A stretch of DNA of 64,000 bases from Epithemia pelagica (Eukaryota; Protista; Bacillariophyta). The notes beneath the pieces were generated by a model. It did not search any database. It was not told the origin of the DNA and saw only the letters and a program-made list of their open reading frames with translations. Below, in pieces: positions 1 through 64,000 of this stretch. The translations under genes and the position numbers were made by a program. Location of the stretch: positions 1,426,001 to 1,490,000 of the forward strand of contig OX337242.1 of the NCBI GenBank assembly GCA_946965045.2, given 5' to 3'. Position 1 is the stretch's first letter; each line of letters opens with the position of its first letter.

Positions 1-503
1 CTCATTTTTTAAGACCGATTCGGAACAGGCTTGTCATACAGCGAGCGTGCACCCGTACTCTTGAACCGAGACTAAGTGATTGTACAGAGACTACGAGTAC
101 TCATATCGTATATGTATTGTAAGAGTGCGCGTGTGCCCGCGTGACGACCGTCTCATTTTTTGTTCCCGTTCATCCCTCATGTTTCTGTGTTTTGCCCAGA
201 GTCGGTGAAGATGATGAGAGTCTCGTTCTTGTCCCAACGCATATGGTAGATTGTACCTACCCGAAGCGATCCTCCATTTTCTCTTCTGTACCAACCCACG
301 GACTCTCCGTCGTTGCTCTGACGTCCTGGGCCTGCCATCGGCATATTACTCTAAGAACTAGAAACCGTTGAAAACCCCAAAAGATCTATGCTACTTCGGG
401 AAAAATATAGAATCCGTAACATGATAGGGATCAGTGTCGCCTTTTGGTCTCGGTTGTTCGCAAGAGATGAACACGATACCAATAGTTTTATCATGGCATG
501 ACT

Positions 504-1631
504 TTAGTCAAAGAACTCAGCGTATTTTTGCTCGTAAATGACGGTCTTTCGAGGACAATGGCCTTGCACCACACGATGTACTGTCGCACTTGGCAAACCA
601 GCAGCCATCTGCAAGGCTTTTCCTGCAAATAAGAGGAGCTGACATTGATTTGGTTCGTCTGGCAAAAGTGGACTGTTTGGACCATCGCACTCGAGCCATT
701 TGCCCTTGTGCCATAGTTGCAAACCACGCGAAAAGGGCCAAATAAAGGGTTCAACCACGCACAAGGATGGATCCACGTGCGCCTTTACTGCGATTGGTGT
801 CGTATCATCCGGTTGCTGGAGTGTGGGACTTTTCTCGTCGGAAGGGGGAAGCGCCGTTTCATTGAAATAATGCATGGCATAAAACACAGAAAAGTCTCCG
901 GACCGGTCTCGAATGGACCCTGGAGGTAATTCAAAGTAAGCTGCCTGATGCTTGGTCGTTCCGTTAGCTGTACTTTTGGGAGACCAAGAAGAAGCATACG
1001 AATACGGTCGTTTCCGTCTCCTCACTACACCTGGTGGTGTGGATTGATTGCTCATGCCGTTATCCCCCAATGTACCCGTCATATTTTCACAATGCTTCAA
1101 TACCAAGTCCAGCACGGCATCCGTCAAATGTCGCAGGAGGGCCATGCTTTGCAAGAACAGTGTGCGTTGTTCGCGAGACACAAACTTGACTTCATCCGGA
1201 TCCAAACCACCTGCAAGTCGTACAATTTCTCGAATCTGGTCTTCTGTTCTTTCGTATCCCAATCGATACATGGGAACATCTCGTTCTGAAACATAGATCA
1301 TGTTGGATGTCATGCGTTCCGCGTGTGTAGGGAACAATTGCTCTCCTTTTATATGAGACCAAAGATTTGTCAAGATTTGACCTGGTTTAGATTCTGTAGG
1401 ACATGTGATTAGGAATGCTCCATGTTCACAGAGAGCACGGTGCAGATCTTTCGCTAGGGATTTGACAATTTCTCTTTCGCAGCCTTGATAGAGGAGTGCG
1501 TTGTGACATAGGAAAATTTCATTCAATGCGAATGAGGGAAGAATCGGAACGTTTCCTTGGCCTTTTGGGGCGCTATGTTGTAGAGGCGACAATACAGAGA
1601 AGCGTGATGTTGGTTGAAGGGAAACAGACAT
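504..1631 (-). CDS. 2-oxoglutarate/Fe(II)-dependent oxygenase (isopenicillin N synthase-like fold)
   Basis: ORF contains HxD (KAHVDPS), a distal His (SATVHRVV) and a following Arg (PRKT). First true ATG is at 1631 (the track start is TTG). A further 5' exon around 1689-1886 cannot be excluded. Confidence 0.7.
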   Translation of the reverse strand: MSVSLQPTSRFSVLSPLQHSAPKGQGNVPILPSFALNEIFLCHNALLYQGCEREIVKSLAKDLHRALCEHGAFLITCPTESKPGQILTNLWSHIKGEQLFPTHAERMTSNMIYVSERDVPMYRLGYERTEDQIREIVRLAGGLDPDEVKFVSREQRTLFLQSMALLRHLTDAVLDLVLKHCENMTGTLGDNGMSNQSTPPGVVRRRKRPYSYASSWSPKSTANGTTKHQAAYFELPPGSIRDRSGDFSVFYAMHYFNETALPPSDEKSPTLQQPDDTTPIAVKAHVDPSLCVVEPFIWPFSRGLQLWHKGKWLECDGPNSPLLPDEPNQCQLLLFAGKALQMAAGLPSATVHRVVQGHCPRKTVIYEQKYAEFFD

Positions 1632-2210
1632 CTCCTGGTGCCCCTTCAAAGAGCATGGTAGGAGGTTGGTTCAAAAGGGGGTTTTGTTCTATTTGTTGGG
1701 TGGTTGTGTGAGGGGTACCTGTTCAAATTGCTGTCCAGGGAACGGAAGTGAATCCATCCAGCTCTTCGCCGCAGTCAGTCGAAACGACCAACGCATATTC
1801 TCGCGGAGTCCCGGAGAGCTTTCCATTGTCATCACAGGTTTGGTTGACTTGCGTTTGACCGTGGTCAATCGGAATAGTACATACATAGAGATTCTATACG
1901 AGTACAGTCAATGAGAACTTTGCGCACGCGAGAGGCAGCGCTTTCCTGACATGGCAACGAATGAAGATCCGAGGCATGGGTAAAAACTAATTCATTCCCC
2001 TCTAGCTAGAGAGAGCTACTCATAGATACCTCTAGAGCTAGCTAGACTAGAGGTAGCATTCCGTAATGTGGGAGCACGCAAACGCGCGTGTCGACGATTG
2101 CAGATTTCTTTCTTTCCTGCTCTCATCACATCAGCAACGGCAACGGCCTCCTTCAACATCGGTGGTCTTGTTATCTTTGTTTTGTATTTTATATTGTTTG
2201 ACTGATCATT

Positions 2211-2865
2211 ATGACGACACCATTGAGCATGGGTGGACTTAGCACTCTCTTGTACTTTTTGTGTATGCTTTGTCGAAGTGGGGCGTTCACTGTGGTGGTC
2301 AACCATTGCGAAAGAATAACTGCAGCACCGATGACCTTACCTGTTGGATTTGGATCGGCATCGCGTCGTTTCAGCAGTCCTACCGACGATGCGTCACCGA
2401 CAACCACAGCCGAAAAAGAAAACGGGGAAGAAGCTTGGTATGAAATACCAGAAGATGCCGTCATTCAAATTCGCCCCAACGCCATGAGGCGATTGGATGA
2501 ACTACGAGATCAACAGAAAAAGGACGACCTTTACCTGCGTATGGGAGTGAAAAGCGGCGGTTGTTCTGGAATGTCCTATGTCATGGATTTCTGTGAAGAA
2601 GAAGACGTGACGGAAGATGATGTGGTGGATGAGTATGAGAGCGTCAAATGTGTGGTGGATCCAAAATCGGTCCTTTACTTGTACGGGTTGGAACTGGATT
2701 ATTCAAGCGAACTGATTGGAGGTGGATTCAAGGTAAGGATCCTGCAGATGCACACGACACATGCCACCATGGTGTCGACACAGAACTAACACATTTTTGC
2801 TTAATCAGTTCTTTAACCCCAATGCGGAAGAATCTTGTGGATGTGGATCAAGTTTTGGAATATGA
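2211..2865 (+). CDS. HesB/IscA/SufA-type Fe-S cluster assembly A-type carrier, probably plastid-targeted; 2 exons (2211-2732, 2809-2865)
   Basis: LRMGVKSGGCSGMSY motif. Intron 2733-2808 (GTAAG...CTAAC...CAG) joins to FFNPNAEESCGCGSSF with the CGCG motif. The N-terminus has a signal peptide followed by GAF, resembling the diatom ASAFAP motif. Confidence 0.92.
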
Positions 2866-2973
2866 TTTGGTTTCATGTTTGTTCTGTAGATAGTTAGTAA
2901 CATCCATGTAATCGATACTTATAAAACAAGCAGCTACTGATCTGGTTCACCATACTAATATTGTGCATGTTCT

Positions 2974-4257
2974 TCATGATTCGCTGGTGGACGGGTAGCA
3001 ACTCGTATGCCACTTGTCGGCACAAAGTAAAGCCACAATCACAGCCAAAAGGGCCGAAACAAGCTTCCAAAACTGCGCGGACGCTTCCGCCGTTTTTGTC
3101 ACTGTTCCTGTTCCACTGGATGTTGGCTTCTGCTGTTTTTCCTTTCTCAACAACCTGGCTTGATTTGCCCGTTCTTTCGACCAGGGTTGCAGCTGGTTGT
3201 AGATATCATTGATCGAAGTGTGGCCATGTTCGGACAACCATTCTCTGGTTTCTTTGGCGATACGATCAAAGCAAGACGGACCTTCCTTCCAGTGGACTGT
3301 GCCGATCTGTACTGCCTTGGCACCGGCCAATACCATGGCAATCACGTCTTCCCCGGTCTCGATACCCCCAACGCCCACAATATCAATGCTTGGGGCTAAA
3401 CATTGTCGAAGCTTGCGAATATTGGCCAAAGCAGTCGCTTTCAGAGCCCTTCCGGACATGCCAGCCATGCCCGCATTAGCCAAGATATAAGGTTGCTGGA
3501 CACTAAGATCAATCGGTAAGGCATTCCCCAATGTGTTAATGCACGTGATGTACGACAACAAGCTACCTGCATACTGATTCAGCACGTCCGCTACAATTTG
3601 AAGCTGTGTCATATCAAGGTAGGGAGGCAATTTCACACCCAATGGTGGCATCTTCAGAGAGCTCCCCGACTGAAAGTAGGAGCCAAAAACTTGGGATATG
3701 CGTTTCAATACATCTTGCAGTTGCTCCATGTCATAGGCCAAAATGGGTTTCCCAATAATGTTTGGACAAGCCAAGTTCAATTCAATGGCGGAAACATAGG
3801 ACAGGGCTTCTGTGGACAAACCAGCGATTCGTTGAAGCATCACAAGATTGTCTTCCAGAGTTTTCCCAGACAAGCTCACAATATACGGCTTGCGCTGCTT
3901 CGTAGTGGTGGTCATGGCTCCTTCGGTGCCATCACCATCTTTCGTTTCTCCCAAGATCTCCTTGATATTATCCACGTTGATATAGTAGTCGATACCTTGA
4001 TTAGGAAGGCCTTCACAGTTGTACGAAGTGGCTGTGGTTTCATCGTGATAGATTCGGGGCTGTGGATTTCCCGTCTGGCTTTCTAGTGTGGCCGATTTGC
4101 TCAAAACCGCGCCCGTGCTTTGCGAAGCTGTCACTCGCTTCAAAGCTTCGACGGTGCCACTGCGGGGACCGGAAGCATTGTACAAGCAACTGGGGAAGAC
4201 AACTCCCGCTACGACCGTGGACAGATCAATGTCTGCTAAATTGGTCCCTTTCGCCAT
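2974..4257 (-). CDS. pyrD: Class 1A-type dihydroorotate dehydrogenase with a C-terminal hydrophobic tail
   Basis: NASG, SKSAT, N-x-x-GLPN, ELNLACPNIIGKP (catalytic Cys), GVKLPPY, INTLGN, GMSG, GVGGI and VQIGT motifs. True ATG at 4257. Confidence 0.85.
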   Translation of the reverse strand: MAKGTNLADIDLSTVVAGVVFPSCLYNASGPRSGTVEALKRVTASQSTGAVLSKSATLESQTGNPQPRIYHDETTATSYNCEGLPNQGIDYYINVDNIKEILGETKDGDGTEGAMTTTTKQRKPYIVSLSGKTLEDNLVMLQRIAGLSTEALSYVSAIELNLACPNIIGKPILAYDMEQLQDVLKRISQVFGSYFQSGSSLKMPPLGVKLPPYLDMTQLQIVADVLNQYAGSLLSYITCINTLGNALPIDLSVQQPYILANAGMAGMSGRALKATALANIRKLRQCLAPSIDIVGVGGIETGEDVIAMVLAGAKAVQIGTVHWKEGPSCFDRIAKETREWLSEHGHTSINDIYNQLQPWSKERANQARLLRKEKQQKPTSSGTGTVTKTAEASAQFWKLVSALLAVIVALLCADKWHTSCYPSTSES

Positions 4258-5075
4258 AGTCTGTCGTCTCGCTCTGATCGACACAAGAGATATCTATCAC
4301 CCTGGTGGTGTCGAAATGAGATCCTTGTTACGGATTCACTGATGGCAAATTGAAGGACAGAACTCTTCTCGTCCAATCAAAGACGCGCAAGAGGCAAGTG
4401 TCACGCCGCTCGACGGACGGACGGATGAGCTCCTGCAGCTACCTACACCAGCCATGTAGCCAGCAGCTAGAGGTGGTAGGAATAGCGATGTGTGGGATTA
4501 CGCGTTCAGGACAACAGAAAAGGATAATTCGTTTTGATTTCGACATACAAAGTCCTTTCATAGATTTCATTTACATGTTCACGTCATGCTGCTAAGCGAG
4601 GATCGCCCTTATCCACCAGGCAACCATACATACACACTTTGAGGTATCAGACTCTTCAAGAGTCCGCAAATCTATCCACGACCATGTAGTGGCCTTGGTG
4701 TTCTTCTCCAGATGTTTCACCAAGTAACCCTGGGCATATCAAGAGCGTTCCAATTCTTCTTTTCGTCGGATATTCTTTGTGTCCAAGTGCCACTGCCGTA
4801 ACCCCCGTTTGCTGCGTACATTGGCAATCACCATGCGCTCGTGCATTTTGAAAGCCTCAAGGCGCAGTTCTCCCATCCCCTTGTCCCCAATCAGCTTTCT
4901 CAGGGCGAGAACTCCGATATCGTTGATACACTGTCTTTTAACACGGATGTCTTGACCACTTGCTCCGGCGCCGAGGGAGCCATCGAGATCTGTGATAGCT
5001 CGATTCCTCTGCAAAAACAAACGTGTTACATATAGCGCAGAGAGATGCACATGCTTGACTGTCACCATGAGCCGA

Positions 5076-6860
5076 TCAGCCATAATCTAGATACGATCTG
5101 TAGGCTGCTCTCTCTTCTCTTTCCATGGCGTTCCTGGAGAATGGTGGTCTCCTGGTATAGTATACCGAATGTGTGCGTTCTGGCGGTTCTGATTCATCTC
5201 GAGAATGCATCAAATTGTGCGATTCATCCTCCATAGGAAAAGAGCCTAATAAAAATGCCGGATTGCGAGTGTCTTTGGGTTTGGCAGTAGCCACACCGTG
5301 TATTCTCCATAAGAAAGCCAAAAGACCCAAAAGGCCGACTACGATTCCTGAAACGCATACCAGAACCAATCCCATCCCTCTTTTTGATTCATTCTCCTTG
5401 TTCGACATCGTGGTGGAAGTTGATGTGTCATTCATTTCTGTTGGGGAATCACTTGCTGTAGGCATCTCTGCACGAGAGGGGGAGAGAGACTGGATACTGA
5501 TTTCTTGCGATGGCGATGGTTGATGCATAATCTCCTGATATCCAGACGGTGCCGAAGGTGAATACGCGAAGGGCGATACAAGCGATTTAAACGGTGGTTG
5601 TGATGGATCAATCAAAACTCCATTTGTTTGTTGACGTAAACCCTCAATGGGAGAATAGGAAACCGACAAAGTTGTTGAAAACGGGTTGTTCCCTGCAAGT
5701 GACCTGAGCTCCGTGATCAATGAGTCCACTGCTGGCTGTGACAAGGATTGCTCAATCAACTGATCCAATTCTGCACTGTCAGGAATGCTTTGAGAGTTAC
5801 CCGCAAAAAGGGCCGCAAAGTCAAAATCTATTGTCACCGGATCGACTCCTGTGCTAGTCTGCAGTCCAACTTTCCCAAGGTAGGTAGTTTCAGGTATGGA
5901 GGCAAAAGTCAATGCCAAAAACAGATCAATGTGCGCCAACGTGGCATCTCCCGCTTCTGTAAAATCGTCCGAGGACGGGTCTGTATCAGTAATTCCAAGG
6001 GTGTAGAGTACCTCAAATGGAGATGCCTGCACAACACGAGACGTGAAAGGTGGGCTTGTCGAAGGATTTACAGAGGGTGAAGGAGAACCTGTGGGATGTG
6101 AGGAAGGGAATATAGATGGTGTCGAGGACGGTCTCTGGGAAGGAAAAATCGAAGGATTTCTAGTAGGACCGGGAGTCGGCTTGAGTGATGGCAAAGACGA
6201 AGGATTGGCCGTTGGAGTCGTTGTTGGGCTTACACTTGGTGACACTGTGGACGTTGGAAAAGGGGATGGTGCGCTGCTCTGCGTTGGAGGAGCACTTGCT
6301 GTTGGGTCCGCAGTTGGTGCTTCCGTTGGTGATACTTTGGATGGTTTTCGGGTTGGTGCTGGAACACCTTTTCCCTTGGTGTTGGTAGGTACTCTTTTAC
6401 CTTTACCAAACACAGCTTTAAATCCATGGTACCCCTTGGAAATCCTAACCCTTTTCTTGTTTTCTTTCGACATTTTCTTTGAACTTTTCGATGATGACCC
6501 TTTTCCTTTCCTTGGTCCTTTTCTCGGGACCCCAAACCCTTTGGTCTCTGGTCTGGTACCCTTAGAAACCGGAGCATACCCCCTTCCGGTTTCCTTACTA
6601 GGTGAATACCGAAACTTTGACGATTTGCCCGGTGGCGATACAGGTCTCTGCATGACCCTCTGTATAGGAGACTTTACCGGCCATCTTTGTCTTTGTCTGT
6701 CATTGACAAACAAATCGGAGGAGCTGTGGCTGGGTGAAAACTGGTGTCTTTTTGCAGGGTTTCTAGAATTGTCGCGAGAGAAGACGAACACGTCCCCACG
6801 TGATTTTGACAAGGCTTTACGCGGCACCATAAAGACGAGAATGAATGTGCACAACTTCAT
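5076..6860 (-). CDS. Secreted/type-I membrane protein, paralog 1 (signal peptide, K/G-rich, P/T/S-rich stalk, conserved ~125-aa domain, TM, tail)
   Basis: Long ORF. Hydrophobic N-terminus MKLCTFILVF, KGKG and KSSK motifs, PTxxPS repeats, TM GLVLVCVSGIVVGLLGLLAFLW. Confidence 0.85.
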   Translation of the reverse strand: MKLCTFILVFMVPRKALSKSRGDVFVFSRDNSRNPAKRHQFSPSHSSSDLFVNDRQRQRWPVKSPIQRVMQRPVSPPGKSSKFRYSPSKETGRGYAPVSKGTRPETKGFGVPRKGPRKGKGSSSKSSKKMSKENKKRVRISKGYHGFKAVFGKGKRVPTNTKGKGVPAPTRKPSKVSPTEAPTADPTASAPPTQSSAPSPFPTSTVSPSVSPTTTPTANPSSLPSLKPTPGPTRNPSIFPSQRPSSTPSIFPSSHPTGSPSPSVNPSTSPPFTSRVVQASPFEVLYTLGITDTDPSSDDFTEAGDATLAHIDLFLALTFASIPETTYLGKVGLQTSTGVDPVTIDFDFAALFAGNSQSIPDSAELDQLIEQSLSQPAVDSLITELRSLAGNNPFSTTLSVSYSPIEGLRQQTNGVLIDPSQPPFKSLVSPFAYSPSAPSGYQEIMHQPSPSQEISIQSLSPSRAEMPTASDSPTEMNDTSTSTTMSNKENESKRGMGLVLVCVSGIVVGLLGLLAFLWRIHGVATAKPKDTRNPAFLLGSFPMEDESHNLMHSRDESEPPERTHSVYYTRRPPFSRNAMEREERAAYRSYLDYG

Positions 6861-7831
6861 CTCGCAGTCCAAAGTGAAGACAATACAACTTCCAGTCAAT
6901 GATTTTCTTTGCCCTCGATGATGATATTGTCCTCTAGGTGGTTATGTGTGATTCGTCCAATGTCGAAGTAGTCCCCACGGCAGTCGACACCATCATGGTG
7001 AAATCGCAAACAGATCAACTTCCGATTTTCAGTGATTGGTCGAAACCCGACTCGCGATTTTGCTTTGTCTTTGATATTTTTCAGAAATACATCCGTTGGG
7101 AAACCCAAGGATCGTTTCACAGGATCCGGCACGGGTCTTGGCGACGAAAGCCACGTCATGAAACAGAAATCGCTATGCAAACCCATCAATAGCATGGACA
7201 ACCTTTTCGTACTAGGTAGCAGCATCATGTTTCCCTTTTCCAGGGATGTCGATGATATTGTCCATTGTTCATCACCATTTGAGAGAAGCCGAACGTTATT
7301 ATAGCTACTTTATGGTTAAGGACTATAAACGCGCGACCAAATTCATTCCCCATTCCCGACAGGACTCACAGATCACAGATAGCTACCGCAGTTGTGATCT
7401 GTACGGGCACCATGATCATGATCTCGTTTCGGTAGATAGCTCATCGCATGTCTTTAGACAGCAATAATGTGCTCTTTCTCTCATCGACATCAGACCGAAT
7501 CAAACCGAATCAAACCTGGTCCACTGGGCGATATATTATGGCCCCATACATTGTATCAAGCAATTGGGGACATCTTGCAGAGGTTTGCTTGAGAAACCAC
7601 TTTGAGAACACTGTGACAAGACCAGTTCACTGCAGCACGGTCTTGCCTTGGTTACCAGTCACTTCATCTCGTCTCATCTCAGATATCAGCCGTGAGGATC
7701 CATATGGTCCCAACAACCAGTAGTTGGTGCCCGTGGTGTCGACAGCAAGCGGGAATGGTATGGAAAGAAGTCCCTATGGCCTGTCTCACAGCAAAACAAT
7801 CCTCAGGTGGCGGGGAAGCGCAAAATTCTCT

Positions 7832-9685
7832 TCACCAAAAGTCCTCTGATTGACTTTGTTTGATCTCATCGTCATCAGAGATTGCTGACCGTATTGTTGG
7901 TATCCTTCTCTCTGAATAATCCTCATCCACGGAAGAGATGCTTCTTGCTTCAGAGTCTTGCTGGTATTGCGTATTGACAGATGATCCGTTGTCTGGGTCG
8001 TCGGACAATAAAGGAGCTGCCTGGGAGATGTTGCGAGATGGCATCTGAGAGAAGTGTCCCTTCATTCTCATTACTACAAGACCAATCGTACCAATAAGAA
8101 TCCCGGCAGCGCAAACCCCTGCTAATCCTTCCAACACTGATATTCCACTGTCGTGGTTGGAGGAGTTGGTCTTCAAATCAGGGGAAATTGTTGAGTCACC
8201 CGAGTTAGCAAGAATATTTTCACCGGGAGTTGAGGTGGGAGCAAATGTGACAGCCTGTTGAACGGATGCACCAAACTTAAAATAAGAAACATCTGTTGTG
8301 GTGGAGAAAGGGTTGTTTGACGGAAGCGCTCGAAGCTTGTCAATCAAATCGTCCACTGTTGGTTGGGACATAGATTGCTCAATAAGTTGGTCCAATTCCA
8401 TTGGAAGAGGTACCGTTTGGGAACCGCCTCCAAAAATAGCAGTAAAGTCAAAATCAATCGAAACCGGGTTGTCGGTTTCGCTTGTTGGGAAGGAGACTTG
8501 TCCAAGGTAACTTGTCTCGGGTATACTCGCGAAGATTGTTGCCATGAACTGATCAATGTGATCTAGTGTGAGATCAGAGGCGGCCGCATAATCTACCGAA
8601 GTAGGTTCTACACCAGTCTCAAGTGTGTAAATTGCTCCAAAGGGTGAAGCTTGAACAATTTGTGAAGGTGACGTCGGTGAAGAAGTAGCCGAGGGCGTAG
8701 CTTCTGTCGGAAATGACGAGGGACTCGAAGACGGCAGTATGGATGGAGACAATGTGGGTAATTGTGCAGGGGACGAGGAAGGCGTTCTTGTAGGAGGTCT
8801 TGACGGCGCCACGGTTGGTGATGATGAAGGACGACTAGTTGAAATTGGTTGAGATGGCCGTGTCGTCGGCTGAGACGTAGTCGATGGTTGCTTTGTTGAA
8901 GGCTCTGGACTTGTCGGAACTTTGGTCGGTGACGTCGACGGAACATTGCTTGGAGTTTGGCTCGTCGTCTCTCGAGTGGGGAAGGCACTCGGTGTACTGG
9001 TTTGGTCGGTAGGAGTCGTAGAAGGCCTTGAAGATGGAATCGGACTTGGGATTCCTGATTGCTCTTTTGAGGGACTTACGGTTGGACTGACTGTCGGACG
9101 AAAAGCTGGCGTGGGAAAGAAAGTTGGATTGAGAGTTTTTGTTGGAGGTCGTGTTGGTTTCGCCGAACTTGACCTTGATGGAGCAATGGTTGGCTTTCCG
9201 ATCACTTTCTCATCATGTCCCTTCCCTTTCAATCCCTGTCCTTTGCCTTTTACATATGACGGAGCCCCCTTGTTGCTGAACATTGGCTTCCAGTTTTTGC
9301 CTTTGCCCTTGGGCGGAGATCCTTTACCCTTTCTACTGGGCACCACGAAAATGTCGTCGTGATGTTTGCGATAGCCGTGGTCCGGACTGATCCGACTCTT
9401 TTGTGACTCCTTTGTTGACTTTGATTCTTCGTAGACAAAAAGGTCTGAATGTTTGTACTTTGATTGCTTTTGTGATTTTGAATGTTTTTGTGGCTTTGTA
9501 GATTGGGAATTCGTTGCATATGAAGCCACTGAACTCACCAAGTCTCGTTGCACATTTCGTTCCATGGCAGGAGTAGGCCCTGTTGACTTCATGTATTGGG
9601 ACAAAAAGGGATCACCGCTGTTTCTGGTTTCTGCTGGGTTTGGATGTATCGAAAGCAAAACGACCAGTAGAAGCCACTTCATCAT
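7832..9685 (-). CDS. Secreted/type-I membrane protein, paralog 2
   Basis: 617-aa ORF with signal peptide MMKWLLLVVLLS, KGKG motifs and a PTS-rich stalk. Its juxtamembrane domain is clearly homologous to paralog 1 (QASPF...ELDQLIEQS...NNPFSTT), followed by a TM helix. Confidence 0.88.
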   Translation of the reverse strand: MMKWLLLVVLLSIHPNPAETRNSGDPFLSQYMKSTGPTPAMERNVQRDLVSSVASYATNSQSTKPQKHSKSQKQSKYKHSDLFVYEESKSTKESQKSRISPDHGYRKHHDDIFVVPSRKGKGSPPKGKGKNWKPMFSNKGAPSYVKGKGQGLKGKGHDEKVIGKPTIAPSRSSSAKPTRPPTKTLNPTFFPTPAFRPTVSPTVSPSKEQSGIPSPIPSSRPSTTPTDQTSTPSAFPTRETTSQTPSNVPSTSPTKVPTSPEPSTKQPSTTSQPTTRPSQPISTSRPSSSPTVAPSRPPTRTPSSSPAQLPTLSPSILPSSSPSSFPTEATPSATSSPTSPSQIVQASPFGAIYTLETGVEPTSVDYAAASDLTLDHIDQFMATIFASIPETSYLGQVSFPTSETDNPVSIDFDFTAIFGGGSQTVPLPMELDQLIEQSMSQPTVDDLIDKLRALPSNNPFSTTTDVSYFKFGASVQQAVTFAPTSTPGENILANSGDSTISPDLKTNSSNHDSGISVLEGLAGVCAAGILIGTIGLVVMRMKGHFSQMPSRNISQAAPLLSDDPDNGSSVNTQYQQDSEARSISSVDEDYSERRIPTIRSAISDDDEIKQSQSEDFW

Positions 9686-10314
9686 TGGCGATCGAAAAGA
9701 TGGGGTTCGGAGTGTATCACCCCATGCAAGTGACGGAGGTATCGCAGCTCGCTAGAATTGTCGAAAGATCAATGGCAGATATACTTTGGCTTCATAGACA
9801 TGTTTCCATGACGAGACTTCGTGGGATATTTGTTAGGAGTATACTATTATTCATGAGGACAAACGACGCTGTTTGGTTTTCGAAGCGTAGGTCGGCCAGC
9901 GCCATGGTGATCAAAATTCCATCCGTTGGATGTGATTCTTATTACATGATCGGGTTTTAGTCATGATTATTCTTGGTTCGAAATATTTAGTCTTGATCAA
10001 AGGATACGAAAAACCACCTATCGTCTCATTCTTGTCCCGATCTGCCTTCAATAATGAACATCCTGCTTCTACCATACCTAACCCCTAACATACAAATGGA
10101 GTAGACCTTTCGACAATCGACAGAGTAGAGATGATTTCTTAATTCGCTTTAAAGAGAGTATGAGCGATTCCACAACGGTTCCGTTTTTCAGTTTCCCCGA
10201 CCCGAAGCTTTGTGGCTAGACCGCAAGAATCAAATCTATTTTCGCTGGCCCTCGCTGTCGAACCCAGTAAAAGTCGTACCAAAGTAGTGCCCCAACCTCC
10301 GCGTCATCTTGTCA

Positions 10315-11646
10315 TTACGATAGCTCACTCACTGAAGATTCGTCCTCAAAGACGTCCCCACTTTCAGAAGAAGAGCCGTAGACCTCAAACAATCTTGATC
10401 CCGAATAGAGACTAGAATATGGCTCAAAGTAGCTCTTGTAGACCATGTCTCGATATGACAGCAACTCATCGATTTCCCGAGTAGTGTGGCTTTCATGATG
10501 ACTTGCTTGCGTTCCGATGGCTTTTGTAGCGACAGCTTGTCGCTGTCTGTGTCTCACTCTGAGCAATATGATAACGGAACACAGCGAAAAGCAGAGAACG
10601 AGTCCCGCAATGAAAGTGGCCCATAGTTCCGCTTCCAGAACCTGGTCGGGCTCAGTGCTCTCATGTGGCTCTGGTTTTTCAAGAAATTCCACTTGTGTTG
10701 TTGTTGAGAATGCATTGGGTTGAGCGAAAGAGCGGAGTTGGGTTATGAGGTCCACTACAGAACGAGAATCAAAAGCGTCTCTCAAATACTGGTGGGCCTT
10801 AAAGAATATATGAGCCTTGCCAGTGAAGGACATGACCATATAAAAGGTGATTGTTACAGGCGACAAATTGGAATCCGTTCGGGTGACTGTCAGATCTACG
10901 AATCGATGCGTTCTTCCCTCAATGTATGTTTTGAGGTAGGCAGTTGTTGCATGCGAAGCACGAGCAAAGTCATGATCCGAAACAATCGCTGGAGATTGGA
11001 GTGTATAGAGGATTGTAAAAGGCATGATTCTTACATCCACAGTGACCCTCTGCGAGGTTTGTTCTGATGGTGGTGGACTGAATGAGCTCGACACAAACAG
11101 CTGTGGAGAGAAAGATGGTAGACCGAATGATCCGTCCTCCTGGGTCGCTTCGAGGGTGACCAGAACTGACGGTTCTGTGGAAGGCGAGTCTTGAGCGGGC
11201 TGAACACCGTCAGTTCCCAGAGGGAAACTCTGCGTTTCACTCGAGCCAGACCCAGGAGGACTCGTCGATGGGAAAGGACTAGGTATCGATGTAACGGAGA
11301 AAATGTCGGTAGATTGAACAGGTACCCGAGAGGGTGCAATTGAAGGACTTCTAGTTGGCATTGTACTCATGGTCGGCGCCCCAGAAGGTGAAACAGACGG
11401 TATGCTCGAAGTTGGAGCAGTGCTGTGACTTGCTTTGGTGCTTCCCTTGCCACTGGTTCCACCAGTGTCTTCGGAATTGCCTACTGTATTCAATCTCCTG
11501 CTCTGTATATTCCTCTTGACACCGTAACCCGAACGTCTATGGCGCTTGTCTCCTTTCAACACTAATTCTCTTCTTGCCAGAGTTCTTGGGACTTCTGGTT
11601 TCTGCGGCTGGTCTGCAAGTTCAGTTGAACCTGCTTCAAAAAACAT
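10315..11646 (-). CDS. Type-I membrane protein, paralog 3 (divergent)
   Basis: 443-aa ORF with an RRL site, PTS stalk, divergent copy of the shared domain (MPFTILYTL...LITQLRSF...NAFSTT) and TM WATFIAGLVLCFSLCSVIILL. No clear signal peptide at the first ATG. Confidence 0.75.
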   Translation of the reverse strand: MFFEAGSTELADQPQKPEVPRTLARRELVLKGDKRHRRSGYGVKRNIQSRRLNTVGNSEDTGGTSGKGSTKASHSTAPTSSIPSVSPSGAPTMSTMPTRSPSIAPSRVPVQSTDIFSVTSIPSPFPSTSPPGSGSSETQSFPLGTDGVQPAQDSPSTEPSVLVTLEATQEDGSFGLPSFSPQLFVSSSFSPPPSEQTSQRVTVDVRIMPFTILYTLQSPAIVSDHDFARASHATTAYLKTYIEGRTHRFVDLTVTRTDSNLSPVTITFYMVMSFTGKAHIFFKAHQYLRDAFDSRSVVDLITQLRSFAQPNAFSTTTQVEFLEKPEPHESTEPDQVLEAELWATFIAGLVLCFSLCSVIILLRVRHRQRQAVATKAIGTQASHHESHTTREIDELLSYRDMVYKSYFEPYSSLYSGSRLFEVYGSSSESGDVFEDESSVSELS

Positions 11647-12061
11647 GGTTCAAATCAAGGGAGAATTTGAAATGATGCGCTTTGATGCTCGTCAGTTCAG
11701 AATATTTCCGTGATGGTAACGAGGAGACCTCAGACAAAAGAGATTGGTCTCTGGTTCTGCTTCAGTAGGTTGATGGTTCCTTCAAGTGGTCATGTTGTTT
11801 GGTTGTTTCGCCCTGTCCAGTTGCACAATATTCAAGTCGAGAGAAAATGTTTAGTGGGCCGTTCCAACAACAAATTTGCGAAAATATCATCACGACCACG
11901 ACCTACCACGACATCGATAATTAGCATTCCATCCACGTGCTAAATTCATGTTCTCGTAGATGTTTGATCTTGGTCTCGTCCGATCTATCTTGCGCTCGTA
12001 GTCCCGAATATTGATGCCAACCTGACTACATTACATTGTTTACTAGTAACAAAGATTGTAA

Positions 12062-13798
12062 CTATGACGACGAGCTCCGATTCTCGCCATGGGGATTTTC
12101 CCAGATTGTCCGTAAGCCTTCCGATCCGAGACCGGAGAAATCACCATCACGCTCAAAATGGATCTCATGTTCTTCGCACCTTGAGGATACACTTCCCCTC
12201 CCGTGCTTTCTATTGGGTGGATATCGTCCTTGATAGTTTCCATTGTCTTCATCTTCTGTAAATATTGTCGATTCTCCATCGTCTTCAGTGGTTCCAGAAC
12301 TATACTTATCTGGCTGGGTCGATTCTTGAACGTGACATACTTCTCCCCCTTTCGATGATGTGACCCATGCTTTTGACTCACTTGCACATGATTCGGTTGC
12401 TTGTGTTTGTGCATCGGATGAGAAAAAGCTTTCATAGTATTTATCACGAGGAGTCACAGACTTGCTTGGCGTGGTGCTGTACGAAGAGGCGGATTGATAT
12501 TTTCGACGCCTTCTTCGACGCATGACAAGAAGGGCAAGACACCCCAGACAGAGCCCTACGGCTAAGGATAATACACCCCAGGATGTACCTGCTTTGTTCG
12601 CTATTCCACTATTGGACGAGGAATCAGCAAAACTGGCCAAAGCTGTCATGGCAGCAGGTGAGAAAATCGATGAATTGACTTGTGTAGCCGGCGGGTGGGT
12701 GTTGTTAATTTCCGCATTGATGTCCGGTGGAATCCCTGAGCTTGACGTGGATTGCTCATCCGTGGACTGCTCGTCCGTCGATTCAGCTTCCGCAGGTTCT
12801 ATGGTTGTGGTTGACGTGTTGTTCCCGTTTGCCTGTTGAGTTGCATCATGAATGATGGAACTGGAAACAGGAGTTGGTTTTGAAGCCTCTGATGGCGGAG
12901 ACGTCGAAATAGGGTGGGGTGATAGTGTCCCCTGCATTCCTTTTCCTTTGCCGCTTCCTTTACCGTTACCTTTGTGTGGTGACATAGTTCCTGGAACCCC
13001 TTTTCCTTTGCCGCTTCCCTTGTCGCTGCCTTTTCTTTTTGACCACGGGGCCCCCTTTCCCTTTGCTATGGGAACCGATGTTCCCGATCCCATCATTCCT
13101 TTACTTTGTCCTTTTCCCTTCCTTGAGCTCTTGCTCGAATATTGTCCTTTTCCTTTTGATGTAGGAGGAGACGACGAGTCACCATCTCCTGAATCACTTG
13201 CTCCCTTGTGGCCTGTGTTGTCGTCCTTTGACGAAACTTTGTTTCGCTTGGTACCTTTGTACCTATCAGCTGCTTGAAATACGTTTGGATCAGATGGAGC
13301 CACCTCACTCCCTTTTCCTTTTCCCTTTCTTTTTCCCTTTGCGCCAGCCACAGATGGACTGGTGGTAGTGGTATGATGGGAGGGAGTTGGTGGTGGTGTA
13401 GGCTCAGCACTGATTGTACGTGAAAATGTGGGGGATTTTTTATGCGGCGAAGGAGTTCCATTTCCCTTGCCATTTTTCATGGAATCCGATTTGCTCTCTT
13501 TAAGATATCGACCTCTTGCCTCGTGATTAAGAGACTCCATTAGCTGCTGATTGTGGTACTGGGTATGGTCACTGGGATCCTCGAAACTTCTTTGGTCCAT
13601 GCCTCTGGCTTCATCCGTCCTTGACAGAGCATGATTCTTCAGATGCAAGAACCTCTGGGGCTCGGAAAGGAGAGAGTGCTCTCCTCGAAATCTCGAGCTC
13701 GTGGCCATGGCTGGTGGAGAGCTGATTTGCTGCAAGGAGACTTGCATCCATTCAGTCCGATGTTTTGCTTCGCTCGAACGCCGGTGCGTTGACTCCAT
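12062..13798 (-). CDS. KGKG-rich membrane protein, cluster member 4 (lacks the shared domain)
   Basis: 578-aa ORF with many KGKG motifs, a 2x KGSGKGKG..GT.SPH repeat, and TM WGVLSLAVGLCLGCLALLV followed by an RRRRRRK stop-transfer signal. Confidence 0.75.
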   Translation of the reverse strand: MESTHRRSSEAKHRTEWMQVSLQQISSPPAMATSSRFRGEHSLLSEPQRFLHLKNHALSRTDEARGMDQRSFEDPSDHTQYHNQQLMESLNHEARGRYLKESKSDSMKNGKGNGTPSPHKKSPTFSRTISAEPTPPPTPSHHTTTTSPSVAGAKGKRKGKGKGSEVAPSDPNVFQAADRYKGTKRNKVSSKDDNTGHKGASDSGDGDSSSPPTSKGKGQYSSKSSRKGKGQSKGMMGSGTSVPIAKGKGAPWSKRKGSDKGSGKGKGVPGTMSPHKGNGKGSGKGKGMQGTLSPHPISTSPPSEASKPTPVSSSIIHDATQQANGNNTSTTTIEPAEAESTDEQSTDEQSTSSSGIPPDINAEINNTHPPATQVNSSIFSPAAMTALASFADSSSNSGIANKAGTSWGVLSLAVGLCLGCLALLVMRRRRRRKYQSASSYSTTPSKSVTPRDKYYESFFSSDAQTQATESCASESKAWVTSSKGGEVCHVQESTQPDKYSSGTTEDDGESTIFTEDEDNGNYQGRYPPNRKHGRGSVSSRCEEHEIHFERDGDFSGLGSEGLRTIWENPHGENRSSSS

Positions 13799-13999
13799 CG
13801 ATTTTGGAGTTTGTGATCAGGATTATATAGGACAGCTCCCCTCGCGCGCATGTGGGCTTTTCAGTCGTGGGAAACGTACACCCGAGAGTTATCCCGCGCA
13901 AAAAAAGTGTGACACCAGAAAAAAAATGACAACAATTTTTGACGAAGTCCAATAACAAGGTCTCTTGTGGCTGGAAGATCCTTTTGCCGTAGTGTTACA

Positions 14000-16423
14000 A
14001 TGCCAAAGGACACGCCGTCGGTGGTCGTCCTTTTGGATGACAGTAGTGATAGCAGTGGGAGTGATTTGGATCCGTTGTTGGTCGCCAAATCATTATCTAG
14101 TAGTACGGTGGTGCGGCAGGCAGGATTTTCCAGAAATGTCACACAACGACAAAAAACTGCTGTGAAACAACGGGGGCACTGCCTCGAATTGGATTCTTCT
14201 GACGATAACGAGGACGAATTGGAAGTGATGCCTCCTGCGAAAAAGCGCCAAAAATCAGATGAAAGTGCTGTGAAACGTAACCACAACGATTCTGCGTTGC
14301 GAGGACAAAATGCCAAGAAAACTATGGCACCCCTGTCGGCTCAGCAGACGCCTCGATTGTCCTGCTCTGGTCCCACGCCACAGGATGCCTTGAATCTTTG
14401 TGATAGCAGTCCAAGCTCTTTGGAAACGATGCCATTGGCAGAGCGGCTGGCCAGACGTCGCAAGAACCAAGGTGATAGTAGCCCCTTAGGTACCCAAACA
14501 GGTGCTCACGATGGAAAAGATAGCATGTTTTCTCGTGCTTCCCTTGGAACGGTTCCTTCTGTTTCTCTCTCGGTGGCCTCTGGATCACCGGAACAACCTA
14601 GTAGCGATGAGGCAAAGGTGAAAATGACAAGTGGAAGGGTTGCTGCATCCAATCCGTCATTCCAGAATCAAAAGGATGAAAAAATCCGTGACTCGTCAAA
14701 ACAGAAACATTGGAGTGATAGCGAAAGTGACCATTCGAACGATGAATCGATCAACTCTACTTTCAAAATACCCTTTGCTCAAAAGTTGGGCAATACCCGA
14801 ACGGTATCCAATAAGCAGACCTCGACTGACAGTTCGTCCGACGATGAAAAGGACGGACCATCTTTCTCTGCATCCAGACCCGCTTTGCCAGCACGAGCAA
14901 CACATACGGCCAAAACTTTTCCCCTTGATCGTTGTAATGACAAAGATCAAAAAGAATATTCTGGTACGGAATTTGCACGACGGTTTGAAACGCTGTCCAG
15001 CTCGTCCTCAGATGAAAATAAGAGTTGTGGTACATCCCTCAAACAAAAAAGTGTGGCTCGACGAGGACCAAGGAAACTTGCTGCTGCCTCCAGTTCTCTT
15101 CGTAAAAGTCCGTCTTCTTCGAAAAAGCAATTCAATGTCAATAGTGTTTTCACGGAGGATTCATCATCTTCGTCCGATGACGAAAGCTGTACGTTGAAGA
15201 AAACATGCATACCCAAAGCAGCTGCTCGTAAGAAGCAAAGCCCGACGAATAAACAAAAGAAAGAAGCAGAGAAAGCCCAAAAGCGAAGAGAACGTGAAGA
15301 GGAACGCGCGACGAAAAAACGCGAGAAAGAACTGGCAAAACAGAACCGTGAACGTGAACGTCAAGAAAAGAGGGAAGCCGAAGCAGCTCTGAAGCAACAG
15401 CGCAAAGATGCCCGAGAGGAGGCTGGTCAAGCCAGAGGAAAGTATGCAAGTCAGGAGGTTGTCGTCTTGATGGAACCAGATTTGGTTGAGGATGAAGTGT
15501 TCAACGTGAAGGAAGTTTTCTCCGAACATGGATACATGTTGCATCCCTATCCTTCTGCACTCTCTTGTTTGGCTATACAGTGGGTTCGTCGAGACTATCT
15601 CCGAGGCGGTGCTGAGGAAGCTCTTAAAATGGTGCATGCGCGAAAAGACCAAGAGTATGAACAGATGAACACATTGGTCATCTTGTTTGATTGCCCGCAT
15701 GACTTTATCAGTCTCATTCAGCAAGACGAACAAACTGAAAACGATGCACTAAGTACCCACGGAGATGATGACGACGACTACCCAAAACTAGAGAGTTGGC
15801 TTCTTGGCTTGGTTGCTGGTTGGAGATCCGCGTGGAGAAAGACTACTGCGGATCGTCCACGCATTTACTTGATTCTTTACCAGGTCCAGAAGGCTTTGGA
15901 TAAGGCGTGGATCAGCTACAACCGGAGCAGGGGCGGTCGGAGTCGAGGTCCACCACCTCCCAACGCAGAACAGCTATATGATGCTATTCTTTGGATGTTG
16001 ATCCAATTCCAAATCGAAGTAATACATTGTGATTCAAAAGATGATGTACCTAAAGAGCTTGCGAAAATCACACGGTTTCTTGCTAATGCCCGATATCAAG
16101 CACAAACAACAGAACTTGCCTGTTTCCAAAAGTTGAAGGCACAGGTGAGTGATATGGCCCCTTCTCTTGAACGCGCTGCCGACTGCTGGATACGCCAATT
16201 GCAGCAGGTGCCCCGAGTGAGCGCCGAGATGGCGCGATGTTTTGCACGGTTTTATCCTACTTCTCGATCACTCTGGTTAGCTTACCAAACTCCTGACCTG
16301 TCATTGGAAGAAAAGCAAGTCATGGTGGCGAACTGCTTTGGGACGAGAACGTCTCAAATCAAAATCGCAAAGTGGATGTACCGAATCTTTCACAGCAAGA
16401 ATCCAGACGAACTTCTCACATAA
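14000..16423 (+). CDS. EME1: Crossover junction endonuclease EME1-like (non-catalytic ERCC4/XPF-family partner of MUS81)
   Basis: Disordered N-terminus, coiled coil and ERCC4-like region. The C-terminal HhH2 matches the EME1 pattern: WIRQLQQVPRVS..MA..FA..YPT..SL..AY...KWMYRIFHSKNPD. True ATG at 14000. Confidence 0.8.
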   Translation: MPKDTPSVVVLLDDSSDSSGSDLDPLLVAKSLSSSTVVRQAGFSRNVTQRQKTAVKQRGHCLELDSSDDNEDELEVMPPAKKRQKSDESAVKRNHNDSALRGQNAKKTMAPLSAQQTPRLSCSGPTPQDALNLCDSSPSSLETMPLAERLARRRKNQGDSSPLGTQTGAHDGKDSMFSRASLGTVPSVSLSVASGSPEQPSSDEAKVKMTSGRVAASNPSFQNQKDEKIRDSSKQKHWSDSESDHSNDESINSTFKIPFAQKLGNTRTVSNKQTSTDSSSDDEKDGPSFSASRPALPARATHTAKTFPLDRCNDKDQKEYSGTEFARRFETLSSSSSDENKSCGTSLKQKSVARRGPRKLAAASSSLRKSPSSSKKQFNVNSVFTEDSSSSSDDESCTLKKTCIPKAAARKKQSPTNKQKKEAEKAQKRREREEERATKKREKELAKQNRERERQEKREAEAALKQQRKDAREEAGQARGKYASQEVVVLMEPDLVEDEVFNVKEVFSEHGYMLHPYPSALSCLAIQWVRRDYLRGGAEEALKMVHARKDQEYEQMNTLVILFDCPHDFISLIQQDEQTENDALSTHGDDDDDYPKLESWLLGLVAGWRSAWRKTTADRPRIYLILYQVQKALDKAWISYNRSRGGRSRGPPPPNAEQLYDAILWMLIQFQIEVIHCDSKDDVPKELAKITRFLANARYQAQTTELACFQKLKAQVSDMAPSLERAADCWIRQLQQVPRVSAEMARCFARFYPTSRSLWLAYQTPDLSLEEKQVMVANCFGTRTSQIKIAKWMYRIFHSKNPDELLT

Positions 16424-16804
16424 CATTACCGGCAAGGATGGCTGTCTGTGAACTGTCGTTGACAACCAAGTTCTGTTTTCTCCTCTTGTACCTTGTACTC
16501 CGAAGGGTGGACCAAAGACTTTGTTGGCGGGACTCAATTGGAGCCTCGGCGTCCTTACCACGCAAGAAAGAAAAGCCTGCAATGAACTCCGAGTCTCGAT
16601 CATCCATCAATGCGTGCAGCTCATCGAAGGGTTTTGCTCGCGATACGAACCTGTGGACGATTAAACAGGACTTTCTTACTCGAAGCTACGAAATAAACAA
16701 CCTCGCTGTGTAGTATGGGTTGACGCTTTTCTACTAGAGTCGGTAAGGAACATAAGTGCATAGATCTTGGATATCATGTACATGAAAAACTTATTAGTAA
16801 GCTA

Positions 16805-17893
16805 TTAGTCCTTCTTGGCTGATGAAAGTTCCCATGGACGAGGCAAAGGCTGTGGCAAAGGCACGCCATTGGCTGCGTCGCGGTCTCGCCGAGCCCGACC
16901 AAGAACCCAGGCAGAGGTCCCTCGTTTCCGTCCCCATACCAGTCCTACGCTGGCCAACAAGTCAATGAAAAGTTTGGAAGGATTGAATTGACTTGAAACA
17001 CCAAACTCAGATGCAGCGTAGTCAAAAGGGTATTTGTGGTGCCAGTTGTGCCATCCCTCGCCGACCGAGAAGAAGGACACAATGGGGTTTTCGGATGGGT
17101 ATGAGACAACGTCGTACGGGTGGTCTCCATACAAATGAGCAGCCGAGTTGACCAGCCATGTAAAGTGCAACACTGCGCAGTAACGGAGTCCACCAGCTAC
17201 CAAGAAGGCAGTCCAGAAGTTTTCACCCCAGTAGTAATGGGCAACTTGCGCAGGCATTACATAGCACATGTACAAGGCAAACCAGGGGTCCAACTTTTTC
17301 TGAATGGCAACCAGGGGATCTTCCAAAAGATCGGAAAAATCCATTTCACGTCCTGCCTTGATAACCTCAGGATGCTTCTTCACCAACAACCAACCCATGT
17401 GAGCAAAGAAGAAACCTCGCATGGCGTTGTGAGGGTCGGCATCCGTTTCACTAAACTTGTGATGAACTCTGTGGTCGCGAGCCCAGTGGTAGATTGAACC
17501 TTGATTGGCAATGGAGTTGCAAAGCATCAAAAATAGTCGGACAATGAAGCTGGCTTCGTACGATCTGTGAGACCAAAGTCTGTGGACACCGACAGTGATA
17601 CCAAAACCACTGTAGGAATAAACGACGGAGCGATAGAAGATAAACAAAGGAGACGTGTCAGACAAAAGGGGACACGAAGTACCAATCGTTAAATGTTGAC
17701 CACTTTCGGATCAAACTCACCTTATCGGCCACAAAGTGAATGCCCAGATCAAAGTTTCTTTCGAGCATTGAGTGATGCTCAGTAGACCCATAATAGCCAC
17801 GGTATGGACAAGACCTATGTAAATGATCATCGGGTAGTTCAAGTTACCCTCCTTGTAGTGGTACGAGATTGTATTCAGCGTTTCCATGATCAT
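16805..17893 (-). CDS. Acyl-CoA/acyl-lipid delta-9-type fatty acid desaturase, copy 1; exons 17721-17893 and 16805-17609
   Basis: His boxes HRLWSH, HRVHH and HNWHH. The 111-nt GTGAGT...CAG intron gives a continuous 325-aa frame. No fused cytochrome b5. Confidence 0.93.
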
Positions 17894-18795
17894 GATTGTG
17901 TTTTGGGGACCAGAGTTCGCCGTCTGTGTCGAAAGTCAATCGTAACGAGTTCAAATTATGAGCCTCAAGGAGACGATTGGAGTCATGCACTTGGTGTGCA
18001 ACGAAGAAAGTATGCTGACGATGGTCAACAAATCCAGCAAATCGAACCACCACCGACAAGAAAGCGAAGAGATGTGATGATGTCGTTGTGGTCCAGAAGA
18101 AACGTGGGCACATGGCGATATCGATACGTGTTCCCATCGGCCGCGAGCCCCCTCGATCCATGTCGGAGTGGGGACGAAGGTTATGTATATGTTCATTCAT
18201 TTAAGACAAATCTTCGTTCCACCCCTCGGCAAAATGGGGGTTCCTTCTACCGACACGTCATTCGGTGCAATAATGCTCAGCAACGAAATGCGACCATATG
18301 GGGGCTTATGTAGAATGGAACACATATCTTAGCGAATCCAGCTACGCCGCTCACAAATTGTTTCGGCATCATCCATTCTGGAGCATTCCCGGCATTTCGC
18401 CATGACCTACTCCTCGAGTCCAACCTTGGATCAAGGCTTCGCATGGTACCTCATGTCCAATCTTGTCACAACGCACTATCTTATCGCCTGTTCATATGTT
18501 CCATGAGTAAAGACGATAGCCCAAGATGTTTGCAAAAGGTTCTATGCGCTTAAACTACGCAACCACTAATGTGGATTTTGTGGTCTGATGTCAGCGAGAA
18601 AGTGTACATAGCGTAGGCAACAGCTATCTTGTCGCTCACGATTCCACATGCGAGAGGATGAGACGAACAAAAGGGGTCATCAGATCATTCAAGGAAGATT
18701 CTACGGAATCCAGTGATTTCCAAGATTCGCGCCCGTTGCGCCAGACCAGCCACTCAATCTACACCACCCTCATCATCTCCATGGTGTCCATCTAC

Positions 18796-19638
18796 CTACA
18801 AATTCTCGGTAGATGGACTGCTTTCCCATTGTCGGGTAAGGTACTCTTCTTGATATACTCTGCCGACTTCTTTGACCTGCAAAATTTTGCGCACCATGAC
18901 AAATCGTTGTCCACCAGCGTACTTGTATTGACACTTGTGTCGGACCACCTAACAACACAGCAAACGACGACAAGACACCCATTTGGACAATTTGTTAAGA
19001 ACCACGCCCATAGCAGTCAAATGACAACCTCATCAGGGAGAGTCACTTACTTTGTACTGAACATCTCCAATTTCCAGTAGGTCACCCGATGTTGTGTGCT
19101 TATCCAGCATAAATTCTCCAACCATTGTTTTGTCATCGTTGTTGTCATTGTTGCTTCCAATGCTGTAGACCGAGGATAATAGTCCTTCTTCTATCGTTCC
19201 TGATCTCCGTGGCACCTTTTTCATTTTCTTCTTTTTGATATCCGGATGAGTATAGGGATCCGGCGTCACCTGCTCCACACGAAAGGGTAAGGAATCTCGG
19301 TTGTCGAGTACTTTGTACCCACTCTTGTTACTTTTCCCTTTGCTTCGTTTCACCACTGGATCTTGCAAAAGTTCCCGTTGAAACATTTCTCGCGTGATCA
19401 TGGTACTGTTGGAACTGGAGGAGGAGGACTCCGACTCACTGTCATTTTCGTTCGGAGAGGCAGAGGAGGCCAACTGGAATCCCAGAGTACGGTCCAAGCT
19501 CGAACTATCCCTGGAACGTTCTTTGCGGGCAAGACTTGAGGCATGTTTCACATTTTCTCGTGGAGCTGGAGAGAGTAAACCGGCGCAATTTGCAAAGAGT
19601 AAGGTTCCCACCGACAAGAATGCGTAAAATTTCGCCAT
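18796..19638 (-). CDS. Probably plastid-targeted hypothetical protein, weakly DUF6464-like C-terminal domain; exons 19051-19638 and 18796-18948
   Basis: Signal peptide plus an S/R-rich transit-like region. GTAAGT...TTAG intron joins GDLLEIGDVQYK to VVRHKCQYKYAGGQRFVMVRKILQVK. Family resemblance is from memory only. Confidence 0.7.
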
Positions 19639-20054
19639 GTTCAATGTTCAATTCTCACAAGATGGTGAGTCCATTGTCCGTCGATGAGGTTTCATGTTGA
19701 GACAACGTGACAAAAGCATGGCAAGAGCGGTGGTGCCAGCTCATCATTCTGCTACTGCTTCCTAAGAACATCGTCGTCATCGTTCCCGCGCACTCTCTAT
19801 CGTGCGCTACTGAAATTCTGCTTCCGAATAGATATCATCAGACACGGAAAGGTCGCGCATTAAGCTTCCGTGTAACAGCGCCAGTCCATTCTTCCCGCCA
19901 AAGCCGGACCAGAACAGAGTCCGAGCATGGCGAACCGAAACCACAACACTCCCATAAACTCAACCGATTAGTTTCGTGAATCAAAATCCGGTGATTGTGA
20001 TTTGTATGAAGAACTTTCCAGCCTCCATTGGCATGAAGAGCAGACCACCAACAG

Positions 20055-21921
20055 ATGAGACGCCAACCACCCAAAGATTTTGAAAGTGTATGCTCGTATA
20101 GCGAGCTCAATGGAGACAGCCCGACAAAGCTGCACCAACAGCCTATCAATGACAGTTGTGCTTCTCCGGATGTAAAGGAAGGCGATGGCGTTTTCCGAAT
20201 CGACCCCACCATCACAAGCAATATTTTGAAATACAAGGACAATAGTTCATTCTGGGAGCGCTGGAATGAGTTTTGGTTTCCACACAACGTCCCTCGAGCT
20301 TGTCAGCTGTTTCGCAAGGAGAATATTGCGGTTCCAGCATGCTACTTGCTCGTGGGGTTGCTACAGGGATTATCGGGTCCGCTTATTAACGTGTTGCCAC
20401 TGGATATGGGAGCCTCGGAAGCACAACAAGTGACTGTCGCCATCTTGACGCAACTTCCCTCCTCCTTCAAAATGTTTTTTGGATTTCTCAGCGACACCGT
20501 GCCCCTTTTTGGATATCGTCGCAAATCTTACATGGTCATTGGATGGCTCATCACCAGTTTCGCTGCCTTAGTTCTCCTTTACGTTATTGGCAGCGACTTG
20601 AAAAAAGTGACCCCAGCGAGTTCCAACTGCTTCTCGTCTTTAGATGGAGCGCAGAATTACGAGAACTACAACGATATGCAACAAGATGGCAATGACGACG
20701 GTATGATCTTTGAAGATGCTCCAGAGTCACCCATGATTCGATTCTTGGCACTTTGCTTCTTGATTTACGGCTGTGGCGTATGGATGGCCGATGTAATGGC
20801 TGATGCAGTCGTTGCTGAAAAGGCTAAGTTGGAGCCAATCGAGAGTCGAGGATCACTGCAATCAACCTGCTATTCGTATCGCTTTTTTGGCGTCATGTGC
20901 GCTGTTCCTGTTTCAACGTATCTGTACACGGCTTACGGACCTTACTACGTTATTCTACTCCTTTCGATCTTGCCCTTGATGGTTCTTCCTGCCATTTATT
21001 CTCTGGAGGAAGTTATACCACTCGGGTACAAGTCCACTTGGGAACATTGCTTGGAAATTTGGCACACCGTCTGTAGTCGTGCTACATGGCAACCAATGGG
21101 ATTTGTGTTTTTGTACAAAACTCTGCAAGTGAGCAATGCTGCGGGGAAGGAGTTTTCGCGGACCGTCCTACACTTTTCCTCCTGCCAACTGAATCTCATG
21201 TTTTTTGTGGCCCTACTACTGCTCTACGTGGGGATTCTAATGTACAAGTACTGCTGGATTCAATCTTCCTGGCGCACCGTTTATCTTATCACAACCGCAT
21301 TCGGCTTGTTGTTTGGTGGATTGCATCTCATGCTCATTTATGGCCATACCTTGGGTCTTCCACCCTTTTGGTTTGCGGTCGGTCAGAATGCTTTTTCCGA
21401 GTTTGTGGAAGGAGTGCAATTTCTTCCAACAACCATTATGATGGTTCATCTTTGTCCTGAAGGAAGTGAGGTACGTCCAGCTGTCCATGAATACAATATG
21501 TGGGAAGAAAGTTTTGTCTTGCTCATCATCTTGTGCACGTGTTCTATGCTTCCTAAAGGGTGCAAGCTATGCCTTATTCACCTCGGTGATGAACACTGGA
21601 TTGACGTTGAGTGCGATTCTATCCACTGCTTTGTTAGGAATATGGGATGTGTCGAAGCAAACCTTGCAACAGGGAAACTTAGATGGAATGGTCAAGTTGA
21701 CCTATTTAGTCACTGCGATTAAGTTTTTGGGCATTTTCTTTGTGGGTTGGCTCCCCCACGGCAAGGAAGAATTGGCCAAACTTGGCCAAGATGGAGCCGC
21801 TGGTGGACGGTCGAAAGTTGGTGGTTTCGTCTTCTTGACAGTCGCATTGTTGGCCATTGCCTACACCATCTCCTCGGGACTACTCAATATTATGGCTCCC
21901 GGGTGGATGGGAGAATCCTAA
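20055..21921 (+). CDS. BT1-family folate/biopterin transporter (MFS); intron 21471-21558
   Basis: PSSFKMFFGFLSDTVPLFGYRRKSY, ADVMADAVVAE, GSLQSTCY and LCPEGSE|GASYALFT motifs; multiple TM helices. Confidence 0.9.
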
Positions 21922-22019
21922 CTGGTTAGGAGGTGGGTAAATGAGAGCGGCTTTACTGCTCGTTGTATTCATGGACGATCACTAGAGGGATCTTTCAAAA
22001 ATTCACCAGCATGGAGGAG

Positions 22020-22110
22020 GAGAGCTTGAATGTGTTCAACAGGAAGGCACAGGTTAGCGATATGGTCCCTTGTCTTGAACGTCCTGCCGACTACCTGATT
22101 GGCCAATTAC
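22020..22110 (+). pseudogene. Degenerate fragment of the EME1 3' coding region
   Basis: 22043-22110 aligns without gaps to 16135-16202 with 56/68 identities by hand count (KAQVSDMVPCLERPAD vs KAQVSDMAPSLERAAD). Confidence 0.8.
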
Positions 22111-22232
22111 GAGAGCGTCTCCAAGCAAAATTATCCATTGGATCTACCGAATTTTGGTAGTCACTGATTTCAGCTAAAACGAGCTACGGGGCACCTCTGG
22201 TTGGAAAACTTTACATTAAAAATGTGGAGATA

Positions 22233-23268
22233 TTAATCCTTCTTGGATGATGAAAGTTCCCATGGGCGAGGCAATGGCTTGGGCAAAGGCACGCCATTGG
22301 CTGCGTCGCGGTCTCGCCGAGCCCGACCAAGAACCCAGGCAGAGGTCCCTCGTTTCCGTCCCCATACCAGTCCTACGCTGGCCAACAGGTCAATGAAAAG
22401 TTTGGAAGGATTGAATTGACTTGAAACACCAAACTCAGATGCAGCGTAGTCAAAAGGGTATTTGTGGTGCCAGTTGTGCCACCCCTCACCAACGGAAAGG
22501 AATGACACAATGGGGTTTTCGGATGGGCACGAGACAACATCATACGGGTGGTCTCCATACAAATGACCAGCCGAGTTGACAAGCCATGTAAGGTGCAACA
22601 CTGCGCAGTAACGGAGTCCACCAGCTACCAAGAAGGCAGTCCAGAAGTTTTCACCCCAGCAGTAATGTGCAACTTGTGCGGGCATTACATAGCACATGTA
22701 CAAGGCAAACCACGGGTCCAACTTTTCCTGAAACAGAACGATGGGATCATCCAAAAGATCAGAAACATCAATCTCGTTTCGTGCTTTGACAACCTCAGGA
22801 TGCTTCTTCACAAACATCCAGCCCAGATGGGCAAAGAAAAACCCTCGCGTGGCGTTATGAGGGTCTGCATCAGTGTCGCTAAACTTGTGATGAACTCTGT
22901 GGTCGCGAGCCCAGAAGTAGATTGAACCTTGATTTGCGATAGAATTGAATAACATCAAAAACAGTCGCACGAGGAAACTAGCTTCGTAAGATCTGTGAGA
23001 CCAAAGTCTGTGGACTCCAACCGTGATACCAAACGAGCTGCGGATACGAGAGGATAATGAGAGATGGACGTATTCACCAGTAGGAGTTAGGGCGTACTCA
23101 CCTTATCGGCCATAATGCGCAAGCCCACATCAGTGTGTCTTTCGAGCATTGAGGGATGTGTAAGATACCCATTAACGCAACAATATGAACAAAACTTAGA
23201 TAGATGATCATTGGATAGTTCAACTTTCCCTCCTTCCAGTGGGTTGACATAATATTCATCGCTTCCAT
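22233..23268 (-). CDS. Delta-9-type fatty acid desaturase, copy 2; exons 23102-23268 and 22233-23037
   Basis: Same His boxes and same intron position as copy 1 (64-nt intron); 323 aa. Confidence 0.93.
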
Positions 23269-23568
23269 GATCACAAACTATCTTGGGCGGATTGGCCAGT
23301 TCTCTGTTTCAACTGAGTTCACAAAAAAATGACATCGAAAAGTTGCCAGACATGCAGGCCTGGAGCGAACATGACAAGAAGAGATGCAGATGTATTCCCA
23401 TTTCCCTTCGTCCGCGACCGCAACATCCGCTAACATTGATTGAGGGACACGGTATGTATCCCTCTGGGAAGTTCGGAACAGTTCTGTCAAAGAAGACACA
23501 TATATTATATGCAAAAGCGCTCAGCAACGTTATGTGTCTAAACTGGGTCTCACTTTGCGTGAACGGCA

Positions 23569-23592
23569 GTTGGCAGCAGGGTCTGGAAGTCA
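23569..23592 (+). repeat. Left TSD (GTTGGCAG) plus left TIR of the hAT element
   Basis: Read directly from the sequence. Confidence 0.95.
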
Positions 23593-23599
23593 TTTTATG

Positions 23600-23990
23600 T
23601 GCCATCTAAACTTGAATGTAGATTGATTATTCACTTTTCCAATCAGTTTAGAATTCAATTAAGAATTAACGATTCACTTCACGACATATACACAATTGAA
23701 TTAATCTTGAAAGTGTACTAATTTACGGATAGTAAATGAACTTAATTACCAAAGTCAATTATGTTTACAATCAATAAATTCACTTAACTTTACTATTCCC
23801 CTATTTCATACCCTTTGAATTGAATTCAATCCCCAATTCCCTTTTCGAACCAATTGGAATTAAATTCCAATCCCAATTCCCTTTTCGAACGAATTTGAAT
23901 TGAATGAATCATTCCCAATTCACACCACCATTCAGAACAAATGAATTACACATTCACAAATTCCATTCATTCTCTGAATTATGACTCACA
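23600..23990. repeat. Left subterminal AT-rich array of AATTC/CCCAATTC/TTGAAT motifs
   Basis: Dense short motifs, including a near-perfect direct repeat AATCCC(C)AATTCCCTTTTCGAAC at 23828-23850 and 23869-23890. Confidence 0.8.
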
Positions 23991-24070
23991 GTCACACACT
24001 GTACACCTTATCCTTTCTCCACCATTATAGTCGTACAACATACAACTAAGAAGATGTTAGGTACGCCTGT

Positions 24071-26128
24071 ATGTTTCAGTATCGACGAACAGCAACACAC
24101 TCCTTTGTGGAGCTTGTCCATATTCCTGATGTCTTCCATCTTACACCATTGTACATCGTATACTCTCAGTCGTCACATTTTATCGTACCTATTGTCTCAA
24201 TGAGCTCCCAACAATACCCAAGTAGTTGTCGCCCAACAATATCTTTGTCAAGCATATGCTCTCCTGTTGTTTCTCTCTCTCAAGCTCCACACTCATTTTT
24301 CAAATTCATTCGAGAAGAACTCCCAGACTTGTCAACCATGTCTTTTGATTTGAGAATGGAAGCAATACAAGACACCATTCTTGTTTGGCTCATTCGAGAA
24401 GATGCTTCAATTCGCTACACTTCGTGCTCTCTTGATATTCTGACAAGCCATCCATGTCAGATCAAGCCATCTCTTTCTATGGACCAATCCATCTACCTTA
24501 TCTCATTACTGGTTCACCATGGTTTATATCCCTCGCAAGAAATTCCCACCAACTTCCTGTTGAGCAACCCCAAGTTCAAAATGAGCCGGCCTAAAGATGA
24601 TTTCCCAGTATTGCACCTCCACTGCAGCTGTCAACCTATGTATGAAGTCGGCACCGAAGACATTGGATACAAAGAAGCAATTGAATATGTATTGTTGAAT
24701 GGGCAAATTGATACTCAAGAAGACCTCAATGTTCAATCGATGGAAGACTATTTTCTGGAGTGGATGATACATCGTGATGCACTCATTTCTGTTTCTACAT
24801 CACACAACAGAACAATTCACCCAGTCTCTATCGATCCTCTCTTACACTGCATTGCTACATCAATGTTGTCCCAAATATCCAACAAGATTATATCCCAAGG
24901 AGATCCAACCATTCTGTCTACTCCAGTAACTACTCCTCCAGATTCGATTGTACCTGCTGATTCCTTCCCCATTGATGGACCATCTCCACCCACATCACCA
25001 TCTCAATCGACAAAACCATCTCCAGTCAATGCAAAACACAACTCATCATCACAAGAAATCGCTGTTGCAAAGCCAAAGCCTGACACTCCGACAAAGCGAT
25101 CTTCTGTTGCCAAACACAGCAACCCACCATATTCTCAGATTATGACTCGCAAACAATATGCCACCGCCGCCAACCTCCTCATTAAAGCATCCAGAGCAAG
25201 GCGACAAATCTGCTACAAAGATAAGAACAATATTCGACACATGCCTGGTCAACCTGTTCGTTTGAAACCCAATGATCTCTCCTTGTACAACAAAACAAAA
25301 AGTTGCCCCCCCACAATATCTGAACAGACTTTGAGAAAGAGGGTTGTTGACTTGCAGTATTTGAAAAAGCTTCATGAACATTTCCTTTCCAAAGGTCTGG
25401 AAGCTCCAAGAGACAGTTGGGAAGACTGGATTAACGACCATCTCTCACCAGAATCCGACCGAGCCTTCATGTGCTTGGTTGTGATTCTTATGAGTTCCAG
25501 CACAAGCGACAAACAATTAGCTAAAGTGGTACCCACTTTGTTCCAATGTGGGTTTGTCTCTAGTCGGGCAACCAGTGACATTGCACTCAACTATGGGATG
25601 GACGCTGTATGTTCCCTATTGGCAGAGACTGGTCTATATTATAAGAATGCTGAGGCTATCGTCAGCGCAGCAGACTACTTCATCCAACGGCATTCTGGAA
25701 TTATACCAGAAACCATTACGGTGCAAGAACTAACGTGTCTGCATGGGGTTGGGTACAAGACTGCCACAATTGTCTTGGCATTTGCATTTCAAAGAATTGA
25801 CGGAATTCCAACTGATGTGCATGTACATCGCTGCTCTCGAGCCCTGGGATGGATCCCCAAATCATGCAACGACCCAGACATGTGCTCGGCTTTGTTGGAG
25901 TCTTGGATTCCAAAGGAGTACTGGGAATGGGTCAACCCAATGTTTGGAGCGCTCGGGCAACTAATACAAGACCCAAAGACACGTCACCAATGTTCAGAAA
26001 TCCAGATGGATTTCACAGTCCGTCGTCTTGACAAAGACCATAAGAAGAAACTCTTAGACAGCAAAGAGATCTACAACCTACACAACAATTTCCTTCATTT
26101 GTATCGGTCCTATTGCAGTTCCTCATGA
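24071..26128 (+). CDS. Transposon passenger: unknown N-terminal region plus an endonuclease III/NTHL1-like HhH-GPD glycosylase domain without Fe-S cluster
   Basis: Uninterrupted 685-codon ORF with ILMSSSTSD, ETGLYYKNA, HhH ELTCLHGVGYKTA (catalytic Lys), GIPTDVHVHR (catalytic Asp) and LESWIPKEYWEWVN..GALGQ. The start could be the downstream ATG (MSSQQY). Confidence 0.9.
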   Translation: MFQYRRTATHSFVELVHIPDVFHLTPLYIVYSQSSHFIVPIVSMSSQQYPSSCRPTISLSSICSPVVSLSQAPHSFFKFIREELPDLSTMSFDLRMEAIQDTILVWLIREDASIRYTSCSLDILTSHPCQIKPSLSMDQSIYLISLLVHHGLYPSQEIPTNFLLSNPKFKMSRPKDDFPVLHLHCSCQPMYEVGTEDIGYKEAIEYVLLNGQIDTQEDLNVQSMEDYFLEWMIHRDALISVSTSHNRTIHPVSIDPLLHCIATSMLSQISNKIISQGDPTILSTPVTTPPDSIVPADSFPIDGPSPPTSPSQSTKPSPVNAKHNSSSQEIAVAKPKPDTPTKRSSVAKHSNPPYSQIMTRKQYATAANLLIKASRARRQICYKDKNNIRHMPGQPVRLKPNDLSLYNKTKSCPPTISEQTLRKRVVDLQYLKKLHEHFLSKGLEAPRDSWEDWINDHLSPESDRAFMCLVVILMSSSTSDKQLAKVVPTLFQCGFVSSRATSDIALNYGMDAVCSLLAETGLYYKNAEAIVSAADYFIQRHSGIIPETITVQELTCLHGVGYKTATIVLAFAFQRIDGIPTDVHVHRCSRALGWIPKSCNDPDMCSALLESWIPKEYWEWVNPMFGALGQLIQDPKTRHQCSEIQMDFTVRRLDKDHKKKLLDSKEIYNLHNNFLHLYRSYCSSS

Positions 26129-26271
26129 GTCAATTTCTTATTAGTTACTATCTGTTTTTCCTTGTTTGTTCTTTTTCTTTTTGGTTCTCGCATGTATCTT
26201 GTATGTAGTCGTTCTCGTTTGTAGTTGTACGTAGTCTTTTTTGTTTTCTGTTCCGTCATGTTCTGTATTTA

Positions 26272-29200
26272 TCAGTGGTCTTCATTACTGTTATTGGTGC
26301 GGCGTCGCGGACTTGTCCATCGTTGTTGTTGTCGTTGTTCTTCTTGCTGCTCTCCGATGTGTTCTGCAGGAGGTGGTTTCTTTGCTCTCGACGATTTGGA
26401 CTTGGACTTTGTTCGAGATGCCGATTCTTGAATGGATTGTTGGCGCACTCTTTTGGAAGATGCACTCGTTTGAGTTGTTGCCTTCCTTTTTGATAAGGTG
26501 GTGGATCTTTGGGTTGTTGGTGTGGTACTGTGTGTAGCAGGAGTTGTCGTCAAAACGATTCCTGTCACACTTCCTTGAACACTTGCACTGGTACTGTTGC
26601 CTTGATCTGTCGTTGATGTAGTGGGATTCATTGTTCGATTTGAAGATGCAGAAATACTAGAACCAGCCATCAAGTTCATTTGTTGTAGTTTGACCGCCTC
26701 AATGATGCAAGCATCACTATCTGACTGAAATGGGTCCTTGTCTTTCCCAAGACGACCCATGCATTCCATTTGTTCCTTGTCCCCTTCGTCCACTATATCA
26801 ATGAGCACTACGTCATCGAATTTTTGTACCAAATCCAGATCAGAATCACTGCATTTGTATTCGTATTCTGAACCAACAATCCCATCGTTCCCTTCGTCTT
26901 CATCAAGTTCAATTTGTTCCCGGGCCTTGTGGTGCTTCTGCATATCTTTTACACCCTTCAAAATGGTTTTCAGACGTTTCATATGACCTTGAGTGGTCCC
27001 TTCAGCAATGGAATCCCATACCGAGACTTCATCGGTTCCCTGCTCATGTTCCTCAGCAGCTTCATTTTGTTCTTCATTATCTTCGCCACTGCCGTTGTCA
27101 GTTCCATTGTTGTCTTCATCGTCATCGTCATCAACCACGGAGATTACTTCCGCCTCTACTTCGGCCTGGGCCTCGTCTCTCTCTTGGCTTGAAGCTGTTC
27201 TTTGTTGGTTCTGCAGTTGCTCCTGTTGACTTATCTGGCGCTGTGTGGCATTACTCCTAGCTTGCTCCTCGGCCTTACCCCTGGTTTGCGCTTCGTCCTC
27301 GTTCTCTGTGGTGTGTTGAGATTTCTTTTTCAGGGTCATTTCATTAACCTCAATCTCTCCACGAACCTTTCTTGTTACCATCTCCATGGTGCGAATCTCG
27401 AAATGTTTCTTGAGCTCGTTCCTCATCAATCTATTGCTATCAAACCATGAGGAGAAAGAAAATATCCTCTCTTGGAAAGCGTTTGTAGAAGGCTTCGAGA
27501 GCCACACGAGGGCACTTGGGAAAATCATCCTGAAATTACTCTTGTTCGCCTGCCACCACTGTAAGACATCAAAATACTTGCCCACACTGTTGAAATCTTG
27601 ATCATTACATGCCTGTCTGAACTTTTTCTTTTCTTGAGGCGTCCATTTTGGTGACTTTTCAGAAAAAAGAACGGTGGGATACTCCCTAATCAACGATTCC
27701 CAGGAATTGTGGATAATGCGCTGACAGTAATCCTTGAACCCCTTGAATTCGTTGTTACATTGTTCTCTAAAGCTCTTCTTCTGCTCGTCCAACGTGTTAA
27801 GATTGTTGTTTTCCACGGACGTGCTGTCTTCATTCTCTCCATGATTCCGAAAAATATTGAACACATCGTCATCATCCGAGTCGTCGTGTTCTATATCTAC
27901 AACCTCCTCATTGGCTGTCCCGGCCATTGGGGCTGGTCCATTCATTGCCAACCTTTCAGGAGTGGAAAACTTTGCTACCATGTCATCAACAAATTGTTTT
28001 TGGATTCTGGAGACGTCGTTGTCGTCGTAGATCTTGATTTTTTTCAGGATGTACGGTGCCATGTAGCAGAGAAACGGATGACCGCAGATAGCATTCTCTG
28101 CATGGACGTCGTCACCATTCATCATGTAGGTGCGAAATTCACGTAGAAGCCGGTTAATAAGCATCCGTGAGGCGGGCAGTAAATCTGCAAACTTGATATT
28201 TTTCCTTTTGGAACGGAGTTTCTCTATGGTTAACCTGGCATCCCAACGTTGGAACTCTGTGTCTAGTTCTGTGGGGTTCACAAGCAGAACAGAGACACCG
28301 TTGTCTTTGTGGTATTTGATTCCATGATGGCAACCAAAGATTTCCAGCAAAGAGCCTGCAGCAGAGGAAGGATCGTCTGCTTGTAAGGACGTGGCGCATT
28401 TCTTGAGTGGAGAAAGAATTCCTTCGAATTCTGCTATGGCCTGCCAGTCCTCCTTGGACAGATAATTCTCGCGGAAGTCTTTGTCTACAGAAAACTAAAC
28501 TCTTGTGAATTGTAGTCATCCATGACGTACTTATCACGTAGGAGATCATGGAATGTGAGAGCGCATCCGAGAACCCTGGTTGTGTTCGGCGTACGGATCT
28601 CCACTACAACTTGGTGATTTTTTGTTGCGTAGTCCCTCAATGCCTGGAATCTCTTCTTTCTCTTCGTCATCAGGATTGAAGCTAACTTCAAGGCTTTCTT
28701 GTATGTGTCCACAAATCCGGGAAACTGGTCGATTACCCTTCCCCCCCTTCGTCGTACAGCCAAGCCGGTGGCGTGCTTAAGAATTAATTCCGCACGATGC
28801 ATATCGCACTTTCCTCCAGTCTGATTTCCCACAATGTACTTTCCGGCAAGGACTGCCGAATTTGTATTGTCGTTTACGGAAGAGGAGAGGTCAGACTGCG
28901 TAATTCCAACGGTTGTGAGGATTTTAAGTGTGTGGGTCGCCACTTGGGCTGCTGTGTGGCCGTCTGTTTCGCAGAGACCTACGGGAATCTTGTAAAACAC
29001 GCAATTCCTGGGGTCAATCAGCATTAGGCACAATCCAAGGATGTCTTTTTGATGGCCTTGCCATATGTCATGACAAATTGTGGCGAAGGGAATTGTTTTG
29101 CCACAAATTAGCTTGTAGGCCATCCGGACATTCAGGCATAGGGAGGAAACAGTTTGGAGAAAATTGTTGTAGGAATCAAGTCGCTTGCGTATGATGGCTT

Positions 29201-30042
29201 TGTTGCTCATGACACAATCTTTTGTCGACAGCTTCTGGGCGTTAAGAATGGTGAATTCCAGCATAGCTCGGAAGGACTTCTTTTCCACTGTTGAAGTGGG
29301 TAAGCCGTTGTCGTTGACAAACTGGTAGATTGATTGTTGAAACTTGATTCTAGCCTCGTCCTTTGACATCATGGAACCCTTGTAGGATGTCATAAGTGGT
29401 TGGTTGCTTTCTACATTGGACTTCGGTCCATTTTTTTTTTCGTTCCATTTCTTCTTTCACATGCGGATGGAAAGAATCCATATGTTGGCTAACATTCGAA
29501 GAGGAGCCACTTTTCTTCTGCTTGCTGACACCACAGAGGATGGTAGAGGCGAAAAAAGACTTGTCTGGGTCTTCAAAGCAAATCGGGCACACCACAAGAC
29601 GCTTACATATGGATCCCCATGACTTTTTGGGTGCTGTTTGGTCCTCTTTTGATGCTTGGTTGAGTACAGCAAAGCATCGAGAAATACCTTCCATTTTGCT
29701 AACTTCTTTGGTGTCAAGTCTTGCTTGTAATTCTGTTAACTGGCAAAAGTCCAAGTGTCTCACTGTTCCCCAGTAGGTATTCAGATTCTTGAAATGCTCT
29801 CTCGGTGGACTTTTGAGGAAGGGGACATAGTCTTTCTCTTTCTTGATTTCTTGATGAATTGCTTCGGTTCGTTGGGCTTGGGTAGGGTGTTGCCTATTCT
29901 GTTGATTGTTGTTCCCTTGGGGGGCTAAAGCAGCGGGTGGGTTCTTGTCTTGCTGTGCAGGTGGAGGGTCTGGGTTCTCTGCTTGTGTGGGATGAGCCGG
30001 GGGTGTCTCCTCTTGTTCTGCCATCGTCGGTTGTGTTGACAT
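26272..30042 (-). pseudogene. hAT transposase split over three frames by two single-base frameshifts
   Basis: BED finger (CPIC...SNVSQHMDSFH), first Asp ICHDIW, second Asp VNDNTN, CxxH (CDMH), TTR motif, and dimerisation domain VLQWWQ...FP.A..WLSKPSTNAFQERIFS containing the catalytic Glu. Shifts at the A10 run (29431-29440) and near the T4 run (28491-28494). Confidence 0.9.
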
Positions 30043-30289
30043 GATGGTAGATCCAGACAGGGTGGACAAGGATGCTGGGCTTTGAAGATGATTAAGACGC
30101 ACAATCAAGCCAGACAACATGTGTTGCAAGCTGCAACAGACAATGAACTGTTGAAGGATTGGTGGATGGACGGTAGAGGTGAGAGGTAAGAGAGTGTCAC
30201 AAGTCACAAAGATGAGGCGGTTGAAGGTAGGGTCACTGTGTGATATTGTATAGAAACGTAATTCACATGACACATTGGGGGGAGAATGG

Positions 30290-30630
30290 TAATTCCATCT
30301 GTGCGTAGGAGAAAATTGATTGGATTCTCAAATTCTTATAGTGAGTAAGAAGGAATTGGATTGGATTGGGAATTGATATCGTCTGATGAAGTGAATTGAA
30401 TGGAATTGGAAAGTGTCTATTTTAGTGAATTGGGAATTGAATTAGGGAATTGACATTCCCCGTCTGAGATGATGAGACTTGAATCGGAATAGTGAATCCA
30501 AGAAAAAATCGGTATTGAGTTGAGTGGATTGTGAAATTCAATGAAAGTAAAGGAGGAGGATTTCAATTGAATGGCTTAATTCAAGCTAAATTTAAGTTAC
30601 ATTCCCTAAAGTCATTAAAGTCCCACTTTT
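30290..30630. repeat. Right subterminal AT-rich array of GAATT/GGGAATTG/TTGAAT motifs (inverted relative to the left array)
   Basis: Repeated GGAATTG, GTGAATTG and GGGAATTG, the reverse complements of the left-end motifs. Confidence 0.8.
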
Positions 30631-30654
30631 TGAATTCCAGACCCTGGTTGGCAG
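30631..30654 (-). repeat. Right TIR plus right TSD (GTTGGCAG) of the hAT element
   Basis: TGAATTCCAGACCCTG followed directly by GTTGGCAG. Confidence 0.95.
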
Positions 30655-30929
30655 TGCAGTGGGCACGGTGGAGGGTATACCAGTGTTACTACTACTACGA
30701 GTAACGAGTACCATCAGCCAGTGCGAGGTACGAATACAATTACTACAGATTGCTCCTATCATCTTGGTGAATGCAGACAGTGACTTTCTATCAATCTCAA
30801 ATGTGGGATCGTCTGTCAGATGTCCTCATCTGATCTTTTTCCACATTAGTCCACCCCTGAGAAAGAGCGAATGGATGACCTGCGTGTTGTCAAGAAAGAC
30901 TAGCGACTTCGTTCGTCTTGTTGTACAAG

Positions 30930-32386
30930 TTACACGACGCTTTCGGTAGGGGTTTCTGTTGCGTCCTCTTGTCTATTTTTTCCATCGACAGGTACGGATC
31001 CAGATGTTTCTCCATCCAAACAGTCGACGAATTCATCCTGTTCAATGCTTTCAGAAGGCTGCAACAAACCTCGTTCTTCTTCCAATACTTCCACCGCATC
31101 CTCAGAGGGAAAATTTTCCTCTGGATCAACGTTCCGTTCTTTACGTTTCGTCCGGCACATGGAGCAACAGACAGTGACAATCCACACCAACAAAAGGCAC
31201 CAAAAGCCGACTTGGTATAGAAGTTTCGACATATCCACCACAGTGGGACATGACGGATGAATCATGGACGATGAAGACGCACTATTGTTTGCATTGGGAC
31301 CCAGGGCAGCTGGTGGCAAGCAGGGCAGCCCTTCAACGCATCCTCGCTCAATCTTCAACCCGGAAGAGGGAGCATTGGAGTCACCCGAATTCATGGAAAT
31401 GGAAACGGTGTACCTGTCAGAAACAACCATATAGATGCAACAAACAACAACGCACCAAGTCGTCTTTTGAGCATCCAGAACAAAATGACAAGATCAAGGT
31501 GCAAGCTCGCAAAAACTTACGCTCGTTTTGGATCATCTCCGTAACAGAATGGACCGTCAATGGAAAAGCCTAAACGATCTTTTTGATTATGGATGCGCTT
31601 TTGAATCCAAGGCATCCAGTTGTAAGCCGTATTGTGTGTCTTCGGGGCAACCAAGAGTTGATAATCCACTTCCACCACAACCTCTTCCTCGCTGTTGTTG
31701 TTGTTGTTGTTGTTGTTCTTGTTTCGAAATTCAAAGCCATAGAGGGGAAGAATGGGCTCCAAATTTCCATGATCACAGGAGCCTTGATACCTTTCATAGG
31801 CATTGTCACCATGTCGTAAGTCGGCTTGGCGATGGCGTGTTGTATTGACTGCTGTTGTACCCATGACGGCATCCCAATCAAGGAAAAGAGTATTGTTGAC
31901 AGGTTTGTGCCGAGTCAATGATGGAGTGCTATATGTTTGTACATAACGGACTCGATAGCGATCCACAGTGGTGGCATCTAGGTGTTCATTGACCGAGGAT
32001 ATTCCCTCTTTTTGTTTTCTCTGTCGCCTTTTCCAGCCGATGGAAGGCCTTTCTTCAAATTTGTGGATCGTATTCAAGTCGGTTTCGTGGGCGTGGACGT
32101 TGCTAGGCGTACTATCATCAATGTCCTGAGCCAAGACGAGATTGTATGGTCCTATCCATCCTCCGGTATCCATTACTTTCTCGACGCGAAATGGAATGCC
32201 GGCGTGAACATGAAATCCAATATAGTAAAAGGCAGCAACATCACTCCAGTCAGATTGGATATCTTGTATATTTTGACAGGTGAAATCCTCTTTTCGACGG
32301 TGACTGCCAGCGTCAATGCCTTGTCGTTGGCATATACGATTATCTCGTTCGGGGCAGTTTGGCAATTGACATGAGTAGTCTGCCAT
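30930..32386 (-). CDS. Hypothetical single-pass membrane protein (intron 31414-31520; 5' exons up to about 32800 unresolved)
   Basis: The GTAAGT...GACAG intron joins the 289-aa ORF in frame to the ORF with TM LYQVGFWCLLLVWIVTVCC and an acidic tail. Poly-Asn is encoded by an (AAC)n tract near 31700. Confidence 0.6.
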
Positions 32387-33083
32387 GGGATCTGTTGGAT
32401 GGTAAACGTCCGTCCAGTGTGAGGCAGGTGCTCTGTATTAAGGGGACGGGAGCAAGACACGATTTGACTCACCTGGCATGAAATGGACCACAAAGTATGC
32501 CAGTACCTGATAATTCCCAATCGACGCTTTTGTATCAGCCCATATGGTCCAGGTCCCCAGCAAAGATGACAGACGAGTGGCATTCTTTGCTGGCATTTTC
32601 GCTCCCTTTGTTGCGTTATCGGACAGCCAGAGAGAACACAGAGGTGCATTCAGAATGACGAGGACGAGGGACAAAAAGAAAAATGACGGAAACAAAACCC
32701 AGCGTTTTAAATGAAAGATCAGCTCTCTTCTCCCTCCAACCTCCAACCCACAGGTCTCGTAGCTTTGGCCATGGTGAACGTTGTCGTCTCCCAGAAGCAC
32801 ACAACACCTAAAGATTCATGACCAAAATGATAGAACCATAGACTGTCTCGCAAGAACTCAAAGCCATGGCGACTCCTTCTCCCCATTTGCATGGGTCCTA
32901 TTTTCTATTTTCAGAACCAAGAAAGCGATCGACTCATGAGCGATTGCAATAACGATCTGTCGCGCGTCTCAGCTAAAGTCCCGTATATCTTTGCACTCAA
33001 CATCGATCGTGCGACGCTTGTGCTCACATTCCAGCGAATTGGTGAATGTTTGGAAAGTAAGAAGACGAGAGTGTGATGAGACA

Positions 33084-33623
33084 ATGATGACAGTCAAAAG
33101 GTTCACAACCTTCATAATTCAAGTGATTTTGGTCCTTTGCAAAATGAATCCTGCATCAGCGTCAACGCAAATTGCCAGCTCTGACACCAGTTCGAACGAG
33201 AACCCTCTTATTGGCAACTACAAGCTGGAGCACATTGTCTATGTCAATGGCACGGATGTTCATCTTCCCAGTGGTTACACTGTCAGTATTTCCAGTGTGG
33301 AAAATAAAAACGTCAATCCCCTCTTACGTCAAGAATTCATATTTCGACTCAACATCAAGGTTGGGAACATGATTGGTGGAAGACTGACGCTACAAGAAAT
33401 GGAACACTTGCAAACACAAGAAAACGATGGCATCCAAGAGCGTGAGGAGTTTGCGGCAAGTGTGAGTCAACTTTTTTCCACCAAAATGATGGTTCCTCCG
33501 GATATCGGTCTGGTGGAAAAGGCTCTGCACGAGATCTTGCCCACAACAGACACTTTATCTGTTGATGGAAATATTGTCACGTTCCATGGCATGGAAGGTC
33601 ACGTTTCTGTAAGACGTGATTGA
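33084..33623 (+). CDS. Secreted META/HslJ-like domain protein
   Basis: Signal peptide, then the GNYKL, KVGNMIGG, STKMM..P....E and LSVDGNIVTF pattern typical of META domains. Confidence 0.6.
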   Translation: MMTVKRFTTFIIQVILVLCKMNPASASTQIASSDTSSNENPLIGNYKLEHIVYVNGTDVHLPSGYTVSISSVENKNVNPLLRQEFIFRLNIKVGNMIGGRLTLQEMEHLQTQENDGIQEREEFAASVSQLFSTKMMVPPDIGLVEKALHEILPTTDTLSVDGNIVTFHGMEGHVSVRRD

Positions 33624-33739
33624 TCCGTACCGACATAACGCAATACATCGAGCATGTTTCTAGTAAGATACCAAGTGATGCGGAGAAAAGCTAATACTTA
33701 TTTGTCCTTTGGTCTTCTGCGTACAAGGAGACACGTTTG

Positions 33740-34843
33740 CTATACAGTCCTTGCATTTTGAGGAATTTGTTCTATTTGATCCATTGTTAGTTCACGACAT
33801 CGACGATGAAATCTCCACATGACCCATGCGTGAACCATCGACTGGCTTCCAAGATAAATCCCCGTGCGAATGACATTGGCCGGTGCCCTGCCGACTACAA
33901 ATGGACGATAACCCACCAGTTCAGAGCGAATGCTACATTGAACATTCGTATCGCTCTCGCTCGCTTCATGGACAGATGTTTTCTTGAGTACAAAAACTAC
34001 CTTTCCCAATCCTTCTTTCATCCGAGTAGTTTCTGGTGCAGTCAGCAAGCCACCAGTGATTGGAAACGACCACACGCACTGGGTTGATGTACAACCTTTT
34101 ACATTTGATTTCAGAGATGCATGTCGCGTGGATGATACTTCGTCCGTTCTCTCCGTGAAACGAGTTCCAGTTGGTTTTCCAAGCCGTAACAGGGCAAGTC
34201 CAATGAAACGATCTCGAACTTCAATAGATTGGTCCTCCAAAACAGCTGCTTTCAGAAACCCTAACGTGACCTTCCCTGTGCAAAGCCACGGGACGTAACT
34301 TGTGAATAAATTCTTTGATAAACGAAGCATGTCAATGTCTTTTGTCGACGATAGGGCTTGGTGCAGCGGAGACCCATGGGGTACGTTGGATGATTCACTC
34401 GCAGAGGCCAGTGCTGTGGTTCGATTTACCAGAGCTTGCCATACAAAAGCAGGTGGTGTAGATTTCCACAACCGGACTGGACCAATCTTCATGATACTTT
34501 GGTTTCCCAAATGTGGTGAAGTGGCGGCTTGTTGTACAGTTCTTCGAAACATTGTGGATGTCGACGCGTCCCTGTGTGTTGTCGATGAAGTCGGCGTTGG
34601 TAGGATTAATAAGAGAACAACCAATACAGCACCAGTGACGAACAGACTCCAAAACTGGGACTGTTTCTCAAGAAGATGTGATCTCATCTTCAATCGCGCA
34701 ATATAGCCGAGACCCATCATTGATCGAAAGATTATTTTTGGGATCGCTGATGGGGTGATTGGTCGGGTCCTATGTCCTCCTGAAGAACGGGGTAGCTCAA
34801 GATGAGCGGGATAGCCATGGCTATGTTTCCTACTCATGACCAT
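33740..34843 (-). CDS. Hypothetical type-II membrane protein
   Basis: 367-aa ORF with one N-proximal TM (FWSLFVTGAVLVVLLLIL) and a globular-looking C-terminus. Confidence 0.65.
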   Translation of the reverse strand: MVMSRKHSHGYPAHLELPRSSGGHRTRPITPSAIPKIIFRSMMGLGYIARLKMRSHLLEKQSQFWSLFVTGAVLVVLLLILPTPTSSTTHRDASTSTMFRRTVQQAATSPHLGNQSIMKIGPVRLWKSTPPAFVWQALVNRTTALASASESSNVPHGSPLHQALSSTKDIDMLRLSKNLFTSYVPWLCTGKVTLGFLKAAVLEDQSIEVRDRFIGLALLRLGKPTGTRFTERTDEVSSTRHASLKSNVKGCTSTQCVWSFPITGGLLTAPETTRMKEGLGKVVFVLKKTSVHEASESDTNVQCSIRSELVGYRPFVVGRAPANVIRTGIYLGSQSMVHAWVMWRFHRRCRELTMDQIEQIPQNARTV

Positions 34844-34986
34844 GATGGGAACCCTTTGATGAAAAGTGAAATGCCACGTTCGTACAAGACGTAGAAGAAA
34901 GAGGATACATGGACAAAGAGTAATTTGCTGACATCGATTCGAAGGCTAGTAGTATCGCACAATTCCTTAGTGATAAAGTTCCAGGA

Positions 34987-35139
34987 TTGTCCTTGGGATA
35001 AATCCCGTCAGGACACGAGGAATTGCCTGAACGATATCCTGAACAACCTCCAATACATAAAGCGACAAGATATGTGTCAGACAGAAAAGAGCCAGCATTG
35101 TCCTTGGGACAAATCCAGTCAGGATACGAGAAATTGCCT
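34987..35139 (+). repeat. Two imperfect 42-bp direct repeats (34987-35028, 35098-35139)
   Basis: TTGTCCTTGGGA(T/C)AAATCC(C/A)GTCAGGA(C/T)ACGAG(G/A)AATTGCCT, 4 mismatches. Confidence 0.85.
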
Positions 35140-35397
35140 ACTATAAGACATGCCTTCGTAAGTAAACTCTATGTTTAAAGGACAGACGGCATCCATCAAA
35201 AGGATGGTCTAAACATTGGTCTTGCTGGATACAACAGGAAGACAGATCGACAAGGATCCACCAAACGTAACATTGAGATAGAAGAAAACCCCCGTGGTGG
35301 CACAAATCCCCTTTCTGCACCAAATTTGAGGTACCATTATAGAAATGGATCGCGAAGAACGTTAGAACGACACACAGTTCATGAATTCCCATTTTCA

Positions 35398-36485
35398 CTA
35401 CATGTAAGAAGATGATGTCCCCTCAGGTGCACCAGCGTACTCTCTCGAGTCCTGAACGGATGCTCCGGATTCATGAGTCACCATGCTTTCAGTTCCGGAA
35501 GTTGGAGAATTATCCAGTAATGTTGCCAACATTCCTTGCTGTTCTGCGTACGCAAGCAAATCCTCTGGAAGCATTTCTTCGAGTGTCTCGCGGTTAGTCT
35601 TGTGCCTGTCAGGAAAGCAAAGCTTGTGAGAAACTCGATCGTTGCATATCTAGACATTCCTCCAACTTACATGTCGAGTCTTTTAAGAATCGTGTTGTCA
35701 TCGTTGATCTCAAAAGGCTGAGAAAAATCAAACATGACATCAGTAAGGTCTCGAGACATATTACACTGAATCACAGCCGAAGAGTTCGTGTTGACGACGA
35801 TGAAAGGGAGGGGGATTTTGTGATCTTTGCTCTTTTCTTCACCGGATACTGGACGCTCAATGTTATGGGCAACCAAATTCCGAAAGCAGACTTGTTGGAC
35901 CAACAATTCTCTCAAGGCTTCTCTTTTGGTTTCTACCTCCTGGCGAAGAAATTCTTTCTCGCGTTGTAGCATATCTAGATCAGCATGAGCGCTTGTCGGT
36001 AATCCTTTCCAGCTGATTGCTTTCTTTTCCTTGGTGATTATATCCATTGCCATCAGAACGTTGAGTGCATCGTATACCCGACGTCGTATGTTCTTCTCAT
36101 CAAATTTGGAGCTCGGGTCCTCTTTTCGTCGTTCGGCAACAACGTGTTGGACAAGCTCATCTGCCACTTCATTGTAAGTTGTCACTCCTTTTTCTTCCAC
36201 CTTCTTGCAAACCATGAGGCTGAAATGACGGAGGCCTCGGTATGGCTTTGAATTGGATCCTGGAGGTAACGATCCCATTCCTGATGACGGACGGCTTGAT
36301 GATGAGTTCAAAGCAGTCTTTTTGGAAGGAGGCGGATGCAGCATGTGATGGCCTTGTGACGTTGGTGTGCCTGATCGATGATCCCCGTGGCTACCAACCG
36401 AAATGACTGAAGAGGGTGTTGCGTCCATTGGCGGAGGACGCTTGCGAGCGCCTGGAGGAGGGTGGTCGCATGGATAGCTTGACAT
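35398..36485 (-). CDS. DP: E2F dimerisation partner (DP) transcription factor; intron 35606-35670
   Basis: GLRHFS..VC.KVEEKG.TTYNEVADELV, DEKNIRRRVYDALNVLMAMDII and FEINDDNTILK motifs. Confidence 0.95.
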
Positions 36486-37498
36486 GACGACAAGTGCAAC
36501 AGCTCCCGTGGATCCAAGTAAACAGAAAAACGACTTCTCTTAAACGACGCAACAAACGAGTGAATACAAAATTGACCCCGAAATAATCTCACGACTCTGT
36601 AGCAAAAGAATGGGTACAACTTCTGGTGCCGTGGGGATTGAACGCAACTTTTAGCGCAGCATTTTTTGTCAACGGCGTTCACAACACGTTTGCTCTCTTG
36701 GCCTGCGTACTGAGATCCATACTTTGCAACAGACTCGAGCATACTCGGTTTACGTGCATCCACATGGATTTCCCCGTCCGTTCGACTAGTCGTCGGAATA
36801 TCTTTGCAAGCCTGCCATTATCAACGGAGATCCGTTTCCATGAATTCCAACCAAACGACGAGTATGGCCAAAAATTTTCTGGCGCACGTCCCACGAGGTT
36901 CTCGATCCGCCATGCCATTCCCGTTGCCGACAACCGAAGTTAACTGACAGAATCGAGAGTGTCTGTAGAAATAACCATTGCTGCACAAAAGTGTTGGATG
37001 ATAGCTGGACTGTCAATGTCAGTCAGAAATTAGTTTGTTTACAGACAATTCCATAATGGCACGTACAGAAAGCTAAACAAGATCACCCGGGGTGACCGAT
37101 CCTGTCCCACAAATTCGAAATTCGAAACAACGATCAGGCGTCGCAGTCACAAGCAGGATAAGAGCAGTGCAACCAGATTCACCTCTGGCCTCTGGGTGTT
37201 GCACACCAGCAAGAAAGGGACAGTTGCATCACGCGGGAAGGTCCATGAAACACGCATCGTGAAGGCGGAACAGAAAAGACACGGGAACAATAAAGAGACA
37301 CTGACACTGCGTGCTCAGATCTAGATAGTTCGTGACTTAACACTTTTAAATTGAATAAAGGAGTACATAATCAGAATGTGTACGAAAAGAAGGTGGGTTG
37401 ACATGGTCACGTTACAAGATGTCAGTAAAGGCGGGCTCTGTCGGGGTAGGCAACTGGGAAGCAAATAAGCTGGGTCGACAGTTCCATATCTTTCAACG

Positions 37499-39202
37499 CT
37501 ACAGGACACTTCTTCTCAACCGCCGAGGAGGTTGTCTGGGAGGGTCGTCCGATTGTGTGCTGCTGCCATCACTGGTGTCGTCATCGGTTGACTCGTCGTT
37601 GTCGGCGCTGAAATTGGAAGAAGCGTGATCAGATGCCAAAATCGAGGTGTCATAGCTTGCCTTGTCTGATCCACTTCCCAACAAAGGACCATCCATATCC
37701 AAGGCTATGAACAGACAACAGGGAGGGGAAAGTTAGTGAAGAAACAAACAGTACACAGATCTCGTGTCTCGTACTCACCTGAATCCTCCGTTTCAGCAAA
37801 TGTGCCTGATACAATGAAGGAGGGTGATTGGGAATCAGTAGATTTGCCTTCATCGAAGAAATGACTTGCACTGCTGGTACTTCTATCAGTAGTAGCTGCG
37901 TCATCACTGCTGTACTCAGTCTTATTTACTTCGGATTTCTCAATTTCAGTGGGTGGGCCCATATTTCTCCAAGTATTGCTCAGCATGTTGAACTGATGTT
38001 CTTCTTTCTCCGAGGAGGATTTGCTACTTATACCGGAATCATCTGACGAAGGAGACAAAGAGAGCAATCTACGGCTGTGCTTGTTTCGAATCTGACCGAA
38101 ACTCCCTTGTTTCCGACGCCACATCATGAACACAATTACAGCACCAAGAACCACACTTCCTCCCATAACCAGAAATGGCCACACTGGCCAATCGCGCGCA
38201 GGACTACCGCCGTCGTTGTCATCGCCTGCATTATTTGGTCGTCCGGGCACATCAACTGGTTCAGAGGGTTTAGGGTCGCCGCCGCCAAAGTAAACATGAT
38301 AGTCTGGTTCAGGAGCTAGGTACTGGACATTCATCAGGTTAGAATGCGCTTTGTCAAGAAAGTTTTGATCATTCATGATGGTTCTTATTGCTTCTTGAGC
38401 CAGTGCGACTGCTTCATCAATGTCGCCATTGCGGCCAGTAATCGTGATCCCACCAATGAGCTTGAAGCATCTCACGGCACCCGGGATAAATTCCGGGCTT
38501 TCGCACAACACTTTGGTCGGCATGCAAAAGAACCAAAGTGTTCGATTAGCGCTAGCGTCCCGCGGTTGTTGGAATAAAATAGAGTCACTTACCGCCGTCG
38601 TGTCCCTTCAGAATTGTGTCCTTTGGCTGCTGTAACAACCCAGTTACTTCAGCTTGATTGGACAAAACCAGAGGCTGGAATTGCAGAAGGTGCCTCCTTC
38701 CCCTTGTCCCTCCAACAGACATTTGACTAGCAATCAAGGGATCATCGCTTTCGTCGCACACTGTAGTATTAAGCAACACACTCATTAATTTCGCCGAGAG
38801 CTGTTTCTCAATTTCGGGAACAACGTATTTATGAACGTTCGATACAGTCATTTCTAGGGCTCCTTGGATCTGATAGGTCCATGCGACCAAAGCTGCGTCC
38901 GTGTAGGTAGGTTCGGAATAAAAGTCACCGTATTGGTCCGGTCTTACACAATCTGGAAACGAGTCCTCATTGCTCTGGTCATTTCCGCCTCCATTCAAGT
39001 TCTCAAAAAGATCAAAAGAAGTATCTCCCCCTGGGTCTTGTGCCGACAACGAACGTCTTCTCCAGATTGCTGTTCCTCGAACGTTCGCACGATCAACGCT
39101 ATTGATGGCAGCAACAAAGGTGCAGGACAAAATGAAAAATGTGAACCATGTTGAAACTAAAACAGAAATCCGGCTGTTAGTTTTCCGCGAGGACGCGAAC
39201 AT
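37499..39202 (-). CDS. Diatom-type secreted single-pass membrane protein with basic processing-like sites; exons 38593-39202, 37779-38510, 37499-37704
   Basis: Signal peptide, RRRSL and RGRRHLL sites, Cys-containing ectodomain, TM WPFLVMGGSVVLGAVIVFMMW. Both introns are canonical and frame-preserving. Confidence 0.8.
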
Positions 39203-40015
39203 GGTTGTGGATTGATTAACAGTAACTTGGTTGATGTGGATCGTTTAATCGTCCATCCAAGACAACGGGCTCCTCCCAGTTGATGGTCAACAGCTACTTT
39301 CGCTTGTCTGCATCGACAAGACGCCACAGGACCCTCACAAATCAAACGCGACATGAATCGCGTTGCGACTGTCACTCCTCGCGCACCTCAGGGCGGGAAA
39401 AATCTCTTGCGGGACCAAATTCATGCTCAATTCAAAATAAACGGATATGAAGACACTAATTCAGGTCCGTTGGAATTTTCTTTCTATCGTGTCTAATAGG
39501 ACACGCAGTGTCTCTGAACAAGGATTTATATCGAACACACGATATAACCGTATTTAAACCTCCATATGCGTTATCGCTTGAAGGATAAGCGGTAAGAGTG
39601 ATAGGTAATTTCGAACTGAAATTGAGCATTTCCTATTGGATTACGTACCGTATCATTCATTGTGTATTTTATCCGCCTCGGCGATCTTGAATCTCCATTG
39701 CATAATTGGCATGGTCCCCAATTTTCGATCAACGTCTATGTATTCATCATTGTGGCAGTGCGCTGAAAAAGACACGCGGGAGTCGGCGGTCCACCCTCCA
39801 CACAAAAACCCAAACCCTCAACAACAGTCCCCCTCAATTTTAGAACTGGGGGCATCAAAACATCTCGGAAAAAAATCCTTCTGTTGACGGATGACGGCGG
39901 CCATGGACATAATGCAACAACGCGTTTATCAGCAGTGAGAATGGAGGACTCCTGCCGTGAGAAATAAAAAAGCGCAGAGTTATTGTGGGTGCATCGAAGC
40001 GAAATAGAAGTCGAG

Positions 40016-41443
40016 ATGAGAGGAAGAAAACATGGTCCGAACGGCCAACGCACGGATCAAAGGATGGAAGATAGAGAAGGGATCAAGAGAGATCCAACGA
40101 AGCGACAACACCGCATTGCCATGGTGTGTGATTTCTTTCATCCTCGTTTGGGAGGAGTTGAAAATCATATTTGGAGTTTATCGCACCATTTGCTTCGAAA
40201 AGGTCACAAAGTTATTGTCGTCACCCATGCCTATGGGAAAGAATACAAAGGTGTTCGATACTTCGAAGGCGGGTCGTCGAAATCATCACCTCTCAAGGTC
40301 TACTACTGTCCAATATTGCCCTTGGTCGATCAAGATTGTCTCCCCACCTTTACTGCATCTCTACCACTGCTTCGGTGGATTTTCATTCGAGAAAGGATTG
40401 AGATTGTCCACGGTCACCAAGCAACTAGTTGCCTTGCCAATGAATCAATGGCTTACGCAAATGTTCTGGGTCTCAAAAGCGTATACACTGATCATAGTTT
40501 GTTTGGATTTGATGATGTGGCAGGTGTTATTTTGAATCGAGTCCTTCAGACGACTCTTTGCACAGTCGATGCAGCCATCGCTGTGTCTTATGCGTGTCGA
40601 GACAATCTTGTTCTGAGAACAAGTAATGCACTTGCTCCTGAACAAGTTACTGTGATTCCGAACGCCATAGACCCGTCAAAGTTCGTCCCAGATCCATCAA
40701 TGCGGCCGCAGGGCAGAGTACAAATTGTCGTTGTATCCAGATTGGTGTACCGAAAAGGGGTGGATTTGCTGGTGGGGATAATACCTAGGATATGTCGGGA
40801 GCTGCCGGAAGTCGACTTTCTGATCGGGGGAGATGGTTCAAAATTACTTGCGCTGCAAGAAATGGTCGAAGGAGAACGATTGGAAGAAAGAGTGACATTT
40901 TTGGGAGCCGTTCCTCATAAGAATGTGCGCGATGTGTTAGTCCAAGGCCATATCTTTTTGAACTGCTCTCTGACGGAATCATTCTGCATAGCCATTCTGG
41001 AAGCCGCAAGCTGCGGTCTTCTTGTTGTGTCGACAAATGTCGGAGGCGTTCCTGAAGTGTTGCCATCACCAAGTATGGCGCGCCTGGCGAATCCAGATGT
41101 GACGTCAATGGTCAAAGAGCTTATGTCAGCCGTCTCGCAACAAGAACGTAATCCACTTGACCCTTGGCAACTTCACCAAAATATTCGTTCGATGTATTCT
41201 TGGGACCGCGTTGCAACAGAGACCGGATCTGTCTACGATCGAATTTCCGAAACCGCAGATCATAATGGTGAATTCGGGTGCGAGAAGCCGTTTTCTTTGT
41301 GGAACCATATTACTCACTACTTCTTCGCTCTTGGTGGTGGAATTGCTGGAGGCGTGGCTGCGGTCACTGCCTTTCTCCTTTATGCGTGGCTTTGTGTTTT
41401 AAGGCGTCTTCAACCGAAGGAGCGAATTGAGGTTCTGGCCTGA
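40016..41443 (+). CDS. PIGA: Phosphatidylinositol N-acetylglucosaminyltransferase subunit A (GPI anchor biosynthesis, GT4)
   Basis: MVCDFFHPRLGGVENHI, VYTDHSLFGF, SRLVYRKGVDLL and FLNCSLTESFCIAILEAASCGL motifs; C-terminal TM. The start codon (40016 or 40121) is uncertain. Confidence 0.95.
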   Translation: MRGRKHGPNGQRTDQRMEDREGIKRDPTKRQHRIAMVCDFFHPRLGGVENHIWSLSHHLLRKGHKVIVVTHAYGKEYKGVRYFEGGSSKSSPLKVYYCPILPLVDQDCLPTFTASLPLLRWIFIRERIEIVHGHQATSCLANESMAYANVLGLKSVYTDHSLFGFDDVAGVILNRVLQTTLCTVDAAIAVSYACRDNLVLRTSNALAPEQVTVIPNAIDPSKFVPDPSMRPQGRVQIVVVSRLVYRKGVDLLVGIIPRICRELPEVDFLIGGDGSKLLALQEMVEGERLEERVTFLGAVPHKNVRDVLVQGHIFLNCSLTESFCIAILEAASCGLLVVSTNVGGVPEVLPSPSMARLANPDVTSMVKELMSAVSQQERNPLDPWQLHQNIRSMYSWDRVATETGSVYDRISETADHNGEFGCEKPFSLWNHITHYFFALGGGIAGGVAAVTAFLLYAWLCVLRRLQPKERIEVLA

Positions 41444-41713
41444 TGTTGCATGGAGGAAACGAGCAGTAACCACAGTTGGTGACAAGTAACAAGTGCTGTA
41501 GAACTTATAGATTGGATTGTATTTCAATTGGAAAGAACGAAAAGACTCAGAGACCTAGGTGGGAGTAGGAGTAGTAGTCCTAGGGTGGTTCCTTTGTCTC
41601 TTGGGTGGTGCAGTGCGTAAGGTACTCCTAGCAACGATAGTTTTTGTCGTTACTCGATCTCTCTTTGTCCGTATCAACGCAGGATCACCTCTTGTCTCAG
41701 TGTGGTGTTACAA

Positions 41714-42841
41714 ATGTTGAAACGGAGGAGTCATCTGGCTCTTTCCACTATTCTGACATTCTCTTGGAAAGGAGGATTAACCTACGCCTTTTGTGAGCGT
41801 GGTGTAGATGGATCTATCACTCAACATCGAGCTTTATTCTCGACGAAATTGACCCGGCAATGGTTGTCAAGTGATAGCGCCACCCAGTTTTCCATAGCAG
41901 AGCAACGCAAACACATCCAGGACGCACTATATCGAATTCAGCGTGTCAATCACATGCCACAAGATGTTTCCGACTCATTGATTCCGTTCAGAGTGAACAA
42001 TGTTCTTCTTGGCAAAGTCAGACCGGCAATTGCAAATTTATTTACTTCCACCTTGGATCAAGGAAATCATGTTTTTCAGCTTGAAGATGATTCCGACCAA
42101 CAATTCCTCACCTTGAATGACAGTTGTGGTTCCACATGCGCGGAGCGCACTGCAGCCGTAGCTGTTGTCACAGAAGAACTTCGCAACCGAGGGGTAATTC
42201 ATGGTTGGCGAGATGAACTCTACCCTGTTGCTTCATCTTTTTACGATGAACCTGTTTTTCTCATGGAGCGCGCAGCAGTTAGTTTTCTGGGCATCCTCGA
42301 ATACGGGGTGCATATAAATGGATTAGTGCGAAAACAAGGCGCTATGGAAAATGTTGATGTCAAAATGTGGATGGCACGACGCTCGGCCACCAAATCAAAG
42401 TATCCAGGGATGCTAGATCACATTGTTGCTGGCGGACAGCCGGCTGGCATATCTCTTATGGACAATGTCATCAAGGAGTGTCTGGAGGAAGCCGGTATAC
42501 CAGAAAGTTTGGCCACTGCAGGCGTGTCCTCCGCAGGAGCGATCAGCTACGAAACCTACAGCGAGAGATCTGACACAATTTCTCGAAATATTTTATTCTG
42601 CTTCGATCTTCATCTTCCGGAGTCGTTTCAACCAACTCCTGTGGATGGTGAGGTCCAAGAATTCTTTCTTTGGTCTCTGAAAGACGTGCTGGAGTCCCTT
42701 GATGAAGACTACGCCGATCCTATAAAGCCAAACTGTTACGTTGTCATCATTGATTGGCTGGTTCGCTGTGGACACCTATCTCCCGACGTGCCTGGGTACT
42801 TGGATGTTTTGCGAGGACTTAGAAGTGGTGACTGTCAATGA
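41714..42841 (+). CDS. Nudix hydrolase (NUDT20/YJR142W-like, DUF4743 + Nudix)
   Basis: GWRDELYPV, MERAA...GI.EYGVHING, MWMARRS.TKS.YPGMLDHIVAGG and Nudix box KECLEEAG. Confidence 0.9.
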   Translation: MLKRRSHLALSTILTFSWKGGLTYAFCERGVDGSITQHRALFSTKLTRQWLSSDSATQFSIAEQRKHIQDALYRIQRVNHMPQDVSDSLIPFRVNNVLLGKVRPAIANLFTSTLDQGNHVFQLEDDSDQQFLTLNDSCGSTCAERTAAVAVVTEELRNRGVIHGWRDELYPVASSFYDEPVFLMERAAVSFLGILEYGVHINGLVRKQGAMENVDVKMWMARRSATKSKYPGMLDHIVAGGQPAGISLMDNVIKECLEEAGIPESLATAGVSSAGAISYETYSERSDTISRNILFCFDLHLPESFQPTPVDGEVQEFFLWSLKDVLESLDEDYADPIKPNCYVVIIDWLVRCGHLSPDVPGYLDVLRGLRSGDCQ

Positions 42842-42956
42842 AGGAACGCGAAACTCTAAAAGCTCTAACAAGGGCTTCCTAAAGCAATCACATATTCTAT
42901 CACAGCAAGGGAATTCAGCTCCTTCCAAAGGCAGTGTTTCGATGTCATTAGCTCCA

Positions 42957-43758
42957 CTATTCCTTCCCTGCTCCATCAGCACCTTCCTCAGCTTGATCAG
43001 AAGTCCAAAGAGTCAGGTTATCTCGAAGAAGTTGCATAATCAGTGTTGAGTCTTTGTATGATTCTTCGTTCAGCGTATCTAATTCCGCAATCGCATCGTC
43101 GAAGGCTTGCTTGGCGATCTGACATGCTTTGTCTGGGGAATTGAGAATCTCTGAAATTTGAAAGAACAAATGAACAATTAGGGACGATTTTCTCAAAAAA
43201 GGAGATGTGAAGGAGAAGCGTCTCACCATAATAGAAAACGGAAAAATTTAAGGCCAAGCCCAGTCGAATCGGGTGAGTAGGAGGAAGTTCAGCGCCCGCG
43301 ATTCCTGATGCGGCGTTGTAAGCATCGAGAGCTGAGCTTGCTGAAGCTTTTCGCGTCTCTCCCACCTGGAACTCTGACAAGTACCGATGGTAGTCACCCT
43401 TCATCTTGTAGTAAAACACCTTTGCCTCTTCTGAAGTGGAGTTGGGAATGAGAGTGTCCAGAATGATGGAAAGAATCTCGTCACAAATATTAAAAAGCTC
43501 TGTCTCGATCTTCTCCTTGTAATCTTTGATGTGAGGTCCTTTGTCTGAGTCCCCCTTTTGCTCAATGGAGGTCACAACACGCCAAGATGCCCGTCTGGAC
43601 CCAATCACATTCTTGTATGCTACCGACAGCAAATTGCGTTCCTCAACGGTGAGCTCTTGTGGTTGCTTCGCGACCTCTTTCATGTCGGCGACCATTTCGT
43701 CAAACCGTTCGGCTTGCTCCGCAAGCTTGGCTCTATATACGAGACTGTCACGGTCCAT
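42957..43758 (-). CDS. 14-3-3 protein, copy A; intron 43151-43226
   Basis: [54 protein letters not shown] and [22 protein letters not shown] motifs. Confidence 0.97.
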
Positions 43759-44461
43759 GGTTGATTTTCAGAATGAGGGTGAGAGTGAGTTGTCAATGGC
43801 AATCGAGAACTGTTTTCGAGATGCAACCAATGGTTCACAAGGGTTAGGGATTGGATCTTGAATCCGCCCCAAACCCCAAACCCAAAATGACTCGAAGCCA
43901 ATCTTACTACTCTCAAGAGTGATGACTATTTTTTAATAATAGTTAATATATTATTGAGTTTTTCTTAACCGATAGGATGTTTTCACATCATGTCTGCTGC
44001 CGTCTGTGACGTCGACTTCATTCGGAATCGGTCGTGGGGGAATCAAGAAGTAAGAAGTGTCATCTGTCATCTTGCAGTCATTCATCTCTGTCATAGAAAA
44101 AGCACCGAACAAACCCACTGTCTGTACCGTCCGTCGGACGATACGGCAAACGCAGGGTTCTTTTCACGCATGCAGGACATCGTTCACGCGGATGTCCCAC
44201 TGTTTGCTTCTCCGATAACTGCAGCTCTCGATTCTTGATTCCCTCCATCGTTCATGCCTCGTAGAATAAGTACCAGAAGCTCTCGTAGCACTTGGGAAAA
44301 GAGGCATCTGCATTCTTCATAATCCAAATCAGTCATCGGGAGGAAAGTGCACAGCCACACCCACCACACCCAGCCCCTTCTCTCCTTCGGTCATAAGTTG
44401 GGACTGGTCCATTCGGGGACTTGCATAGGTTTTCATTTGAGAGAATTGAAAGAAATCTACA

Positions 44462-45302
44462 ATGGACCGTGATACTCTCGTATACAGAGCTAAGCTTGCT
44501 GAGCAAGCGGAACGATTCGATGAGATGGTTACTGACATGAAGGAAGTTGCCAAACAGCCGCAAGAGCTTACCGTCGAGGAACGTAATCTTTTGTCGGTGG
44601 CGTACAAGAACGTGATCGGTTCAAGACGTGCTTCTTGGCGTGTAGTGACCTCTATCGAGCAAAAAGGGGACGCTGATAAGACACCCGTCGTGAAGGACTA
44701 CAAGAATAAGATTGAATCTGAACTTGTTGATATCTGTAACGACATCCTCTCAATTATCCAAGAATCATTGATCCCCAACTCGACTTCTGAAGAGGCTAAG
44801 GTTTTTTACTACAAAATGCAAGGTGACTACCACCGCTATCTGTCAGAATTTCAAATTGGAGAGACCCGCAAGGCTTCTGCAAGTTCCGCCCTTGACGCTT
44901 ATCAAGAAGCGTCCAACATTGCCGGTGCGGACCTGCCACCAACACACCCCATCCGATTGGGTCTTGCTCTCAACTTCTCTGTTTTCTATTACGGTAAGTA
45001 CTTTATTTTGGATTTCATGCTATGCCTAAGGATCAGAGATCCATACCACCGTTTTCTAACGAATTGTCTTACGTTTGTTTGAATGAACAGAGATCTTGAA
45101 CTCTCCCGACAAGGCATGCCAAATCGCCAAGCAAGCGTTCGATGACGCCATCGCTGAATTGGACACTCTCAACGAGGAATCATACAAGGACTCTACACTT
45201 ATCATGCAGTTGCTACGTGATAACCTCACTCTGTGGACATCTGATCAAGCAGAGGGTGAAGATGGTGACGCTGCAGCTGATGGTGCTGAAGACAAAGATT
45301 AG
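44462..45302 (+). CDS. 14-3-3 protein, copy B; intron 44994-45090
   Basis: Same signature motifs and the same intron position as copy A. Confidence 0.97.
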
Positions 45303-45409
45303 ATCTTTAGCTTCGTCATTGCATGTTAATCATTTGTTCTGAAAGTGTTTCATTTCCCTCATTTCTATTCCCTGCACAACTCGACGTAGTGTGTATATGA
45401 CGTTCAATC

Positions 45410-45914
45410 TTAGAGTTGCTTCCCTTGTAGAAGAGCCAGTAGCGAAGCTATCCCACCATACACAGCAAATCCTACAGTCGCTGGGGAAAATTGTGGATAA
45501 CGATAGAAAAACGAATAATCCACAAACGGAACTCCAAGCATTCCACGACTGACTCCAATGTAGCCAATGGTTCCAGCACTCAGAAAATTATGTACAAGTG
45601 ATTGTCTGCCGTGGATAAACTCCATTGGACATTGCAAAACGTTGTAGACGTAAATACCTCCCATGTAAAGACCTTCGATAACGTCATCATCATTTAGCAA
45701 GCAAGCAATGTGAGCCCAGAACCAAACAATTCCACTCAAAGGACGAGAAATGGGAAAACATACCGACGGATCTTGGATGGAAAGCTTGTGCCACTGGAAC
45801 ACCCTGGACGACATCCAAACCAGAAAATACCACACCTGCTATGGCAGAGGGAATGATTGGTCTCGTAACGCAGTCCCTTTGATATGCGGTTGATTTCGGG
45901 TTGTACATATACAT
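45410..45914 (-). CDS. Small hypothetical membrane protein (137 aa), weak Tim17/Tim22-like resemblance; intron 45673-45763
   Basis: GTATGT...GAAG intron joins two ORFs in frame; Gly-rich hydrophobic segments. Confidence 0.6.
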
Positions 45915-46085
45915 TATGAATAATCTGGATTGCTGCCTTCACGAGCAAGAACAACAGAAGACTGCCATTGTCCATACTGATGCCGAGTTCTTTTCGGGGA
46001 GGTTGCTAGGAGTACTAGAGCTCTACTCTCTCTAGTAGAGAGGGGGGGTTGCCCTAGCCTTAGCTTTTCTGGGTGCGCGCGCCTT

Positions 46086-46093
46086 TTTCCCGC
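46086..46093 (+). promoter_or_regulatory. Candidate E2F/DP binding site TTTCCCGC
   Basis: Exact TTTSSCGC consensus in a GC-rich patch about 140 bp upstream of the SNF2/RING gene. Confidence 0.35.
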
Positions 46094-46229
46094 GCCATCC
46101 GGCGCGCATGCAGCCTGATCAGCATCACAAAAACTCGTTCCGACTTCCGACACATCCACATTCAAATCTCTATTCCATAATCCATAGGAGTACATTCGAC
46201 TGAAAATCAGGCAAGTGGAGGTCAAGAAG

Positions 46230-49200
46230 ATGAACAACGATGCAATAAATCATTCTGGAATGGTGGGCGGTAATCATAATCGGTCATTTGAAAATGGCGA
46301 ACCGCGTGGCCTTTCTTCCCTGAAGATGGACGCTCATTTAGAAAAAATCCTGGGTGAAATGGATGACAATGACAGTGACGACGATTTATTACAGGGAAGG
46401 CCCGAGTTTAAAAGGGATACGACATTGACTCAAACTGCTGCGAAAGACAGAAAGCGGAAGTCCCCGACTGATGCTTTTGAAGAGCTTCAAGAATCACATA
46501 TTTCTTCGGACCACAGATTGAGCTCGCTCCGAAAGAAGGGACGCCCACTCCGTGAAACAAAAATTGAAAGCAAATGCAATGATACGGATACTCTCGCGGT
46601 CCGCATCTCATCCTCGGTGCCAGACTCACCCACCCAACTCAACAAGCCTAAGATCAAGGAGAACATTGGAAGTCTATCGTCACTCGTTAGAAACAAAAAA
46701 CCTCCTCCTCAGAAACAAGGTACAGCTAGCAATCAAATACGTTTTCACCGAACCTGCAGCTTACCAAAACTGTCAAAGCCACTTTCATTTGATGAACAGA
46801 AGGAGAGACTTGAGAAGATTGAGCGGATGCAAGATAGGGCACTTCAAAAGATCCTCTACATGACAAACTTTCGATTCTCCCTTTTTCCGCATCAATTTGA
46901 AGCAGTTCGACGAGCAGCCGGTGTACCAGAGGACTTTCCTCTCCACAAGGGATCAAAGGTGAAGAGTCCTTTGTTAGCATCGATCAGAGATGCCGTGGTA
47001 GGATTGAAGCTGGAAGTAAATCAGCCAACAACAAGAGGTCTCTGCATTGCCGATTGTATGGGCTTGTAAGTATCACTTTGAGTGCTCGAGAGTTAAACGT
47101 TCCTGAAACTCAAGTTTGTTTTCTCACTCTGCACATCTGCCTTGTTATCATAAGAGGGAAAACAGTTGAAGCAAGTAAGTGAAATTGTTGATTTTGAAAT
47201 TTGCGGGGAGCTCGAACTAAACAAACGTTGCATCTCTACCGTAAGTTGGTGGTGCCATATTGAGCGATGCAATTGCCACAGAACGGGGTGAGAAGAAGCT
47301 CCCGATATTGGTTGTTTCACCAAACGATGCTGTCCAACTGCAGTGGCGTGACACTCTACTGTTGAATGGAGTTCCGATGTCTCGAATTGTCTGGTTCAAG
47401 AAAGGAATGACAAAAGGGTTCGAGTCGAACAATTTCATTTTATTGACACGACATACCGCCGCCGCAGAAATACGCCGAGTGTTTGATGAAAGAAGTAAAA
47501 ATACGAGGATTGATACCAAAGAGAAGCCTTCTCCTCTTTTCCCACAAGCGTCAAGAATGACTCTTGAGAGACTTCAGGATGAGTACCTGTTTGAGAAAGG
47601 AAAAAGCAGGAGAACGTGGAAGAAAGACGGGGAAATGAGGGACGATACCATTACGAGACTGATCGCGAATTGTAAGCGGAAAAATGACAGACGTAAGATT
47701 CAGCACTCCTTCCGGATGGTAGTCATTGACGAGGCGCATTTTCTAAAAGTAAGCATATTGGCTGTTTCTTGTTGGACCACGGCGTTGGCTAACTTTCTTC
47801 TGCTTTTTACTTCCAGAACAGAATAACGTTTTGGACATATGCGTGCTCATTGAGTTCCATTCATGCCCATCGAGTAGTACCACTTACTGGGACTCCCTAC
47901 AACAATGGAAGCAGCGATTTAGGAACACTAATGACAATGATTGACCCATCAAAAAAGTCGGCGAGTTCCCAATGGTGGAAGCGCTGTCTTGGGTCCAAAT
48001 CGTCGACTCGAGCCATCATTGAATCAACGAAGACGTGGCATGAAAATTTCATGCTTCGCCGTGGCAAGGAGGCCATCGCCCATTTGTTACCTCAAAAGAT
48101 TGTGACGAGAAAGATGGTGGCTGTTTCCACAAATGATCTTGACGTTTACTGCCATTATGAAGCCAAATTGGTGCACGCTCTCAAGGATTTTAACAAGATG
48201 TTGGATGCAAACAACCCTATTCATCAGGCAAAGTTGAAAAATCTCTTTCAAATCGTCATGTCCTTTATGAGTTGTATGCGCTCATCGCTTATCCATCCTC
48301 TTCTGCCTTCGCATGGAAGGGAGGTGACCAAACTATTTAGTCCCACAAGGTGCCAATTGGTCTCACCCAAAGAAGTCCCACAGTTTTGTGTTTGTTGTCA
48401 ACAGGGCCTTCGTCCTTCTGTTCCAGTAGTTAACAAAATTGACAAGCCAACTCCAACAAAACAGAGTAATGGAACTTCCCAATCAAATAATATTGATGAA
48501 ATGGAAGAAGGCGAAGACTATAACGATGACATGGCAGAAGAAGAATACGAAATCGATGACCGCCCTTTGTTCCCTCTTCCTCCGGGGATTTGCGGTGCAC
48601 GCAAACCCATTCAGCACTACGCACACCAAGAGTGCATCGACTTACTTTCGATGCAGTATATAGCTGGTGGTTGCGCAGTGAGCTGTCCGCGTTGCTTGGA
48701 CTTACAAGGACGCGCTACAGGAACTCACAACGGCGCTGTATCGTCACAAAAGTTCTGGTGTAAAGATGTGGTCCCGAGTATTCCCAAAGGATTTGCAACG
48801 TCACCAAAGTTGGATGCGGTCATTAAATGGATTCTGGATGTTCCCAAATGTGACAAAATTCTTGTTGTTAGCTTCTTCAAGGGAAGTCTAGATTTGGTCG
48901 AAGCCATCCTCATGCATGAGTTTGGATGGAACGTTGCTCGATTTGACGGAGTACGTCTGCGCTTGATTCGCTTTTGTTCAAACCAGGGACCTAAAATTGT
49001 TTTCTTTGTTTGTTTCAGGACGTCAGCCCAACGCAAAAGACTGCAGAGTTGGAACGCTTCAAACACACCGAAGATTGCCGTGTCTTGTTGATGACAGTGC
49101 AAAGCGGTGGAGTGGGATTGAACGTTGTTGAAGGAAATCACATTGCTTTCCTTGATCGTTGGTTCAACCCCTTTGTTCACGACCAGGCGGAAGATCGATG

Positions 49201-49747
49201 CTTCCGCCTAGGGCAAAAGAAAGACGTGTCAGTTCATTATTTTGACGTTGGAGCAACCGTTGACGAAGTCATGTTTCAGATTAACAAGGTGAAGCAGGAA
49301 AATTCAAAGGTAGTTCTGGCCAGTGGAGAGCAAATCGGAACTGAGACTGGCACATTGTCATACACGGAAATGTCTGGACTTGTCAGTCGCTTGATCACTG
49401 CGATTCGAGACCATCGAACTTCTTTCCTCGCGAAATACGAGAAAAACAATAGTGTGGCCATTCCTTCATATGAAGGCATCAAAGGACAGGTTGAGGAGCA
49501 CAAGCAAAAGATGAAGGATAACTCATCAGTGAACGGGAAATCCCAACAACAAAAGCCAGAGGATGGCAATGACTCCCCGCCAGAGAAGCCCCCAAAGGAT
49601 GAGGATGGTCTAGACGATGCTTCTTTTGCAGAATCAGACGACGAATGGGGTGAGAAGCACGACGCCACATCAAAAATTGGGGCAGAACCAGAGACAGTCA
49701 AGAGTGAGATGAAAACTGGGAAAGCTTCGAGGGGTAAACAAAAGTAG
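46230..49747 (+). CDS. SNF2-family helicase with embedded RING finger (Rad5/Rad16-like); exons 46230-47065, 47155-47174, 47246-47748, 47817-48950, 49019-49747
   Basis: Spliced product restores IADCMGLGKT (Walker A), IDEAHFLKN, LTGTPYNN, GVGLN, DRWFNP...DQAEDRCFRLGQ and RING ligands CVCC...H..H..C...CPRC. Confidence 0.9.
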
Positions 49748-51926
49748 ATGTAGCTTCATGTGTCAGGTTGAAACCATACTAAGTATTGGGGTGAAAGGGA
49801 ACTTTAATTGTAGCTTAATGTTTATTTCCAACTCACGCCCCAACTGAGGGCCGGTATCCGCCACGCCACAGTCTTACTGCGGCGACTGACCACTGGCGAT
49901 GCCATGGCAGTTCGGCAGGTTGAAACGAGCGGCCAAAAACTTGCTTCCTTCATAATATTGAGCTAGGCCATGCAACTTGTGGTAAGGTTATTGAGAGCAG
50001 CGTGATTTCTTCATGGCATGGACGGTCGGGAAAATGGAATAATCACTGTCATAATAGTCATCCAAATCGTCCTTCAACAATGTCGGTAACTCCAATTGCC
50101 CTTCAAAGTAATACAATTCAAATGACATTATGCAAAGACAGTTTGTGGATTGTGCGGAGTCAATGCGGAGAACAAACCGCATCAAGGCTTGAGTAAGATT
50201 GTGTCGTCCTCCAACTGTGATTTCACTCAACCATGGCATCCACACACAAGGACGACCCTGTTCCAATTGTACTCCATCTACATATTGGTACAATTCACAC
50301 ACGACAGGTTGCATTCGTTCAGTATCCTTTCGGGTTTCGAGTTTCCATTTGATGCGACCATTTGGGGAATTCAATTGGTGATTGTTGTGCGTTGCTTCGT
50401 GTCGTCTTGTCTAACGAGGACGCGGACGAATTCAGCAGTTGGGAATCAGGCAAGACTATGGATATAATAGATCCATCTGGTTGTAGTTTCAGCTGCTGGT
50501 CCTTAGACAGTCCTTCGTACTTCGTATGCATGTGGACGTATGTGGGTTGTTTGAGTCGTCTTGTTGATGGTAGCATGGCTTGTGGTGGTGATGATGTTGC
50601 TCCTTGTGATAGCAAAGGTTGAATGAGCACGAGACAAGGTATCATGTTGTTGAATCAAGCGTTCGACTTCTGGGTGGTGTTGTTTCATGACACGTTCTCA
50701 ACGTCCTGCCATGATCCCAGCGGGGTGCGTGCAAGACGCGTATTTAGACGGATCGTCTCCCTGTGGGAGCTCCGAAATGACGCAACAAACTTATCGAGGA
50801 TCAACAATACGCCAGCTAGTACTGATGCGGTACAGTGGGTTTGATTGGTCCAATAATACTTGGGACGACAACTGATGGGTTTGCGTCGAAGTTAACACAG
50901 GTGTGTAGGTGCCCACTATTGCGGTCCGATTCGGCTGGTTCCAATCGGGAAGAGTGACACTATCGTGTCCAAGGTGGATTCCAGGACAGGGTCCTGGTTT
51001 GCAAGGTGGGCACGATATTTCGCCATCTGGAATGAAAGTGGGTGACCTCTTCGCATCAGGGAACGAGAGTGGCGACCGTTCAACGGATGACAAAGGCTGG
51101 AGCAACAACAACCAATCGACTGAGTGTTCCGCCCACCAGCAGCAACCACCCCCATGGGGCGCCATTTTGCAGTCGGTCTCTTGATGATCAGGGAAATGGT
51201 GTGTGATTAATCAAACGGTATACAGTCAACAGTCATGTTGTCATCATGGTGGTTGTTCTGCCTCGTGTCTGTCGTGCGTACGATGGAGAGGATTTTTAGG
51301 TTTCGCGACCGCATCCAAGATCGGAAGAATCGGAACATATCAATCCACGCCGGGCGAGCATTCATCCAATCTTCGATATTGTATTTGAAAGCATATAGGA
51401 CGCTGTGCGCGCCAAGAAGTGGGCGCCTCGCGCGAGACAAAGCCAACAATAATTTCAGTTGGAATTAGATAGTGTATGCTTGTACAGGAATCGTGAGACT
51501 GGTCCGGCGTGTTCGCCATCACCACGGCCAATCTACTTATTACATTCTTGTTCGTGCCGCGTTCGACAGGAATACATACATTGACAACATCCGTTTGGAT
51601 TAGCGAAGGTATGGCCACACTTTCTCATCGTTCTACCAGAAGGACGACTCGAACGCACATCTTTCTAGATTTGTTGGTTTTGATTGAATTGGAGAAATGC
51701 CTTGGAGGAGACAAGACAATTGAGGTGCTCAAGTCCACGGTTCTAATTCATCGATTCGTTGAATAGTTGCTCCGAAAACGTGGCGAAACAAAACAGGAGA
51801 GAAAGAAATCAATCTGGGACGGGAAGAGCCAACGTGACGGATTTGTCGCCAAGTCATAAAGGCTGTCGGTCCCTTTTAATTGGGTGCTCCTAGTGTGGAA
51901 GAGAGTAATTGTTCGAGAACCCAACC

Positions 51927-54900
51927 ATGTCGAGCCTTCGATCGAGCAGCTTGGCGGACAAAATAAGTCGAAGCAGACGCTTGAAGCTCATGTCTTCGTC
52001 GCCTTCGCCGACGCCTAGTGTCGAAGCAAGCAAAACCAATAGCAGCGACAAAATGGAGAGTACCCTCTCAGCAAGTAAACCATCTTCTGCCTCCTCCGGT
52101 GTGCCACTATCCAAAGCTGAAAGACGCAAAAGATTGGCAAAAGCGCACATGAAGCAGACCATGGGAGGTATCCAAGCTGCAAGCTCAACTGCATCGTCTT
52201 CAGATGATGAAAAGTTACAACAGCAAACGCATTCGCAGAATGCACAACCGCCGTCTACAGCTACCAATGCTTCAAGCTTGGCTGAAAAGCGCCGTAGAGC
52301 CATGTCTCGAGTAGCGACTCGCATGGCCGCTCCACCAAAGCCCATCGCGGAGTCCTACTCGAATGAATCGTCGGGAATTTCTTCTGGTCCATCTTCCCCT
52401 CAAGAACAACAACAGAAGACAACGACTGGTTTTAGCTCTAAAGTTACTTCCTCAGCAGGATCATCTACCAAATCTAAGGAAGACCAGAGTGCGAAACAAA
52501 AACAGCAAGAAACTGGAGAGGCTCCTTCTCGAAGCAGTCATTCGCTTTATAGTAAATACTCTTCCAGGAGTATGATGCGCCGCAGCAGCCCTAGCCCGTC
52601 GCCCGCCTCCAGGTCCTCTCCCTCGAAGCAAAAAGCAGATGCGAAGGAGGAATTGGAACCGGCCAAATCAACCGAACAACCGTCAAGCAAGTCACGTTCC
52701 GTCACTTCCAAAAACAGCAGTGCTGTAAAGGCAGCGTTGGCTGCAGCTAGACCTCGCCTCCGAGGAGGACCAGAAACGTCGTCTAACATGGAGGACAAGC
52801 CACCTCTGTCGGTAGAGCACGACGATGCGGCATCCCTTTCATCACTTCGAAGTGAGAACAAGGCACCCGTTTCTTCCGCATCCAAGAAGGCAACCGCTAT
52901 TGGGGCAAACAAACGCAGATACAGAACACGAAGTCTGAGTCCAGCTCCAAATAAGATGATTTCCTTGGCGACGCCAGACGCAGTTGAAGTACAACAGACG
53001 CTTTCCCAAGAACAACCCAATGTGGAATCCATGAAACAGGAACAAGGAAAGACAGTAATTTCGATGGAACTGCCGAAGAAGCCCGTTCCAATGAAGATGA
53101 GCAAATTCATGGACAAGCAAAATCAGAATGAAAACACTACTGTCAATCATGATCAAACACCAGTCTCATCTTTGGACATTTCACCAGCTCAAGTTGCACC
53201 CTCGGCTGTTCACTTCACACCTGTGCAGCCTGTCGACGAAAAAGAACCGCAGGAAGAAAGAAAAGATGATGAAATCAACAACGAGGAGGAACCAGAAGTC
53301 AGTGCTTTGACAGGAGGTGTTGTCGAGGAACACAAGGAAGATGAAAAATCGTCCAGACTGAGTGTTTCTGAGATCAAGAACCGATTCAAAGGGTCCGCAT
53401 CCCCAGTTCCACCGCCTGTTTCATCTCATTTACATTCGCATCCTTCTTCCCATGTGCAGCACCATCCAATCCGTTCTCATTCCCCAATGACAACGTCATC
53501 TCATGGAGCTTCACGTCGAATGGTTTCCCCAGCGCCACCTGCCCATACTACAACGGCTCCAGTGCGATCTTATTCGCCGGCTCCAGTGCCTTATCAAAGA
53601 GCTTCTTCCCCAGTGGCTGGCACCCTATCGTCCGCTCCTCCCATTGAACAACCTATGCCACAACCAGTTCCTTATAGATCGGTGCAGCCGCCGCCTGGAG
53701 TTTATCGACCTACTTCTCAGGCTCCATATGTCCCGGAACCAAAGACGTCGTCCCTTACTCGTCAGGAAGAATCCCATCGTGATGAAGCACGAGAAAGGGC
53801 TCCTGTCAACACAGGAAGACAGCATGGTCCGGGATACCAAATTAATCAAAACCAAAGCACACCGGAGAGATCAAGTTTTCCTTTCAACCTCCAGTCTCGA
53901 AGAGTTGCCAGTCCAACTCCCTCTCAAGGATCTTCGAGTGTGATGGGGCGACAAACACCATCTCGTCATCTCCACCTTAATCCTGTCGTTGTTCAACCTG
54001 TTGGACTACCAGACCTTGGTCCTATATCTCCGTCAACAGTTTCTCTTGACCACAAATCGTCAGCTGATATTTCTCCGAATTCAGCAGACATGGTCAAAAC
54101 GAATCGAGAGTTCCCTTCTATTGAAAAGGTAGCGTCTTCGAAGTCTAAAGAATCCCCAAGACGGGGTGCTCCTTCACTAAGCATTCAACAGGAATTCCAG
54201 AAAGATGTATCGATGAACCCGTCCCCCCAAAGCCACGTTGATGCTGGTCGGTCTCATTTTAATCCGCATCAAAGGCGCGTTGATCATCATCAAGACACGA
54301 ACCTCTACTCTGAAACAGATGACCGTTCCTCACCTGCACTACCAACAAGATCCACGGCGGTAACCAGAACGCTTCAGCATCATTCTAATGATCGGAATGT
54401 CGACCGTGAATACGCAGGAGACCAATCGCCAAGATTGGAAACATCCTCTTCTGTAGTTGGGTCTGGAAGGGTCACTATCGAGACCCCCGAGTCTGTAAGC
54501 GTATCCAAGTTCAAGGCACAGTTTGAAAAACCGGAGAATGTTGCACTTCGTCCAGAAAAGTCTAGTGTTGTTCCTGGCAAGTGGAATCAGCAACGATCCA
54601 ATGCTTCTGAGGTTCGAGACTCTCGTCACGAACAACTCAATCGCCAATCTACAAATCAAGGCCAGAACGGTAGACCTCAGGTTCATCGAGATGTTGCCGA
54701 ACAACACGACTCATCCTCGGACCACCCGAGTTACTCGACCGGGAATGACGAGGATCAACATGCTCAAGAGATGTCTGCAAATCAGCCCAAACCAAGCATC
54801 ATGAACTACTGGAAAAATCGAATCGATGGTACTGGAAACTCTAGATCAACTGTTGAAAACCATGAACACCGAAGAGCTCCAGGGTCGCCACCACGGTCGC

Positions 54901-57900
54901 CATCGAGAAAGACAACACCACGCAGTAGTCCCATGATTTCAACGCTGGATAATCGCTTTACGGCAAGCAGCTCGCACACACCATCAGACTCCGTGACAGA
55001 AGTTCCGGTGGAAGGTAACAGTCGGGCTGTTATCGAAGTTCCTGAGAAGCAAAGCGTTGCTAATATGGCTGATCGCTTCCAGCATATACCACCAAAAGGA
55101 GTATCGCCTCAAGTACGATTGTCAGAATCTCCCACGCCGTATCGGGCTTCTCAGGGCGAACTCAGGTCACCAACTTCTAGAAGAAGCACTGCTTTGGTTG
55201 AATCCACGTCGGCCTCGGGGCGATGGAGAAATGTTGCCCAGCCGTCTCCTACCAACATATCTGTGCCTTCTCCTTCCGCTCAAGATTTTAGGTGGCGCAG
55301 CACCTCTCCAGTTCACTCAGAAGCGTCAAATGATTTCGCGAGGCGGAAGAACACCCGTCAACATGATGCTATGAGGAACGACCCGGATAATCAACCTCTT
55401 TCTCCTGGCCATGCGCGTGTCTTGCAGGAGCAGGCTCGGTGGCGCAGTCCATCTCCTCAGGGTTCAGAGGCCTCGTCCAATAACAAATTTAAGTCTTCTG
55501 GGCGTCCTTCATGGGTACGACCAGTTGATACTTCACCAGGGCGCGAATCACACGAACCCAAACCAGATTCACCTTCACGATTGACCCCTCGTAATTCACT
55601 CGGAGACGTTCGACGTCTTCAGGGTCAGTCAATTACTCCGCGATCTTTAGCGTCGCCTTCATCCATGAGAGCAAGGGATGGAACCCTCGTCAACCCAAGT
55701 CCACTTCAACATGGAAGCGATACACAGCGTCTCCCTCCAGGATCTCCGCACTTCCCCAGTCCTCGTAATCGTCCCCAGCAGACAAGCCAGCCATACGGGC
55801 GAAAATTTCACGACGTTGACGACAGGTCTGAGGCCTCTGGTGCTGCGCCTTCAATGCGCCGAGCTCTCTCCCCGAGCTCTCACCAGAATCGTGGGCACGA
55901 CCAGCCTAAGTTCTCAAATGATCGAAAATATAGTGATGTACAATTCCGCACTGATCGCGACCAAAGCCCGGTCATTCCAGGCCATGCGACAGAAAATGCA
56001 GTGCCCAATCCTCGATCGCCTATACGAGGAGATAGCAATGTTCCAGGAATGCATGGACGTTCACAAGAAGCCTTGGTAGGTCATCCAGGGGGACCACGTC
56101 CTGCATACTTGACTTCTCCTCCAACTCTACCGGCGGAAGCGCGGAGCAAAGACGCTTTTCAAGAACTCCAACAGAAGTTGTTAAAACGACAGCATGATAT
56201 CGAAGTTACGTCAATGGCGAGCACCCCGAACATTGAAAATTCATCGGCAATGACTGTTGCTAGGGCAACTGCTTCCATTATGGACAACGATGGATATGGA
56301 GATGAGAAAAAGTCTTCTGAGGCTGATGAAGTTCAACCTATTCGTGACAGATCAATGCACGCTGAGTCACCTAGAACACTAGGTGAGTTGGCGGCCCAGT
56401 CGATTCATGCCATGGACTATGACCAAGAATCTCTTGAGCATGGTGGAAACTCCAAGTCAAGTTCCCCTACGGTTGATGATGAGGCTTTGCGCAATTACAC
56501 ATCATCGGTTCCAAATACACATGCTGTTCCACCTGAATTTGCTGCAACTGTCTCTCCGCCTCGGTATAGTGAGGGAAAGGACAGCCACCATCGTTCTCAA
56601 ATGGAAATGGACCATGAGAGCGAGGTTGTGTTTGGAGACCCAGAAACATACGGTGCCGCAGGTGGCGGGGTTGATCGTGCTCCTCCCACTGTAGCGGATC
56701 GGGCAAAGGCAATCGCGGATTGGAAAGGCGGCATGGGTACTAAACCCAGATCCGGTGATCTGACAGATAAACCGAGCTTCAATATGCACGTTGAGAGTGA
56801 AACGAAGCTTTATCCATTGTATGAAGATAGTCCTGACCAGGGAGATCATAATTCCCAGGGGATTAAATCTGACCGAGTCGACTCGTCAGATCCAAATAAC
56901 CCCAGTGGGGCTTCGGCTGTTTTGCGGTTCTGGAACCAAACAACCGCCGAAGAGTTGGAAAATGCAGAGCAGTTTAAGGACGAAGACCCTGGTGTTGCTG
57001 ACTACGTGTCGGACGTGCAATTATCCGACATCCACGAGCAAACTCAGGTCAACACGAACAGGTTGATTTCTCCAAGCACGGTACGAGAACTTCGTCACTT
57101 CCGCAACCGCAGCGATGGCCAAACTGAAGGAACCGAAAAACCAAATGGTGGAACGAGGGCGGAATCAAGATCTGGGACCGATGTCAAGGCCCCTGATCCG
57201 TTTTCACCAAACGCTATAAATGATTTGAAAGCCCCGACGAAGACATCGAACGGGACTTTTAGCGCTTTCTGGGGAGAAAGTGACAACTTTGATAGGAAAA
57301 GTGGGTTTGGTGACGATGGTAACACCTTTTCCGATATGGACGCATTTCCGGTGGATGGATTCGTGGGAGACAATGCATTTGGTTTCGAAGATATGGATAA
57401 ATTTGGCAGTCCTACAGATGGCTTTGCCTTGAGCTCAGAGCCAGCGACAGATTCTGGCTTTGATCAATCTGCTATATTTGGTTCGTCACAAGGTTTCGAT
57501 GTGAGCGCTTCACAACCTGACGGGTTCGACTCTTCGGGATTTCCGTCGACAGACGCCTTTTCGAGTACCGAGCCCATTCGTATGCCACAAACAGAGTTCA
57601 ATAAGAAGACTGGCCACGATAGTGATGGTTTCCCAATGGCTTACGAGTTTGCCAATGGGGCCGATGGATTCCCAACTGACCATGTGATCTCTGCCAGCAA
57701 CAAAGGTGCAACAAGTCACTTTTCGGAATCGCATCAACCAAGCAATGAGTTTAGCTCATCTGACCCATTCAGCTCAACTGAGCACCGGATGACTGTCAGC
57801 GACAAAGGTACAACAAGTCACTTAACGGAATCGCATCAACCAAGTAATGAGTTTAGCTCATCTGACCCATTCAGCTCAACTGAGCACCGGATGACTGTCA

Positions 57901-58736
57901 GCGACAAAGGTACAACAAGTCACTTTACGGAATCGCATCAACCAAGTAATGAGTTTAGCTCAACTGACCCATTCAGCACAACTGAGCACATGATGACTGT
58001 CAGCGACCAAGGTACAACAAGTCACTTTTCCGAATCGCATCAACCAAGCAATGAGTTTAGCTCAACTGACCCATTCAGCACAACTGAGCACATGATGACT
58101 GTCAGCGACAAAGGTACAACAAGTCACTTTTCCGAATCGCATCAACCAAGCAATGAGTTTAGCTCATCTGATCCATTTGGCCCCGGGTTCAGTCAATCGG
58201 CAGTTCTTCCAGATGATGGATTCGGGACGGGCTTCATGACCGAAAACGCATACGATGAACCTGAGTCCATGCCTATGGAAACTGATCCTACCGTATTTCC
58301 ATCAGATTTCGTGTCAGGTCAGCAGAACGACCAGCCTATACAAGAGGGAAATGTAGACTCTGACGATCTTTTTCTCCCTTCGTCATCTTCGTCGCAAAAA
58401 GCAGAGGATAACGCAGAAATGCTTCGAAGCCAGGAGTCAAATTTGCGGCCCCCAAGCCGAGCTGAAGACAACCGAGGAGCAACTTGGTTGCCTCCTCAAA
58501 GATCAAACTTATCGCAGGATACGTACCAGCAGCGCCAACAGTCCACTTTCGATCGCCTGTACGATGAAGAGTCAACACAGGAACCAATATGGAGTTTTGA
58601 AACTGGTATAGGTACATATTTTGAACGGGATCGTCAGAAAATCGATCCTGCAAAGGCGGAGCCGGCAGAGAATGCGGCTACAACTGAACTTCCCCGCATT
58701 GAAGAAACTCCAAGATCAACAGCCGTCGAAATTTAA
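51927..58736 (+). CDS. Very large (2,269 aa) S/P-rich low-complexity protein with a C-terminal Phe-motif/DPF-rich region
   Basis: A single uninterrupted ORF of 6.8 kb; ACCATG start at 51927; no recognisable globular domain. Confidence 0.85.
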   Translation: MSSLRSSSLADKISRSRRLKLMSSSPSPTPSVEASKTNSSDKMESTLSASKPSSASSGVPLSKAERRKRLAKAHMKQTMGGIQAASSTASSSDDEKLQQQTHSQNAQPPSTATNASSLAEKRRRAMSRVATRMAAPPKPIAESYSNESSGISSGPSSPQEQQQKTTTGFSSKVTSSAGSSTKSKEDQSAKQKQQETGEAPSRSSHSLYSKYSSRSMMRRSSPSPSPASRSSPSKQKADAKEELEPAKSTEQPSSKSRSVTSKNSSAVKAALAAARPRLRGGPETSSNMEDKPPLSVEHDDAASLSSLRSENKAPVSSASKKATAIGANKRRYRTRSLSPAPNKMISLATPDAVEVQQTLSQEQPNVESMKQEQGKTVISMELPKKPVPMKMSKFMDKQNQNENTTVNHDQTPVSSLDISPAQVAPSAVHFTPVQPVDEKEPQEERKDDEINNEEEPEVSALTGGVVEEHKEDEKSSRLSVSEIKNRFKGSASPVPPPVSSHLHSHPSSHVQHHPIRSHSPMTTSSHGASRRMVSPAPPAHTTTAPVRSYSPAPVPYQRASSPVAGTLSSAPPIEQPMPQPVPYRSVQPPPGVYRPTSQAPYVPEPKTSSLTRQEESHRDEARERAPVNTGRQHGPGYQINQNQSTPERSSFPFNLQSRRVASPTPSQGSSSVMGRQTPSRHLHLNPVVVQPVGLPDLGPISPSTVSLDHKSSADISPNSADMVKTNREFPSIEKVASSKSKESPRRGAPSLSIQQEFQKDVSMNPSPQSHVDAGRSHFNPHQRRVDHHQDTNLYSETDDRSSPALPTRSTAVTRTLQHHSNDRNVDREYAGDQSPRLETSSSVVGSGRVTIETPESVSVSKFKAQFEKPENVALRPEKSSVVPGKWNQQRSNASEVRDSRHEQLNRQSTNQGQNGRPQVHRDVAEQHDSSSDHPSYSTGNDEDQHAQEMSANQPKPSIMNYWKNRIDGTGNSRSTVENHEHRRAPGSPPRSPSRKTTPRSSPMISTLDNRFTASSSHTPSDSVTEVPVEGNSRAVIEVPEKQSVANMADRFQHIPPKGVSPQVRLSESPTPYRASQGELRSPTSRRSTALVESTSASGRWRNVAQPSPTNISVPSPSAQDFRWRSTSPVHSEASNDFARRKNTRQHDAMRNDPDNQPLSPGHARVLQEQARWRSPSPQGSEASSNNKFKSSGRPSWVRPVDTSPGRESHEPKPDSPSRLTPRNSLGDVRRLQGQSITPRSLASPSSMRARDGTLVNPSPLQHGSDTQRLPPGSPHFPSPRNRPQQTSQPYGRKFHDVDDRSEASGAAPSMRRALSPSSHQNRGHDQPKFSNDRKYSDVQFRTDRDQSPVIPGHATENAVPNPRSPIRGDSNVPGMHGRSQEALVGHPGGPRPAYLTSPPTLPAEARSKDAFQELQQKLLKRQHDIEVTSMASTPNIENSSAMTVARATASIMDNDGYGDEKKSSEADEVQPIRDRSMHAESPRTLGELAAQSIHAMDYDQESLEHGGNSKSSSPTVDDEALRNYTSSVPNTHAVPPEFAATVSPPRYSEGKDSHHRSQMEMDHESEVVFGDPETYGAAGGGVDRAPPTVADRAKAIADWKGGMGTKPRSGDLTDKPSFNMHVESETKLYPLYEDSPDQGDHNSQGIKSDRVDSSDPNNPSGASAVLRFWNQTTAEELENAEQFKDEDPGVADYVSDVQLSDIHEQTQVNTNRLISPSTVRELRHFRNRSDGQTEGTEKPNGGTRAESRSGTDVKAPDPFSPNAINDLKAPTKTSNGTFSAFWGESDNFDRKSGFGDDGNTFSDMDAFPVDGFVGDNAFGFEDMDKFGSPTDGFALSSEPATDSGFDQSAIFGSSQGFDVSASQPDGFDSSGFPSTDAFSSTEPIRMPQTEFNKKTGHDSDGFPMAYEFANGADGFPTDHVISASNKGATSHFSESHQPSNEFSSSDPFSSTEHRMTVSDKGTTSHLTESHQPSNEFSSSDPFSSTEHRMTVSDKGTTSHFTESHQPSNEFSSTDPFSTTEHMMTVSDQGTTSHFSESHQPSNEFSSTDPFSTTEHMMTVSDKGTTSHFSESHQPSNEFSSSDPFGPGFSQSAVLPDDGFGTGFMTENAYDEPESMPMETDPTVFPSDFVSGQQNDQPIQEGNVDSDDLFLPSSSSSQKAEDNAEMLRSQESNLRPPSRAEDNRGATWLPPQRSNLSQDTYQQRQQSTFDRLYDEESTQEPIWSFETGIGTYFERDRQKIDPAKAEPAENAATTELPRIEETPRSTAVEI
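57695..58178 (+). repeat. Coding tandem repeat, about 4.7 copies of a 102-bp (34-aa) unit
   Basis: Units start near 57697, 57799, 57901, 58003 and 58105; consensus VSDKGTTSHFSESHQPSNEFSSSDPFSSTEHRMT. Confidence 0.95.
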
Positions 58737-59037
58737 ATGTTAGCTGTGTAAGGTAGACTTGATATTTATTTGCATGAAGCTAACCTATTGGCAGGTAGGA
58801 GTAGCTATTTTCGTTTGGTCAACCGTGGACCAAAGAATCGTTGACTTGACATCGGCGTTCGACTGCTTTAACACCATAATTTGTGTCGAAAAGGGAATAT
58901 AAAAACAGCAACATACTCAGGAAAGGCTGGCATGTGGAGTCGCAATTATAGTCAATACAGAACCACTAGTTTATCTTCTATTTCTGATAGCGATGTTTGA
59001 CGCACTTGTTGCGGTCTTTGAAGCTTGGTAGAAAGCA

Positions 59038-59463
59038 TCACTTTTTGTCAGAATCACCGTATGTCAAAAGTTCGTCGATGATAAGTCCAAGAAAGCTGGT
59101 GTACATGACACCAGCACTCCCGTCCAGAAACTGTTCAAAAAAGTTTTCGCCGACAACACCAGCACGCTCGGATCGTTCAGCTCTTGACCGGGACATCCAA
59201 AGTTTAACTCTTTTCAGAACATTGTCACCCTTTACACGAAGTTGGCAAACATTGACAAGGTCTTTCTTTAGTTCGGCAGCAGTTTCAAGTTCAGCGACCG
59301 TATCATGTTCAGCACCATTCTCGGCGTCGTCGTCGTCAAGCAAGAAGTTTTCTTCATCTTCCTCCTCTTCGTCTTCTGCGGGGTTGTACCATGCTGACAA
59401 GCCGCTGTCGAAGTGCTTCCGAGTGAAGCGGTACGACAGGGAATGGAGAAAACATGTTGGCAA
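59038..59463 (-). CDS. Hypothetical protein, probable last exon (5' structure unresolved)
   Basis: Open frame with an acidic stretch and a helical-looking C-terminus. A possible signal-peptide exon MFLLLLYPAVLALALS lies near 59530-59605 but its donor site is weak. Confidence 0.35.
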   Translation of the reverse strand: MPTCFLHSLSYRFTRKHFDSGLSAWYNPAEDEEEEDEENFLLDDDDAENGAEHDTVAELETAAELKKDLVNVCQLRVKGDNVLKRVKLWMSRSRAERSERAGVVGENFFEQFLDGSAGVMYTSFLGLIIDELLTYGDSDKK

Positions 59464-59991
59464 GCTTTTTAGTATTGACTTCTAAGGGGTTTGTATGGAA
59501 ACAAGGGGAAAAGCTAAGCTTCAACGACCTTCCGATACCGTCGACGTTCGCAGTTGACAACGCTAGAGCCAGAACAGCTGGGTACAACAGCAGCAGAAAC
59601 ATGTGCCTACAAGTTTCTGTCGTCGCCCAGCGGGTACATCGGTCATAAATTTGGAGTACGTTGAGAGTGCCTATTGGCTGGAAGCTCCATAGAATCCACA
59701 GAAGCAGCACAGTCGTGCGGAGCAACAAGCGATACAGAACGGTGAATTTGTCTACGGCGACCTTGCAGACGACTCCGTGAAAATCATAATTGGGCCGGCA
59801 ACTTGCGGATGACGGCGACGAATTCCTGCTATTACAGGCGGAAAGTGGCACCATCGCGCCGAAATGCTGGTCGCTCGCCTCAGTTTTGAAACTCATGCCA
59901 CAGTGAAGCCGAAGAATGGGGCATCGCATCTCCAGCTGAACACAGAGCGGGTACCTAACGCCGGCATTCTCTTCGCTTTTTAATTCCCCTG

Positions 59992-61671
59992 TCAACGATT
60001 TTCCCAGCAATGGTGCGTTCCGTAAAATGGTGGGAAAAGTTCTTCCCCACATTCGTAACAGAAATGTGCCCCACAAGTACATGTAATATGGAAACAGCCC
60101 TCTTCACGAACAACGCCATGAGAGCAAACCGGACAAACTTGTCCCTCTTTCTTGTCCAGCCAGTCACGGATTGCTAGAGCCTTTTCAATCCTCGCTTGTG
60201 CATAAGTTTTGATCCAGGGATACCTGGCTTCGCATCGTTCCTGCAAATGTTTTTCTGCTCTCCAATAGCGGCGCGCCAATTTTAACGTCTGAACACCATT
60301 GCAGGAGGACGACAAGTGCTCCATTCGTTTCTTTTCCTTATCGCCTCCACGAACCCGTTCGATACAATACTCACAACGCATTGTCCCACAAATGTTACAC
60401 ACAACAACAAAATCATCAATCTTCAGTTTCCTCATGACTCCTTTACCTTCAGGACAATCCAAACATTGCGGTAACAGCTGAGAGATTGGATGTTTCAGGT
60501 CATGGTACCAAGTCCGGACACGGTCCAAATCAGTCATGGAAAGATATGGTTTGACAGTACCCATGACGCGAATCCCTTGACGACACTTGGTTATGGGACA
60601 CTTGAATGGGTTGTCGTTGAGTCTGTACTGGTTAATCTCTTGCACTTGAATCGAAATGTATTGAGTAAAGCAGTCCTTACAAACATGATGATTGCAATCC
60701 AAGAGCACCATGTCTTGTAAAACATAGTCATCTTCCAAACAAATGGGACAAGTCCGAGGCAACCATTTCTTGTGCTGTAGAATACAAGGATGTAGCCACC
60801 ACTGTGGAGCTTTGTCTGGATTAGTCCTTGACTTTGGTTTTTGTGATGCTTCATGTTTTTTCGGCCAGAGTTTCGACGGGGTCGTTCGCTTTCTCGTTCC
60901 GGAGAATGCATCGTACCATATCATTTCAAAACTCCCCTTGCTCGTTGCCAATGGATTAAAGACCAGAGAGTCGATCGACGACCGCCATCTCCAATGGGTT
61001 TCACAACGAGGCATGATGATAAGAAAATGCCCTTCGTCCGATAGTGGAATGGGGGAGAAGAAGTCCAAGGCGTTCAATTCCATAAAGGCGCAAACAGAGA
61101 ACGAAGTAAACTGGTCTGATAGCACAGAGCTGGCCTCCTTTTGGAGCCAACGAATCCATGGTTCTTTTCGATCAGGTGGCCAGGATTCTGGATAAGGAGT
61201 CGTTTTGGCAAGGGCAACTGACACAGATACAGGCTGTCCATCATTGCTCATATCTGCTTCGCAACTTTCGTCGAGTTTGTATGCAAACATGAGCTGGAGG
61301 CGGAGAGCTGAAGAGGCATCTCTTTTCAAAGGTTCGCACGTGTCAGTCGACGGATTGGCCTTAAACGTCCAGAATCGATAATGATCTGGCTCCAGATACT
61401 CAGGTTGCGCAAATATGGCCATATCAACGGCATGGATAGGAAGTTCAATTATCGCCACGCTGTCAATGTTTCCAATCAATGATGCTGCTTCCTTAAAACT
61501 CTCATTTTCTTTCAAAAGATCAGCAAAACGGTCGCATTGACTTGGAAGGGGAAAATAGTCTGTGTGAACTCGGCCCGACGAATCTTCCTCGCCTCCAGTG
61601 TAGATGAGACAGGTTGCTTCCCAATCAGCGTTATCGAAGTAAGGAACGTTATCTTCATCTGTATTTTCCAT
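59992..61671 (-). CDS. RBR-type (RING1-IBR-RING2) E3 ubiquitin ligase
   Basis: RING1 CPICLED..LLDCNHHVCKDC...CPITKC, IBR CLDCPE...CNIC...CEYC, RING2 CPVC...EEGCFHITC.CGAHFCYECG with the catalytic Cys. Confidence 0.9.
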   Translation of the reverse strand: MENTDEDNVPYFDNADWEATCLIYTGGEEDSSGRVHTDYFPLPSQCDRFADLLKENESFKEAASLIGNIDSVAIIELPIHAVDMAIFAQPEYLEPDHYRFWTFKANPSTDTCEPLKRDASSALRLQLMFAYKLDESCEADMSNDGQPVSVSVALAKTTPYPESWPPDRKEPWIRWLQKEASSVLSDQFTSFSVCAFMELNALDFFSPIPLSDEGHFLIIMPRCETHWRWRSSIDSLVFNPLATSKGSFEMIWYDAFSGTRKRTTPSKLWPKKHEASQKPKSRTNPDKAPQWWLHPCILQHKKWLPRTCPICLEDDYVLQDMVLLDCNHHVCKDCFTQYISIQVQEINQYRLNDNPFKCPITKCRQGIRVMGTVKPYLSMTDLDRVRTWYHDLKHPISQLLPQCLDCPEGKGVMRKLKIDDFVVVCNICGTMRCEYCIERVRGGDKEKKRMEHLSSSCNGVQTLKLARRYWRAEKHLQERCEARYPWIKTYAQARIEKALAIRDWLDKKEGQVCPVCSHGVVREEGCFHITCTCGAHFCYECGEELFPPFYGTHHCWENR

Positions 61672-62099
61672 GTCACAGCTTTCGAGATCTCAAAGGAAAC
61701 AGATCTATTCCACGATGATCATGGGTCACATGTTTGTGCCCGAAGGACACATGATCACAATCATCTCAATGGGAGGAGCGAATGAATCCAAGCTTCAAAG
61801 TGAGAAACGTGCTCGCAGACGTGCTCGCACTAACCTGACTATGTGTCCAAAGGAGTGCACTCTGCTTACCCAAGAAGGAGTATGATGATATGATATTAGA
61901 ATCAACATTAGAATCAACAAATCGGAATGCAACATGATCAAGAGTTGTTGTCAAAGTAACGAAATCGACAAAAAACTTATTGTTGTACACCCCTTAGCAC
62001 TAGGTAAATTGAGTCTCAGGAAACTTTGTGAAATAGCCTTTCTTGGCCGTCTGCTTTGTTTCTTCCGACAACTAACAGCGGAGTAACTAGGATGCACGA

Positions 62100-63705
62100 T
62101 CACTTAATCTCATCTGCAAGATCGGATTCGTCCACCACAATGGTTGATTCGTTGTCCACAATGGGTGATTCCATCGGTTCAAACAAAATTGTGTGATATT
62201 CGTCATCGGTACTTGCGTTACCACCACTCCCATCTTGAACGGTACTTGGAGTAGTATCATTACCACCCGGTATTACAAGCCTTCGCCCAGATGGCAAAAA
62301 TGGCAGGGAGTTTTGCCTTCTTGTTGCCAAGGCTTTGTTTACTTCCTCAACAATCAATTCTTTTGGATCTTCGGAACACCCGTGTATGTGTGGATCCATT
62401 TGTAGGTACTCGTAACGAAGTCCTTTTCTTGGAGTCCGCCAATTGCGACTCACCAACGCCCCCACCAGGTAGAAAAAGGGCGGCATAGTCACAAACGACC
62501 ACATCGATACGGCAGCGGCGCCAATCACTTGATACCCCAGCAAGCGAAACCCACCCCCTCGAAATAAGCCATTTTCAACCAAGTCCACTCCCGGCAAATC
62601 TTTATCACCAAACAGTCCAACACATAATACTCCAAAGAGTCCCCCCATCCCATGGACTCCCAAGGCACCGACGGGGTCGTCTAAGCGGAAATATCTCTTG
62701 ACCACAAAGTCGTTGGTAAGATTCCCCAACACCGCGGATACGGCACCAATCACTAGAGAGTCATACGTGTGTACAACTGCACATGTGGGAGAGCTGGCCA
62801 CCAAGGCAGCCAAAATTCCATTTACCACGTCTCCCGGACGATAATATTTGCCACCGGTAATCCACTTGCTGTAAAACATGGCGATGATTCCCCCGCCGGA
62901 CGACGCATTGATGGTGTTGACTCCAGCTCGTGCTGCAACAAGCCACTTATCATCTGTAATCCCAAAGGTGGAGCCACAGTTGAAACCAATCCATCCCCAC
63001 CAAAGCATAAACAACCCAAACAGCATACTGGTAGGAGATGATTCTTCAAAGTCCGACTCTGGTCGGGTGCCATCAAACCGTCCAACTCGGGGTCCCACAA
63101 ACAATATGGCCACCAAACCATTCATTGCACCGTGTAAATGGACTGCCGATTCACCGGCAAAATCATGAAATCCCAGCTCGGCCAACCACCCGTCGTCGGA
63201 CCATATCCAGTGCGCGCAAAAGGCGTAAATAACAACCGCATAAAAGGCAAAGGCTGAATAGACTTCGAATTTCATCCGCATGGCAATGCATCCACTCACG
63301 ATTGTCGCGGAAGTCGCTGCAAAACTTAGTTGAAACAAGTACCTCGAATACAAAACTCCAGAATCAATGGCCGAATTTGTTTGGTCCACCTCACCATCAG
63401 GGAAAAAGTCGCCCAAACCCATGAATGGATTGGATGGTGTTCCGTAGGCTATACCGTAACCCAACATATAAAACGCCAAAGCTCCGTATATAATGTCGGT
63501 CACATTTTTTAGCATGGACCGTACTGCATCCAATCTCGAGCAACCCGAACCCCGATTGCATGGTGAAAATCACAAAACTAGAAGTCAAAATCCATATTGC
63601 GTCGTCCTTCCATTGCTCATTTTCTTGGTCCGTCTTTAATAGGTCATCCAATACGGGACAGCTTTCACCCAATGCAACGCAACCATCCGTGAATTCGGCG
63701 CTCAT
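62100..63705 (-). pseudogene. AMT: Ammonium transporter (Amt/Mep/Rh), frameshifted near 63515-63530 in this sequence
   Basis: FTMQSGFGLLE, FQLSFAATSATIVSG, AHWIW..DGWL..LG..DFAG...VH, WWGWIGFNCGS and DDPVGA..VHG motifs. The 5' 60 codons and the rest lie in different frames. Confidence 0.85.
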
Positions 63706-64000
63706 ATCCGACTGTGTAGTCCGAGAAATGTGCAGAGAAACTAGAGACCCGAAACAAGGCTACGAAAAATTCAGCAAAAAGTATTGCCGCGGAGACGCGG
63801 CCAGTGCAACAGGCGGCAAATGATGAAGACTCTTTTTTCGTTCTCCACCAAAGCTTTGTCGATTGACTGGATTCTGAGAAGAGATGGAAAGCCCAAATGT
63901 TTTTGTTTTGTTTTTTGTTTTGTTCTTCTATTTTTCTTTGATTTTGGATGACAATAATCAAGTAGAGGAAAGAAGTGCGCGATGAGCGCGCTGCCCATTG

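What the first reader, a model, noticed from the sequence alone, without database searches (positions are those of the whole stretch)
23577..30646. Complete hAT transposon carrying an endonuclease III-like DNA glycosylase passenger gene
Seen: 15/16-bp matching TIRs, a perfect 8-bp TSD (the size diagnostic of hAT) and subterminal arrays. Exactly two genes lie inside: a hAT transposase (minus strand) and an intact, intronless 685-codon ORF with an NTHL1/Nth-type HhH-GPD domain (plus strand). Known: hAT elements normally encode only a transposase. Chromatin- or DNA-modifying passengers are known in other superfamilies (VANC in Mutator-like VANDAL, TET/JBP with KDZ transposons, Harbinger MYB proteins). 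I am not aware of a hAT-plus-glycosylase element but could not search. Inference: a two-gene mobile system in which a base-excision enzyme serves the element, for example by anti-silencing or by processing excision and integration sites.
Basis: partly seen in the sequence, partly recalled or inferred. Interest (0 to 1): 0.92.

Follow-up and report, generated by a model that had tools for sequence, protein, structure and literature searches.

The report
hAT transposons carrying a DNA glycosylase
This is one copy of a large, old family of cut-and-paste (hAT) transposons that always carry, next to the transposase, their own endonuclease III-type DNA base-excision enzyme, a kind of transposon cargo I could not find described and which probably helps the element against DNA-based silencing.

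Summary
The element at 23577-30646 has 15/16 matching TIRs, a perfect 8-bp TSD (GTTGGCAG), subterminal GAATTG-type repeats and two convergent intronless genes.

- **This copy is not autonomous.** Its transposase is broken by a 5-bp tandem duplication and a T-run length change. Sibling copies keep one 1281-aa ORF.
- **It is a family, not a one-off capture.** Nine further full insertions were fetched from the same assembly. They fall into five subfamilies, and each has its own 8-bp TSD and the same gene order.
- **The two genes have stayed together.** Glycosylases are only 32-48% identical between subfamilies, and their tree matches the transposase tree.
- **The enzyme looks functional.** The catalytic Lys563 and Asp582 are invariant in 22 divergent members. 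Between two subfamilies, synonymous sites are saturated but the catalytic domain is conserved.
- **What the protein is.** It is of the Nth/NTHL1 lineage, not DEMETER/ROS1. It lacks the Fe-S cluster and has a confidently predicted N-terminal double domain with no structural match.

Function and expression are untested. My best guess is anti-silencing by excision of modified cytosine. Elevated CpG transitions among copies suggest the elements are methylated.

Other first-stage notes in this scan flagged the same family on other DNA of this genome; those I saw carried no follow-up. I found no publication on it.

The parts
23569..23576 (.). Left copy of the 8-bp target site duplication, GTTGGCAG
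   Evidence: Identical to 30647-30654. Sibling insertions have different 8-bp TSDs.
23577..23592 (+). Left terminal inverted repeat, CAGGGTCTGGAAGTCA
   Evidence: Matches the right TIR at 15/16 positions. The same first 12 bases end four other copies of this subfamily.
23593..24070 (.). Left subterminal region: AT-rich (33% GC), with GAATTG/CAATTC-type short repeats. Presumed transposase-binding sites and ORF1 promoter.
   Evidence: Hexamer enrichment of 12-16 observed against about 0.6 expected. The binding and promoter roles are inferred.
24071..26128 (+). ORF1, 685 codons, intronless: Nth/NTHL1-lineage HhH-GPD glycosylase-like protein with a new N-terminal domain
   Evidence: Pfam HhH-GPD E 5e-7. 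Best solved relative by sequence is human NTHL1, E 1.4e-17. Fold match to 7rdt has TM 0.72. The ORF is open in all five subfamily-1 copies. Conservation starts near residue 52, so the 596-aa gene model that starts at Met90 is probably too short.
24224..24910 (+). ORF1 residues 52-280: internally duplicated alpha/beta N-terminal domain of unknown fold. Each repeat carries one invariant Trp.
   Evidence: AlphaFold pLDDT 91.5 and pTM 0.81. No significant match in PDB, AFDB clusters or VIA-align wide. W106 and W231 are invariant in 17 members, listed as W55 and W180 of the part aligned.
25328..25990 (+). ORF1 residues about 420-640: endonuclease III-type HhH-GPD catalytic domain. It includes the Lys563 codon (25757-25759) and the Asp582 codon (25814-25816). 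There is no Fe-S cluster cysteine motif.
   Evidence: Lys and Asp align with the GVGPK Lys and VDTHV Asp of NTHL1. Both are invariant in 22 family members, and no conserved C-terminal cysteines appear. Codons checked.
26129..26271 (.). 143-bp spacer between the 3' ends of the two convergent genes
   Evidence: ORF coordinates. It is the most variable part among copies, with 4.9% of sites variable.
26275..28494 (-). Transposase C-terminal part, equivalent to residues 542-1281 of the intact protein. It holds the hAT dimerisation domain, followed by a C-terminal extension of about 390 aa whose distal part is acidic and low-complexity.
   Evidence: tblastn piece in frame -2, 97.7% identical to the intact sibling. 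Pfam Dimer_Tnp_hAT. The only PDB sequence hits are Hermes transposase.
28492..28496 (.). 5-bp tandem duplication (AAACT) that frameshifts the transposase of this copy
   Evidence: Absent from four sibling copies.
28494..29438 (-). Transposase central part (residues 229-543 of the intact protein), out of frame with both neighbouring parts in this copy
   Evidence: tblastn piece in frame -3, 98.4% identical.
29431..29440 (.). T-run (a Lys run in the coding sense) whose length differs from siblings by 2 bp, giving the second frameshift. A homopolymer assembly error cannot be excluded for this one.
29431..30120 (-). Transposase N-terminal part (residues 1-230), with start codon at 30120-30118 and a BED-like Cys/His pattern
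   Evidence: tblastn piece in frame -2. Start codon checked. The CPICF...HMDSFH pattern was read in the translation; Pfam returned no zinc-finger family.
30121..30630 (.). Right subterminal region with GGAATTG/TGAATTG repeats, all on the + strand. Presumed transposase promoter and binding sites.
   Evidence: The function is inferred.
30631..30646 (-). Right terminal inverted repeat (reverse complement CAGGGTCTGGAATTCA)
30647..30654 (.). Right copy of the target site duplication, GTTGGCAG

Best explanation
Shown: the window holds one insertion of a multi-copy, diversified hAT transposon family. Its canonical unit is 6.8-7.1 kb and consists of:
- TIRs beginning CAGGGT (CAGAGT at the left end of one subfamily) and an 8-bp TSD;
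- subterminal short repeats;
- two convergent intronless genes. ORF1 is an Nth/NTHL1-lineage HhH-GPD enzyme of about 600-690 aa with a new N-terminal double domain. ORF2 is a hAT transposase of about 1170-1345 aa.

ORF1 has been part of the element since before the subfamilies split. It was acquired once, and the two genes have diverged together. It is kept under purifying selection with its catalytic Lys and Asp intact. It is therefore most likely an active bifunctional glycosylase/AP lyase that works without the usual Fe-S cluster.

The window copy keeps ORF1 open but has a frameshifted transposase. It could move only with transposase supplied by sibling copies.

Inferred mechanism: ORF1 is made from the left subterminal promoter. 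Its N-terminal domain brings it to element DNA or chromatin. There it excises a modified base, most plausibly 5-methylcytosine or an oxidised or deaminated derivative. Host base-excision repair then restores unmodified cytosine, which counteracts methylation-based silencing of the family.

My odds for each step:
- two-gene family architecture and co-inheritance: about 0.95;
- catalytically active glycosylase/lyase: about 0.7;
- anti-silencing by excision of modified cytosine: about 0.35-0.4.
For: **Recurrent insertions.**
- Nine other complete insertions in the same assembly have the same gene order, matching TIRs and nine different perfect 8-bp TSDs.
- Subfamily-1 copies are 98.7-99.6% identical.
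- Read depth in DNA runs is about 1000-1090 inside the element against 64.5 at the unique junction. That suggests about 16 copies of this subfamily. The protein cluster has 19 members.

**A distinct family.** The exhaustive profile search finds 36 representatives (50%-identity clusters) at E <= 1e-30. There is then a gap down to ordinary Nth-like proteins. In a domain tree the family forms one side of a branch against 104 other Nth-like representatives.

**Co-divergence.**
- Pairwise identities of glycosylase and transposase correlate at r = 0.91.
- Maximum-likelihood trees of the two proteins for ten subfamilies show no conflicting resolved branch.

**Selection.**
- Between subfamilies 1 and 2, pS is 0.77-0.80 (saturated) while pN is 0.245 in the catalytic domain.
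- K563 and D582 are invariant in 22 members that share about 30% identity.

**Enzyme identity.**
- Pfam HhH-GPD.
- NTHL1 at E 1.4e-17, with the Lys and Asp aligned.
- Fold match to NTHL1 and EndoIII at TM 0.72.
- The top 30 Swiss-Prot fold matches are all endonuclease III homologues or a putative glycosylase.

**Context for silencing.**
- Among copies, C>T/G>A changes are 5.2 times more frequent at CpG than elsewhere (24 of 434 sites against 28 of 2637).
- CpG observed/expected is 0.64-0.80 in the elements against 0.86-0.95 in the flanks.
- This is the usual footprint of cytosine methylation.

**Precedent.** DNA transposons, including hAT, carry TET/JBP dioxygenases that are proposed to remove silencing marks (PMC12730594).
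Against: - No expression evidence. No RNA run holds the sequence, and the runs that do hold it are DNA.
- No methylation data and no biochemistry.
- The enzyme is closest to Nth/NTHL1, which excise oxidised pyrimidines. It is not close to the DEMETER/ROS1 5mC glycosylases, none of which appears among the top fold matches.
- The Fe-S cluster, which canonical Nth and DME/ROS1 both have, is absent. The Gln of the LSSQT motif of NTHL1 (the first-stage note's 'wedge Gln') is Ser here. Activity and substrate are therefore uncertain.
- CpG hypermutation persists in the copies. If the enzyme demethylates, it does not keep the copies unmethylated all the time.
- Within subfamily 1, dN/dS is about 1. 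This is expected for neutral decay after insertion, so it gives no recent-selection signal.
- Five of the ten gene pairs in the tree comparison were paired only because they share a contig length.
Confidence: 0.45

Rival explanations
1. Transposition helper. ORF1's glycosylase/AP-lyase activity acts in the transposition cycle itself. It might nick or process DNA at the donor site or at the 8-bp gaps of the integration site. It might also channel repair of the excision break towards homologous repair, so that the donor copy is restored and copy number rises.
For: - ORF1 is strictly co-inherited with the transposase.
- The catalytic residues are conserved.
- The Lys of an Nth-type enzyme confers strand-cleaving lyase activity (established knowledge of Nth/NTHL1; alignment).
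- The unknown N-terminal domain could be a transposase- or end-binding module (searches show only that its fold is unmatched).
Against: - hAT transposition as known from Hermes and Ac needs only the transposase plus host end-joining. It creates no base lesion for a glycosylase to recognise (established knowledge).
- No other hAT is known to need such a factor.
- No interaction evidence exists.
Confidence: 0.2
2. Mutation shield. ORF1 is a mismatch glycosylase of the MBD4/Mig/TDG kind. It removes T or U produced by deamination of 5mC or C in methylated element DNA, and so slows the CpG decay that would destroy the element's genes.
For: - The copies show methylation-type CpG hypermutation, so the selective pressure exists.
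- HhH-GPD enzymes that remove T from T:G exist, for example the thermostable thymine-DNA glycosylase 1kea among the fold matches.
Against: - CpG transitions are still 5.2-fold elevated, and CpG is depleted in the elements.
- T:G glycosylases of this superfamily are monofunctional and lack the catalytic Lys, which is invariant here (established knowledge).
- A diffusible repair enzyme would help the whole genome, not the element specifically.
Confidence: 0.12
3. Non-catalytic accessory protein. ORF1 serves as a DNA-binding or recruiting partner of the transposase, as the Myb-like protein does in PIF/Harbinger elements. The glycosylase fold is used only as a DNA-binding scaffold.
For: - Loss of the Fe-S cluster and change of the LSSQT-motif ('wedge') Gln to Ser.
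- Gain of a large new N-terminal domain and a conserved basic linker motif.
Against: The catalytic Lys and Asp and the surrounding HhH and Asp-loop motifs are invariant across members that share only about 30% identity. This is hard to explain without catalysis.
Confidence: 0.08
4. Host-beneficial cargo. The glycosylase gives the host extra oxidative-damage repair, so insertions are tolerated or favoured. It has no role for the element.
For: The closest characterised relatives are oxidised-pyrimidine repair enzymes.
Against: - Dozens of copies in many diverged subfamilies are far more than a repair function needs.
- Individual copies decay neutrally after insertion: dN/dS is about 1 within subfamily 1, and many cluster members are truncated.
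- Selection therefore acts at the level of the transposing lineage, not on host loci.
Confidence: 0.05
5. One-off or artefactual association. Either a Pack-type capture of a host NTH1 fragment in this copy alone, or a host glycosylase gene that merely lies beside a hAT insertion.
For: None found.
Against: - TIRs and TSDs enclose both genes at ten independent loci.
- The family is separated from ordinary Nth-like proteins by a wide score gap.
- The glycosylase and transposase trees agree.
Confidence: 0.01

Closest known systems
TET/JBP-carrying DNA transposons of fungi (Kyakuja-Dileera-Zisupton, hAT7, Harbinger, IS3EU, EnSpm, Plavaka, Helitron; PMC12730594)
   Same: These are cut-and-paste DNA transposons, including a hAT lineage, that carry a second gene for an enzyme acting on modified DNA bases. 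That enzyme is proposed to remove silencing marks from the element. Many families occur in one genome.
   Different: - The cargo here is a base-excision glycosylase/lyase of the HhH-GPD superfamily, not a 2OG-Fe(II) dioxygenase.
- The host is a plastid-bearing alga, apparently a diatom, and not a fungus.
- TSDs are 8 bp, not the 7 bp of hAT7.
- In fungi the TET/JBP gene moved repeatedly between transposon superfamilies. Here the cargo and the transposase trees agree, which indicates one acquisition and co-divergence.
Endonuclease III / NTH1 / NTHL1 (bifunctional HhH-GPD glycosylases)
   Same: - Same fold (TM 0.72 to 7rdt and 1orn).
- Best sequence relatives (E 1.4e-17).
- The HhH Lys and the Asp of the catalytic dyad are conserved.
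   Different: - No [4Fe-4S] cluster cysteines.
- The Gln of NTHL1's LSSQT motif (the first-stage note's 'wedge Gln') is Ser.
- About 420 extra N-terminal residues: a new duplicated domain, a disordered linker and a conserved basic motif.
- Conserved PRDxW..W motif (PRDSWEDW in this copy) ahead of the core.
- Encoded inside a transposon in dozens of copies.
DEMETER/ROS1 5-methylcytosine glycosylases of plants
   Same: They are HhH-GPD bifunctional glycosylases with a Lys/Asp dyad, and their biological role is to remove DNA methylation. This is the activity I think most likely for ORF1.
   Different: Not a member. DME/ROS1 have an Fe-S cluster, a split glycosylase domain and conserved flanking domains. 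None of these is present here. No DME/ROS1 protein appears among the top sequence or fold matches.
VANC anti-silencing proteins of VANDAL (Mutator-like) transposons in Arabidopsis (PMC5735166, PMC10398659)
   Same: A DNA transposon family encodes, besides its transposase, a protein that acts on copies of its own family to undo methylation-based silencing. Subfamilies diversify together with their non-coding target repeats.
   Different: VANC is not an enzyme of base excision and is unrelated in sequence. It belongs to a different superfamily (Mutator, not hAT). Sequence-specific targeting of ORF1 is only a hypothesis here.
Canonical hAT elements (Ac, Tam3, Hermes, hobo)
   Same: - 8-bp TSD.
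- Short TIRs starting CAG. By my recollection, not tested here, Ac's TIR starts CAGGGATGAAA.
- Subterminal short repeats.
- Transposase with the hAT C-terminal dimerisation domain; Hermes is the only solved relative.
   Different: - A conserved second gene.
- A very long transposase, with about 390 residues beyond the dimerisation domain.
- Both genes lack introns.

Membership tests
hAT superfamily of DNA transposons | 8-bp target site duplication | tested here: met
   Perfect 8-bp TSDs at ten independent insertions, all different.
hAT superfamily of DNA transposons | Short terminal inverted repeats (10-25 bp) plus subterminal repeats | tested here: met
   16-bp TIR matching at 15/16. TIRs begin CAGGGT in the subfamilies examined, or CAGAGT at the left end of the L009/L010 subfamily. 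Subterminal hexamers are enriched about 20-fold.
hAT superfamily of DNA transposons | Transposase with the hAT C-terminal dimerisation domain (PF05699) | tested here: met
   PF05699 scores: E 2.1e-4 at 21.4 bits, equal to the cut-off, for the intact subfamily-1 protein; 21.0 bits, just under the cut-off, for this copy's ORF; E 1.7e-5 at 24.9 bits in subfamily 2. Precomputed PF05699 is recorded on most relatives. Hermes transposase is the only PDB sequence hit and aligns over the ...SERxFS motif. The scores are marginal but consistent.
hAT superfamily of DNA transposons | RNase H-like DDE catalytic core and N-terminal BED zinc finger | tested here: inconclusive
   A CxxC...HxxxxH pattern is visible in the N-terminal part, but Pfam gave no zinc-finger or RNase H hit. 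The Hermes alignment covers only parts of the core. No structure was predicted for the transposase.
Endonuclease III / Nth family (HhH-GPD superfamily) | HhH-GPD fold | tested here: met
   Pfam PF00730 above the gathering score. Foldseek match to NTHL1 and EndoIII with TM 0.72 and probability 1.0. The top Swiss-Prot matches are all EndoIII homologues.
Endonuclease III / Nth family (HhH-GPD superfamily) | Catalytic Lys in the HhH motif and catalytic Asp about 20 residues later (bifunctional glycosylase/lyase) | tested here: met
   K563 (GVGYK) and D582 (PTDVHV) align with the Lys and Asp of NTHL1. Both are invariant in 22 members. Codons verified.
Endonuclease III / Nth family (HhH-GPD superfamily) | C-terminal [4Fe-4S] cluster, Cys-X6-Cys-X2-Cys-X5-Cys | tested here: not met
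   No conserved cysteines after the catalytic core in any of the 22 aligned members. I therefore file the protein as Nth-lineage and Nth-like, not as a canonical endonuclease III.
Endonuclease III / Nth family (HhH-GPD superfamily) | Excision of oxidised pyrimidines, with AP-lyase activity | not testable with these tools
   This needs enzyme assays.
DEMETER/ROS1 5mC glycosylases | Fe-S cluster, discontinuous glycosylase domain and conserved flanking domains | tested here: not met
   No Fe-S cysteines. No DME/ROS1 protein among the PDB or Swiss-Prot sequence and fold matches.
Pack-type gene capture (a passenger fragment copied from a host gene) | Passenger nearly identical to a host gene, fragmentary, present in one element lineage and evolving neutrally | tested here: not met
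   ORF1 is a full-length ORF in all subfamilies. The nearest non-family proteins score at most about 107 bits. It co-diverges with the transposase, and its catalytic domain is conserved while synonymous sites are saturated.

The most novel reading that the evidence does not exclude
A transposon lineage has built its own active DNA-demethylation or de-modification enzyme from an Nth-type repair glycosylase. The new N-terminal double domain targets the enzyme to the family's own subterminal repeats or chromatin. The Fe-S-free catalytic domain excises 5mC or an oxidised derivative; the latter might be produced by the TET/JBP-carrying transposons that another unchecked note reports in this genome. 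On this reading, base-excision demethylation arose independently of plant DEMETER/ROS1, as a weapon of transposons against host methylation in diatoms.
Probability: 0.3. Interest if true: 0.92.

Novelty: new variant of a known kind. Interest (0 to 1): 0.78.

Why it matters
Transposons that carry enzymes acting on DNA or chromatin marks are rare. The known cases are TET/JBP in fungal elements, VANC in VANDAL and SET domains in some Harbingers. They are among the clearest windows on the arms race between mobile DNA and epigenetic silencing.

This would add a new enzyme class to that list: a base-excision glycosylase/lyase. Four things make it a good case.

- It sits in a superfamily (hAT) normally thought to encode only a transposase.
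- It occurs in an algal group where DNA methylation is concentrated on transposons (my recollection of published diatom methylomes, not checked here). No demethylase of that group came up in my literature searches, which were not aimed at that question.
- The system is easy to work with: two intronless genes, many natural variants that diverged together, and clear catalytic residues to mutate.
- It offers an Fe-S-free Nth-type enzyme and an N-terminal domain of unknown fold for structural and biochemical study.

If the substrate proves to be 5mC or a derivative, the enzyme could also be a compact demethylation tool.

Tried and rejected
**Expression.** The look-up of sequencing runs returned no RNA run holding the element. 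The three holders were DNA runs, with contigs up to 509 kb and many different flanks at the TIR. A metatranscriptome (X5) gave nothing at 95% likeness. Expression is therefore untested, not absent.

**Spread to other organisms.**
- The JGI metagenome scan gave only three loci with about 30% identity in the core, which are ordinary Nth-like genes.
- Short contigs from a Logan run (L011, 2 kb) and an ENA metagenome (L012, 3 kb) carry family members. They are too short to show a transposase or TIRs. tblastn with the transposases found nothing significant.
- An ENA contig of 8,690 bp seems to hold both a family glycosylase (P0208) and a family transposase (P0231), judged by equal contig length only.

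**Fold of the N-terminal domain.** Foldseek against PDB (best E 0.23), AFDB clusters (best E 0.023, TM 0.17) and VIA-align wide (best Z 6.0, within the noise level) gave nothing. So did the ESM Atlas feature search (best score 0.47). Weak local matches to DUF6824 proteins are leads only.

**Organism.** I could not confirm 'diatom' myself. A flanking gene is a chloroplast-type GcpE/IspG, so the host is a plastid-bearing eukaryote. Other notes of the scan call it a diatom (unchecked).

**Recent selection.** dN/dS within subfamily 1 is about 1, and the counts of shared against singleton changes are too small to be decisive.

**Insertion into a host gene.** Joining the flanks gives no long ORF across the empty site, so the insertion is probably intergenic.

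**Literature.** Four full-text searches found no paper on a hAT or other transposon encoding an HhH-GPD glycosylase. Repbase Reports are not in the library, so an earlier description there cannot be excluded.

Full report
**1. The observation**

- The left end at 23577 reads CAGGGTCTGGAAGTCA. The right end at 30646 reads CAGGGTCTGGAATTCA in reverse complement. They match at 15 of 16 positions.
- Both ends are flanked by GTTGGCAG, at 23569-23576 and 30647-30654.
- The 494 bp and 373 bp of DNA beyond the long ORFs at the two ends (23577-24070 and 30274-30646) are AT-rich. They are packed with GAATTG/TGAATT-type hexamers: 12-16 occurrences each, against 0.5-0.7 expected from the rest of the window. 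The hexamers lie in opposite orientation at the two ends.
- Inside are two convergent genes. ORF1 (24071-26128, +, 685 codons) carries a Pfam HhH-GPD hit above the gathering score. The minus strand carries a hAT transposase.

**2. This copy has a broken transposase**

Sibling copies encode the transposase as a single intronless ORF of 1281 aa. In the window, tblastn splits it into three pieces in frames -2, -3 and -2. There are two causes:

- a 5-bp tandem duplication (AAACT) at 28492;
- a 2-bp length difference in a T-run near 29431-29440.

The duplication is not a homopolymer artefact. The T-run difference could be one. Either way this copy cannot make full-length transposase.

ORF1 is open in this copy and in the four sibling copies I fetched. 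A further 7-bp indel lies just upstream of the transposase start codon. The insertion does not interrupt any long host ORF.

**3. It is a family, not a single capture**

ORF1 belongs to a 90%-identity cluster of 19 sequences. A second cluster of 8 sequences is 46-48% identical. All are from one ENA assembly, ERZ21939226, which also holds the window's contig.

| Group | Loci fetched | TIR start | TSDs |
|---|---|---|---|
| Subfamily 1 | L002, L003, L004, L007 | CAGGGTCTGGAA | CTAACGCC, CTCTTGAT, TTCCAAGT, CTTCGAAG |
| Subfamily 2 | L001, L006 | CAGGGTTTGGAA | CTTGGTGG, GTTGGCGG |
| Three more distant subfamilies | L008, L009/L010, L013 | CAGGGT... or CAGAGT... | GTAAGGAC, TTGTTCAC, ATTCAGGC, ATCGACAC |

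- The four subfamily-1 siblings are 98.7-99.6% identical to the window copy and to each other.
- A third subfamily-2 copy (L005) lacks a recognisable right end within the locus. A Copia-type RVT_2 gene lies just beyond its shortened transposase ORF.
- In the three distant subfamilies, glycosylase identity to subfamily 1 is about 35%. All three show the same gene order, with glycosylase (+) followed by a convergent hAT transposase (-).
- In DNA runs, contig depth inside the element is about 1000-1090, against 64.5 for the unique junction contig. Several different flanks join at the TIR. This suggests about 16 copies of subfamily 1.

**4. Size and spread of the family**

An exhaustive profile search of 1.84 billion representative proteins found 36 clusters (at 50% identity) with E <= 1e-30, scoring 126-570 bits. 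Ordinary Nth-like proteins scored at most about 107 bits.

- Most representatives come from the same assembly.
- A few come from short contigs of an ENA metagenome, Logan assemblies and JGI/IMG. JGI/IMG's automatic annotation names them 'endonuclease III'.
- No member seen had an NCBI or UniRef source.
- The transposase has about 30 clusters at 90% identity, again mostly from this assembly. One of them has 205 members.
- An 8,690-bp ENA contig appears to hold both a family transposase and a family glycosylase.
- Whether the gene pair exists in other organisms is therefore likely but not shown. The short contigs L011 and L012 do not reach a transposase.

**5. One acquisition, then co-divergence**

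- For the five subfamilies with confirmed adjacency, pairwise identity of the glycosylases (0.32-0.48) tracks that of the transposases (0.32-0.54), with r = 0.91.
- I added five more pairs, matched only by shared contig. The two maximum-likelihood trees then have the same resolved groups: (sf1,sf2) with sf10; (sf4,sf5) with sf8; and the same deep split. In the glycosylase tree sf3 and sf9 also pair; the transposase tree leaves them unresolved beside that clade. No resolved branch conflicts.
- In a tree of catalytic domains, the transposon-borne proteins form one side of a branch against 104 other Nth-like representatives. Support for that branch is moderate (SH-aLRT 68).

**6. Selection**

- Within subfamily 1, dN/dS is about 1, as expected for neutral decay of inserted copies.
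- Within subfamily 2 it is about 0.3, on few changes.
- Between the two subfamilies, synonymous sites are saturated (pS 0.77-0.80). pN is 0.245 in the catalytic domain and about 0.41 in the N-terminal domain.
- Across 22 members with about 30% identity, the invariant positions include K563 and D582, the ILMSSSTSD motif and a conserved PRDxW..W motif (PRDSWEDW in this copy). One Trp is invariant in each N-terminal repeat.

**7. What ORF1 is**

- By sequence, the best solved relatives are human NTHL1 (E 1.4e-17) and bacterial endonuclease III. The Lys of GVGxK and the Asp of xDxHV are aligned.
- The AlphaFold model (pLDDT 76.6) has three parts: a confident N-terminal domain (residues 52-279), a disordered linker (280-355) and a confident C-terminal domain.
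- The C-terminal domain superposes on NTHL1 and EndoIII with TM 0.72.
- The top 30 Swiss-Prot fold matches are endonuclease III homologues, plus one putative Arabidopsis glycosylase. There is no DEMETER or ROS1 among them.
- The four Fe-S cluster cysteines are absent from the whole family.
- The N-terminal domain folded on its own is very confident (pLDDT 91.5) and consists of two similar alpha/beta units. It has no significant match in PDB, AFDB clusters, a wide VIA-align search or the ESM Atlas.

**8. The transposase**

- Pfam finds only the hAT dimerisation domain, at or near the threshold.
- The only PDB sequence hits are Hermes, over the C-terminal motif that ends in ...QERIFS.
- Together with the 8-bp TSD, the CAG-type TIRs and the subterminal repeats, this places the element in hAT.
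- The DDE core and the BED finger were not formally shown.

**9. Hints about function**

- Among the five subfamily-1 copies, C>T and G>A changes hit CpG sites 5.2 times more often than other C/G sites (24 of 434 against 28 of 2637).
- CpG observed/expected is 0.64-0.80 in the elements, against 0.86-0.95 in their flanks.
- This is the usual footprint of cytosine methylation, so the host very probably methylates this family.

An element-encoded enzyme that removes modified cytosine would then have an obvious benefit. Fungal transposons carrying TET/JBP dioxygenases, hAT among them, are a published precedent for such cargo (PMC12730594). An unchecked note in this scan reports a TET/JBP-carrying transposon in this same genome.

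Against this reading:

- The enzyme is of the Nth type rather than the DME/ROS1 type.
- CpG decay continues.
- There is no expression, methylation or enzymatic evidence.

**10. Verdict**

It is a diversified lineage in which a glycosylase gene has travelled with the hAT transposase for a long time, under selection for catalysis. The proposed service to the element remains inference. I put anti-silencing by base excision first (about 0.35-0.4), a role in transposition or repair second (about 0.2), and the other readings lower.

I found no publication describing it. Other first-stage notes of this scan flagged the same family on other DNA of this genome; those I saw carried no follow-up.

Noticed in passing
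window 23577-30646 and loci L002, L003, L004, L007 (element copies): Among the five subfamily-1 copies, C>T/G>A changes are 5.2 times more frequent at CpG than at other C/G sites. CpG observed/expected is 0.64-0.80 in elements of all five subfamilies, against 0.86-0.95 in the flanks. This footprint suggests that the host methylates these transposons.
   Followed up: partly
window 24224-24910 (ORF1 residues 52-280): The N-terminal domain of ORF1 is an internal duplication of an alpha/beta unit. AlphaFold is very confident (pLDDT 91.5), yet there is no structural match in PDB, AFDB clusters or a wide VIA-align search. Only weak local matches to DUF6824 proteins appeared.
   Followed up: partly
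window 26275-27450 (transposase residues about 890-1281): The transposase continues for about 390 residues beyond the hAT dimerisation domain. After about 35 conserved residues the tail turns largely acidic, Ser/Thr-rich and basic, but it contains patches that are conserved between subfamilies 1 and 2. Its function is unknown.
   Followed up: no
L005 12567-17869: A subfamily-2 copy has a shortened transposase ORF (863 aa) and no recognisable right TIR within the locus. A Copia-type (RVT_2) retrotransposon gene lies just beyond it, so it may be a nested insertion or a truncation.
   Followed up: no
protein P0232 (same assembly, contig of 1,762,785 bp): One transposase cluster of this lineage has 205 member sequences (905 aa, 40% identical to subfamily 1). 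It is by far the most abundant subfamily. Whether it carries the glycosylase is unknown.
   Followed up: no
proteins P0208 and P0231 (ENA contig of 8,690 bp): A family glycosylase and a family transposase both report a longest contig of 8,690 bp in ENA. This is probably a complete element on a much smaller ENA contig, possibly from another sample.
   Followed up: no
protein P0249 (same 1,592,775-bp contig as the window): A further family glycosylase (594 aa, 35% identical to the subfamily-1 protein P0013, which is about 98% identical to the window's ORF1) lies elsewhere on the window's own contig.
   Followed up: no
window 24071-24338: The public gene model for ORF1 (596 aa) starts at Met90. 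Family conservation and the first predicted beta-hairpin begin near residue 52-56. The true start is therefore more likely Met1 or Met44.
   Followed up: partly
same genome, other DNA (note s1-242206): Another first-stage note reports an 18-kb Plavaka/CACTA-like transposon carrying a TET/JBP-like dioxygenase in this genome. If that is true, two different transposon lineages here carry enzymes acting on modified bases (unchecked).
   Followed up: no
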